Source: Eubacteriales bacterium (GTDB lineage Bacteria > Bacillota > Clostridia > Oscillospirales > CAG-272). From it: a DNA stretch of 64,000 bases. The stretch lies in the NCBI GenBank assembly GCA_045127235.1, contig JBGVPY010000046.1, forward strand, positions 29,047 through 93,046, given 5' to 3'. Positions within the stretch are counted from its first letter, which is position 1. Each line of letters opens with the position of its first letter. Made by a program: the position numbers and the translations under genes. The notes under the pieces were generated by a model, which was not told the origin of the DNA, did no database searches, and saw only the letters and a list, made by a program, of their open reading frames with translations. Of this stretch, positions 1-64,000 are shown one piece after another.

Positions 1-9275: not shown

Positions 9276-11072
9276 TTACTCAACCATAGTCCATACAAGC
9301 ATTTCGCTTTCTCCGCGATTGGCGAAGGTGTAATATGGAATGAGCTTGGCTTTGATTTTAATTCTTTCGTTTGATAGCTTGGCGTAGAGCTTATTGCTTG
9401 GCTTTCTTCTAAATGCATCTGCCTCTAAGCATAAAGCGTTTAGTGATGTGTCGATAAATTCGGTAAATTCGGTATTTTTATCAAGGCGAATATCGCGAAG
9501 GTTTTTGCCGTTATCTACCTCTTCAAGACAGTAAACCATAGGTCCGCGCATTACTGCCACCTTGCCACTATCAAAGGTTACCAACGGATTTGCTTCAATA
9601 AATGTTGGCTTCATTTCAAAATTAAGCGTTACTGTTTCGCCATCATTTACATTGAATACAGCGTAGCCGTTTTCTGTTTTGCATTCATATTCATCAATAT
9701 ATTCAGGAATACGGACACAGAGCTTGGTGCTACCGCCCTTTACTGTAATTTGGATTTTTCCATCAAGTGGATAAGATGTTTTTTGTTCAATGGTTAAGCC
9801 GTTAATTTGTGCGGTGCTTTCCATAAATTGATGAACATAAATTGCATTTTGGTCGTAGGTGTATAGATAATTACCTATTGATGGAACAAAGCGGACAATG
9901 TTTGGGGGACAGCATGAGCAGAAAAACACCTCTACTCTTTCTGTGATTGGCATGCTGATTGTTTTCTCATTTAGCTCTTCATCTCTGGCTTTAAGGTATG
10001 GCAATACCTCTAATGGATTACAATAGAAAAATGATTTTCCATCAAGGGAAAATGATGATAAAAAGCCATTGTAAAGCGCTCTTTCAATTACATGGGAATA
10101 CTTAACATCGTTTGTTAAAAGCAACATTCTGTGTGCGAAAAGGACAAGACCGATTGCGGCACAGCTTTCTGTATATGCGATAAGGTTCGGTAGGTCATAA
10201 GGGATTGTAAATGCTTCCCCTGCCTTGGATGAGCCTATGCCGCCTGTTATATACATTTTGTGGTTTACAATATCATCAAAAAGCTTTTCGCAGGCATCAA
10301 GAAGAGATTTATCATTGTAGCGAAGAGCTAAATCTGCCATTGCGCTATACAAATATACGGCTCTTACGGCGTGTCCTACTGCTTCGCTTTGCTCTCTTAC
10401 GGGCTTATGGGATTGATGGTAGCTTTCTTTACACCAATCGTTTAAAAATTCAGGCTTTTTGCCTCTTTCATCAACGAAAAATTTGGAAAGCTCTAAATAT
10501 CGTTTTTCGCCTGTTACCTCGTACATTTTTACAAGTGCAAGCTCTATTTCCTCATGTCCTGGGGTTGCAAAGTCGGTATCTCTGTCAATTTTGAAGCGTT
10601 TTTCAATATAGTCGGCGTATTTGCACATTAAGTCAAGAAATCTTTTCTTGCCTGTTGCTTGGTAATATGCAACGGCGGCTTCCATTAAGTGTCCTGCGCA
10701 ATAAAGCTCGTGGCAATCGCGGTATTTGAAGCGGTTTTGCGGCTCTACCGTTTGGTAAAAAATGTTGAAATATCCACACTCATCCTGATTTTTTTCAATT
10801 AAGTCAATTAGATTTTCAACGATTGCTTCAAGGTGCGGCTCGCTCTTTTCTGCTAGCAGATATGCTACGCCCTCCATCCATTTTGCAACATCACTATCCC
10901 AAAAAATGTGAGGCTGCACAGAGGTTTTCTTATCAAAATCAAACACCTCAATTCTGCCTGTTTCGTAAAAGCGGTCATATACTGCCTTTGCAGTTACATT
11001 TCTAACTAAGTCTTGTCTTTCCTTCCAAAAGCCGCCTGTGATTTTTATATTGCTAAAATTTATGGATTTCAT
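9276..11072 (-). CDS. Glycoside hydrolase family 127 (beta-L-arabinofuranosidase-like)
   Basis: FWDSDVAKWME, HELYCAGHL, GHEEIELAL, GHAVRA, YTESCA and CSCCPPN motifs. Confidence 0.93.
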   Translation of the reverse strand: MKSINFSNIKITGGFWKERQDLVRNVTAKAVYDRFYETGRIEVFDFDKKTSVQPHIFWDSDVAKWMEGVAYLLAEKSEPHLEAIVENLIDLIEKNQDECGYFNIFYQTVEPQNRFKYRDCHELYCAGHLMEAAVAYYQATGKKRFLDLMCKYADYIEKRFKIDRDTDFATPGHEEIELALVKMYEVTGEKRYLELSKFFVDERGKKPEFLNDWCKESYHQSHKPVREQSEAVGHAVRAVYLYSAMADLALRYNDKSLLDACEKLFDDIVNHKMYITGGIGSSKAGEAFTIPYDLPNLIAYTESCAAIGLVLFAHRMLLLTNDVKYSHVIERALYNGFLSSFSLDGKSFFYCNPLEVLPYLKARDEELNEKTISMPITERVEVFFCSCCPPNIVRFVPSIGNYLYTYDQNAIYVHQFMESTAQINGLTIEQKTSYPLDGKIQITVKGGSTKLCVRIPEYIDEYECKTENGYAVFNVNDGETVTLNFEMKPTFIEANPLVTFDSGKVAVMRGPMVYCLEEVDNGKNLRDIRLDKNTEFTEFIDTSLNALCLEADAFRRKPSNKLYAKLSNERIKIKAKLIPYYTFANRGESEMLVWTMVE

Positions 11073-11249
11073 TTCTACCTCGTTTTGTTATGATTTTTCA
11101 TTTTGATTTTAGCATACTTTTTCGTGTTTTTCAACTTTTTTAGAACAAATTTTATAGTAATAAAATATTTGTAAATTTTTGCATATTATTGTTGATTAAA
11201 TTAATCGCGTATGATATAATATAAAAAATTTTTATTCTTTAAGGAGAAA

Positions 11250-14200
11250 ATGACAATGAAGAAAAAACACTTACTTCGCAGTATTCTTGCGATTGCTTTG
11301 TGCATTTTAATGATTGGTACAGTCATTGCAGTTGGCTATACGATTTATGAAAATGTTCAAGGCAAAAAGGTAGTTATTGACAAGGACAACAACTTGCCTG
11401 TTGTTAAGCCTTCTAATGGTAGCGTATCTGCTCCTGTAACTACCGAAAACGGTTTAACTGTTAGCGACGTTACGTTAAAGACAAATAACGATGGCGTTTT
11501 AGCGGTTATTCCACAAGGCACAAAGCTTAACGATGGAGTTAAAGAGGTAACTCTTACCGTTAAGGAAATCAAGGACAGCCAAGCTAACATTAAGCTTGAG
11601 GATAACGAAGAAAAGGTTTCATACGATATTCATATTGAGGGCGTAGCAAATGACAACACCGCTCCAATTAAGGTTTACGTAAAGGAAATGTTACCTAGCG
11701 GTCTTAATATCGGTAACTACTCACTTTACCACGTAGAAAACGGCACAACAACTGCAATGACTGCCGTTAACGGCGAGGCTACACATAACAGCTTTGAGTA
11801 TGATGCGGTAACAGGCGACGTTACACTTTATCTTGCTTCATTCTCTGAGGTTGCATTAGTTGCTGATACAGAGAATGCTTGGAACGGTACTGTTGCTACT
11901 GCTTTTGCTAGTGGTACAGGTACAGAGAAAGATCCTTTCATCATCGCAAATGCAGACCAGTTGGCTTACTTCAGCAAAGTAGTTGGCGGTATGGACGGAT
12001 ATACACAAAATTCCTTCACAAAAGCGCATGTAAAATTAGTTGCTGATATCAACCTTGGTTACGGTGTAGAAAATCACACATACCAAATGTTTGAGCCAAT
12101 CGGTTATTACTACACAGATGATAAAAACGCTGATGGTACAAAGGGCGATTATTACAGCACAGTTAACTCCTTTGAAGGAACATTTGACGGTAACGGTCAT
12201 AAGGTTGCTAACTTCTACCAAAACACTTGGGAAATTAAGGGCGATTACGACGCTAACTACTACTCTGACGCTATGGGTCTTTTCGGTTATGTAGTTAACG
12301 GTAAAATCGAGAATTTAACTGTTGATAACTTCTCATCTGATGGCGAATTTACTCCTACCGGTGTTATTGCAGCTTATGCAGTTAACTCTACTTTTGAAAA
12401 TATTGCTATTACAGAATGTAATCCAAGAGTTTACAATACAGGTAACGGTGGTATCGTTGGTATCGGTGGTAACAGTGATGATCCAGACACATACGGGCTA
12501 ACATTTACAAACATTACAATAGACAACTCAAATAAAATCACTGCTCTTTGGGGCTCATGGGATGTTGCTTGTGGCGGTCTAGTTGGTATGTTCCGCGGTG
12601 CAGGTCATGCTTATATGACTAACTGCCACGTAGCTGCTCAAATTGATGTTTATAATGACGTATGCGGTAACTATCAATACTATTGGTACAGATATTCAGG
12701 TATGATGATCGGTACAAATAAAAACATGATTACCGATAAAGACGGATACACCGTTCCAGAAACTTCCAAATTCCATGCTGAGAACTGTACCGTTCATTTT
12801 GGTACATGGAACGACTACTACTATTGTGAATTAGTTGCTAATACACTTGCTTCTTATACACACGACCATCAATTCAGCCGTTTGGAGCAGGTTGATGCGG
12901 TTGACACAAATAGTATGACAATTACCGTTGGTAAAGAAACAACTACTATTCCTACAAATGGCAGATATAATTATGTTGTAGTAACTGCAAAAGAAGGCGA
13001 GGAGCAATCAACTGAAAAAGCAGTATGCTATCACTTTGTTGATGGCGAAGTTTGGACTCACGATGATGCAGGTACGGAGACAGTTAACGGACAAACCGTT
13101 CTTAAGGAAGACAACCAACATATTTATCTTCCATTCAACCAGCTCTTTACAGGCTATGGCTGGGGTGTAAAACACATTCCTGTTTATAACGGCGAAAATT
13201 ACGCTTTTGAAGGAATTACAATCCTTGACAGAGAGGTTGCAAATTCTGTTGAAAAGTTTGAGATCAACAACAAACTTGATAGTATAGCAACTGGAACAAC
13301 AATAACGGTTGGAGAATTATTCAAAGAAAAAGAGTCATTAAAACTCGCTATAAATAATAATACCGTATCTGTTTTCGTTTCTGCTATTGGTGAAAGCAGC
13401 ACCGCAAGTGCTATATACACACCAAACACGTCAGATTGGACCAAGGGCACTCTTGCTTTTGACGGATCTGGCAAAGCTCAAATTACAATTACTGACTACT
13501 ATTACTGTACAGAAACAACATACAATGTAACAGTTGGTACTCCTGAGTTTGCTAAAAAATTCAATGGTGATTTCCTCTATAGAGTAGGAAATGAAAACAC
13601 AGTTTCATTAGGCTCACTATTTGAAATTACTAACGGAAAGTTTAATAAAAACTTAAATGTAAGCATAACTGTATCTCAAATTGCTGGCACTTCATCTGGC
13701 AATTTCACAGCAAACACAGCCGCCGATTGGACACAAAGCACTATAAAATTCAATGATACCGGTGTTGTAAAAGTTGATCTTTCATACGGTGAAAACATAG
13801 TTACTACATTAAATCTTGAAGTTGTAAAAGCCAAGAATGTAACATCGGCTTCTTTCAGTGGAAATGTTGTTTTGTTAAATGATGTATCCACATCAAGCAC
13901 TTTAAGTGCAACCGGTGTAGTATATGGTAACGGCTTCACTGTTAATATGGAAAATGCTCCAATTTCAGAGAAAAACGGTGCTATATTCCATTTGTATGAC
14001 GGTGCGACTTTAAAAAATCTCAGCATCATTGGTAAGGAATTTACAAGCGTTGTTACAACTGTAAATAACACAAATTACGGTGTTTCTGTTGTAAGAGCTT
14101 GGGGTATAGCTACCATAGAAAATTGCTACATTTCAGGCTGTCGTTCAGCAGTTTCTGTAACTGGTTCAGAATTAACAATTAAAGACAGTGTAATCGCTAA

Positions 14201-16325
14201 TGGCGTTTATGCTAATATTGACTTTAGATCTGGTATTCTTAATTTACACAATGTTACTACTGTTAATGAACCACACAAGGTAGGTAATACTACTATTGTT
14301 GGTCTTGGTATCGTTGGTAATATGACCGCTTCTGCCGGAAGACAGTTGAATATTACTGGAACACTAACTCAGTATAACTGGGTTTCAAAAGCTGACTGTG
14401 AAAGCATTCAAACTACTGGCATTTCCGATATTTTCAATTCAGTATTTACAGATAACAAATACGCAAATCTTCGTTATACTTACAATGGCACAACATATGT
14501 TAACACAGGTATTCTATCACTTTGTAATGACTTCGGTGCAAGCTCTATAACAGGAGTTCCTTCCAATTATATAGGTATGGATGTTACTGCAACAATCGGT
14601 ACCACTGTTACTGGATATGTATGGGCACCTAGTCAAGCAAAAGAATTAACTAATGATGATATGCAATATCATGATAAAACATATGAATGGAAGGCTAGTA
14701 GCCAAGGAACATCATTTATTGCTCCTAGTTTCAATTATGAAAACGCCAATCTTGTAGCAGAAAACGACATAGTACAAATCGAGTATGAAAGCGGTAGCTC
14801 ATACACATTATCTGCTGCTATTATTAAGGCACTTCTTTCTGCTCAAAAATACGGACAGGCTTTATCTTACACAGTTACAATGAACGGTGCTGACTATACA
14901 GATAAAGACATTACATTTGATGCTACTTCTACACAAACATACACAATCGTTTATACAATTACAGATAATCTTGTTTATGACAAAGATGGAAAGCTAACAA
15001 ATACAACCTATGAAATAACAAAGAAATTAAATGTATTTGCTACTGTTGTTGATAAGGGTGCTGATGCTCCTACATTCAACTTCTATTATGGTACTAACGG
15101 TTCAGCAAGTGCTGGTTCACCTCATGTAAATCAGCCAACCAACTCTTATACAAGCAAAATTGAAACGATTGGTGAAGCATATTACATTATGCCTAATGTA
15201 AACGCAACATCAGCAAATGCAATCGGCTCAAAAACAGTTGACGGTATAACTGTTTATTATCCTATTGTGGATGGTATAAATGTTCGTTCAGGTAGCTCAA
15301 CTGATTACGATTTTATGAGATATTATCCAATTTTTAAGGCAGTTAAAATTTCTGACAACGACACTGAATATTCATATAGTGGAACAAAAGAAATGCCTGC
15401 AACAATTTCATGGCTAAGTGCTGAAATTGATAGTGGCAACGGTGCCTCCTCTTTAAATGACGGATTTGGACTTTATAATAATCAGTATTTATGTAAAATT
15501 CAGAAAAAGGCTGGCGATGCCGAGGCTGGTGGTACATCAATAGTCAAGTTCTCATACACAGCATTAGACGGTAATACTTACTATTATTATGTTGGATTTA
15601 GATTTTATGATGAGGATGAGGGAGGATTATGCATAACCCCCGATACACTTATCACACTTGCAGACGGCACACAGGTAAGAGTTGATAGCTTAACAGGTAA
15701 TGAAAATCTTCTTGTTTGGAATCACGAAACAGGTAAGTTTGACATAGCTCCTGTTGCATACATTGTAAATCACAGTGGAGAGTCAAGCAACACGGAAATC
15801 ATTCACTTATACTTCTCTAATGGTAGTGAAGTTAAGATTATTGGTGAGCATGTATTCTATGACGCAACTCTTAATAAATACATAGCCATTGACACCAACA
15901 ATGCTGGAGAATTTATCGGTCACAAGTTCCTTGGCTTAGGCGATAGCTCTCTAAGCGAGGTTGAATTAGTTGCAGTTGAAAGAACTGTTGAGGAAACTGA
16001 GGTTTACGAGGTTGTTTCATACAAGCATTTGACATGCTTTACAAATGGAATTCTTTCAACATCAGCATATCTTGACAAGTTATTAAATATCTTTGATATT
16101 GATACCGAAACATATGCTTACAATGCTGAATCAGTTCAAAAGGATATTGAAGCATACGGTCTATACACATATGCTGACTTTGAGGGATTAATTTCTGAGG
16201 AAGCATTTGAGTTATATAATGCTAAATATCTAAAAATAGCCGTTGGAAAAGGATACATTACTTGGGATGATATTCTTGACTTGATTGATATTTATTTCAA
16301 TGTTGATGTTCAACCTATTCAATAA
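11250..16325 (+). CDS. 1691-aa exported/surface protein: signal/TM, GLUG-like and beta-helix-like regions, C-terminal Hint domain and tail
   Basis: N-terminal KKKH plus hydrophobic stretch; GTGTEKDPFIIANADQL and FEGTFDGNGH motifs; Hint start CITPDTLITLADG at aa 1461 (nt 15630); SD AAGGAG. Confidence 0.88.
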   Translation: MTMKKKHLLRSILAIALCILMIGTVIAVGYTIYENVQGKKVVIDKDNNLPVVKPSNGSVSAPVTTENGLTVSDVTLKTNNDGVLAVIPQGTKLNDGVKEVTLTVKEIKDSQANIKLEDNEEKVSYDIHIEGVANDNTAPIKVYVKEMLPSGLNIGNYSLYHVENGTTTAMTAVNGEATHNSFEYDAVTGDVTLYLASFSEVALVADTENAWNGTVATAFASGTGTEKDPFIIANADQLAYFSKVVGGMDGYTQNSFTKAHVKLVADINLGYGVENHTYQMFEPIGYYYTDDKNADGTKGDYYSTVNSFEGTFDGNGHKVANFYQNTWEIKGDYDANYYSDAMGLFGYVVNGKIENLTVDNFSSDGEFTPTGVIAAYAVNSTFENIAITECNPRVYNTGNGGIVGIGGNSDDPDTYGLTFTNITIDNSNKITALWGSWDVACGGLVGMFRGAGHAYMTNCHVAAQIDVYNDVCGNYQYYWYRYSGMMIGTNKNMITDKDGYTVPETSKFHAENCTVHFGTWNDYYYCELVANTLASYTHDHQFSRLEQVDAVDTNSMTITVGKETTTIPTNGRYNYVVVTAKEGEEQSTEKAVCYHFVDGEVWTHDDAGTETVNGQTVLKEDNQHIYLPFNQLFTGYGWGVKHIPVYNGENYAFEGITILDREVANSVEKFEINNKLDSIATGTTITVGELFKEKESLKLAINNNTVSVFVSAIGESSTASAIYTPNTSDWTKGTLAFDGSGKAQITITDYYYCTETTYNVTVGTPEFAKKFNGDFLYRVGNENTVSLGSLFEITNGKFNKNLNVSITVSQIAGTSSGNFTANTAADWTQSTIKFNDTGVVKVDLSYGENIVTTLNLEVVKAKNVTSASFSGNVVLLNDVSTSSTLSATGVVYGNGFTVNMENAPISEKNGAIFHLYDGATLKNLSIIGKEFTSVVTTVNNTNYGVSVVRAWGIATIENCYISGCRSAVSVTGSELTIKDSVIANGVYANIDFRSGILNLHNVTTVNEPHKVGNTTIVGLGIVGNMTASAGRQLNITGTLTQYNWVSKADCESIQTTGISDIFNSVFTDNKYANLRYTYNGTTYVNTGILSLCNDFGASSITGVPSNYIGMDVTATIGTTVTGYVWAPSQAKELTNDDMQYHDKTYEWKASSQGTSFIAPSFNYENANLVAENDIVQIEYESGSSYTLSAAIIKALLSAQKYGQALSYTVTMNGADYTDKDITFDATSTQTYTIVYTITDNLVYDKDGKLTNTTYEITKKLNVFATVVDKGADAPTFNFYYGTNGSASAGSPHVNQPTNSYTSKIETIGEAYYIMPNVNATSANAIGSKTVDGITVYYPIVDGINVRSGSSTDYDFMRYYPIFKAVKISDNDTEYSYSGTKEMPATISWLSAEIDSGNGASSLNDGFGLYNNQYLCKIQKKAGDAEAGGTSIVKFSYTALDGNTYYYYVGFRFYDEDEGGLCITPDTLITLADGTQVRVDSLTGNENLLVWNHETGKFDIAPVAYIVNHSGESSNTEIIHLYFSNGSEVKIIGEHVFYDATLNKYIAIDTNNAGEFIGHKFLGLGDSSLSEVELVAVERTVEETEVYEVVSYKHLTCFTNGILSTSAYLDKLLNIFDIDTETYAYNAESVQKDIEAYGLYTYADFEGLISEEAFELYNAKYLKIAVGKGYITWDDILDLIDIYFNVDVQPIQ

Positions 16326-16338
16326 CAAATAATATAAC

Positions 16339-16366
16339 AAAAACCTTGCTTCGTGCAAGGTTTTTT
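16339..16366. terminator. Terminator after the Hint-domain gene
   Basis: aaaaaccttgc-ttcgt-gcaaggtttttt. Confidence 0.8.
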
Positions 16367-16369
16367 GTT

Positions 16370-16414
16370 TGTTATGCTGAGATTATGTAGGCTTTCAATG
16401 GGAATGAGCCTATT
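16370..16414 (-). pseudogene. Orphan duplicate of the last 13 codons of the cupin gene
   Basis: 28-bp exact repeat (16370-16397 = 16487-16514) extended by a diverged stretch; encodes IGSFPLKAYIISA* versus IGSFPMKAYIISA*. Confidence 0.7.
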
Positions 16415-16418
16415 ACAA

Positions 16419-16468
16419 GGCTCCCTTGTGTAAAGGGAGCTGACACCACAGGTGTCTGAGGGATTGTT
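16419..16468. repeat. REP-like double hairpin, family A, copy 1
   Basis: ggctcccttgtgtaaagggagctgacaccacaggtgtctgagggattgtt; homologs at 45361 and 58234. Confidence 0.85.
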
Positions 16469-16488
16469 GTTTTTTGCTTTATTAACTG

Positions 16489-16806
16489 TTATGCTGAGAT
16501 TATGTAGGCTTTCATTGGAAATGATCCGATGTTGATGATGTTATAGTAGGTGGACCTTGGGATTATGAGCATTTGGCCGCTTTCGGCTCTTTCGCGCAGG
16601 TCGGAGCAGTTTTCATCCGAGCCTAAATATACAGCGCATTTGCCGTTTTCAATTTTGATTAGTTGCTCTGCTTCGTGGTTAATTTTTAGTCCTGTGTCCT
16701 GTCGTGGCATTATGCTTATTAGATCAATTTTCATTTTGTCCCCTTGCCATAGGTTGTTTTCAAAGTTTTTGTTGGTTTTAACTAAATCCTTAATATTTAA
16801 AATCAT
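16489..16806 (-). CDS. Cupin-fold protein (degenerate)
   Basis: N-N-F-x-x-x-LW, EQLIKIENG and IPRSTYYNIINIG resemble clostridial cupin_2 proteins, but the metal-binding His residues are partly lost; SD GGGAG. Confidence 0.65.
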   Translation of the reverse strand: MILNIKDLVKTNKNFENNLWQGDKMKIDLISIMPRQDTGLKINHEAEQLIKIENGKCAVYLGSDENCSDLRERAESGQMLIIPRSTYYNIINIGSFPMKAYIISA

Positions 16807-17012
16807 TAGAATGCTCCCTTTGGTTGCTTTAGCTATCAGCCGTCAGCTGCTAGCAGTCAGCAAGATTTCTTATAGATTATACTTTCTTATATTTGAAAAT
16901 TTTATCAAATTTTCTGCTTATTTTAAATATATGAAGATTATATTCTTTTATGTCTTTTGCAACAAAGAAAACCGCCTCATATTGAGACGGTTTTATGTTA
17001 TTATGATGCGAT

Positions 17013-17327
17013 TTATAGCAACAGGCAACGGACAATTAATGTTAAAATTGAGAGTGCAGTTATGCAGATAAAATAGATTTTTCTTTTTTTGTCCTCATAT
17101 ATATGGGCAATTCCAATACCTACGCCACCTACTGCGGAAATAATACCATAATGAATTAAATTTAATATATTCACATAAAAGTAGCCTATTATTGCTAAAA
17201 AGCCAAGTTGAGTATTTGTATTTTCAGATGATTGCAAGCTGTTTATGATATGAACCAATGTAACAATTATATATGAAAGAAGCGTAAAAATTTCAAATAC
17301 TATCATTAAATTTTTAACTTTTTTCAT
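17013..17327 (-). CDS. Small hypothetical membrane protein (about 3 TM)
   Basis: Hydrophobic 104-aa ORF; SD AGGGGG; own terminator at 16968-16994. Confidence 0.7.
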   Translation of the reverse strand: MKKVKNLMIVFEIFTLLSYIIVTLVHIINSLQSSENTNTQLGFLAIIGYFYVNILNLIHYGIISAVGGVGIGIAHIYEDKKRKIYFICITALSILTLIVRCLLL

Positions 17328-17342
17328 TATAGCACCCCCTTA

Positions 17343-17684
17343 TCATTTAAGAATAAGCATGTATATTAAAAAGTTTATAAGCGTGGTAGCTGGTGGTGCT
17401 ACTGTCATTATTATAGAGTTTCTTATGCTTTTTTTGTTTTTAATTTTACTTGACATTACTATGCCGACTATACCAAGCGTAAGAGGTATTATGTATAAGA
17501 TAGATGCAAAAAGAGTTAGAACTAAACAAACTGCTCCGCCAAGCTTCCACCAATCGTCATTTTGAGATCCACCTAGGCTACTAATAAATAATAGCATCAT
17601 AAATACTAAAAATGCGGTTACTGCTATATAAGCTATTAAGCCTATGGTTTTTAAAAGTTTAAGAGTTTTTTCATTTTTTGTCAT
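17343..17684 (-). CDS. Small hypothetical membrane protein (about 3 TM)
   Basis: Hydrophobic 113-aa ORF; SD AAGGAGG. Confidence 0.75.
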   Translation of the reverse strand: MTKNEKTLKLLKTIGLIAYIAVTAFLVFMMLLFISSLGGSQNDDWWKLGGAVCLVLTLFASILYIIPLTLGIVGIVMSSKIKNKKSIRNSIIMTVAPPATTLINFLIYMLILK

Positions 17685-17835
17685 AATAGCACCTCCTTAT
17701 GTTTATATTTTATCATATTTTTTGAGGCTTTTCAAGTGTACATTTTTTCTGCGGTAAAACTGTTAATCTAATCTTGATAACTGCTAACGGCTGGCGGCTG
17801 ACGGCTAAAAAAATAGCCGATTTCTCGGCTATTTT

Positions 17836-19923
17836 TTATTTGACACCAAACAGAAGCTCACTATAATTAGGGAATGGCCAATATTCCTTGGCGGTAATTG
17901 TTTCCATTGCATCTACTGTGCTTCTTAGCTTTTCCATAAGGGAAAGGACATCTCTTTCGTGGGCATCGGCATTTTCCTGTAAATCTACTATGGTATTTGC
18001 CTTTGCTACCGCGTTTTCAAGAGAAACTGTGATTTCGTATGCATCGGAATTTAAGATTGAGAGCTTTCTTGCAATCTCTTTTTCGTATCTTGTGTCAAGA
18101 TATAATTCTTCCTTTAATTTAAGGGCTGTTGCAAGCTCCTTAGTATATTTTGATACGGCAGGGATAATTCTTCTCTTAGCCATATCAACCATTGTAAGAG
18201 CCTCAATGTTTATTACCTTGGAATAGTTTTCAAGCATGATATCGTATCTTGCTCTCATTTCCTTTTCGCTGAAAATCTTATTGTTTACGAAAAGCTCAAT
18301 GTTCTTTCTGTCAAGGTAATGGGAAACTGCTTCAGGAGTTGACTTTAAGTTAGAAAGTCCTCTCTTTTCTGCTTCTTTTAGCCATGCATCATCGTAGCCG
18401 TTACCGTTAAAGAGAATTCTCTTATGGTTTTTGATTGTATCCTTAATAAGGTCGTGGAGCTTTTCGGTAAAGTTGTCAGCGTCCTTTAAAATTTCGTAAA
18501 ATTCGTTTAATACCTGAGTTACTGCTGTATTGATTACCGTATTTGTATCAGCGATTGAAGCGCTTGAGCCAAGCATACGGAATTCAAACTTATTACCTGT
18601 AAATGCAAATGGAGAGGTTCTGTTTCTATCGGTGGTATCCTTAGGGAACTTTGGAAGGATATGAACGCCTACACGCATTTGCTCCTTTTCCTTGCCCTCG
18701 TATTTTTCATCCTTTTCAATAGCATCTAAAACTGCTGAAAGCTCATCGCCTAAGAAGATTGACACAACTGCCGGTGGAGCTTCATTTGCTCCTAAACGGT
18801 GGTCATTGCCTGCTGATGCTACTGAGATACGGAGAATATCCTGATATTCATCAACGGCTTTAATTACTGCGCAAAGGAATAATAAAAATTGAGCGTTTTC
18901 AAATGGAGTTTCGCCAGGCTCTAAAAGGTTAATGCCTGTATTTGTGGATAATGACCAGTTATTATGCTTACCGCTACCGTTTACGCCTGCAAATGGCTTT
19001 TCATGGAGTAGGCACATCATACCGTGCTTCTTGGCAACTCTTTGCATAAGCTCCATTGTTAATTGGTTATGGTCGGTTGCTAGGTTAGTTGTAGTGAAGA
19101 TAGGAGCAAGCTCGTGCTGACATGGAGCTACCTCGTTATGCTCTGTTTTTGCAAGCACGCCAAGCTTCCAAAGCTCTTCATCAAGCTCTAGCATAAACGC
19201 CTTGATTTGTGGCTTGATTGAGCCGTAATAGTGGTCATCAAGCTCCTGTCCCTTTGGCGGTCTTGCGCCGAATAGCGTTCTGCCTGTATATACAAGGTCG
19301 GGTCTTTTATTGTATAATTCTTTATCAATTAAGAAATATTCCTGCTCGGGTCCTACTGTGGTTTTTACGGATGTTACATCATCGTTGCCAAAGAGCTTAA
19401 CAATTTTGATTGCAGCCTTTTCAAGCACCTCAAGGGAGCGAAGAAGTGGTGTTTTCTTATCAAGAGCCTCGCCACCGTATGAGCAGAATGCAGTTGGAAT
19501 ACAAAGGGTAGAGTTTTTAATAAACGCATAAGAGGTTGGGTCCCAAGCGGTATAGCCTCTTGCCTCGAATGTGGCACGAAGTCCGCCTGATGGGAAGGAT
19601 GAAGCATCGCTTTCGCCCTTTACAAGCTCCTTGCCCTTTAATACCATAATAACATTAGAGTTATCAAGAGGAGTAATAAAGCTATCGTGCTTTTCGGCAG
19701 TAATGCCTGTCATTGGCTGGAACCAGTGAGTATAATGGGATGCGCCCTTTTCAATAGCCCAATTTTTCATAGCCTCTGCAACGATATTTGCAGATGATAA
19801 ATCAAGGTGCTTGCCGTTTTTGATGGTATTTTGAATAGAATCGTAAACCTCTTTTGGAAGTCTTTCTTTCATTACATCATCGTTAAACACCATTGAGCCA
19901 AAGATTTTTGAAATATCACTCAT
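17836..19923 (-). CDS. glnA: Glutamine synthetase type III
   Basis: HYTHWFQPMTG, DASSFPSGGLRATFEARGYTAWD, HEKPFAGVNGSGKH and DRNRTSPFAFTGNKFEFR motifs; 695 aa. Confidence 0.95.
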   Translation of the reverse strand: MSDISKIFGSMVFNDDVMKERLPKEVYDSIQNTIKNGKHLDLSSANIVAEAMKNWAIEKGASHYTHWFQPMTGITAEKHDSFITPLDNSNVIMVLKGKELVKGESDASSFPSGGLRATFEARGYTAWDPTSYAFIKNSTLCIPTAFCSYGGEALDKKTPLLRSLEVLEKAAIKIVKLFGNDDVTSVKTTVGPEQEYFLIDKELYNKRPDLVYTGRTLFGARPPKGQELDDHYYGSIKPQIKAFMLELDEELWKLGVLAKTEHNEVAPCQHELAPIFTTTNLATDHNQLTMELMQRVAKKHGMMCLLHEKPFAGVNGSGKHNNWSLSTNTGINLLEPGETPFENAQFLLFLCAVIKAVDEYQDILRISVASAGNDHRLGANEAPPAVVSIFLGDELSAVLDAIEKDEKYEGKEKEQMRVGVHILPKFPKDTTDRNRTSPFAFTGNKFEFRMLGSSASIADTNTVINTAVTQVLNEFYEILKDADNFTEKLHDLIKDTIKNHKRILFNGNGYDDAWLKEAEKRGLSNLKSTPEAVSHYLDRKNIELFVNNKIFSEKEMRARYDIMLENYSKVINIEALTMVDMAKRRIIPAVSKYTKELATALKLKEELYLDTRYEKEIARKLSILNSDAYEITVSLENAVAKANTIVDLQENADAHERDVLSLMEKLRSTVDAMETITAKEYWPFPNYSELLFGVK

Positions 19924-20071
19924 ACGCTACTCCTTTGTGAAAATCCTAAACTTATGCTTGAATTATACAATTTTTAGGTTATTTTGTCAATACCTTTATA
20001 TATTATATTTAAAATTAAATATTTGTTGCAAATTTTTTGTAGATGTGGTACAATGCTAAAGAGGTGATTTT

Positions 20072-20809
20072 ATGTTTTCAGCACCAAACAGCGAAACTGC
20101 ATGCGGCATGTTCACTCTGCCTCATATAGTCAGCTTGGTTTTATGTATGGGGCTTATTATTCTTTTTGTTTATCTGTCAAGGAAAATAAGCGAAAAATCA
20201 TTACTTTTAATAACAAGAGTAATGTGCGCGGTATTTATCCTATGGGAAATTGCCAAGATTATTTTCAAATTTATTATTGGAGATACATATCTTGACCATT
20301 GGTTGCCACTTTATTTTTGTTCCTTGTTCATTTATGCTCTTGCCTTTTTATCATTCGGCAAGGGACGTGTCTATAAATTAGGAGAAGCATTTATCTCGGG
20401 TGGTTGTATTGTTGCAGGCTTAGCCTACTTAATTATCCCTGCCACATCCCTTATGGACTTTCCTATTTATCACTTTTTAAGTATACATTCAATGCTATTC
20501 CATTCAAGCATGGTTTATCTTGGAATAATGTATATTTATAAACACAGGGTTAAGTTAAATAAGGTTGATTACTGCTATTATGCATCATTTGTGGGTGGCT
20601 TTTTGCTTTTGTCGCTTGTACTTAATATAGCATTAAATCAAAACTTTATGATTATAAAAAATCCTGTTAACATTCCTATTGATATAGTAAATAAATTAGC
20701 AAGTGCGTGTCCTTGGTTATATACCGCTTTTGCTATTTTGCTATACTTAACTATTCCATTTTTCGCTATAAAGGGAATACTTTTACTTATTAAAAAAATC
20801 AAAAAATGA
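20072..20809 (+). CDS. YwaF-like integral membrane protein
   Basis: GMFTLPH, LPLYFCS and FHS motifs; several TM segments. Confidence 0.7.
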   Translation: MFSAPNSETACGMFTLPHIVSLVLCMGLIILFVYLSRKISEKSLLLITRVMCAVFILWEIAKIIFKFIIGDTYLDHWLPLYFCSLFIYALAFLSFGKGRVYKLGEAFISGGCIVAGLAYLIIPATSLMDFPIYHFLSIHSMLFHSSMVYLGIMYIYKHRVKLNKVDYCYYASFVGGFLLLSLVLNIALNQNFMIIKNPVNIPIDIVNKLASACPWLYTAFAILLYLTIPFFAIKGILLLIKKIKK

Positions 20810-20818
20810 GGTGATTTT

Positions 20819-21262
20819 ATGAAATGTCCATATTGCGGAAGTCCAGACAGTAAGGTTATTGACTCACGCTCCATTGAGGAAAATTCAAGCATTCGCCGTC
20901 GTCGCGAATGTATTAAATGTCAAGCAAGATTTAACACCTTTGAGACCGTTGAAACTATTCAAATTATGGTCATTAAAAAGGACGGTAGCCGTGAATACTT
21001 TGACAAGGCTAAAATGCTTTCAGGTATTGTTAAGGCGTGTCAAAAGCGTCCTGTTGACTCGGTAGCCATTGCAAATAAGGTTGAAAGCGACATTTTAAAC
21101 TCCATGAAGCAAGAAATTAAGTCCCAAGAAATTGGCGAAATGATTATGAAGGAGCTAAAGGCTGCCGATGCGGTTGCATATGTGCGCTTTGCTTCAATTT
21201 ACCGTGATTTCCAGGATGTTGAAACATTTATGAAGGAACTACGAAATTTTTTAAAGCTTTAA
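20819..21262 (+). CDS. nrdR: Transcriptional repressor NrdR
   Basis: MKCPYCG, VIDSR, IRRRREC, ATP cone, VAYVRFASIY. Confidence 0.97.
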   Translation: MKCPYCGSPDSKVIDSRSIEENSSIRRRRECIKCQARFNTFETVETIQIMVIKKDGSREYFDKAKMLSGIVKACQKRPVDSVAIANKVESDILNSMKQEIKSQEIGEMIMKELKAADAVAYVRFASIYRDFQDVETFMKELRNFLKL

Positions 21263-21267
21263 AAAAT

Positions 21268-21314
21268 TTAGCTGTTAGCTGTCAGCCGTTAGCAGCTAGC
21301 GAGATTAGATTAAC
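21268..21314. repeat. Heptamer array (stop-side arm) just after nrdR
   Basis: ttagctgttagctgtcagccgttagcagctagcgagattagattaac; shares the agattagattaac extension with the arm at 17761-17808. Confidence 0.75.
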
Positions 21315-21335
21315 GGCAGTTATAACAAAATATAC

Positions 21336-21415
21336 AAGCGCAAAAGAGGGAAAGAACGGTGAAAATCCGTCGCAGCAGCCACTACGGTTAGAGTCCGAAT
21401 GCCGCTTTTGTGTTT
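21336..21415 (+). ncRNA. Cobalamin riboswitch (short, class-II-like)
   Basis: AGGGAA...CGGTGAAAATCCG.CGCAG..CCACTACGGT...GAGTCCGAATGCCGC core, closed by aagcgcaaaag/cttttgtgttt; upstream of a DUF4430 lipoprotein. Confidence 0.75.
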
Positions 21416-21546
21416 AGCATATGCTATGGTAAAATACTCTTGGGCAAATGAAGAGGAAAGGACCGAATGATACGCTTTTGATGCTTTGGCGTGTTTATTC
21501 TCTCATATTTTATCTTGTTAAAATATATAAAATAGGAGAAAAGAAA

Positions 21547-21969
21547 ATGAAAAAACTTTTATCACTCACTTTAGTAGCTTTAATGCTCACATTATCAATT
21601 TTCGTCGTATCCTGTGTGGATAGAAACGGCGGTGGCTCGGGAGAAATGATTTACACCGAGGACACTACTCTTGGCACAGGCAACACGCATTTTACTCTTA
21701 TCGTTGAGCATGTAAATGATAAAAAGGTTACCTTTACAATAAACACAGACAAAGCGATTTTGTCCGATGCACTTGTGGAAATCGGTCTTTTAGTAGGACA
21801 CGATGATACATACGGTCTTTACATAGATACGGTAAACGGCGTAACTCACGATTACAATACCGATAAAACATATTGGGCAATTTATGAAGGCGATAATTAC
21901 GCATCAACCGGTATTGACGGTATTACAATTGTAAACGGCGCAACATATAAATTAGTTGCATCAAGATAA
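21547..21969 (+). CDS. DUF4430 (transcobalamin C-terminal-like) lipoprotein, probable cobalamin-binding protein
   Basis: Lipobox VVSC; YGLYIDTVNG...YWAIY...ASTGID motif; start MKKLL behind AGGAG. Confidence 0.8.
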   Translation: MKKLLSLTLVALMLTLSIFVVSCVDRNGGGSGEMIYTEDTTLGTGNTHFTLIVEHVNDKKVTFTINTDKAILSDALVEIGLLVGHDDTYGLYIDTVNGVTHDYNTDKTYWAIYEGDNYASTGIDGITIVNGATYKLVASR

Positions 21970-21996
21970 TTAAATTTAATTTAATTTAAAGCATCA

Positions 21997-22031
21997 AAAA
22001 AAGAGCTCGAGGCTTAGCCTCGGGCTCTTTT
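21997..22031. terminator. Bidirectional terminator
   Basis: aaaaagagctcgaggc-tta-gcctcgggctctttt. Confidence 0.8.
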
Positions 22032-22051
22032 GATTTTAGTTTGTTTGAGTT

Positions 22052-24067
22052 TTAATAGTCAAGCTCCCATCCGTAAATCACATATTGTGATGGGCTTAAT
22101 CTTTGAACCCAGGTTGTAAGTGATGAAGGAACTTCAAAATATATCATGATTTTCTTAACTGCTGATAGTGCATTTGCCTCAATATACTTCACTTCTTTGG
22201 GGATATATATTTCTTCAATAGTTGTATTTGGACTTCCGCCCTCATGAAAATAGGTGGCTATTTTGTATTCTTCTCCGTTAAAGCTACGAGGTAATTTAAC
22301 CACAGGATTGCTTCCTACATACTGAATTAAGTAATTCACACTATCTATCTTAGCAAAAACAAACCCATCGTTTGTTTCTGTTATTATGCTTGGCTCATCC
22401 AATGACTTATGAACAATCCTTGCATACTTGCCTACACCACCAGTACCATAGCCATCACCAGCTGTAATTCCTTTATTCTCTGCATACACCTCAATGAGAT
22501 GGTAGCAAAGTGTGAATGTGTTGTTATATGGGAAATATGTACTGTTAGATAGTTTTACTGACTTTAGGTTGGTACAGTATGAAAATGCATGCTTGTCAAT
22601 CCAACTGCAATCTATTTGTGCATATTCCAGTCCACTCTCTTCAAAGGCGTGCGCACTTATTTCGCTACTATATCCATTGTACTCCATGGTTAAATTTTTT
22701 ATCGATTTACAACCAGCAAACACATACGGTCTAATCATTGTAATATCCTTGGTTATATGCAAATCGGTTAAAAGCTCATCATTCAAATACATATCATAAG
22801 AAACTCCAAAAAACATTTCGCCCTCAGGTAAAGCATAAGGTGTTTCCACATTGCACCAGCTTTTTAGATCGTTTATATAAATTCTTTCAAGATAACGGCA
22901 GGAAGTGAATGTACCGGAAAATATTTGTAAAAGTGTTGACGGTAATCTAACAACCTTTAAATTGAAGCAATTAAAGTTTATATCGCCAATCTTTTCCACT
23001 CCCTCGGGGATAATAAGCTCTGTAACTGCATCTGAATTTATCCTTCTTACCTCGGTTACAGGATATTTTGTTGTTTCCCCCTTAGGTGTATAGTATGGGC
23101 TTATTGATACAACAGTATTTGTGCCATTATAACCTGACACATATGCTTTACCATTATAAATATCGTATATTACTCCATCTGTGTAGTGTTCCTTATCACA
23201 TCTTACACATATTTCGTTATCGTACGCGTGTCCGAATGCTACTACGCCATCCTTGTATTTTTCGGTGTTGCACACGCTACATTTTTTGTATAGCACCTCT
23301 GTTTCTGTACAGGTAGCAGGAGTTTTTGTGTGCCAAAAGCTTGAAAGCTTATGTTCAATTACTATCTCGCCCTCTTTTGTTTCCTTTTCGCCGCACTCCG
23401 AGCATTCACGCTCTAATATTTGTGGAGTATTGCAGGTTCCTTTGTCAATTTCTGCCCACTCACTCCAGCTGTGGTTGATAACCGGAATGTCAATGTCAGT
23501 ATCGGTGTCAGTATCTGTGTCTGAGCTTGTATCGCCGTTTGTCTCTGTATTGGTATCTACATTTATGTCTGTATTGGTATCTGTGTTTGTGTCGGCTTCT
23601 GTATCCGTATCAGCGTTAGTATCAAAATCAACAACGTTGTCTGTGTTTGTATTTAGAATTGTATCTGTATCGGTGGAATTATCGTTAATAAATAATGTGC
23701 CTATAAGAATTGCAAGAGCAAGTGCTACACATATTGCTATGGAAATTATAATAATTGATTTTTTGCTCATACTCTTTTCTGTTTCATTTTGTTCATTATC
23801 AATATCTGAATTATCATTATCTAAAGTATCATTTGGCTCTTGATTGTCATTGAAATATTCCTTTAAATCAATGCTATCATCTAACAACAGATTATAAGAA
23901 ATATCAAGAATATCCGCAAGCCTTTCAATTTTATTAAATTCAGGTGTATTGAGGTCTGCTTCCCACTTATAGATTGTTTGACGGGACACTCCCATTTTCT
24001 TGGCTAATCTATCCTGTGAAATTTTTCGCTTTTTTCTCATATACACAATTTTTTCAGAAAACTTCAT
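22052..24067 (-). CDS. XRE HTH - TM - Asp/Thr linker - Cys repeats - BspA-type LRR fusion protein
   Basis: MRKKRKISQDRLAKKMGVSRQTIYKWE; TM IIIISIAICVALALAILIGTLFI; DTDTDT linker; TC...C..C repeats; IPEGVEKIG-type LRRs. Confidence 0.88.
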   Translation of the reverse strand: MKFSEKIVYMRKKRKISQDRLAKKMGVSRQTIYKWEADLNTPEFNKIERLADILDISYNLLLDDSIDLKEYFNDNQEPNDTLDNDNSDIDNEQNETEKSMSKKSIIIISIAICVALALAILIGTLFINDNSTDTDTILNTNTDNVVDFDTNADTDTEADTNTDTNTDINVDTNTETNGDTSSDTDTDTDTDIDIPVINHSWSEWAEIDKGTCNTPQILERECSECGEKETKEGEIVIEHKLSSFWHTKTPATCTETEVLYKKCSVCNTEKYKDGVVAFGHAYDNEICVRCDKEHYTDGVIYDIYNGKAYVSGYNGTNTVVSISPYYTPKGETTKYPVTEVRRINSDAVTELIIPEGVEKIGDINFNCFNLKVVRLPSTLLQIFSGTFTSCRYLERIYINDLKSWCNVETPYALPEGEMFFGVSYDMYLNDELLTDLHITKDITMIRPYVFAGCKSIKNLTMEYNGYSSEISAHAFEESGLEYAQIDCSWIDKHAFSYCTNLKSVKLSNSTYFPYNNTFTLCYHLIEVYAENKGITAGDGYGTGGVGKYARIVHKSLDEPSIITETNDGFVFAKIDSVNYLIQYVGSNPVVKLPRSFNGEEYKIATYFHEGGSPNTTIEEIYIPKEVKYIEANALSAVKKIMIYFEVPSSLTTWVQRLSPSQYVIYGWELDY

Positions 24068-24142
24068 TTGTCACCATTCCTTTCATTTCTGTCAAAAATT
24101 CTAACACATTACCAAGGAAAATTCAAGTTGAGGGAATGATTT

Positions 24143-24167
24143 TTTTGTAAACCTAAGGTTTACAAAA
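24143..24167. promoter_or_regulatory. Perfect palindrome, putative operator of the XRE-LRR regulator
   Basis: ttttgtaaacct-a-aggtttacaaaa (12-bp arms, 1-nt spacer), ~75 bp upstream of the XRE gene start. Confidence 0.55.
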
Positions 24168-24209
24168 TGTAAAAAAAGAGACCTTTACAATGTAAAAGTC
24201 TCTCATTTT

Positions 24210-25118
24210 TTATAATTTGAACAGTTTAATTGCTTTAATTGCGGTGCCGTCCTCGTAGTCTTTGACTTGACCTAAGGCGAAGAAGCCGTCCTTGTCGCAA
24301 ATTCTTATAAATTCATCCACAGGGTAGGATGTTTTTATCTTTTTTTGGTAGATTTGGCATCCGCTACGGCAAAGCTTGGCGTAGAAGTCAGGCAAAATTA
24401 CGCTTGGTGCTTCTAAAAAAAGCTCCTCAACGGGCTTTACTAAGCTTAGTCTTTCTTCCATTGACATTTCTTCAATTTGGGCGATGGTGTGTGCGTTATT
24501 TAAGGTGAAATTACCACTTTTTGTACGGTTAAGCTCGCTCATTACCGCGCCACATCCAAGGTATGCACCGATATCGGCGCAAAGTGTTCTTATGTATGTT
24601 CCCTTTGAGCAGTCAACATCTAAGGTATAAATGCCCTCTTGCTCGTTTATACACTCTGCTTTTATTGAATAAATTGTGATTTTTCTTGCTTGTCTTTCAA
24701 CAACTATTCCCTCACGGGCAAGGTCAACTAATTTTTTGCCATCTACCTTTAATGCGCTATACATTGGTGGCACTTGCTCTATCTCGCCGATAAAATGATT
24801 TACCGCTTCAAAAAACTCTTCTTTTGTGGGGAGAGTGTCGCTCTTTGTTAAAATTTTGCCTGTTATATCCTCGGTGTCCGTTGTGATACCAAGCTTAATT
24901 TCTGCTTTATAGCCTTTATTTTCAGATAGCAAATATTCAGCTGCCTTTGCACCTCTGCCGATTAAAACAGGTAAAACTCCTGTGGCAAGGGGGTCAAGTG
25001 TGCCTGTATGACCTACCTTTCTTGTACCGTAAAGCTTTCTGATTTTGAATACTATGTCGTGGGATGTAACGCCCTTATGCTTATTAACGAGAATTACTCC
25101 GCATGGTTCATTTTCCAT
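24210..25118 (-). CDS. truB: tRNA pseudouridine(55) synthase
   Basis: KVGHTGTLDPLATGVL, QVPPMYSALK and CSKGTYIRTL motifs. Confidence 0.97.
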   Translation of the reverse strand: MENEPCGVILVNKHKGVTSHDIVFKIRKLYGTRKVGHTGTLDPLATGVLPVLIGRGAKAAEYLLSENKGYKAEIKLGITTDTEDITGKILTKSDTLPTKEEFFEAVNHFIGEIEQVPPMYSALKVDGKKLVDLAREGIVVERQARKITIYSIKAECINEQEGIYTLDVDCSKGTYIRTLCADIGAYLGCGAVMSELNRTKSGNFTLNNAHTIAQIEEMSMEERLSLVKPVEELFLEAPSVILPDFYAKLCRSGCQIYQKKIKTSYPVDEFIRICDKDGFFALGQVKDYEDGTAIKAIKLFKL

Positions 25119-25165
25119 ATTGTTTTTCCTTATTTAACTCTTTATTGGAAAGTTTTGATTGCTAT

Positions 25166-25200
25166 TTACTGACCACTGGCTACTGACCACTGACCACTAA
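25166..25200. repeat. Heptamer array (stop-side arm) that supplies the DHH gene stop codon
   Basis: Minus strand tTAGtggtcagtggtcagtagccagtggtcagtaa; the TAG stop is the start of the first repeat unit. Confidence 0.75.
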
Positions 25201-26156
25201 AAATTGTTGGCGAATAATTCAACAATTTTTGCAAATGCTTCCTCGGAAGAATTTGCATATAGCGTTGCTCCTGCGGCACGGACATGTCCGCCTCCACCGA
25301 TTTTAGCGCACGCTTTTGATACATCAATATCACAATTTGACCTTGATGAAATAGAGTATTTATTTTCATCGTTGATGGTTTGTTTAATTGATACGGCTAC
25401 CTTAACGCCTTCAATACTGCGAATACAGTTTACTATATCGCCAATATCCTCATCGGTAATATCATTTTCCTCGCGCATTGCTTTTGTAAACATTACTACC
25501 GCAAGAGCGCCATCGCAAAGCAATTTTACATTCTTATATGCAAGCTCTTGTCCTTTGATTTCGCCTAATGTTTTATTATCAAAAATAAGGCGGTTTATTT
25601 CTGCAAAATCAATACCGAAGGTTATGATTTCTGCGCCGTAAAGCATTGTTCTTTCGGTGGTGTTAGAATATTTAAAGCCACCTGTATCTCCCGAAATGCC
25701 TGCATATACGCTTTCAAAAAAGTGAATTGGAAGATTATCTAAAATTTTCATTTCTCTTGCAAGCTCAAATATAATTTCACAGCAAGCGCCACAAAATTCC
25801 TCGTAATAGTCTGTAAATCTTGTATTCATTGCGTGGTGGTCGATAATTAAATCAACTCTATCTGCAAGGAAGGAAAGTTCTCCAAGCTGCATAGGAGACG
25901 CCACATCAACCGCGATAATTCTTTCGTAATTATCCTCGTTATATTCAAGGTCCTCTCCCTTTGTAATAAACGCAAGGCGTGTTGTCTTATCACAGCAAGC
26001 AACCTTAGCTTTTGAGCCGTAATGCTCTAAAATCGCTTTTAAGCCGAATGCGCTACCGAGTGTATCGGGGTCGGGGTTTCTGTGGCACAAAATGAGAGTA
26101 TATTTTGGAATTTTAACCTCATTTTGTAATTCAATTAAATTAAGCTTCTTCATCAT
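25197..26156 (-). CDS. DHH/DHHA1 phosphoesterase (NrnA-like oligoribonuclease/pAp phosphatase)
   Basis: HRNPDPD, VD, IDHH, GDTGGF and GGGGHVRAAG motifs; lies between rbfA and truB. Confidence 0.9.
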   Translation of the reverse strand: MMKKLNLIELQNEVKIPKYTLILCHRNPDPDTLGSAFGLKAILEHYGSKAKVACCDKTTRLAFITKGEDLEYNEDNYERIIAVDVASPMQLGELSFLADRVDLIIDHHAMNTRFTDYYEEFCGACCEIIFELAREMKILDNLPIHFFESVYAGISGDTGGFKYSNTTERTMLYGAEIITFGIDFAEINRLIFDNKTLGEIKGQELAYKNVKLLCDGALAVVMFTKAMREENDITDEDIGDIVNCIRSIEGVKVAVSIKQTINDENKYSISSRSNCDIDVSKACAKIGGGGHVRAAGATLYANSSEEAFAKIVELFANNF

Positions 26157-26517
26157 CTTGATATATGTCTTCCTCTGGGGAGATTTCAAGAGTGCTTAAA
26201 ATTTTTGAGATATTTGCACCATATTCTATTGAGCTATCGTATTCAAACATAAGCTCAGGTGTAATTCTTAAATTGATACGCTTTGCAAGCTCGCTTCTAA
26301 AAAAGCCTGTGGCATTTTTAAGCGCCTTTAATACCTCGTTTTTGTCATCGCCTAAAACGGAAAAGTAGATTTTTGCAAATTTTAAGTCCTTTGTTACCTC
26401 TGCGCCTGTGATTGAAACCAAAGCGCCTGCAATTCTTGGGTCCTTAACATCTCTTAAAATTTGAGCCATTTCCTGCTTTACTGCATCGTTAACTCTGTTT
26501 TGTCTGTATTTAGCCAT
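26140..26517 (-). CDS. rbfA: 30S ribosome-binding factor A
   Basis: VKDPRI, VTKDLKFAKIY and LRITPELMFEYDSS motifs. Confidence 0.96.
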   Translation of the reverse strand: MAKYRQNRVNDAVKQEMAQILRDVKDPRIAGALVSITGAEVTKDLKFAKIYFSVLGDDKNEVLKALKNATGFFRSELAKRINLRITPELMFEYDSSIEYGANISKILSTLEISPEEDIYQDDEEA

Positions 26518-26720
26518 TTTTGCTCCTTGTTTTAAAAAAATTCAGCTATCCTTGAATATCCCGTTACAGTCATACACACCAAAAATTTATTTATCCTTGG
26601 ACAGCTCTTTTTATAGTATAACATATATTTTAAAAAAATCAATTATTTTTTATAAGTGAGTTGAAATTGGTACTCACATCGTGGTAAAATAGGAAAAATG
26701 ATATTTTACGGAGAATTTAT

Positions 26721-27917
26721 ATGGAAGTATTAGCAGTCGTATTAAGTGCATTATCCTTAATTGTTAGCTGTGCTATATTGGTTGCGATAAAAAAGAAGGA
26801 AAGCGGTGCGCTTTCAAATGATGACATTGATAGAGTGCGTGATGCATCATCAAAGGAAATAGGTCGCGTAAGCGGTATTATTACAGGCAGTATTGAAAAT
26901 CAAAACAAGCATTTTATTGAGCTTGTAAATGAAAAGCTTGAGAGTCAAGCGAATTTAACTAAGGAAAGACTTGACAATATTGATAACAATGTTAGTAAAT
27001 CGCTTGGGGATATTAGGCGTGAAAACAGCGAAAAGCTAAACGAAATACAAAAGGCGGTAGATGAAAAGTTACAAAAGACACTTGATGATAGGCTTAAAAC
27101 ATCCTTTGACAGCGTTGTTACACAGATTGGCAATGTAAACAAGGCTATTGGCGAAATACGAAGCATTGCAGATGATGTTGGCTCACTTAAAAATATTCTT
27201 TCTAATGTTAAGACAAAGGGTATTGCGGGAGAGGTTATTTTAGGTAGTATTATCGGAGAAATTTTATCTCCTGACCAATACGAAACTAACTGTGCTACCA
27301 AGGTTGGCTCTCGTGATGTGGTTGAGTTTGCCATAAAAATCCCGAGCGGAGACTCATATATATACTTGCCTGTGGACTCAAAATTCCCACTTGAAGCATA
27401 CAATAAATTAAAGGATGCCACCGATTCAGCTGATAAAGCTTTAATTGAGAGTGCAAGAAAGGATTTAGCAAGGCAGATTAAAAATGAAGCAAAAACTATT
27501 GCTTCAAAGTATATTGATGTGCCAAACACCACCGATTTTGCTATAATGTTCTTGCCTACGGAAAGCCTTTATATTGAAGCCATTGAAATGGGTCTTTTTG
27601 AGGAATGTCAAAGGGAATTTAGAGTTAATATTTCAGGTCCTACTACGCTTTCTGCTATAATAAATGCGCTACGACTTGGCTTTAACTCCCTTGAAATTCA
27701 AAAAAGAAGCTCTGAGGTATTTAAGCTTTTAGGGGCGGTTAAAACAGAGTTTGAAAAATTTGCAGAATCTCTTTCAAGCGCGCAAAGGAAGCTCAATTTA
27801 GCGGGAGATGAAATTGAAAATCTTGTAGGCACAAGAACAAGGCAGATGCAAAAGAAGCTAAAGGAAATTGGCTCACTTTCCCCCGAGGAAGCAAAGAGCA
27901 TAATTGATAGCGAATAG
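26721..27917 (+). CDS. rmuC: DNA recombination protein RmuC
   Basis: N-terminal TM and coiled coil; KTKGIAGE, LPVDSKFP, TTDFAIMFLPTESLY and GPTTL motifs. Confidence 0.92.
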   Translation: MEVLAVVLSALSLIVSCAILVAIKKKESGALSNDDIDRVRDASSKEIGRVSGIITGSIENQNKHFIELVNEKLESQANLTKERLDNIDNNVSKSLGDIRRENSEKLNEIQKAVDEKLQKTLDDRLKTSFDSVVTQIGNVNKAIGEIRSIADDVGSLKNILSNVKTKGIAGEVILGSIIGEILSPDQYETNCATKVGSRDVVEFAIKIPSGDSYIYLPVDSKFPLEAYNKLKDATDSADKALIESARKDLARQIKNEAKTIASKYIDVPNTTDFAIMFLPTESLYIEAIEMGLFEECQREFRVNISGPTTLSAIINALRLGFNSLEIQKRSSEVFKLLGAVKTEFEKFAESLSSAQRKLNLAGDEIENLVGTRTRQMQKKLKEIGSLSPEEAKSIIDSE

Positions 27918-27925
27918 GAGAATAT

Positions 27926-28648
27926 ATGGTTGATATAATTTTAAATATAGTTGAATACATAGGCGTTATTTCCTTTGCTATATCTGGCACGGCAATCGCC
28001 ATAAACAAAAAAACCGACTCTGTGGGAGCATTGTTCTTTGCTCTTTTAACATGCTTTGGCGGTGGAATGATACGCGATATTGCACTTGGTATTGTGCCTA
28101 AGGTTTTAACAGATACAAGCTATTACTATTTAGCGCTGACCTGTATTATAGTGTCTGCTATTTGCTTTACACTTGCATTTATTCCTAAAACAGCAGATTT
28201 TATTTCAAAGCATTCCCACGATTTTATAATTGAATTTACTGATGCTATCGGTCTTAGCGTTTTCTGCGTTTTTGGCGTTGATGCGGCTATTACGCTTGGT
28301 CATACTAATCCGATTTTACTTATTTTCTGCGGTTGTATTACAGGTGTTGGTGGTGGTATGCTCCGTGATATTTGCTCAGCGGAAATTCCGTTTATTTTTA
28401 GAAAGCACATTTACTTAATACCAACGCTATGTGGCTCTGTTTTCTACACGCTTACATATAAGCATATTGATAATTTAGCATCGCTTCTTATTTCAATTGG
28501 AATTATAATTGCATTCCGTGTGCTTGCAATTATATTTAAGTGGAATTTACCTATACCAAAGGGCGAGGGCGAAGGAATTAAGGATGCTGTGCCTAATAAT
28601 GAAAATCAGGAAGAAAGCCCCGTTTCCATAGAGGAAGCAAATGTATAA
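27926..28648 (+). CDS. TRIC/UPF0126 (YadS-like) membrane protein
   Basis: Duplicated GGGMIRD / GGGMLRD motifs; FAISG. Confidence 0.9.
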   Translation: MVDIILNIVEYIGVISFAISGTAIAINKKTDSVGALFFALLTCFGGGMIRDIALGIVPKVLTDTSYYYLALTCIIVSAICFTLAFIPKTADFISKHSHDFIIEFTDAIGLSVFCVFGVDAAITLGHTNPILLIFCGCITGVGGGMLRDICSAEIPFIFRKHIYLIPTLCGSVFYTLTYKHIDNLASLLISIGIIIAFRVLAIIFKWNLPIPKGEGEGIKDAVPNNENQEESPVSIEEANV

Positions 28649-28717
28649 TAAATAGGTATAGAAGCAATTCTGACCACTTAATACTAAAAAAACTCGCACC
28701 TGTGTGCGAGTTTTCTT

Positions 28718-29521
28718 TTATGCTAGGTAATTTTCTCTGAATTCATTTATGTAATTTTGGTCAATCCCAAGTGCGTTTTGGAAGAACTTTTCGGGGCTAC
28801 CGTATGACATAATTATATCATAGGCTTTGGTAAGATAGCTCTTATCAACTCCGTTTACTCCGCTTACTGCTTCTAAAATTTCGGGGTCTACATTTCTTTC
28901 CTTGCCAAGAGCGACTGCTTCATCAATTATGTCTTGATAGCTTTTATTTGTAATAAGGTAGTCCTCTAAAATATCCTCATATTTTGCGCCTAAGATAAGT
29001 AAAGTGAGCATTGTGCCTACGCCTACTCTATCCTTGCCTGCACTACAATGGTATAACGCGCAGCCATCCTTATTTTCCTTTAAAATATCAAGGAAGTGTC
29101 GATAATTTGTAAGTGAAAAGTCATCGCTAACAAGTGGCACATATAAATCTGCAAGCCAAGAGGGTGCATCCTTGCCAAGCTCAATTGTGAAATCAAGAAA
29201 GATTTCCGCAAGGGTTCTTACATATGTATCGTTTTTGGTAATTCCCAAGGTTAATGCTCTTATAATTGGGTTAAATGTCCATTTAACATTTTCAATTTCC
29301 TTATCAGGTGCTTTTTTCACCTCGGCTTCAGTACGGAAGTCAACTATATGCTTCAATCCGTAGTCCTTTAATATAATTTTGTCGCTTTCAGTTATATTAG
29401 AAAGATTTGATGAACGGACAATTCTGCCTTGTTTGATTTTTCTGCCATCTACACAGGGAATGTCGCATAAATCCCTTACATTTCTTGCTCCTTGTAATTT
29501 AATTTCCATAATTTCTCTCAT
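28718..29521 (-). CDS. Protein tyrosine/lipid phosphatase (Y_phosphatase3 type)
   Basis: NVRDL, VDFRT, HCSAGKDRVG and DYLITN motifs. Confidence 0.9.
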   Translation of the reverse strand: MREIMEIKLQGARNVRDLCDIPCVDGRKIKQGRIVRSSNLSNITESDKIILKDYGLKHIVDFRTEAEVKKAPDKEIENVKWTFNPIIRALTLGITKNDTYVRTLAEIFLDFTIELGKDAPSWLADLYVPLVSDDFSLTNYRHFLDILKENKDGCALYHCSAGKDRVGVGTMLTLLILGAKYEDILEDYLITNKSYQDIIDEAVALGKERNVDPEILEAVSGVNGVDKSYLTKAYDIIMSYGSPEKFFQNALGIDQNYINEFRENYLA

Positions 29522-29653
29522 TTCTTGTGTTTATAATAAAATTATATCATATAATATTGATATTTTCAATTATTTGTGATATTATTATTTATATCTTTTT
29601 AGTTTTTCCGTCATATGATGGAATTATGATTGTTCTGTTCAATGGTCAATAAT

Positions 29654-29690
29654 CTAACCGCTGACCACTGACCACTAATCACTAACCACT
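29654..29690. repeat. Heptamer array (start-side arm) just upstream of the cysE SD
   Basis: ctaaccgctgaccactgaccactaatcactaaccact. Confidence 0.75.
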
Positions 29691-29712
29691 ACCAAAATTG
29701 GAGGTTTTCTTT

Positions 29713-30570
29713 ATGGCTAATTTTGAAAATATAGCAAAGGAATTTGCAAATTCATATAAGGAGTCCGATGTTACTCTTTTTTCTTCATCCTTGGTTCTTC
29801 CTGACAAAAATGAGGTTATTTCTGTAATTGAGGATATACAGCATCTTTTTTTCCCGGCTTACTTTGATGTGGCAAATAAAAGCTATGAGGCAGAGGAGTT
29901 TTGCGAAAGATATTTAAGCTCTATTTACTTCAAGTTAAAGAAGCAAATTGAGCTTGCTTTAACATTTAAAACAAAATCTAAGGTTTCTGACAGAGCTAAG
30001 GAAATTACAGACAAGTTTGTTGATGAGTTGCCTATCGTACACAAGCTACTCATTAAGGATGTGCAGGCAAACTTTGAGGGAGACCCTGCTGCACAGAGCA
30101 AGGAAGAAATTATTTTCTCTTATCCTGGGTTTTTTGCAATTTTTGTATATAGAATTGCAAATGTGCTTTACAAGATGGGCGTTCCATTTGTACCAAGAAT
30201 TATGACAGAGTATGCTCACGGCAAGACAGGTATTGATATAAATCCCGGTGCTACTATTGGTGAATACTTCTTTATTGACCACGGTACAGGTATTGTTATT
30301 GGCGAAACTACTGTTATTGGCAATCATGTTAAAATTTATCAGGGTGTTACTCTTGGTGCGCTTTCTCCAAGAAAGGGACAGAGCCTTGCGGGAGTAAAAA
30401 GGCATCCTACTGTTCGCGATAATGTTACCATATACTCAGGCGCTTCAATTTTAGGCGGCGAAACGGTCATTGGCGAGGGGGCTATCATTGGCGGTAACTC
30501 ATTTATTACTGAAAGCGTTGAAGCGGGAGCTAGGGTTAGCGTTAAAAAGCCTGAATTAATTATTAAATAA
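29713..30570 (+). CDS. cysE: Serine O-acetyltransferase
   Basis: GDPAA, TGIDINPGA, FIDHGTG, IYQGVTLG and KRHPT motifs; start MANF behind GGAGG. Confidence 0.93.
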   Translation: MANFENIAKEFANSYKESDVTLFSSSLVLPDKNEVISVIEDIQHLFFPAYFDVANKSYEAEEFCERYLSSIYFKLKKQIELALTFKTKSKVSDRAKEITDKFVDELPIVHKLLIKDVQANFEGDPAAQSKEEIIFSYPGFFAIFVYRIANVLYKMGVPFVPRIMTEYAHGKTGIDINPGATIGEYFFIDHGTGIVIGETTVIGNHVKIYQGVTLGALSPRKGQSLAGVKRHPTVRDNVTIYSGASILGGETVIGEGAIIGGNSFITESVEAGARVSVKKPELIIK

Positions 30571-30580
30571 GGACGAATTT

Positions 30581-31075
30581 ATGAAATCAAAAATCAAGAT
30601 AACAACAATACAAACTGACTATAAGGGCAAGTCCATTTTTGAGAGAATGGCAGAGGAGCTTTGCATTACTGATACATTTTCCGATATGGATGAAAGCGGA
30701 ATGATTGAAACCGTACTTACAGGCGAAATCGATTTAACTGACGACGTTTATTCTCTTTCTTATGAGGAAAGTGAGGCAAGCGGTATGGATGGAGTTAAGA
30801 CAGAGCTTGCATTCAATGAAAAAACGCCTAAGGAAATCAGCCTTGCAAGAAGTGGAGAGGTATCCTCTACCATGTACTTTAATGAGGGAAAACGCGATAT
30901 CTGTGTCTATAATACAGGTATTATGCCATTTGAGATTTGTGTTTTTACACGCTCGGTTGACAACCGTTTGATTGAGGACGGCTACCTTGAAATCGTTTAT
31001 ATTATTGAAATTAAGGGTGCATGCGCTCAAAAGACTATATTAAGAATGGAAGCTGAAAAGTATGACAGAGGCTGA
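30581..31075 (+). CDS. DUF1934-family protein
   Basis: LSYEESE..GM, RSG...M.F..G and YNT motif pattern. Confidence 0.7.
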   Translation: MKSKIKITTIQTDYKGKSIFERMAEELCITDTFSDMDESGMIETVLTGEIDLTDDVYSLSYEESEASGMDGVKTELAFNEKTPKEISLARSGEVSSTMYFNEGKRDICVYNTGIMPFEICVFTRSVDNRLIEDGYLEIVYIIEIKGACAQKTILRMEAEKYDRG

Positions 31076-32105
31076 GTTCAGACAGGAATTAAAGAGTCTT
31101 AACGGTGGTTATGTGCTTTATGGAGAAGAAGACTATTTAAAGTTCAGCTATTCCAAGGAAGCGCGCAAGAATGTTCTTGACGGTATGTTTGATGATTTTA
31201 ACCATATTGTTATATATGGCGAGGACTTTACGCCCCTTGGGCTTATGAATGCTATTGCTACTCTTCCTATGATGTCGGAAAAAAAGCTTATTGAGGTAAG
31301 AGGAGTTAATTTTAATTCTTTAAAGAAGGATGAAATTAAGGAGCTAGAGGAAGCGCTTGCAACTATGGAAGAAAATGCATCACACACGGTGCTTATTATA
31401 AGAGCCGACTCAAATTATTTTAATGAGGGCAGGCTACCTAAAGCACCAAGCGAGCTTTACAAAATGATGTCAAAGTATCTTAAAATGGTACAGCTTGACT
31501 TTCCTGCACCTCAAAGGCTTCGCTCTTGGATTTCAAAGCATTTTTCAAGCAATGATATTGAGTTTGACGCTTCTCTATCCGATAAAATGGTTGAAATTTG
31601 CGGACATGATATGTGGGCGTTGACTAACGAAATTGAAAAGCTTTGCGCTTATGCTAAAATGAATAATTTAAGCGCGATTACTCTTAACGATATTGACAAT
31701 GTGTGCTGTAAGACCGTTGAGTATGATGATTTTCAATTGACAAACGCTTTGCTTGATAAGAATAAGGAGCTTGTTTTCGAGACACTCCACCGTCAAAAAT
31801 CATCACACGAGCCACCATTTGGTATCTTATCCTCGGTTATTAGGCTTTATATGGAAATGTACTTGGTAAGCGTTCATTTTGAGTCAGGAATGAACAAAGC
31901 GCAAATTTCAAAAGCTCTTAGCATTCACGAATTCAAGGTGGGCAAGTATATTGCTGCAATTTCCGGAGTTAATCCTAAAAAATTAGTTCGTGCGGTTGAG
32001 CTATGTCAAGAGGCGGATGTTAAGTCAAAATCCTGTTCAAATTTAACATCATATATTGCAGTTGAAAACTTAATTTCCTCACTTTGTGTGCTATTTTGTA
32101 GGTGA
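31062..32105 (+). CDS. holA: DNA polymerase III delta subunit
   Basis: YVLYGEEDYL, TLPMMSEKKLI and NEIEKLCAY motifs; 347 aa. Confidence 0.88.
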   Translation: MTEAEFRQELKSLNGGYVLYGEEDYLKFSYSKEARKNVLDGMFDDFNHIVIYGEDFTPLGLMNAIATLPMMSEKKLIEVRGVNFNSLKKDEIKELEEALATMEENASHTVLIIRADSNYFNEGRLPKAPSELYKMMSKYLKMVQLDFPAPQRLRSWISKHFSSNDIEFDASLSDKMVEICGHDMWALTNEIEKLCAYAKMNNLSAITLNDIDNVCCKTVEYDDFQLTNALLDKNKELVFETLHRQKSSHEPPFGILSSVIRLYMEMYLVSVHFESGMNKAQISKALSIHEFKVGKYIAAISGVNPKKLVRAVELCQEADVKSKSCSNLTSYIAVENLISSLCVLFCR

Positions 32106-32108
32106 GAT

Positions 32109-32678
32109 ATGGTTATTAAATATCCGATAATCGTTGAGGGAAAATACGATAAAATCAAGCTTGATAGCATTTTAAGCGCCAAAATTATCACAACTGATGG
32201 CTTTGGAATTTTCAACAACAAGGAAAAATTAAGCCTTATAAGACAGCTAGCATTAAAGGACAAAATTATTTTGCTTACTGACTCCGATGGGGGTGGGCAT
32301 TTAATAAGGTCCCATATTAAAACTGCTATTCCAAATGATAAGCTGATTAACCTTTATATTCCAAGAATTGAGGGCAAGGAAAAAAGAAAAGACGCCCCAT
32401 CTAAGGAAGGCGTGCTTGGTGTTGAGGGAATTGATGCGGACAAATTAAGAGAAATGCTCCGCCCATATAGTGATGAGGGCATAGAAAAGCAAGCAGGCGA
32501 AATTACAAAAGCAGATTTTTATGCGCTTGGCTTAAGCGGTAGAGATGATAGCAAAGCACTTCGTGAAAATGTGCTGAAAAAATTAGGATTCCCTACAAAT
32601 ATGAGCCCAAACGCTATGCTTCAAGCTATAAACATTCTTTATAGTAAGGAAGAGCTTGAGCGATTACTAAATGACTAA
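32109..32678 (+). CDS. Toprim/DUF4093 protein, ribonuclease M5-like
   Basis: IIVEGKYD, LTDSDGGG and LGVEG motifs. Confidence 0.85.
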   Translation: MVIKYPIIVEGKYDKIKLDSILSAKIITTDGFGIFNNKEKLSLIRQLALKDKIILLTDSDGGGHLIRSHIKTAIPNDKLINLYIPRIEGKEKRKDAPSKEGVLGVEGIDADKLREMLRPYSDEGIEKQAGEITKADFYALGLSGRDDSKALRENVLKKLGFPTNMSPNAMLQAINILYSKEELERLLND

Positions 32679-32719
32679 ATACAAAACGGAAGGAGTATTC
32701 CTTCCGTTTTGTTGTTATT

Positions 32720-34339
32720 TTATTTTGGAAGTCTATCACAGAACATAAGGAGGTTTGAAGTTACTTTTTCTTGTTCTGTAAGCTTCCTAAAGGTTCCGTT
32801 TTCATATAGCTTTTCCATTACCATTATAGCAATCTCGTTGCTGATAAAACCCGACACTGTCCAACAAACGATTAAATCATGCATTTGTGATGGGTAATAC
32901 TTGGTTTCCATCATAGCAAATTCCAAGATTTTCGACTTGAATTTCTCCTTAATATCATCACTTAATTCGGGAATTTTGCCAAAGAACTCTTCGCTATCGC
33001 CTTTGATAATCATTATATTTGGTTTTCCGTCCTCTGTGATAAATTCCCTATCTTTTAAACGGTCAAATTTTTCGGCATTGGCACAGCTATCGGTGATAGC
33101 GCCTGTTATAAGCTCGTAAACATACTCGTAATCTTTATAATCGTTGTTTCTCCAAGCGCCCTTACGTGATGATAAATATGAGTCGATAGACCAGGAGAAA
33201 ACAGAAGGATATTTGCCTGAATGTCTTAGCATGCTTCCGCAAGACCAATAATTTTTCATTTCAATAGTTGGTACATAGTCCTTGTCTTCCTGTTCTGCAC
33301 GTAACTCTACAAACGCAACAAAATCACCACCTGCGGTTGTCTTGATATCATATTTTGACATATCCTTCGACATTGGAATAACGCATTTGTTTGTAATAGC
33401 GTAAAATATAGCCGCCGCTTCTAAAAGCTCGTAATTACCGCTCGGTATGTAGATGTTGTCTAAGCTTGCGACTGATTTTCTTATAAGTGGGACATATTCT
33501 TTTACAATAATATCCGCAATCGCAATCATAGTTTTATATTTTTCCTCTTTTAGCGCAAGAGAATATTTTTGAGGCGAAAATTTTACATAGGTTGTATACC
33601 TGTTTCCGTTTATTTTTACAAGAAAACCGTTATCCTCTAAAAATTTAACCTTATCCTCAATAAATACAGGAGTAAGACCCAATTCTTCTGCAATTTCTTC
33701 AAGAGTTTTCGGCTCAAAATAAACACTATAAGTAATGTTAAGGTTTAATTTGTCTCCGATATAGGACTCAGGACCGTTATCTCTTCCGGGATTTCCGCTG
33801 TGTCCGTAGTTCATCGCTTCGATTGGGTTTAATCCTAAATTTCCAATTTTTCTTTCCATAGTAATGCCTTCCTTCAATTCATTTCGTGCCTGATTCAAGT
33901 GCCATTTCACAGTACCTACGGGAATGTTCATTATGGTTGCGATTTCATTTACCGTTTTATTTTCATAATAATACTTGTAAACGATTTGTCTGCGTTGCTT
34001 GGATAGATATGCAACCTCTCTTACAAGGCGGTTCTTTTCCTCATCATCGTTTTCAAAGGAATATCTATCATAATGAGGCAAAATCAATCCATCAATAGAA
34101 ACACCCTCGTGTCTTTTCTTTGTTGCAACGTATTTTGCATAAGTATGCTCGCTTATTCTCCAAATATAACCATCCAAATTGTATATTTCATCCGATTTTA
34201 AAAGTGAAGAATATACAGCAAATATTATTTCAGAGCATAAATCCTCAGCCTCATCAAATGAAAAGGATTTTTTCACCGCAAAGCCATAAATTTTGTTAAG
34301 ATACTGTGTAATTACTTTATCAGCCTTTTGTTTTTCCAT
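32720..34339 (-). CDS. ECF-type sigma-70 factor with long C-terminal extension
   Basis: AEDLCSE, YIWRIS and EIATIMNIPVGTVKWHL motifs; ~380 extra residues including a second HTH (KTLEEIAEELG); start MEKQ behind GGAG. Confidence 0.88.
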   Translation of the reverse strand: MEKQKADKVITQYLNKIYGFAVKKSFSFDEAEDLCSEIIFAVYSSLLKSDEIYNLDGYIWRISEHTYAKYVATKKRHEGVSIDGLILPHYDRYSFENDDEEKNRLVREVAYLSKQRRQIVYKYYYENKTVNEIATIMNIPVGTVKWHLNQARNELKEGITMERKIGNLGLNPIEAMNYGHSGNPGRDNGPESYIGDKLNLNITYSVYFEPKTLEEIAEELGLTPVFIEDKVKFLEDNGFLVKINGNRYTTYVKFSPQKYSLALKEEKYKTMIAIADIIVKEYVPLIRKSVASLDNIYIPSGNYELLEAAAIFYAITNKCVIPMSKDMSKYDIKTTAGGDFVAFVELRAEQEDKDYVPTIEMKNYWSCGSMLRHSGKYPSVFSWSIDSYLSSRKGAWRNNDYKDYEYVYELITGAITDSCANAEKFDRLKDREFITEDGKPNIMIIKGDSEEFFGKIPELSDDIKEKFKSKILEFAMMETKYYPSQMHDLIVCWTVSGFISNEIAIMVMEKLYENGTFRKLTEQEKVTSNLLMFCDRLPK

Positions 34340-34489
34340 ATTTTTCTCCGGTACCGTTTGACTATATAGTGCACAAAAATTCAAAAAGGTTGGCGATTTT
34401 TTAAATTTTCCTAAATTATTTTATCACATAGCTAAATTCAAATCAAGTATAATAATAAAACGAAAGGATTACTCCTTCCGTTTTATGTG

Positions 34490-34586
34490 TGTCGATATAT
34501 TTTCGTGGTGCAAAAATTCGATATATGCTTCGCATTCGATATAAATCGCTCTGCGGTTTTCGATATATTTTCGCTTTGCAAAAATG
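34490..34586. repeat. REP-like array with four TCGATATA cores
   Basis: tcgatata x4 separated by short hairpin-like spacers, downstream of the NSS transporter. Confidence 0.65.
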
Positions 34587-34611
34587 AGAACTGCATCCTA
34601 CACCCTACATC

Positions 34612-36000
34612 CTATTTTTTAACAAATGGGCTGATAATACTGATAACTGCAATAATACCGATGATGATTGGGAGAATATAGCTCATATAGAAGCGCATCC
34701 ATTTTTTGACCTTAGCGCCCTTGCCGTGGTTGGCTTCTTCCATATAATTTTTAAAGCCCCAGCCGAATTTTTGAGTACAGAATATTGTGATAACCAAGGA
34801 GCCCACAGGTAAGAGGATATTACTTACTAAATAGTCCTCTAAGTCAAGAACACCTGTGCCGGCGCCAAGAGGCTCAAATGATGACCAAAGATTAAAGCCA
34901 AGGATACATGGGATTGAAAGAATGAATATACCTATACCAGAAAGAATGCATGTTTTGATTTTTGAAAATCCTGTTAATTCCTGCACACAGGATAGGATAT
35001 TTTGGAAAACTGCAAAGATTGTGGATAAAGCTGCAAAGGACATAAAGAGGAAAAACATTGTTCCCCAAATTCTGCCGCCTGCCATATTCATAAATACATG
35101 GGGGAGTGTTACGAAAATAAGGTTTGGTCCTGCATCAACACTTACATCATAGGTAAAGCAAGCAGGGAAAATAATAAGACCTGAGGTAATTGCCACAAAT
35201 GTATCAAGGGATGCTACGCTAATGCCCTCGCCAAGAAGGCTTCTTTCTCTACCGATAAAGCTACCGAAAATAGCCATAGCGCCTATACCTAGGCTTAATG
35301 TAAAGAACGCTTGGTTCATAGCGGCTACAATTACATTTATAAGTCCTGCCTCTTTAATTTTATCAACGCTTGGTAGCAAATAAAATGCAAGGCCTTCCTT
35401 TGCACCGTCAAGAGTTAAGCTATGAATTGCAAGAACGATAATAAGACCAAGTAATGCTATCATCATTATTTTGGTTACCTTTTCAAGTCCCTTTTGCATG
35501 TTAAAGGAGCATACAAGGAAGCCAACTACAACAACTATGCCCATAAACAAAATAAGCATACCAGGATTCGCAAGCATATCGGCAAATACGCCTGATACAT
35601 AATCCTTTTGAACGATATCGGTTGATACATTACTAAACTTACCTGTTAGCATATATACGAAATATTGAAGCATCCAGCCTGTTACTGATGTGTAGAACAT
35701 CATAAGGATAATATTTCCTACAAGTGTTGCATATCCGTGTACGCTCCAAGCTTTTTGCTCAGGCTTTAGCTTATGATACATTCTTACAGGGCTTGTGCCT
35801 GCGCCTCTTCCCATAGAAAATTCCATTGATAATACGGGAATGCCCATAACAACTAAAAACAGTAAATAAATAAGCACAAAAAATCCGCCGCCGCTCTCGC
35901 CTGTAACATATGGGAATTTCCATACATTGCCGATACCGATAGCACATCCTGCGCTAAGTAAAATAAAGCCTAAACGGCTTCCTAGCTTTTCTCTTTCCAT
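34612..36000 (-). CDS. Sodium-dependent transporter, NSS/SNF family
   Basis: SRLGFILLSAGCAIGIGNVWKFPY, QAFFTLSLG and AGPNLIFVTLP motifs. Confidence 0.95.
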   Translation of the reverse strand: MEREKLGSRLGFILLSAGCAIGIGNVWKFPYVTGESGGGFFVLIYLLFLVVMGIPVLSMEFSMGRGAGTSPVRMYHKLKPEQKAWSVHGYATLVGNIILMMFYTSVTGWMLQYFVYMLTGKFSNVSTDIVQKDYVSGVFADMLANPGMLILFMGIVVVVGFLVCSFNMQKGLEKVTKIMMIALLGLIIVLAIHSLTLDGAKEGLAFYLLPSVDKIKEAGLINVIVAAMNQAFFTLSLGIGAMAIFGSFIGRERSLLGEGISVASLDTFVAITSGLIIFPACFTYDVSVDAGPNLIFVTLPHVFMNMAGGRIWGTMFFLFMSFAALSTIFAVFQNILSCVQELTGFSKIKTCILSGIGIFILSIPCILGFNLWSSFEPLGAGTGVLDLEDYLVSNILLPVGSLVITIFCTQKFGWGFKNYMEEANHGKGAKVKKWMRFYMSYILPIIIGIIAVISIISPFVKK

Positions 36001-36235
36001 AGTAAATCCTTTGTTTTAAAATTATACTAATAGAGTGTAACATATTTTCAAAAATATGTCAAGGAAAATAGTGTATAAAAGAATAAATGATTGATTTGTA
36101 TATTCCTCGCATGGAATGATAATAGGCTAAAATCTGTCCATATTTTATTTATATTTTGTCTTGACTATCACTTAATATTGGTATATCATTAAATTGAGAT
36201 TTTTAATCTTAATAAATGAAACGGAGAATTGAAAA

Positions 36236-37981
36236 ATGAAAAGAAAGCTTTTAACTATTTCACTTGGCATACTGATTTTTGCTTGTTTTTTAGCAATTTC
36301 ATCCTTTGCCACCGTAAATTATAGCGAAACTGCCACCTTGGCGGATGGCACGGTGCTTCCCATTTATGATGAAAATCAAAATCCGCTTATTTGGTACATT
36401 AGCGGTGTTGATGAAAATGGCAAAAACATTTACAAATCTGTGCCTAATAACCGTAATGAGCAAAACACAAATAATGACGACTTTGTTACTTATACCATTA
36501 ACACAAGCTGGATGACTCAGCTTCAGGATGTTAATTTCCACATTTATAACGGCTCGGGCTATGATGTAATTAATGACAAGACATACAATGTGGTTGTACT
36601 GAACCTAAGAGGTCTAACTAGCTTTCAATACATCAATAAGGGCTTAGGTGTGTCTTCAATTCAGTATATTTACTTTAATGAGATTCTTGCAGATTTATGC
36701 GACTATTTCCAAAAAAGCCAAAATCTAAGATTAGTTGACCTGTCCGTTTCTACTAACCTTTCGGGTGGCTTTGGCGGTGTATGTAATTTTCAGGAATGTA
36801 TTAACCTACATACAATAAGATTAGCACCAGGCACAAGCTACACACTAAAGTGTAACAGCAACAGAAACTATCGGTTTAAAAACACGGCAATTACTGATAT
36901 TATTATTCCCGAAAATATAATCAATATAGGCGTTGACAATTTTAACGGATGTAAAAATCTTGAAAGCGTTTATATTTTAGGTAATACCACAAGCTTAGGT
37001 CAACGCAATTTTTCTAACTGTCCTAAACTAACCAACATTTACATTTTAGGAAATAATCCTACTATTGATTTAACATCATTTAAGGAAAACTTCTATGAGT
37101 GCGTTGACAATGGCAAGGTGCTTGACTTTAAGTCAACAGGTAAATATTTCTTCTTTACAACAACTAACGAAGCATATTTAAACGGTGTTAAGGATGCTAT
37201 CGGCGCTACTGCAATTATTTCTTATAATGACTACAAAGCAAGCCCAGACAAATATACTGAGGGCAGATATGTTATTTCAGGCACAAATATTTGCGATACT
37301 CTTTATGACGGAGTACACTCCCTTGATGAAAATAATTCCAACCCATGCGCAGGCTTATGCACAGTTTGCGGTGAGATGGCGCAGGCACAAAATCAAGTAC
37401 ACGATTTTACAACTAAAATCACATACACAAATTATCTTGCAAGCGGCGTAAGAAGTCAAATTTGTGCAAATGAAGGCTGTAAATATAGTGAAAATTCTTA
37501 TATTAGCGACACAGATGCAATAATTTCTGAGTTTAAGGGTATTTCAACAAAGATTAACGGCGACGGTCTTACATTTGGTTACAGCGTAAATTATGATGCT
37601 CTTGATGAGTATGTAAAGGTTAACGGTGGTAGCGTTGAGCTTGGCTTTGTTGTAGCGGTAAAGAGCTTCCTTGATGGCAAAATGCCACTTGATGAAAACG
37701 GTATTGAGAGCACAAACAAGGTAATTAAGGCTACTCTTTTAACCTGGTCACAAGACACAGATAATCAATCTGTTTTAAAATATGCAAGTGCAGATTTTAA
37801 AATTGTCGGTAATTGGGATGTGAGCATTGACCTTGATGGCGACCAGCTCCCTGAAGCCGATATAAAAGATGTTAAATTCTACATGGCAGGCTATATAATT
37901 GATGGAGATACAGTTAAATATATTAACTATCAAAAAACATCCGATACTCCTGACAATGTAGCATATAACGATTGCTTATAA
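36236..37981 (+). CDS. Secreted LRR (BspA-like) surface protein with Cys-rich repeat
   Basis: Signal peptide ending ISSFA; IIPENIINIGVDNFNGCKNL repeats; CAGLCTVCG. Confidence 0.8.
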   Translation: MKRKLLTISLGILIFACFLAISSFATVNYSETATLADGTVLPIYDENQNPLIWYISGVDENGKNIYKSVPNNRNEQNTNNDDFVTYTINTSWMTQLQDVNFHIYNGSGYDVINDKTYNVVVLNLRGLTSFQYINKGLGVSSIQYIYFNEILADLCDYFQKSQNLRLVDLSVSTNLSGGFGGVCNFQECINLHTIRLAPGTSYTLKCNSNRNYRFKNTAITDIIIPENIINIGVDNFNGCKNLESVYILGNTTSLGQRNFSNCPKLTNIYILGNNPTIDLTSFKENFYECVDNGKVLDFKSTGKYFFFTTTNEAYLNGVKDAIGATAIISYNDYKASPDKYTEGRYVISGTNICDTLYDGVHSLDENNSNPCAGLCTVCGEMAQAQNQVHDFTTKITYTNYLASGVRSQICANEGCKYSENSYISDTDAIISEFKGISTKINGDGLTFGYSVNYDALDEYVKVNGGSVELGFVVAVKSFLDGKMPLDENGIESTNKVIKATLLTWSQDTDNQSVLKYASADFKIVGNWDVSIDLDGDQLPEADIKDVKFYMAGYIIDGDTVKYINYQKTSDTPDNVAYNDCL

Positions 37982-37982
37982 T

Positions 37983-38246
37983 GAAAAGGGGCTGTTGCGT
38001 TAAGCAAAAGCCCCTTTTTTGAATGGGGATAGTGAAATGAGTGCAGAAGACGCGCTTTAACACGGAGCGTAGGCGTACTTGCGTACGGTAGAGCCGTGTT
38101 CGCGTCTAAAAAACAGACATAAAAATGAAGAGAACTTGCTAAAATGCAAGTTCTCAACATTAAAGAATATTTTGAAATACAAATAGAGCTTTTTTATGAG
38201 ATATGTGTCTGTTTTTGGTCTGTGCTTATTGCAACATCCCCTTTTC
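37983..38246. mobile_element. MITE-like element of ~264 bp with 24-bp imperfect terminal inverted repeats
   Basis: gaaaaggggctgttgcgttaagca ... tgcttattgcaacatccccttttc (21/24 match); internal inverted repeats; no transposase. Confidence 0.65.
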
Positions 38247-38249
38247 TTT

Positions 38250-39029
38250 TTACGGTTGTTTTGTAGCGCGTTGCTTTCTGTATTCGCTTGGGGAAATGCC
38301 GATGATTGATTTAAAACCACGGTTAAAGCTACGAAGACAATCAAAGCCACATTCGTAAGCTATATCAAGCATGGTGTTATTGGTATTCATTAAAAGATAG
38401 CATGCTTCATTTATGCGATAGCGACATACATATTCGGTGTAGCTTATGCCTGTATTCTTTGAAAAATGCTTAGATAGATATACATAATTATAGGTGGTTT
38501 CGTTGGCTAATTCGTAAAGGGAGCATTTGCCCTTATAGTTGTTTTCAACAAATTTGAAAATTTTAAATAACAAATTTTGTCCATCGCCCTTGAACTCTAT
38601 ATATTCTGCGTTTTTATCAAATTCGCCGCATATGGAGTAAAGGAGTCCCTTTAGCTCCAACGTTGATTTTTTGTTATCTAATTCTGCTATTTTTTTGATA
38701 TGGTATTCATCTAAATTGAATTTATTGTTTACAGGCACGTATGCTTCAAATTTTTTACTGAAGGCTCTTACAAGCTGAGGCGAGAAAATCAATACCAAAT
38801 GCTTGGCGTGTTTTTCTGTTTTTATTTCGTGAATTTGATTTGGAAAAACTAAAACGCACTCATTTTCAGAAACGGTATATTTTTTGTCTGCAACGGTTAC
38901 CTCCATTTCTCCCTCAGTGGCTATAATAGCCTCAAAGCTGCTGTGAATATGGTTAGGGAAATTAAGGTCGCTTCCCATCTCTAGCTTGACCTGATCGGCT
39001 TTAATTGAGTATTGCTCCTGATAAATCAT
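38250..39029 (-). CDS. AraC-family transcriptional regulator
   Basis: N-terminal cupin (FPNHIH, FPNQIH) and C-terminal IAYECGF...SFNRGFK..GISPSEYR; divergent from the GH3 gene. Confidence 0.93.
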   Translation of the reverse strand: MIYQEQYSIKADQVKLEMGSDLNFPNHIHSSFEAIIATEGEMEVTVADKKYTVSENECVLVFPNQIHEIKTEKHAKHLVLIFSPQLVRAFSKKFEAYVPVNNKFNLDEYHIKKIAELDNKKSTLELKGLLYSICGEFDKNAEYIEFKGDGQNLLFKIFKFVENNYKGKCSLYELANETTYNYVYLSKHFSKNTGISYTEYVCRYRINEACYLLMNTNNTMLDIAYECGFDCLRSFNRGFKSIIGISPSEYRKQRATKQP

Positions 39030-39143
39030 CTTAAATACTCCTAAAAACTAAATTTTGTCCTATAATTATATCATATTTGTCGCGAATTATCAATACATAT
39101 ATTGTATAATCATAATATATTCTAAATTTTAGGAGATAATATT

Positions 39144-41024
39144 ATGACTTTTTACGAAAGAGCAAAAGAGCTTGTTTCAAAAATGACTATTGAGGAAAAA
39201 ATATCGCAAATGCGTTATGACGCGCCTGCCATTGAAAGACTTGGAGTGCCTGCATACAACTGGTGGAATGAATGCTTACACGGTGTTGCAAGACAGGGCT
39301 GTGCAACTGTATTTCCACAGGCTATTGGTCTTAGCGCAAGCTACAATAAGGATTTAATGCGCAGAGTTGCCACAGTAATTTCCAATGAGGCACGAGCAAA
39401 ATATAATGAATTTAAAAAATTTGGTGGTACAGAGCAATATCAAGGTCTTACATATTGGTCTCCAAACATCAATATTTTCAGAGACCCAAGATGGGGCAGA
39501 GGTCACGAAACCTATGGCGAGGATCCAACATTAACCGGTATGATGGGCGTTGAATTTATTAAGGGACTTCAAGGCGAAGGCAAGTACAGAAAATTAGATG
39601 CTACAATTAAGCATTTTGCGGTGCATAGTGGTCCTGAATATGAAAGACACGGCTTTGATGCGATAGTTTCCGAAAAAGATTTAAGAGAGACATATTTAGC
39701 CGCATTCAAATATTGTATTGACAATGCAAAGCCATCTGCGGTAATGGGCGCGTACAACCGTGTAAACGGCGAGGCTTGCTGTGCAAGCAAGACGCTTCTT
39801 GGCGATATTTTATACGGGGAGTGGGGCTTTGACGGTTACGTTGTTTCTGACTGCGGCGCTATTCGTGATATTACAACAGGACACCATATTACAAATACAG
39901 ATGCTGAGGGAGCTGCTCTTGCGGTAAATAACGGTTGTCAATTAAACTGCGGCGATGCTTACTTTAGTCTTTATGAGGCATGGGAGCAGGATTTAATTAC
40001 TGAGGAAACTATTGATGAAGCGGTTACTAAGCTATTTGAGGCAAGATTCCGCCTTGGTATGTTTGATGATGACTGCGAATACGATAAAATTCCGTTTGAT
40101 GTTGTGGAATGTGATGAGCATCAAGCTATAAATTTAAAAATGGCTGAGGAAAGTATCGTTCTTTTAAAGAATAACGGTATTTTGCCTCTTGACAGAAGCA
40201 AGTACAAAACTATTGCGGTTGTTGGTCCTAACAGTGACAGATATAGCACACTTATCGGTAACTACAACGGAAATCCATCAAAATACTATACTCCATTAAG
40301 AGGTATTCAAGATGAGTTTGAGGGCAAGGTGCTTTATGCAGGCGGTTGCCATCCTACCGATATTTGCTCAAGCATGTGGGGTGGAGTTCCATTCCGTGAG
40401 GCTATAATTTGTGCTGAGAAGGCTGATCTTGTTATTATGTGCATGGGATTAAATCCTGGTATTGAGGGCGAAGAGGGCGATGCGTACAATGGCGATGTTG
40501 CAGGAGATAAGAAGGATATTGAATTGCCTGCCTCACAAAAGAAGCTCTTTGATGAAATTATTAAGCTTGGCAAGCCTACTGTTTTTGTAAACATTAGCGG
40601 TAGCTGTGTTGCTCTTTGTGAGCAGGATGAAAAATGTGATGCGGTGCTTCAATGCTTCTATCCGGGCGCTCTTGGTGGCGTTGCTCTTGCTAATGTTTTA
40701 TTTGGAAAAGCATCTCCAAGTGGTAGATTGCCTGTTACATTCTACCGTTCAACTGAGGATTTGCCACCGTTTAGAGATTACAGTATGGAAAACCGTACAT
40801 ATAAGTTCTTTAAGGGTAATCCTTTATATCCATTCGGCTACGGTCTAACCTACGGTCAGGTAACTGAAAATTGGATAAACGAAAATGAGGTAGAAATTAC
40901 AAACAATGGCGGAATGGATACAGATTACTCTGTATTGAAGTTCAAAACCGAGCCACATAAGGAGCTTGTTGACTTTAAGAAGATATTTATTAAGGTTGGC
41001 GAAACTGTAACTGTCAAATTTTAA
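39144..41024 (+). CDS. Glycoside hydrolase family 3 (beta-xylosidase/glucosidase)
   Basis: WWNECLHGV, WSPNINIFRDPRWGRGHETYGEDP, KHFA, VVSDCGA and YPFGYGL motifs. Confidence 0.95.
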   Translation: MTFYERAKELVSKMTIEEKISQMRYDAPAIERLGVPAYNWWNECLHGVARQGCATVFPQAIGLSASYNKDLMRRVATVISNEARAKYNEFKKFGGTEQYQGLTYWSPNINIFRDPRWGRGHETYGEDPTLTGMMGVEFIKGLQGEGKYRKLDATIKHFAVHSGPEYERHGFDAIVSEKDLRETYLAAFKYCIDNAKPSAVMGAYNRVNGEACCASKTLLGDILYGEWGFDGYVVSDCGAIRDITTGHHITNTDAEGAALAVNNGCQLNCGDAYFSLYEAWEQDLITEETIDEAVTKLFEARFRLGMFDDDCEYDKIPFDVVECDEHQAINLKMAEESIVLLKNNGILPLDRSKYKTIAVVGPNSDRYSTLIGNYNGNPSKYYTPLRGIQDEFEGKVLYAGGCHPTDICSSMWGGVPFREAIICAEKADLVIMCMGLNPGIEGEEGDAYNGDVAGDKKDIELPASQKKLFDEIIKLGKPTVFVNISGSCVALCEQDEKCDAVLQCFYPGALGGVALANVLFGKASPSGRLPVTFYRSTEDLPPFRDYSMENRTYKFFKGNPLYPFGYGLTYGQVTENWINENEVEITNNGGMDTDYSVLKFKTEPHKELVDFKKIFIKVGETVTVKF

Positions 41025-41057
41025 TAGATAAGGCACACCGTTTGGTGTGCCTTCGTT

Positions 41058-42098
41058 TTATTTGTTGTAAGAGTCGTAAACCTCTTTTAGGCGGTGGGGG
41101 TAGTCGGTCATAATGCCGTCGGCGCCCATTTCAAGAAGCTCTTTCATTTCTTCCTTGTCGTTAATGGTCCAATAGTGGACTGCAAGGTTATGGCGGTGGG
41201 CGTTACGGATAAATGCTTTTGTGGAAAGGTCAAATGAGATACCTGCGGCTTTTTCCTCGGTTGGGAGCTGGAATACGCACATTTTGTCTGTAAAGAATAT
41301 ATCAAGACCTAAAAGTCTTAAAATTACATACTTTGTTACGCCATCTACGCCAGGGGAGCACATAAAGTTATCGGGAACCTTATTTTCCTCGATACATTCA
41401 AGGTATGTTTCATAAAGGTCATCGTGGAAGGATGCAAGCACTACTCTATCGTATGCATCATACTTTTCAAGAAGAACTAAAATTGCTTCAAAGCATTTTT
41501 CACCAAGCTCATCATCCTGCTTGATTTCCACATTTATTTTGTTATTTGGGAATGCGACTATTAATTCTTCAAGGGTAGTTGCTAAAAATACAGTTTCGTG
41601 TCTTGGGGTTACACCCTCGGGGTATTCAACATCAAGAGGAGTTTTTTCAAGTCCATCTGGACCTTTGAATTTAACTCTTTCGCCATTTAGCTTATCGTTT
41701 TTATCGGTGGGGTTAGTGTAGCCGAAGTCAATTTCCTGCGCGATTAAGTCGCTATAATTCCAATCGTGTATATTGCCTGTTGCATTTGTTTTTCTATCTA
41801 TGGTGGTATCGTGGGACAAAATAACAACGCCATCCTTTGTAATGCTTACATCAGTTTCCATCATTACACGGTTATCTACGCTGTATGCATTATAAAATGC
41901 TTCAAGTGTGTTGTCGGGAAATTCCTTATTTCCGCCACCGTGGGCAATTAAAATTGGTAATTCTCCTTCCTTGCGCATAGGATTTTCGCCTTTAAAGTTA
42001 TCAATTCTTGGGAATAATGCTAAAATTAAATATACAAGTAAAATTGAGCCAATTACAATAGATGTTATAAGTAAGTTCTTTTTTGTTTTCTGCTTCAT
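41058..42098 (-). CDS. Glycerophosphodiester phosphodiesterase (membrane-anchored)
   Basis: IAHGGG..PDNTL, ETDV..TKDG..ILSHD, NVEIK, WTIN and DGIMTDYP motifs. Confidence 0.92.
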   Translation of the reverse strand: MKQKTKKNLLITSIVIGSILLVYLILALFPRIDNFKGENPMRKEGELPILIAHGGGNKEFPDNTLEAFYNAYSVDNRVMMETDVSITKDGVVILSHDTTIDRKTNATGNIHDWNYSDLIAQEIDFGYTNPTDKNDKLNGERVKFKGPDGLEKTPLDVEYPEGVTPRHETVFLATTLEELIVAFPNNKINVEIKQDDELGEKCFEAILVLLEKYDAYDRVVLASFHDDLYETYLECIEENKVPDNFMCSPGVDGVTKYVILRLLGLDIFFTDKMCVFQLPTEEKAAGISFDLSTKAFIRNAHRHNLAVHYWTINDKEEMKELLEMGADGIMTDYPHRLKEVYDSYNK

Positions 42099-42223
42099 AT
42101 TAAGCTCCTTTCCTTTTATGGAAATATTTTACCATATAATAGTTGATTAGTCAATGAAAAATTTTTGTTGCAATTTCTTTAAAGTGTGGTAAAATATTGT
42201 TAGTACATTTTTGAGGTGGAAAA

Positions 42224-43096
42224 ATGAAAAAAATTTTTGTAGTAGGAAGCTTAAATTCCGATTTAGTAATACATGCGCCATATATGCCTGTTGGCGGGGA
42301 AACACTTATGGGCAGTGATTTTGCTACAAATAACGGTGGCAAGGGTGCAAATCAGGCTTGCGCTTGTGCTAAGCTTGGTGGCGAAATTTACATGTGCGGA
42401 TGTGTTGGTAATGATGCATTTGGCAAGGGACTTATTGAAAGCCTTTCAAATGATGGTGTGCATACAGATTTTATAAGAAAAGTTGATAATATCCCCACAG
42501 GTGTGGCTGTAATTGTAGTTACAGAGGGAGAAAATCGCATAATTTTAGATAGCGGTGCAAATGCGCATTTAACTGAAAATGATATTGATAAAATGCTTGA
42601 AATTGCAAATGAGGGAGATATATATTTAACTCAGCTTGAAAATCCTATACCTGTAATTGGCTACGGACTTAAAAAGGCTAAGGAAAAGGGACTTTTCGTT
42701 GTTTTAAATCCTGCGCCTGCAAATACTGAAATCAAGGAATATTTACAGTATGTTGATTTGATTACGCCAAATGAAACAGAGCTTGAAATTTTAGGTGGAA
42801 TTGATGCTCTTATCGGTTATGGAATAAGCACAATTATCACTACTTTAGGTTCAAAAGGATACAAAATATGCACACAGGGTGAAAGAAAAGTTTATCCTTG
42901 TATAAAGGTTAACGTGGTAGACACTACTGCTGCGGGGGATACTGCATCGGGTGGATTATGTGCTATGCTATCAAAGGGTGCATCCATAGAAGATGCTATT
43001 GCTTTTGGGTCAAAGGCGGCATCTATTGCGTGTTCAAGACATGGTGCGCAAAAATCGGTACCTACTTTGAATGAAGTATTAAATTTTAACGATTAG
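42224..43096 (+). CDS. rbsK: Ribokinase
   Basis: VVGSLNSD, GGKGANQA, LNPAPA, PNETE and DTTAAGD motifs. Confidence 0.93.
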   Translation: MKKIFVVGSLNSDLVIHAPYMPVGGETLMGSDFATNNGGKGANQACACAKLGGEIYMCGCVGNDAFGKGLIESLSNDGVHTDFIRKVDNIPTGVAVIVVTEGENRIILDSGANAHLTENDIDKMLEIANEGDIYLTQLENPIPVIGYGLKKAKEKGLFVVLNPAPANTEIKEYLQYVDLITPNETELEILGGIDALIGYGISTIITTLGSKGYKICTQGERKVYPCIKVNVVDTTAAGDTASGGLCAMLSKGASIEDAIAFGSKAASIACSRHGAQKSVPTLNEVLNFND

Positions 43097-43104
43097 GAAT
43101 TAAA

Positions 43105-44049
43105 ATGGAATTAAATTTGCCACAAATTATTTTTGATACGGATATGGATACAGATTGCGACGACGCAGGTGCGTTTGCCATGCTTCTTGAAGCGTATAAG
43201 TTAAAAAAATGCAATCTTGTGTGCGTTATTGCAGATTCGGTATGCAAATATTCTGCTCCTTGCTGTGAATATATTGCAAAGTATTACGGTGTTGATTTGC
43301 CTATCGGCACTGTATTTTCAGACAATTACCGTGACGATAAAAATTTTGAAAAATACATAAATCACAGTCAAAACTGTTTTGATGAAATGCGAAGTTACAA
43401 CTATGATTTTGCAAAAAACATTTCAAAAATTGACATTGATTACGAAAACTGTATAAAGGTTTACCGTAAGGTACTGTCAAGTGCTGACGATAAAAGCATA
43501 ACTGTTCTTTGTGTCGGTATGCTTACCGCTATTTCCGAAACTCTTTTATCTATGCCCGACGAAATTTCCAATCTTAACGGAGTTGAACTTTTTAGAAAAA
43601 AGGTTAAGCGAGTTATTACTATGGGAAATCCCTACAAGGAAAATGACTTTAATTGGAGTATGGATGCAAAATCTTCAAAAGTATTTTTTAATATTTGTCC
43701 CACAGATATTTATATAAGTCCCGAAGGCAAGGATATTCTGACCGGGTGTCATTTAAGCGACACTCTCCCTGAAAAACACCCTTTAAGGATTGCGTATGAG
43801 ACTTGGTTGCAAAAGCCTTCCGCCTCACGTTCTTCGTGGGATTTGATTGCTTCCTTGTTTGCAATAGACGAAAAAACAAGTTATTTAAAGTGTGAAGACT
43901 TAAACGATTGTTTTTATGACGAAAATACAAAGCGTCTTTGTTTTAAAAATACTAACAGTGGCAAGTATAAGATAATAAAATTAAATTGCGACGGGCGTAT
44001 TTTAGAAAATGTTCTAAACAATTATATGATAGGAAAATTTGAAAAATAA
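43105..44049 (+). CDS. Nucleoside hydrolase-like protein (IU-NH superfamily)
   Basis: IFDTDMDTDCDDAGA, MG..ENDFN..D and SWD motifs. Confidence 0.82.
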   Translation: MELNLPQIIFDTDMDTDCDDAGAFAMLLEAYKLKKCNLVCVIADSVCKYSAPCCEYIAKYYGVDLPIGTVFSDNYRDDKNFEKYINHSQNCFDEMRSYNYDFAKNISKIDIDYENCIKVYRKVLSSADDKSITVLCVGMLTAISETLLSMPDEISNLNGVELFRKKVKRVITMGNPYKENDFNWSMDAKSSKVFFNICPTDIYISPEGKDILTGCHLSDTLPEKHPLRIAYETWLQKPSASRSSWDLIASLFAIDEKTSYLKCEDLNDCFYDENTKRLCFKNTNSGKYKIIKLNCDGRILENVLNNYMIGKFEK

Positions 44050-44081
44050 AACGGAAATTCGTTGGAATTTCCGTTTTTCTA

Positions 44082-45014
44082 TTATAGAATTTGTGCAAAA
44101 TCTTCACAGAGTTTTTCTATCATTTCTTTTTTGACTAGTGCGTTTAACCATTCTTTTGGGATTGAGTCATAACCGTATAATGCTCCTGCAAGTCCACCTG
44201 CTATTGCGCCTACTGTGTCGGTATCCTCGCCCAGGTTAACCGCTTTTAACACACACTCCTCGTAGGATTTTGTATTCATAAGGCACCAAATTGCAGCTTC
44301 AAGGCTATCAACAACATAGCCTGTGCTTTTGATTTCATTTTCGGGAAGCTTATCAAAGTCGTACTTCAAAAGGCGCGTATATGTTTTTATTTCTTCAATA
44401 CATTTATAACGTGAATATGCATTGTCTAAGCCTATTTTAACGCTTTCAATGGTTGGATTTTTGATAAGCTCATATAGAACGAAATCGTAAATTCCGCAGG
44501 CTAAAACGGAGCGAATGTGAGGGTGTGTCAGCATTGACACATTGTGAATGTCCTCTCTGTACTTTATGGGGCTTTGCTTTTTAAAAGTATGAAATAGCGT
44601 TACGGGAATTATGCGCATAAGAGAGCCATTACCGTTTGAGTATTCGCTGTTGTTTCCATAAGGGAAGCTCTTGCCCTCAAGGTAGCTACTTATGGCAGAA
44701 TAGGTAGCATTGCCTATATCAAAGCAATCATCTGATGGTGTCATATAGCCAAAGCGTCTCCATTTTGCAAAGCTTTCCATTATATCGGTAAGGTTTATAT
44801 CTCCGTTTTTAGTTATGCTTTCAAGTGTGCAAAGTGTCATTGATGTATCATCAGACCAAGTACCCTTGGGCTGACAATATGTACCGTAGCCTATCATATG
44901 GGTTACGGGATTTTTTCTTAAATATTCTCTTGATTTAAATTCAACAGGCACACCAAGGGCGTCTGCTATGGCATGACCGAAAATTATACCTTTAATTATT
45001 TGTAATTTTTCCAT
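44082..45014 (-). CDS. ADP-ribosylglycohydrolase (DraG/ARH family)
   Basis: ADALGVPVEF, WSDDTSM, GNGSLMR, LTH and NLGEDTDT motifs. Confidence 0.93.
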   Translation of the reverse strand: MEKLQIIKGIIFGHAIADALGVPVEFKSREYLRKNPVTHMIGYGTYCQPKGTWSDDTSMTLCTLESITKNGDINLTDIMESFAKWRRFGYMTPSDDCFDIGNATYSAISSYLEGKSFPYGNNSEYSNGNGSLMRIIPVTLFHTFKKQSPIKYREDIHNVSMLTHPHIRSVLACGIYDFVLYELIKNPTIESVKIGLDNAYSRYKCIEEIKTYTRLLKYDFDKLPENEIKSTGYVVDSLEAAIWCLMNTKSYEECVLKAVNLGEDTDTVGAIAGGLAGALYGYDSIPKEWLNALVKKEMIEKLCEDFAQIL

Positions 45015-45360
45015 AATATTCCCTCTCAATCCAAGCCATAAGTAAATTGACTATTTTTTCTTGTTGAATTTCGGTTAATTCTATATCCTTTTTAACCTTA
45101 TACCATTTATTAAGACAGCCACGGCAACAGCAAGCGCAGGCGTGTTGTGCAATAAAAACGGGGTGTCCGCGCATGGGTGTTTGCTCTCCATCGTTTGAGA
45201 TATATGCGGGAGCAAGTCTTTTTTCTATAAAGTCCTTTGCATGCTCTCTTATTTTATCAAGTCCCTTTTCTTTAATGTAGTCTATATCCTTTTTAGATAA
45301 ATGGAATTTTGAACGGAAATTGGACCTTTGTAGGTTGTTTAATGCTTCATATATTTTCAT
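44992..45360 (-). CDS. DUF4186-family protein
   Basis: SNFRSKFHL and NDGEQTPMRGHPVFIAQHACACCCRGCL motifs. Confidence 0.88.
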   Translation of the reverse strand: MKIYEALNNLQRSNFRSKFHLSKKDIDYIKEKGLDKIREHAKDFIEKRLAPAYISNDGEQTPMRGHPVFIAQHACACCCRGCLNKWYKVKKDIELTEIQQEKIVNLLMAWIEREYYGKITNN

Positions 45361-45409
45361 AACAATCCCTCAGTCTGTAAACAGACAGCTCCCTTTACAC
45401 AAGGGAGCC
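45361..45409. repeat. REP-like double hairpin, family A, copy 2
   Basis: aacaatccctcagtctgtaaacagacagctccctttacacaagggagcc. Confidence 0.85.
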
Positions 45410-45415
45410 GTGCGA

Positions 45416-47209
45416 TTATTCTTCGTCCTGTGGAATTATAGCAATGCCTAATTCTTCAAGATCTGCCGGGTTAGCGAAGGATGGGCATTTAGACATAACC
45501 TCAGAAGCGTTTTGCGCCTTAGGGAACGCAATAACCTCTCTTATATCTTCCTTGCCTAAAAGTAGTGTTACAAGTCTATCAAGACCGAATGCAAGACCGC
45601 CGTGTGGTGGTACGCCGTACTTGAATGCATCAAGTAAGAAGCCGAACTTTTCGTTTGCATCTTCCTTAGTGATACCTAAAACGCTGAACATATGCTCTTG
45701 CATTTCTGTGGTGTTAATTCTGATTGAACCGCCGCCAAGCTCAGTACCGTTGAGTACGATATCGTAAGCTCTTGCTCTTACCTTGCCAGGGTCAGTATCA
45801 ATTAAGTGATAGTCCTCTGCCATTGGAGCGGTAAATGGATGGTGCATTGCATAGAATCTGCCATCATCCTCGCTGTACTCAAAGAGTGGGAATTCTGTTA
45901 CCCATAAGAACTTAAAGTCAAATGGGTCTGCAAGACCTAATTTCTTTGCACATTCTTGGCGAAGCGCGCCAAGTGTATCGTAAACTACCTTGTTTTTATC
46001 TGCTACAACTAAGAGAAGGTCGCCGTTTTCAAGGTTCATTCTTTCATTGATTGCTTTGTTTTCATCCTCTGTTAAGAACTTAGCATAGGATGATGAAATT
46101 TCGCCATTAGTATTCTTTAACCATGCAAGACCCTTTGCGCGGTATTGCTTAGCCTTATCGGTAAGAGCATCAATTTCCTTTCTTGAGAACTTAGCGCCAC
46201 CCTTAACATTGATTGCTCTTACAGAGCCACCGCCTTGAACTGCGCCTGCAAATACCTTAAATTCTGTGTTAGCAACGATGTCGGAAATATTTGTAAGCTC
46301 AAAGCCGTAACGAACGTCAGGCTTATCGGAGCCGTATCTTTCCATAGCCTCATGCCATGTCATTCTTGGAAATGGTGTCTTTAATTCCTGTCCCATAAAA
46401 TGCTTAAATACATATGCCAAAAAGCCTTCGTTAAGTGCGATGATTTCATCCTCTGTTGTAAAGGAGATTTCCATATCAATCTGTGTAAACTCAGGCTGGC
46501 GGTCTGCTCTTAGGTCCTCATCTCTAAAGCATCTTGCAATTTGAATGTATCTGTCAAAGCCAGAATACATAAGAAGCTGCTTATAAATTTGTGGGGACTG
46601 TGGTAAAGCGTAGAAATTGCCCTTATGAACACGGCTTGGTACTAAATAGTCTCTTGCTCCCTCTGGAGTTGGTCTAATTAGGTTAGGAGTTTCAATATCG
46701 ATAAAGCCGTTATCGTTAAAGTAGTTTCTTGTAAGATTTGTAATTTTTGATCTTGCAATAATATTCTTTTGCATATCAGGGCGGCGAAGGTCTAAGTATC
46801 TGTGCTTCATACGAATTTCAGTATTAGCTGTGCTTCCCTCAACGATTTCAAACGGTGGAGTTTGAGCCTTATTTAAAATCTTAAATTCATCAACAACAAC
46901 TTCAATGTCGCCTGTTGGGATATTCTTATTCTTTGTTGCTCTTTCTCTAATTACGCCCTTAGCGCAAAGAACGAACTCTGATCTTACAATAAATGCCTTA
47001 TCAAAGATTTCTCTATCGGTGTTTTCATCAAATGCAAGCTGAACGATACCGGTTCTGTCGCGAAGGTCAATAAAGATAAGGCTACCTAAGTCTCTTTGCT
47101 TTTGTGCCCAACCTAAAACGCATACTCTTTTGCCGATATCCTCTGTGGTTAAAGTGCCACAGTAGTGGGTACGGCTGTCATTTTTCTCAAATTTATCTAA
47201 CATTTCCAT
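45416..47209 (-). CDS. aspS: Aspartate--tRNA ligase
   Basis: RTHYCG, PEGARDYLVP, ALPQSPQ, CFRDEDLRADRQPEFTQ and PPHGGLAFGLDR motifs. Confidence 0.97.
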   Translation of the reverse strand: MEMLDKFEKNDSRTHYCGTLTTEDIGKRVCVLGWAQKQRDLGSLIFIDLRDRTGIVQLAFDENTDREIFDKAFIVRSEFVLCAKGVIRERATKNKNIPTGDIEVVVDEFKILNKAQTPPFEIVEGSTANTEIRMKHRYLDLRRPDMQKNIIARSKITNLTRNYFNDNGFIDIETPNLIRPTPEGARDYLVPSRVHKGNFYALPQSPQIYKQLLMYSGFDRYIQIARCFRDEDLRADRQPEFTQIDMEISFTTEDEIIALNEGFLAYVFKHFMGQELKTPFPRMTWHEAMERYGSDKPDVRYGFELTNISDIVANTEFKVFAGAVQGGGSVRAINVKGGAKFSRKEIDALTDKAKQYRAKGLAWLKNTNGEISSSYAKFLTEDENKAINERMNLENGDLLLVVADKNKVVYDTLGALRQECAKKLGLADPFDFKFLWVTEFPLFEYSEDDGRFYAMHHPFTAPMAEDYHLIDTDPGKVRARAYDIVLNGTELGGGSIRINTTEMQEHMFSVLGITKEDANEKFGFLLDAFKYGVPPHGGLAFGLDRLVTLLLGKEDIREVIAFPKAQNASEVMSKCPSFANPADLEELGIAIIPQDEE

Positions 47210-47220
47210 TTTTATGTCCT

Positions 47221-48483
47221 CTATTTCTTTAAAATAATATCTACGATATTGCTTATTTCAATTTCCTCTTGGGTGCTGTTTGTCATATCCTTAAGCTGTG
47301 CCTTGCCGCATTCAAGCTCGCTATCGCCTAAAATAAGTGTGTAGTGAGCGCCGATTTTGTCAGCATACTTCATTTGCGCCTTTAAGCTTCTTGCACAAAT
47401 ATCGCACTCTGCATAAATACCTTTGTTTCTTAACTGAGATACATACTTAACTGCAACCGCCTTAGCGTTATCGCCCATTGGCGCGATATAAAGAACAGGC
47501 TTAGGAGCTTCGGGAATTAATGCTCCACTTTCCTTCATAGCAAGGATAATTCTTGTAAGTCCCATACCAAAGCCAATGCCTGGAAGTGATGGGCCACCAA
47601 GCTGCTCCATAAGACCGTCATATCGTCCGCCGCCGCAAACCGTGCTTTGAGCGCCGATATTTTCGCAAATAAACTCAAATACTGTCTTGGTGTAGTAATC
47701 AAGTCCTCTTACAATTCTTGTATCAACGGAATATGGAATTTCCTGAGCATCAAGATATATCTTTAGTTTTTCAAAGTGGTCATGACATTCATCGCATAAA
47801 TAATCAATGGTGCATGGTGCATCCTTGGCAATTTCAGAGCAGATTGGGCTCTTACAGTCAAGAACACGGAGAGGATTTGTCTTTAAGCGCTCCTTACAAG
47901 TGTCGCAAAGCTTGTCCTCGTGGCTCTTAAAGTATTCAACTAAAGCTTCACGGTATTTTGGTCGGCAATTTGGGCAGCCGATTGAGTTAATATGAAGCTT
48001 AACTCCCTTAATGCCAAGCTCGGAAATAAGTGTGCTTGCAAGTGAGATTACGCTTGCATCTGCGCTTGGGTCCTTAGTGCCAAACATTTCCGTACCGAAT
48101 TGGAAAAACTCACGGCTTCTGCCTGCCTGTGGCTTTTCGTAACGGAAGCAGTTGATGATATAAAAATATTTAAGTGGCATAGCATCTGATGCTTTACCGT
48201 TTTCAATAATTGCACGAACTACCGATGCAGTTCCCTCAGGGCGAAGAGCAAATACTCTATCCTCTCTGTCGGTAAATGTGTACATTTCCTTTTGAACAAC
48301 GTCAGTTACCTCGCCTACGCCTCTTTTAAAAAGTGCAAGCTCCTCAAAGGTTGGTGTGCGAATTTCGCCAAAGCCAAAGCGCGCTGCAACCTCTCTTGCT
48401 TTTGTTTCTATTTTTTGCCAAATAAGTGCTTCATCTGGAAAAATATCCATTGTGCCTCTTGGCTTTTGTATTTTCTGTGCCAT
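47221..48483 (-). CDS. hisS: Histidine--tRNA ligase
   Basis: PRGT.D, LRPEGTA, RYEKPQAGR, VRGLDYY and GGGRYDGL motifs; start MAQK behind AAGGAG. Confidence 0.97.
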   Translation of the reverse strand: MAQKIQKPRGTMDIFPDEALIWQKIETKAREVAARFGFGEIRTPTFEELALFKRGVGEVTDVVQKEMYTFTDREDRVFALRPEGTASVVRAIIENGKASDAMPLKYFYIINCFRYEKPQAGRSREFFQFGTEMFGTKDPSADASVISLASTLISELGIKGVKLHINSIGCPNCRPKYREALVEYFKSHEDKLCDTCKERLKTNPLRVLDCKSPICSEIAKDAPCTIDYLCDECHDHFEKLKIYLDAQEIPYSVDTRIVRGLDYYTKTVFEFICENIGAQSTVCGGGRYDGLMEQLGGPSLPGIGFGMGLTRIILAMKESGALIPEAPKPVLYIAPMGDNAKAVAVKYVSQLRNKGIYAECDICARSLKAQMKYADKIGAHYTLILGDSELECGKAQLKDMTNSTQEEIEISNIVDIILKK

Positions 48484-48618
48484 ATTGCTCCTTAGTAACA
48501 TATAATATAATAGATTTACACATATTATAGCAACATTTATTTTTTATGTCAATATAAAAAACAAAAATGCCGACTTAAAAATCGACATTTTTATATTGCA
48601 GATAGACTAAATTTGAAA

Positions 48619-48930
48619 TTACGCCTCAACTGTATCTGTTTCATCAGCAAATTCTGCGGTTGCAAGTCCATCAAAGTATGCTTTGATAACTGCGCCCTCA
48701 AGCTCTTGTCTGAATTCAGAATTGATTGGATGAACGATATCTCTGTATGTTCCGTCAGGATTCTTTCTGCTTGGCATTACAATAAAGAACTTATCTCTTG
48801 CATTGATGACCTTAATATCATGAATTGCTAAAGCGCCGCCGATAGTGATTGATGCTACCGCCTTCATTGGTCCTTCCTTGAAATACTTTCTAATTTTGAT
48901 ATCGGTTACGATCATTTTGTTATCCTCCAT
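48619..48930 (-). CDS. spoVG: SpoVG-family regulator
   Basis: VTDIKIR, MKAVASIT, HDIKVI, MPSRK and YRDIVHPIN motifs. Confidence 0.93.
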   Translation of the reverse strand: MEDNKMIVTDIKIRKYFKEGPMKAVASITIGGALAIHDIKVINARDKFFIVMPSRKNPDGTYRDIVHPINSEFRQELEGAVIKAYFDGLATAEFADETDTVEA

Positions 48931-49073
48931 TTTGTTGGTTTGAATTTCACAATAATGATTATACCATTAAATTATGAACAAATTTTATCACTTATGTAAT
49001 GTTTAAATGAAATTTATCTGATTTTTTTGTGAAAAATGCTAGTTTTATGTAGTATAAAGGAGATTTCTATCTT

Positions 49074-50426
49074 ATGGCTCTAAAAAACACTAATTTTTCA
49101 ATTCACAATTTAGACACAATATACAATAATTCTAAGAGAATTTTCTTTATTGGGATAGGGGGAATTAGCATGTCTTCCCTTGCAAAATACTGTGTGGGGG
49201 ATGGCAAAATTGTATTTGGCTGCGACAGTAAAAGAACAGAAATAACCGAGGAGCTTGAAAAAAGCTGCCATATAAAATATTACACCTCAAAGGACGGCGT
49301 TTACGGTGTTGACATGGTAATTTACACTACCGCCATTGATGAAAGTAATTTTGAATATCAAAATGCTAAAAGGCTGAATATTCCCTTAGTGTCAAGAGCA
49401 AATTTTTTAGGCTATATAATGAGCAAATACAGAAATAGAATTGGCGTTTGCGGTATGCATGGAAAAAGCACGGTAACATCAATGCTAAATCATATTTTCA
49501 CTTATGGAAATAAAGAGCCAACCACATTTTGCGGTGGTGAAATGGTTGGCTACGGTAACGAGGTCATGGGCAAAAGCGACTACTTCATTTTTGAAGCGTG
49601 TGAGTATTTAGATGCTTTTTTAGGCTTTTATCCAACTGAAAGCATAATAACGAATATTGATTACGACCATCCAGACTATTTTAAAAGCACGGAGCAAATT
49701 GTGTCCTCGTTTCAAAAATATGCAAATTTAAATGAAAAGATTTATATAAATAGTGATGATATGCTATCCAGGAAGATAAAGCACGAAAATATAGTAACAT
49801 ACGGAATACATAATTCTGCGGATTATATATCAAAAATCACACACTCCCCCGCCTTAAATGAGTTTTCAGTAATAAAAAATGGCGTAGAAATTGCAAGGTG
49901 TAAATTAAAGCTTTATGGAGAGCATTTTATTTATGATGCTCTTGGTGCGTTTGCTATCGCATACGAAAACGGAATAAGTGCAAGTGTTATTGAAAATGCA
50001 CTTTCCACCTTTGAGGGGACAAAAAGGCGAATGGAATTTATTAAAAAAACAGACACAGGTGTGGATATTTTTTGCGATTACGGTCATCATCCTACGGAAA
50101 TTAAAGCTACAATAAGCAGTCTTAAATCAATGGGATATAAGAAAATTTGCTGTGTATTCCAAGCACACACATTTTCAAGGACATTTTATCTTTATGATGA
50201 ATTTAAAAACGCTTTTAGAGGTGTAGATAATTTAATAATTGCGCCTACGTTTTCAGCAAGAGAGGAAAACACATTTGGCTTTACCGATAATGATTTTGCA
50301 GTTCACTGTGGTGGTGTTTTTATGGATAGCTATAAGGAAATTGTTGATACTGTGCTAAAAAAGGATTGTGATGTGATTTTGATTTTAGGTGCTGGGGATA
50401 TAAACAAATTAAGGGAATATTTTTAA
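49074..50426 (+). CDS. murC: UDP-N-acetylmuramate--L-alanine ligase
   Basis: FIGIGGISMS, GMHGKST, EACEY, NIDYDHPD, DYGHHPTE and FQAHTFSRT motifs. Confidence 0.93.
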   Translation: MALKNTNFSIHNLDTIYNNSKRIFFIGIGGISMSSLAKYCVGDGKIVFGCDSKRTEITEELEKSCHIKYYTSKDGVYGVDMVIYTTAIDESNFEYQNAKRLNIPLVSRANFLGYIMSKYRNRIGVCGMHGKSTVTSMLNHIFTYGNKEPTTFCGGEMVGYGNEVMGKSDYFIFEACEYLDAFLGFYPTESIITNIDYDHPDYFKSTEQIVSSFQKYANLNEKIYINSDDMLSRKIKHENIVTYGIHNSADYISKITHSPALNEFSVIKNGVEIARCKLKLYGEHFIYDALGAFAIAYENGISASVIENALSTFEGTKRRMEFIKKTDTGVDIFCDYGHHPTEIKATISSLKSMGYKKICCVFQAHTFSRTFYLYDEFKNAFRGVDNLIIAPTFSAREENTFGFTDNDFAVHCGGVFMDSYKEIVDTVLKKDCDVILILGAGDINKLREYF

Positions 50427-50509
50427 ATCTAATTTATCGCTTACTCTCTTTACTTTTATATAATTTTATAGTATAATGTAGAATGAGATAAAATTGAGAG
50501 GTTGAAAAA

Positions 50510-51265
50510 ATGAAGCAATATTCTAATTTGGCAAGCGTTTATGATTTATTAAATGATGAATATGACTATAATAAATATGCTGAGTTTTTAGATAGCGAAA
50601 TTAAGGCAAATGAGAGAGTAAAATCAAGCCTTGTTTTGGACCTTGCTTGTGGCACGGGTAAAATAACATTTGCGCTTCGCGAGCTTGGTTATAATATGAC
50701 AGGTGTTGATTTAAGTGAGGAAATGCTATCTCAAGCTATTGACACTTGTTATGATAATAACATAAATGATATTTTATGGCTTTGTCAGGATATGAGGGAA
50801 TTTGAGCTTTACGGCACGGTAGATGCTTGCGTTTGCTGTCTTGATAGTATAAATTATTTAACTAAGGTAAGCGATGTTAAAAAGTGCTTTTCTTTAGTGC
50901 ATAACTATCTTATCCCCGATGGAGTGTTTATTTTTGATGTAAATACGCCATACAGATTTAAAAATATTTACGGAAATAATGATTATGTTTTAGAAGATGA
51001 ATGCTCTCTTCTAGCTTGGCGTAATGAGTACAATGAAAAGAGTAAAATTTGCAAATTTTATCTAAGCATTTTTCAGGAAAATGAGGATGGCTCATACGAA
51101 AGAAGTGATGAGGTTCAATTAGAAAAATGCTATTCAATGAAGCAAATTAAGTCTGCACTTTGCGAGTGTGGCTTTGAGATAATTAAGGTTTATGGCGATT
51201 TTGAAAAAAATGAAGCTACCGATACAAACGAAAAATGGTATTTTGTAGCAAGATGTATTAAATAA
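50510..51265 (+). CDS. Class I SAM-dependent methyltransferase
   Basis: VLDLACGTG, GVDLSEEML and CQDMR motifs. Confidence 0.9.
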   Translation: MKQYSNLASVYDLLNDEYDYNKYAEFLDSEIKANERVKSSLVLDLACGTGKITFALRELGYNMTGVDLSEEMLSQAIDTCYDNNINDILWLCQDMREFELYGTVDACVCCLDSINYLTKVSDVKKCFSLVHNYLIPDGVFIFDVNTPYRFKNIYGNNDYVLEDECSLLAWRNEYNEKSKICKFYLSIFQENEDGSYERSDEVQLEKCYSMKQIKSALCECGFEIIKVYGDFEKNEATDTNEKWYFVARCIK

Positions 51266-51278
51266 GTGAGGTATAAAA

Positions 51279-52169
51279 ATGAGTTCAACAATTTTAAGAG
51301 CAATGACAAGAGATGGAAGCGCAAGAGCTTATGTTATAAATTCAACCGAAATGGTAAATAAGGCTATTGAGTACCATAGAACAGCGCCTACTGCAACTGC
51401 ACTTATGGGCAGACTTTTAACTGCTACCTCTGTAATGGGTACTATGCTTCCCGAGGATGGATGCACAATGTCCGTTTCCATAAGAGGTAACGGTCTTGCC
51501 GGCACTACTATCGCGGTAAGCGATTACTACGGAAATATTAAGTGCTGTATTACAAACCCTATGGCAGATTTACCTTTAAAGCCAAACGGAAAGCTAGATG
51601 TTAGCGGTATTGTTGGCGGTGGTACGTTAGTAGTATCAAAGGATGTAGGCGATGAAGTGCCGTTTAACGGAGCTATTGAGTTAGTAAGCGGTGAGGTTGC
51701 AGAGGATATTGCATCCTACTATGCACAGAGTGAGCAAACACCTACTCTTTGTGCTCTTGGTGTTTTAGTTGATGTTGACCACTCCTGCAAAGCAGCAGGT
51801 GGTGTGTTCGTTCAGCTTCTTCCATTTGCAGATGAAGAGGTTGTAACAAAATTAGAGGAAAACTCAAAAAACCTCTCTAATGTGTCGTTAAAATTCAGTC
51901 AAGGTCTTTCAAATGAGGAAATTTTAAAGATTGCTCTTGAAGGCATTGAGTATGATTTGTTTGATGAATTAGAGGTTGAATATAAATGTGATTGCTCAAG
52001 AGAGCGCACAGAAAGAGCGCTTATTAGCGTTGGAAAAAAGGAGTGTGATAAGATTTTCGAGGAACAAAAAGCAAACGGAGAAAAGGAAGTGATTACACTT
52101 GAGTGTAACTTCTGCAACAAAAAATACGAATTTAATAAGGAAAATATAGCCCGACTATTCAAAAAATAA
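51279..52169 (+). CDS. hslO: Hsp33 redox-regulated chaperone
   Basis: SGEVAED, YYAQSEQ and AAGG motifs; CDCS...CNFC zinc centre. Confidence 0.95.
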   Translation: MSSTILRAMTRDGSARAYVINSTEMVNKAIEYHRTAPTATALMGRLLTATSVMGTMLPEDGCTMSVSIRGNGLAGTTIAVSDYYGNIKCCITNPMADLPLKPNGKLDVSGIVGGGTLVVSKDVGDEVPFNGAIELVSGEVAEDIASYYAQSEQTPTLCALGVLVDVDHSCKAAGGVFVQLLPFADEEVVTKLEENSKNLSNVSLKFSQGLSNEEILKIALEGIEYDLFDELEVEYKCDCSRERTERALISVGKKECDKIFEEQKANGEKEVITLECNFCNKKYEFNKENIARLFKK

Positions 52170-52191
52170 CGGGCAACTACCCCATGGCACA

Positions 52192-52977
52192 ATGAAAACT
52201 AGCAAAAAAAATCTAAAAAAACAAAAGGAAATTAAAAGAATTACTTCATCAAAGGAAAATCGCAAGGCGTGGTTCCGTGCGGTTAAAAAATTTTTGAGAA
52301 AAACGGGAAGATATAAAAAGCCTGAATTTGTATTTCTTGGTGAAGAATTTTCTTACGGTAGCATCATTTTAAGCAATCACGAGGGCACTGATGCCCCTAT
52401 GTCATTAGAGCTTTACATAGACAAGCCTCTTCGCATGTGGGGGGCTTATGAAATGAATTCGGGCGTTATTAAAATGTATAGCTATCAATCAAAGGTTTAT
52501 TACCACGAAAAAAAGCATTGGAATTTACATCTTGCAAGACTGTTTTGTTTAATCGCAAGTCCTGTTACTAATATTTTTTATAAGGGACTTAACTTGATTT
52601 CAACATACCGTGATGCAAGATTTGTAAAAACCATGCGCGAAAGCATTGATGCTATTCAGCGTGGCGAAAATATCGTAATTTTCCCCGAGGTTTCAGACAA
52701 GGGCTATCTTAAGGAATTAGAGGGCTTTTATGCAGGCTTTGTTATGCTTGCTGATACTTGTCTTAAAAGAGGAATTGATGTTCCGATTTTTGTAGCTTAT
52801 TTTGATAAGGAAAATCTACGATATATTGTTGACAAGCCTGTTTATTTCTCTGCCCTAAAAAAGGACGGTATGACAAGGTACGATATTGCAAAATTTCTTT
52901 TAGACAGGTGCAATGAGCTTGGCAAAATGTCCTATGAGGAGAAGGAACAAAAAACAGCGGATGTAATTAATCATTAA
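52192..52977 (+). CDS. PlsC-like acyltransferase
   Basis: IILSNH and IVIFPE motifs. Confidence 0.65.
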   Translation: MKTSKKNLKKQKEIKRITSSKENRKAWFRAVKKFLRKTGRYKKPEFVFLGEEFSYGSIILSNHEGTDAPMSLELYIDKPLRMWGAYEMNSGVIKMYSYQSKVYYHEKKHWNLHLARLFCLIASPVTNIFYKGLNLISTYRDARFVKTMRESIDAIQRGENIVIFPEVSDKGYLKELEGFYAGFVMLADTCLKRGIDVPIFVAYFDKENLRYIVDKPVYFSALKKDGMTRYDIAKFLLDRCNELGKMSYEEKEQKTADVINH

Positions 52978-53125
52978 AATACGATTTGGGAGAAAAATTT
53001 TCTCCCTTTTTGTTTTTTATTACCTATTTACTTTTATAATATAGTATGATAAAATATTATGGAAAACAAAAATGCAATCAACGGGACACAGGATGCGATT
53101 TTTAACGCGCCCCCTGTGAGCAGCA

Positions 53126-53206
53126 CAATTCATGACCGTAGGTCAATTCATGGCAAAGCCAATTCATGCAACTTGTTGCAATTCATATTGCACCGCAACA
53201 ATTCAT
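53126..53206. repeat. Modular REP-like array: five CAATTCAT cores with palindromic spacers
   Basis: caattcat-gaccgtaggt-caattcat-ggcaaagc-caattcat-gcaacttgttg-caattcat-attgcaccgcaa-caattcat. Confidence 0.75.
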
Positions 53207-53257
53207 CATTTATAGGATGATTACTTACCACTGACCCTAAGCTATACAGCCTGTGGC

Positions 53258-53330
53258 TGATGATATACACATCTGCGATGTGATGATATACATTTCTGTG
53301 GAATGATGATATACACGCGTTGCGTGATTG
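53258..53330. repeat. REP-like array with three TGATGATATAC cores upstream of uvrB
   Basis: tgatgatatacacatctgcgatg-tgatgatatacatttctgtggaa-tgatgatatacacgcgttgcgtg. Confidence 0.7.
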
Positions 53331-53357
53331 CGACCTTGTCGCAGAAAGGAGCGAAAA

Positions 53358-55310
53358 ATGGACAAGTTTATTTTAAAAAGCCAATTTACGCCTATGGGCG
53401 ACCAGCCACAGGCTATAAAAAAGCTGAGCGATGGCATTTTAAGTGGCGAAAAATTTCAAACGCTGCTTGGTGTTACTGGCTCAGGTAAAACATTTACTAT
53501 GGCAAATATTATTGCAAATACAAATAGGCCTACCATTATTCTTGAGCCGAACAAGACTCTTGCGGCACAGGTTTGCTCCGAAATGAGAGAGCTTTTTCCC
53601 GACTCAGCGGTGGAATATTTTGTATCCTACTATGACTACTATCAGCCTGAGGCGTATATTCCGGGTAAGGATGTTTACATTGAAAAGGATGCTATGATAA
53701 ATGAGGAAATAGATAAGCTACGACATAGCGCTACATGCTCTCTTTTAGAGCGCCGCGATGTTATTATTGTGGCGAGTGTTTCTTGCATTTACTCCCTTGG
53801 CGACCCTAACGAATATAAGAATTTAGTTATTGATATTCGCGAGGGAATGGAAATGAGCCGTGATGATTTGGTTAAGCGACTTGTTTATATGAATTACGAA
53901 AGAAACGATATCAATTTTGTTCGTAATAAGTTTAGAATACGGGGGGATGTGGTTGAAATTTTCCCATCTTCATCCTCGGAAAACGCTATTAGAGTTGAAT
54001 TTTTTGGAGATGAGGTTGAAAGAATTACTGAAATTCACACTCTTACAGGCGAGGTGAAAAGGCATCTTAGCTATACGCCTATATTCCCTGCTAACCACTA
54101 TGTTGTATCTAACGATAAGCGCGAGGCAGCGTTAACGGAAATTCATCGCGAGATGGTGGAAAGAGTTAAGTTTTTTGAAGCTCAGGGTAAGCTACTTGAA
54201 GCACAGCGTATTGAGGAAAGAACGAAATACGACCTTGAAATGCTTCGTGAAATCGGCTTTTGCTCAGGTGTTGAAAACTATTCAAGAGTGTTATCAGGCA
54301 GAGAGCCAGGCTCAACTCCTTATACGCTTCTTGACTACTTCCCTGATGATTACATTATGTTTATTGATGAAAGCCATGTTTCAGTACCACAAATAAGAGG
54401 TATGAGTGGCGGCGACCTTGCAAGAAAACGAAATTTAGTGGAGTTTGGCTTCCGCTTGCCATCGGCATATGATAACAGACCTCTTAATTTTAACGAGTTT
54501 GAAAGCAAATTAAATCAAGTGGTTTTCGTTTCCGCAACGCCTGCGGAATATGAAAAGGTTCATTCAACCTCTGTGGCTGAGCAGCTAATAAGACCTACGG
54601 GACTTATTGACCCCGAAATTGATATAAGACCTATCAAAACACAGGTTGATGACGTAATGGGCGAAATTAAGATAAGAGCCGAACGGGGAGAGCGAGTTTT
54701 AGTTACAACTCTTACAACGAAAATGGCAGAGGATTTAACGGAATATTTATCCTCTAACGATATAAAGGTAAAGTATATCCATCATAATGTTGATACCATT
54801 GAAAGAATGGAAATCATCCGTTCACTTCGTTTGGGAGATTTTGACGTTTTAGTGGGAATCAATTTGCTTCGTGAGGGACTTGATATTCCCGAGGTATCGT
54901 TAGTTGCAATACTTGATGCGGACAAGGAAGGTCTTTTCCGTTCGGAAACGTCCCTTATACAGACAATAGGACGTGCCGCAAGAAATGCAAACGGCAAGGT
55001 TATTATGTATGCGGATACGGTTACGCGCTCAATGAAAAATGCCATTAGCGAAACTAATCGTCGCCGTGAGGTACAGAAAAAATATAACGAAGAAAAGGGA
55101 ATTGTTCCGAAAACTGTTATTAAGGGAATACATGACGTTATTGACCTTGGTAAAAAATCTGAGGACAGAAAGAAAAAGAAGAAGCTTACCAAGGAAGAAA
55201 AGGAAAAGCTTATTGTCGAGCTTACAAAGGAAATGCACAAGGCTTCAAGAGAGCTTGAATTTGAAAAGGCTGCTTATTTGAGGGATCAAATAAAGGAGCT
55301 TCGCAAATAG
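53358..55310 (+). CDS. uvrB: Excinuclease ABC subunit B
   Basis: [29 protein letters not shown] and [10 protein letters not shown] motifs; C-terminal UVR domain. Confidence 0.98.
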
Positions 55311-55317
55311 CGAAGCT

Positions 55318-55382
55318 CAGCGGTCAGCCGTTAGCGGTTAGCGGTCAGCAAGTTACACTAGCCACTAATCACTAACCACTAA
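55318..55382. repeat. Inverted pair of heptamer arrays between uvrB and uvrA
   Basis: cagcggtcagccgttagcggttagcggtcagc-aagttaca-ctagccactaatcactaaccactaa. Confidence 0.8.
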
Positions 55383-55396
55383 AAGAAAGGAAAACA

Positions 55397-58231
55397 ATGA
55401 AACAATACATTGAAATAAAGGGTGCAAGAGAGAACAATTTAAAGGATATTGACATTAAGATACCAAGAGACAAGTTGGTTATTTTAACAGGTCTTTCGGG
55501 CTGTGGTAAATCCTCTCTTGCTTTTGATACAATTTATGCAGAGGGACACAGGCGTTTCGTTGAGTCATTGTCCTCTTATGCAAGACAGTTTTTAGGTCAG
55601 CTTGACAAGCCTGACGTTGATATGATTGAGGGTCTTTCCCCTGCCATATCCATTGACCAAAAAACCACATCAAAAAATCCCCGTTCAACTGTTGGTACGG
55701 TTACGGAGATTTATGATTATTTAAGACTTTTATATGCCCGTCTTGGCACAGTTCATTGTCCCGAATGTGGCAAGGAAATTAAGCAACAGAGCGTTGACCA
55801 AATTATTGATAAAATTCTTGAATTACCTGTGGGCGAACGCTTCATGGTGCTTTCTCCTGTGGTTAAGGGCAAAAAGGGTAGGCACGAAAAGGTAATTTCC
55901 GATGCTAGAAAAAATGGTTATGCAAGACTTCGCATTGATGGTGTTATTTACGATTTAAACGAGGATATAGAGCTTGAGCTTACAAAAAAGCACAATATTG
56001 ATATTGTAGTTGACCGTTTAGTCATGAAGGATGATCTTCGCCCGCGTCTTTCCGACTCTGTTGAAAACGCTTTAAAATCTAGTGATGGTAGAGTTACCGT
56101 TGTTACTGTTCCTCGCGAGGGAGATGGGATTGAATACGAGTTTTCCACAAACTATGCTTGTGAGGAGCATGGAATCAGCTTTGGCGAGCTTGAGCCAAGA
56201 GCGTTTTCTTTTAACAATCCATTCGGTGCATGTCCTCACTGTCTTGGTATCGGCGAGCTTCGCAATATTTCTCCTGACAAAATTATACCAGATGTTACAC
56301 TTTCACTAAGTCAAGGTGCAATCCAGGTAAACGGCTTTAAGTCCATTGATGAGGAAAGCTGGACAGGTCCTTTATTTAAGGCGGTTTGCGAGTTTATCGG
56401 CGCTGATATAGATATGCCAATAAAAGACTTTACAGAGGAGCAATTAAATGCTATTTTATACGGCACGGGCGAGCAGCTATATACTGTTGACAGATATTTC
56501 GCTAAGCAAAAAAGGACTCAGACTGTAAAGTTTGAGGGCGTTATCCGCACCATTGAGCAAAGAATGCAAATGATGGGCGATGAATATTACGATCAATTTA
56601 TTGAGGAAACGCCCTGCCCTGTTTGCCACGGACATAGACTTAATAAGCAATCGCTGTCTGTAAAAATCGGCGGTAAAAATATTTTTGAATTTTGCTTAAT
56701 GTCAGTAAATGATGAGCTTGATTTTATAAACTCACTTACCTTTACTGAAAGCGAAATGAAAATTGCTAAGGAAATTTTAAAGGAAATCAAGGCGCGCCTT
56801 GGATTTATGAAAAGCGTTGGTCTTGAATATCTTACTCTTGCAAGAAAGAGCGCAACGCTATCAGGCGGAGAGGCTCAAAGAATACGATTAGCCACACAGA
56901 TTGGCTCTTCACTAGTGGGCGTATTATATATTCTTGATGAGCCAAGCATAGGACTACATCAAAGAGACAACTCAAAGCTTATTAAAACCTTAAAGGATTT
57001 AAGAGATGTTGGTAATAGCGTTATTGTAGTTGAGCATGATGAGGAAACCATGCTTGAATCGGACTATATTGTTGATATTGGTCCCGGGGCAGGTGTTCAC
57101 GGTGGAGAGATTATAGCAGCAGGCACGCCTGAGGAAGTAATGAATAATAAAAGCTCCTTAACAGGCGACTATCTTGCAGGCAGAAAGAAAATTGAAGTGC
57201 CTACCGTGAGACGACCGGGAAACGGCAATTTCTTAAAAATTAGAGGTGCTAAGGAAAATAACCTAAAAAGCGTTAATGTGGATATTCCTCTTGGCTGCTT
57301 TGTGGCAGTAACCGGTGTTTCGGGCTCAGGAAAATCCTCACTTGTAAATAAGATTTTATTACAAACTCTTAGTCAAAGGCTAAACCGCGCAATTACCTAT
57401 CCGGGCAAGTGCGACAGCATATCGGGATATGAAGCTCTTGACAAGGTAATTGCAATAGACCAATCTCCTATTGGTCGTACGCCTAGGTCAAATCCAGCCA
57501 CATATACGGGGCTTTTTAATGAAATCAGAGATTTATTTGCTAAAACTCCCGATGCTAAAATGCGTTCGTTTACAGCCTCTCGCTTCTCCTTTAATGTAAA
57601 GGGTGGTAGATGTGAAAGCTGCTCGGGCGATGGTGTTAAAAAGATTGAAATGCACTTTTTACCTGATGTGTATGTAAAGTGTGATGTGTGTAAGGGCAAG
57701 CGATACAACCGTGATACCTTAGAGGTAAAATTCAAGGGTAAAAACATTAGCGATGTGCTTGAAATGACATCTGAGGAGGGTGCGCAGTTCTTTAGCGATA
57801 TTCCTTCTATTGCAAGAAAGCTTCAAACAATGTGCGATGTTGGTCTTGGTTATATTAAAATAGGTCAATCCTCAACTACGTTATCAGGTGGCGAGGCGCA
57901 AAGAGTTAAGCTTGCGACAGAGCTTTCAAAGCGTTCAACGGGCAGAACTATTTATATTCTTGATGAGCCCACAACAGGTCTTCATACCGATGATGTAAAA
58001 AGGCTTATTCAGGTTTTACAAAGACTTGTTGATGCAGGAAATTCAATTATCGTAATTGAGCATAACCTTGATGTTATTAAAACTGCTGACCATATTATCG
58101 ACTTAGGTCCTGAGGGTGGCGATAATGGTGGCGAAATTGTAGCCACAGGCACGCCTGAGGAGGTTGCGAAAAACCCAAGGTCTTATACCGGAATTTATCT
58201 TGATAAAATTCTTAATCAAAAGAAAAAATAA
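55397..58231 (+). CDS. uvrA: Excinuclease ABC subunit A
   Basis: Two ABC ATPase modules ([26 protein letters not shown]) and zinc fingers. Confidence 0.98.
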
Positions 58232-58233
58232 AG

Positions 58234-58281
58234 CAATCCTTCCGTCAGCTTCGCTGACACCTTCCTTTACACAAGGAAGGC
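58234..58281. repeat. REP-like double hairpin, family A, copy 3, flanked by a 15-bp direct repeat
   Basis: caatccttccgtcagcttcgctgacaccttcctttacacaaggaaggc; cttaatcaaaagaaa at 58211-58225 and 58290-58304. Confidence 0.8.
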
Positions 58282-58303
58282 TTGGAGCACTTAATCAAAA
58301 GAA

Positions 58304-59392
58304 ATGACTAATTTAACAAACGAAACAAAAATAAACCATATGACACAGCTTGCAAGGTATAGGCAGGAGCTTTATAAAAGTCCGCGTTTGATTACTCTCT
58401 TTTTTGAGCTAACTGACGCTTGCAACATGAATTGCCTACATTGCGGTAGCTGCGCTTCGCCAAAAAATAAGCGTTTTTTAGACACAGGTCTTATTAAAAA
58501 GGTGCTTGACGAGGTAGCCTTGGAATATGACCCCCATGAAATTTTGATATGCTATTCAGGGGGAGAGCCGCTTCTTCATAAGGATATTTATGATTTAATT
58601 GAATATGCTACGAAAAAGGGATTTTTCTGTGGCATAACAACAAACGGCACGCTTATAACTGAGGAAAATGCAAAAAGGTTAAAGGATGCAGGGCTTAGAA
58701 GTGTATCAATAAGTATTGACGGCACAAAAGAAACGCACGATTGGTTCAGAAATCAAAGTGGCGCATTTGATAGAGCCATGGCGGGAGTAAAAGCGTTGGT
58801 TAAGGTTGGCGGTATTTATACGCAAATTACCACGGTGGTGCATAGAAGGTCAATAGACACCCTTGATGAAATATACAATGAGGTAGTTAAATCAGGCGTT
58901 CATTCGTGGCGACCTATTGGAATTGACCCTATTGGTCGCGCGCTTGACCATAGCGAGCTTTTGCTTGACGGAGAGGACTACAAAAATCTTTTTGGATATA
59001 TTTCAAAGTTACGTGAAAGCAATAGTGATATAATAGAGGTAACATACGGCTGCTCACATTATTTAGGTGTGCCTTACGAAAAGGAAACGAGAGACGCTTA
59101 CTTCCTTTGCTATGCAGGGATTATGACTGCCAGCATTTTATGTAACGGAGACATTTACGGCTGTATGGATATTGAAAGGCGCGCTGAGCTAGTACAGGGT
59201 AATGTTAATACCGATAGCTTTGTTGACGCTTGGAAAAATAAATTTAAGGTATATAGGCAAAACAAAGCATACTTATGCAAGGAGTGCAGTCTATGTGATG
59301 ACCGTGAGTTTTGCTGCGGAGAATCCTCTCATACATGGGATTATGACAAATGCTCGCCTATTATATGTATGAAAAAATATTTAAGCAATTAA
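58304..59392 (+). CDS. Radical SAM/SPASM peptide maturase, splicease-like
   Basis: ELTDACNMNCLHCGS, SGGEPL and TTNG motifs; SPASM CYAGIMTASILCNGDIYGC...QGNV...CKECSLCDDREFCCG...C. Confidence 0.9.
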   Translation: MTNLTNETKINHMTQLARYRQELYKSPRLITLFFELTDACNMNCLHCGSCASPKNKRFLDTGLIKKVLDEVALEYDPHEILICYSGGEPLLHKDIYDLIEYATKKGFFCGITTNGTLITEENAKRLKDAGLRSVSISIDGTKETHDWFRNQSGAFDRAMAGVKALVKVGGIYTQITTVVHRRSIDTLDEIYNEVVKSGVHSWRPIGIDPIGRALDHSELLLDGEDYKNLFGYISKLRESNSDIIEVTYGCSHYLGVPYEKETRDAYFLCYAGIMTASILCNGDIYGCMDIERRAELVQGNVNTDSFVDAWKNKFKVYRQNKAYLCKECSLCDDREFCCGESSHTWDYDKCSPIICMKKYLSN

Positions 59393-59404
59393 AGGAGAAT
59401 AGTA

Positions 59405-59602
59405 ATGAAGGACGAATTAAAGGAATTTATAGTTGAAGAAAAATTTGACCCTAGGGACAATATTTCCGCATGTGTTTACGGTCCGCCTATTACATATTTA
59501 TTTAAGTGTGAAAAATGCGGTCATGAATGGAAGTCATTTATGACTGCAAAAAGAATTTGCCCAAACTGTGGCACTCGCTGTAAGGAGTATGACACAATTT
59601 AA
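59405..59602 (+). CDS. 65-aa putative radical SAM substrate: FDPxxN...VYGPP motif plus zinc ribbon
   Basis: SD AAGGAG overlapping the rSAM stop; FDPRDNISACVYGPP followed by CEKC...CPNC. Confidence 0.8.
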   Translation: MKDELKEFIVEEKFDPRDNISACVYGPPITYLFKCEKCGHEWKSFMTAKRICPNCGTRCKEYDTI

Positions 59603-59618
59603 TAATTCGTTTCTTTAC

Positions 59619-59673
59619 AAAAAAACCACACCGTTTAATGAAAGTTCACTTCATTAATCGGTGTGGATTTTTT
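59619..59673. terminator. Long bidirectional terminator hairpin
   Basis: aaaaaaaccacaccgtttaatgaa...ttcattaatcggtgtggatttttt. Confidence 0.7.
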
Positions 59674-59717
59674 CATATCTTTTCTAAAGATTTTTCTATA
59701 CTTTGTCCTTGCCGGTT

Positions 59718-64000: not shown

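Follow-up and report, generated by a model that had tools for sequence, protein, structure and literature searches.

The last 231 residues of P0001, a 1,691-residue protein encoded in the 64,000-nucleotide stretch of DNA analysed here (the window), can be read as a self-contained autoprocessing cassette that would act in a single turnover, with a Hint domain followed by a tail that would govern the second step. From sequence and structural models, we assign this reading a probability of about 0.6. As judged from sequence, large surface proteins in gut Clostridia terminate in this two-part Hint-tail unit by the thousand. The annotation of cassette proteins at present is "hypothetical protein."

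Features of the P0001 gene and its flanks (positions are those of the window)
Feature	Position	Strand	Basis or remark
Promoter-like site, TTGATT-17-TATAAT, TG before the -10	11192..11220	+	Consensus scan, 10/12 matches; pattern match only
ORF P0001, 1,691 aa	11250..16325	+	N-terminal hydrophobic export/anchor segment, ~1,420-aa passenger, Hint, tail
Basic n-region and sole hydrophobic segment, aa 1-34	11250..11351	+	Kyte-Doolittle scan
Passenger, aa 35-1460	11352..15629	+	Beta-helix-like head (~aa 215-660), variable body
Linker DEDEGGL, aa 1454-1460	15609..15629	+	Translation; Leu1460 is -1 of the predicted scissile bond
Hint domain, aa 1461-1605	15630..16064	+	AF2, Foldseek, VIA-align
His1534 codon, block B (KIIGEH, motif E-H-x-F)	15849..15851	+	No Thr at H-3, Ile instead
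Blocks F/G, aa 1585-1605, VYEVVSYKHLTCFTNGILSTS	16002..16064	+	Without His-Asn; second Cys at 1596
Tail, aa 1606-1691, 86 aa, five short helices	16065..16322	+	AF2 pLDDT 88.3 alone
Tail motif D1632-I-E-A-Y1636-G1637	16143..16160	+	Conservation equals that of the catalytic residues
Tail K1667-G1668	16248..16253	+	K 100%, G 96% of 229
Hairpin resembling a terminator, with 11 pairs and a T-run on each strand	16339..16365		14 nt past the stop codon
Cupin gene, next after ORF 11250-16325	16489-16806	-	

The promoter-like site sits ~30 nt 5' of the P0001 start codon. The hydrophobic stretch of the protein spans approximately residues 6 to 34, and a Kyte-Doolittle scan detected none elsewhere. Residues 1 to 34, which align with the degenerate end of the SipW/TasA-type signals of homologues, are predicted to be either a signal peptide or a signal anchor.

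The fold of the C-terminal region was examined with an AlphaFold2 model of the last 251 residues of P0001 (pLDDT 90.6, pTM 0.86). Foldseek searches with the module model returned 64 PDB matches at E≤0.001, and those listed were inteins, BIL domains, and Hedgehog Hint domains (for example, BIL2 6y75, E 3e-9; 1at0, E 1.9e-7; 2lwy, E 2.6e-7). VIA-align of the Hint model gave 30 chains at Z≥8, including the NpuDnaB intein 4o1r (Z 17.6), Hedgehog 1AT0 (Z 17.3; rmsd of 2.0 Å with 139 of 145 residues aligned), 6tmm (Z 17.3), and 2lwy (Z 16.9). Judged from these models, the C-terminal Hint is confirmed as genuine, far beyond chance, and it begins at aa 1461, where an earlier note on this DNA had placed it. 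That note had also proposed a check against Hint family profiles, and for P0001 these gave weak scores, all below the curated cut-offs: PF14890 (E 0.018; 15.3 bits versus a cut-off of 35.8), PF01079 (E 0.12; 12.4 bits versus a Pfam gathering cut-off of 29.7), and TIGR01445 (E 0.0087; 17.0 versus 24.5 bits). PF01079 was the Pfam Hint profile matched by the largest number of members (E≤0.01 in 14 of 36; best, 8.3e-9), and 6 of 12 members scanned singly matched it, all at less than 29.7 bits. The Hint_2 and PT-HINT (PF07591) profiles did not match P0001 at E≤10, and PDB sequence searches with the module, the module profile, and the whole protein recovered 4o1r alone (E 0.4-0.8). The predicted fold, together with the Cys nucleophile and block-B His, places the module in the HINT (Hedgehog/intein) superfamily. 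A two-copy complex prediction of the 251-aa module scored 0.00 against a mark of 0.42, a "no answer" that is neutral on dimerisation.

Next, the residues expected to act in catalysis were compared across the family. The DEDEGGL linker is followed by Cys1461 (codon 15630-15632) and then by CITPDTLITLADGTQVRVDSL. This position was Cys in all 229 relatives and in 21/21 distant modules collected from genomes at 33 to 50% identity. The block-B His (H1534) was likewise present in 229/229 and 21/21, with E1533 in 218/229 and the Ile at H-3 (I1531), in place of the Thr of TxxH, in 206/229. The Hint C-terminal end reads ...NGILSTS, with a conserved Leu-Ser (L1602 in 225/229 and S1603 in 221/229); positions 1604 and 1605 were M/T/A and S/P, and none of the 229 relatives had the His-Asn needed for C-terminal cleavage or splicing. 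The Cys nucleophile and block-B His, the departure from TxxH, and the missing His-Asn had all been noted earlier for P0001. A second Cys (1595 or 1596) was found in 203/229 close relatives and was considered as an analogue of the Cys in Hedgehog SCYA; this was rejected because it is absent from most distant modules, and since only a few of the 21 have it, it is not essential. The -1 residue varied across the family (S in 68, G in 52, T in 30, P in 17, and others), with Leu, as in P0001, in 8; Leu1460 might slow the predicted reaction. Collinearity with 1at0 gave position 1508 as the candidate for the Hedgehog D46 (D303) general base. Of the 229 close relatives, 227 carry His or an acidic residue there (142 H, 50 D, and 35 E), but most of the 21 distant modules have a hydrophobic one. 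That a D46-like general base could not be placed was counted against autoprocessing, as were the absence of the block-B Thr, the rarity of Leu at -1, and the sub-cut-off scores with curated Hint and intein profiles.

The tail was as conserved as the Hint domain (mean pairwise identity, 0.521 versus 0.517). Within its central motif, D was present in 99%, Y in 100%, and G in 100% of the 229 relatives, and each was found in 21/21 distant modules; position 1667 was K in 19 and R in 2 of the 21. Such invariance at D1632, Y1636, G1637, and K1667, together with their polar character, is typical of a site rather than of a spacer. The P0001 tail is acidic (17 D/E versus 5 K/R), and across the family the tail and the Hint domain had median net charges of -11 and -14, respectively. 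The helical tail foreseen in the earlier note was borne out in the AF2 model, but its fold should be regarded as unmatched rather than proven new. With the tail alone, the best Foldseek match had an E value of 7.9, the best of 48,161 chains in VIA-align had a Z score of 3.4, the best ESM Atlas score was 0.85 (under the level of meaning), and no Pfam family matched. The tail resembled the Hedgehog sterol-recognition region (SRR) neither in sequence nor in fold. The PF01079 matches of family members spanned profile positions 5 to 150 at most, of 213, and thus did not reach the C-terminal part of the Hedgehog profile.

The pairing of Hint and tail was obligate: the two occurred together in 230/230 proteins, and a search of 399 Clostridia genomes gave 24 matches, 23 of which spanned both. 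On the module tree, at least 39 changes of N-terminal export class and at least 19 of passenger class were counted. The expectation that the tail would always follow Hint on diverse passengers was thereby upheld. The cassette was represented by 2,934 cluster representatives on many different passengers. Among 15 related loci, all of them close relatives found with a 9-row alignment, 6 showed DNA homology that resumed precisely at the Cys codon (gene nt 4380/4381), and relatives' contigs in other sequencing runs parted from the window just 5' of that codon. The entire stretch was present in a single sequencing run, probably its source; that the other runs leave most of the passenger uncovered carries no weight. 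Pieces within positions 15402 to 16325, which cover the late passenger to the gene end and correspond to relatives' cassettes, were found at 90 to 98% likeness in two DNA runs and in two bovine-gut metatranscriptome contig sets; the latter are contigs from RNA libraries, which do not prove transcription and are silent on expression of the window's own gene.

A conserved partner gene was sought, but no gene recurs across all related loci. Small TasA/camelysin-like proteins were encoded in 8 of the 15 close loci, SipW-like peptidases in 7, and LPxTG-like proteins in 3. None of these genes was present in 10 more distant loci or beside the window's gene, which indicates that they track the passenger subfamily and not the cassette. 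For want of a shared partner, and with a promoter-like site and a terminator of its own, the cassette is best explained as autonomous, as far as sequence can suggest.

These features are consistent with a reaction course of which each chemical step is one that we infer. P0001 would be exported via its N-terminal hydrophobic signal or anchor. The Cys1461 thiol, aided by His1534, would then attack the Leu1460 carbonyl (N-to-S acyl shift), and the passenger would be held on the Hint domain through a thioester. Because the module has neither a terminal His-Asn nor a downstream extein nucleophile, splicing and C-terminal cleavage would be impossible and the thioester would need an outside nucleophile, whose attack would release the 1,460-aa passenger and a 26-kDa Hint-tail fragment. 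The tail would control this second step, either by gating or speeding hydrolysis or by positioning a particular nucleophile as does the sterol/adduct-recognition region of Hedgehog/Hog. Hedgehog itself is described as using the N-S acyl shift alone with an SRR-bound nucleophile (PMC9163320, in excerpt), and BIL domains are described as yielding cleavage products (PMC7664689, in excerpt). From the sequences and models, we consider it probable that cleavage between residues 1460 and 1461 happens at all. Water or a small thiol as the nucleophile is given slightly less than even odds, while a specific acceptor is a more tentative prospect.

Several known Hint systems come close to the cassette. 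Like Hedgehog/Hog (PF01079, 1AT0), it lies at the extreme C terminus of an exported protein and has Cys1, the block-B His, no Asn, and a conserved helical extension. Unlike Hedgehog, it is without the TxxH Thr, it has S, G, or T at position -1 (Leu in P0001) where Hedgehog always has Gly, and its tail is modelled as an acidic, compact five-helix domain, whereas the SRR is described as a hydrophobic helix-loop-helix (PMC9163320, in excerpt); since the cassette is bacterial, no sterol acceptor is expected. The top structural neighbours were BIL domains (2LWY of Clostridium thermocellum and 6Y75/6TMM, Tetrahymena BUBL BIL2), which are also non-splicing Hint domains. Available text on BIL (PMC7664689) suggests that cleavage is the expected outcome for a non-splicing Hint in a secreted protein without a +1 nucleophile; BIL domains, however, cleave both N- and C-terminally and need one mutation to splice, whereas the cassette Hint had His-Asn in 0/229, and what lies downstream of it is a conserved domain instead of the remainder of a host protein. 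N-terminal cleavage is plausible on sequence grounds, and BIL-type C-terminal cleavage would lack its Asn. The absence of the C-terminal His-Asn also distinguishes the cassette Hint from class 1 inteins, whose profiles it matched below cut-off. Hint-like domains also lie at the C terminus of proteins secreted by proteobacteria and myxobacteria (Burglin 2008, PMC2362128; Dassa and Pietrokovski), and these resemble the cassette. The part of PMC2362128 available names Stigmatella, Myxococcus, Photorhabdus, Serratia, Yersinia, and Reinekea, not Clostridia, and does not mention a conserved tail; the cassette family is provisionally set apart from these domains, by their description and not by their alignments.

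Sequence searches of Pfam, NCBIfam, and PDB returned nothing for the passenger. Its residues 215 to 660 had 1,131 homologues at E≤1e-10, and two cassette relatives, P0019 and P0203, carry a precomputed Beta_helix (PF13229) annotation. Cassette-bearing passenger homologues include three with N-terminal SLH domains (P0262, P0280, and P0290) and one with an N-terminal dockerin (P0234), and among the 229 relatives the N termini comprised 11 dockerins, 27 prepilin-type, and 35 SipW/TasA-type segments. Thirty-seven of 120 passenger homologues had no cassette and ended in domains that were Ig-like, F5/8-type-C (P0308), or beta-rich without assignment; the last 80 residues were free of an LPxTG-like motif in all 37. 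In P0001, sequence scans of the C-terminal region found no LPxTG-like motif or hydrophobic segment and Pfam found no SLH domain, as the earlier note had reported. Searches of the window's genome (90.7% complete) detected neither a sortase (PF04203) nor SipW.

What the thioester would be passed to separates the remaining explanations. The earlier note had inferred that the module may ligate as Hedgehog does and so attach the passenger, independently of sortase, to a lipid, glycan, or wall component chosen by the tail. On this reading, the component would belong to the producing cell and be joined to the passenger C terminus by an ester or amide bond, as a covalent anchor. The pairing of Hint with a conserved helical extension does parallel Hog Hint with its SRR/ARR (PMC9163320 and PMC2362128, both in excerpt), the tail has invariant polar residues, and P0001 lacks the recognisable C-terminal anchors and SLH domain in a genome in which no sortase was found. 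This inference was nevertheless weakened, because homologues with the same passenger and the cassette are anchored at the opposite end, by SLH or dockerin, and because the module is strongly acidic and would suit anionic wall polymers, lipid II, or membranes poorly. Dockerin, prepilin-type, and SipW/TasA-type N termini recur across the family, cassette-free homologues end in Ig-like, F5/8-type-C, or beta-rich domains instead of LPxTG-like signals, the PF01079 matches miss the C-terminal part of Hedgehog, and the tail reached only Z 3.4; anchoring to the cell's own surface thus appears unlikely. Sortase substrates are processed by a separate enzyme, and in their signal LPXTG precedes a TM segment and a basic tail. 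With the cassette as predicted, as with sortase, the mature part of a surface protein ends in an acyl-thioester that an amine could resolve, but the cassette thioester would be intramolecular and single-turnover, and the cassette has no LPXTG or C-terminal hydrophobic segment. Alternatively, the protein could be held at its N terminus and the Hint thioester at its tip passed, aided by the tail, to an outside nucleophile (on a glycan target, on a polymer of host or plant origin, or on another cell, or a Lys of an adjoining matrix protein), resulting in covalent adhesion or matrix cross-linking. Every recognisable anchoring device in the family is indeed N-terminal (SLH, dockerin, prepilin-type, TasA-type, or hydrophobic segment), the passenger homologues otherwise end in binding-type modules, and the TasA/camelysin-like, SipW-like, and LPxTG-like genes in operons suggest that the close loci are fibre or matrix loci. 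Reactive thioesters are reportedly used for covalent adhesion by Gram-positive adhesins, which was counted in favour of this explanation. Its support comes from genomic context, however; the window's own locus has no fibre genes, its genome had no detectable SipW, and no precedent was found for an extracellular macromolecule that aminolyses or alcoholyses a Hint thioester, so that we hold this explanation, too, to be improbable. By analogy, the cassette could be a counterpart of the Hog domain, a built-in single-use ligase whose tail would hand the tip thioester to a chosen target nucleophile, a proposal we regard as speculative.

Two further explanations do without such a transfer. The Hint could be degenerate, its fold kept for structure or binding with no cleavage, so that the mature form would be the whole 1,691-aa protein. 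The missing block-B Thr, the bulky -1 residue, and the sub-threshold curated profiles would fit this, but an inactive domain would not be expected to hold Cys1 and the block-B His invariant in 229/229 and 21/21 sequences down to 33% identity, and we consider it very unlikely. HINT peptidases are also common immediately N-terminal to toxin domains that end the protein in secreted bacterial toxins, and the PT-HINT of polymorphic toxins, like the cassette, lies near the C terminus of large secreted proteins (Zhang et al. 2012, PMC3482391, in excerpt); here a pre-toxin HINT would free the tail as a small toxin. The cassette instead carries one conserved tail, a single family with a mean pairwise identity of 0.52 and invariant residues, in place of variable toxins; the gene is followed by the terminator and the minus-strand cupin gene rather than by a co-directional immunity-like gene; PF07591 does not match; and without a terminal Asn there is no chemistry to cut Hint from tail, which contradicts a toxin arrangement and makes it scarcely credible. 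We retain the autoprocessing cassette, with a tail that would govern resolution of the thioester, as the preferred reading.

Hint domains are known, but the obligate Hint-plus-tail unit is apparently new within the literature searched: no paper on it was found in a body of literature outside which most subscription journals lie. If the cassette merely cuts itself, it would represent a widespread, unannotated maturation of giant adhesin-like proteins in uncultured Oscillospiraceae and other animal-gut Clostridia. If the tail selects an acceptor, it would represent a covalent attachment chemistry that is new and lies beyond the sortase paradigm, and a compact candidate tool with which to label or ligate proteins at the C terminus. 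Such a bacterial analogue could also bear on the origin of the eukaryotic Hog domain, a question left open in the available text of Burglin 2008 (PMC2362128). Should the ligase proposal be true, the cassette would provide a form of covalent adhesion or cross-linking new to bacteria and may be an evolutionary relative of Hedgehog cholesterolysis.

The C-terminal module lies in a single long open reading frame encoding P0001, a protein of 1,691 residues. Because the neighboring genes are on the minus strand and the P0001 gene has a promoter-like site and a terminator-like hairpin of its own, it stands alone. Translation placed Cys1461 at codon 15630-15632, preceded by ...DEDEGGL, exactly where the earlier note had put it, and the block A, B, and F/G stretches quoted there were read as written. 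The Hint domain (aa 1461 to 1605) is followed by a tail of 86 residues (aa 1606 to 1691); the two together are called the cassette here, and the part before Cys1461 is called the passenger. P0001 has one hydrophobic segment only, a plain one at the N terminus, and has no counterpart of the TasA-like head seen in P0050 and other homologues. As had been noticed on first reading, the protein has neither an LPxTG-like end nor a hydrophobic segment at the C terminus; Pfam detected no SLH domain.

Features of the P0001 gene and its surroundings in the window
Feature	Position	Strand	Basis or remark
Single long ORF, P0001, 1,691 aa	11250-16325	+	Translation
Promoter-like site	11192-11220		Pattern match; upstream of P0001 gene
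Terminator-like hairpin, two-way	16339-16365		14 nt past P0001 stop codon
Small cupin gene	16489-16806	-	Next after P0001 gene
Cupin ORF 3' end	16489-16528	-	Recurs at 16372-16411
GH127 arabinofuranosidase gene		-	Upstream of P0001 gene
Radical-SAM/SPASM gene	7814-9187	-	Pfam; upstream of P0001 gene
Radical-SAM/SPASM gene with 366-aa membrane protein gene	6772-9187	-	Start of membrane protein gene overlapped
BspA-type protein, smaller	5304-5951	-	PF13306
BspA-type protein, larger	22052-24067	-	PF13306

The radical-SAM/SPASM protein had no NCBIfam equivalog over the cut-off. Its gene overlaps the start of that for a 366-aa membrane protein, which has no family match and bears at its C-terminal end an alternating Cys-Ala run flanked by Gly (...GGGCACACACACACAGGG...); the pair may represent a maturase and a Cys-rich tail resembling a substrate. 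The repeated 3' end of the cupin ORF (36 of 40 bases identical), right behind the terminator of the Hint gene, looks like a small duplication scar. Two BspA-type leucine-rich-repeat proteins are also encoded in the window, the larger combining an HTH domain at its N terminus with an acidic linker rich in Thr and Asp and a membrane segment.

Sequence profiles alone did not convincingly establish a Hint domain in P0001: scores for PF14890 (E = 0.018), PF01079 (E = 0.12), and TIGR01445 (E = 0.0087) were all under the cut-off, and a PDB sequence search with the module gave a DnaB intein as the sole match (E = 0.41). The last 251 residues were modeled with AlphaFold2 from an alignment of 36 family sequences (pLDDT, 90.6; pTM, 0.86). 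Foldseek matched the modeled module to 64 PDB chains at E ≤ 0.001, including Tetrahymena BIL2 (E = 3e-9), inteins, Hedgehog structures 1AT0 and 6TYY (about 2e-7), and a Clostridium thermocellum bacterial intein-like (BIL) domain. In VIA-align comparisons (all-against-representatives), the Z values of the NpuDnaB intein (17.6), Hedgehog 1AT0 (17.3; root mean square deviation of 2.0 Å over 139 of 145 residues), BIL2 (17.3), and the C. thermocellum BIL (16.9) were tied. The model and these matches settled the question of the Hint fold raised in the earlier note, and by its modeled fold the C-terminal domain of P0001 belongs to the HINT superfamily. Among Pfam Hint-type profiles, PF01079 (the Hedgehog-type "Hint module") was touched by the most relatives, 14 of 36 at E ≤ 0.01 (best, 8.3e-9), these matches being mostly subthreshold and ending by position 150 of the 213-position profile at the latest; 4 of 36 touched the Intein_splicing profile.

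Conservation was assessed in 229 of 230 pooled proteins (two protein listings plus P0001); P0038, in which the Hint start is missing, was dropped. Cys1461 and His1534 are conserved in all 229 sequences, Phe1536 in 227, Leu1602 in 225, Ser1603 in 221, and Glu1533 in 218. Two absences first read from P0001 recur in the family: Ile occupies the position of the TxxH Thr, three residues before the His, in 206 of 229, and Leu-Ser is followed by M, T, or A and then by S or P, never by His-Asn. The residue at -1 is mostly small (S, 68; G, 52; T, 30; P, 17; n = 229), the Leu of P0001 being rare at this site. Among modules of 33 to 50% identity from the sampled genomes, Cys1 and the block B His were each present in 21 of 21.

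The tail is conserved to the same degree as the Hint domain, with mean pairwise identities of 0.521 and 0.517, respectively, over 4,000 random pairs, and with 14 of 80 and 33 of 145 columns at least 90% conserved. That the tail always follows Hint, a check proposed with the first reading, held for 230 of 230 proteins in separate local searches for each part. Residues D1632 (99%), Y1636, G1637, and K1667 (100% each) stand out among the 229 sequences, and the invariant tail residues are all polar or glycine. In the distant modules (33 to 50% identity), D, Y, and G were each found in 21 of 21 and K in 19, with Arg in the other two. Both parts are acidic (median net charge, -11 for the tail and -14 for Hint). 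Modeled alone, the tail forms five short helices (pLDDT, 88.3), for which neither Foldseek (best E, 7.9) nor VIA-align over 48,161 chains (best Z, 3.4) found a fold match; Pfam and NCBIfam gave no match at E ≤ 10 or E ≤ 1, and scores in an ESM Atlas search were under the meaningful range.

A HMMER search with the last 251 residues of P0001 over 1.84 billion cluster representatives matched 2,934 proteins at E ≤ 1e-3, 2,082 at E ≤ 1e-10, and 1,336 at E ≤ 1e-30. Among the best 150 of the 2,934, proteins of 256 to 5,191 residues, the match usually spans the residue before the Cys through the tail and lies at the extreme C terminus; more than 25 residues follow the tail in only 7 of the 230 pooled proteins. 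The relatives are annotated as "hypothetical protein" and come from metagenome-assembled genomes of Clostridia, Oscillospiraceae, or Ruminococcaceae. The window's own genome (90.7% complete) has one copy. A cassette match was found in 3 of 24 genomes of the same genus (at just about 40% identity), in 0 of 16 from other families of the order, in 15 of 399 genomes and 8 of 217 genera of the class (a count that takes in the window's genome, two sampled genomes being unscored), and in 0 of 400 further genomes of the phylum. Both Hint and tail were covered by 23 of the 24 matches in the class sample, the remaining one being weak and Hint only (E = 8e-4). In one other genus (G245:C5 and G164:C64; loci L021 and L022), three giants bearing the cassette follow one another in tandem within 12 to 15 kb; in L021 their neighbors are capsule-type genes that by eye look like those for a tyrosine kinase, a chain-length regulator, and a phosphatase.

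Passengers joined to the cassette are diverse. Of 229 relatives, 82 have more than 700 residues in common with the P0001 passenger and 95 have fewer than 200. N-terminal export signals of the 229 are mixed as well (35 SipW/TasA-type, 27 prepilin-type, 11 N-terminal dockerins, 105 other hydrophobic, and 51 unclear or partial). A FastTree tree built from the 229 modules implied at least 39 changes of N-terminal class (100 shuffles: mean, 67; minimum, 59) and at least 19 of passenger class (139 labeled rows, 90 being left out as too short or intermediate; shuffled mean, 44; minimum, 36); these are minimum numbers of swaps rather than a test, because related sequences share labels. At 6 of 15 related loci, the point where DNA homology to the window's gene resumes is exactly the Cys codon (gene nt 4380/4381). 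For relatives' contigs in four other sequencing runs, the fit is limited to 15402-16325, which covers the end of the passenger and the remainder of the gene, and some of these contigs part from the window sequence immediately 5' of the Cys codon. P0155 is about 97% identical to P0001 over the first ~240 residues, about 50% in the body, and 87% in the cassette; its sequence appears mosaic and suggests recombination among family members.

No partner gene accompanies the cassette across 15 close and 10 more distant loci. At the close loci, SipW-like signal peptidases occur in 7 (L007, L008, L010, L011, L017, L018, and L019) and LPxTG-like proteins in 3 (L010, L016, and L017), and the cassette-bearing giant is in an operon with small TasA/camelysin-like proteins in 8 (L007, L008, L010, L011, L013, L014, L016, and L017). 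Some close loci have a second large paralogue upstream. None of these three gene types occurs in the 10 more distant loci or beside the window's gene, which lost, or never had, the TasA/SipW operon setting. The 2.74-Mb, 90.7%-complete assembly of the window's genome yielded neither a SipW/archaeal-type signal peptidase (TIGR02228) nor a sortase (PF04203). Among the best 120 homologues of the beta-helix-like head of P0001 (aa 215 to 660), 83 terminate in the cassette and 37 are without it. Some cassette-bearing homologues have N-terminal SLH domains (P0262, P0280, and P0290) or an N-terminal dockerin (P0234), so an anchoring device, where recognizable, is always N-terminal, with the cassette at the far end. 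In cassette-less homologues, the C terminus is occupied by an F5/8-type-C domain (P0308), Ig-like or Flg_new repeats, or an unassigned beta-rich domain, and an LPxTG-like motif was found in the last 80 residues of 0 of 37.

These positions bear on the sortase-independent anchoring proposed in the earlier note, by which the passenger would be joined to a lipid, glycan, or wall component of the producing cell. The analogy to the Hedgehog C-terminal autoprocessing (Hog) domain is attractive, and the genome yielded no sortase, but sister proteins have their anchors at the N terminus, the module is acidic, and the tail has no likeness to the Hedgehog sterol-recognition region (SRR); these points weaken the proposal, which we consider unlikely. 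Ligation of the protein's distal end to a target or to a partner in the matrix would fit the polarity of the proteins better than anchoring, but we rate it as just as improbable. An inactive Hint domain is hard to reconcile with invariant catalytic residues and is very unlikely. Given the conserved tail, the missing immunity gene, and the missing Hint-tail cleavage chemistry, a polymorphic toxin hardly merits consideration.

Compared with known systems, the cassette fell outside the inteins and the PT-HINT toxins by their defining tests, the Pfam Hedgehog Hint family by score, and the BIL domains by its lack of C-terminal cleavage residues; in layout it is most like the Hog domain. A functional precedent is the self-processing module of Neisseria FrpC, in which secreted-protein cleavage is coupled to covalent cross-linking. 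No description of the cassette was found in the literature searched; Burglin (2008; PMC2362128) describes further Hint-like domains at the C termini of proteobacterial and myxobacterial proteins, and cellulosome papers mention BIL/HintN modules in clostridial proteins with no further study.

Judged from the residues present, splicing and Hint-tail cleavage are excluded, and only one chemistry is left to a Hint fold that has an invariant Cys1 and His but not the terminal His-Asn. It would begin with an N-to-S acyl shift at Leu1460|Cys1461, forming a thioester that an outside nucleophile would then resolve; we put the probability that cleavage takes place at this bond at roughly 0.8. The Hedgehog thioester, also formed by an N-to-S acyl shift, is resolved by SRR-bound cholesterol (PMC9163320) and that of BIL domains by water (PMC7664689). 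For the cassette, we lean slightly, and tentatively, toward hydrolysis or thiolysis over transfer to a defined acceptor, which is possible but rather doubtful. The tail would act in this second step, as a gate or a nucleophile-positioning domain, because a leaving group would need no invariant Asp, Tyr, Gly, and Lys lasting as long as the Cys and His.
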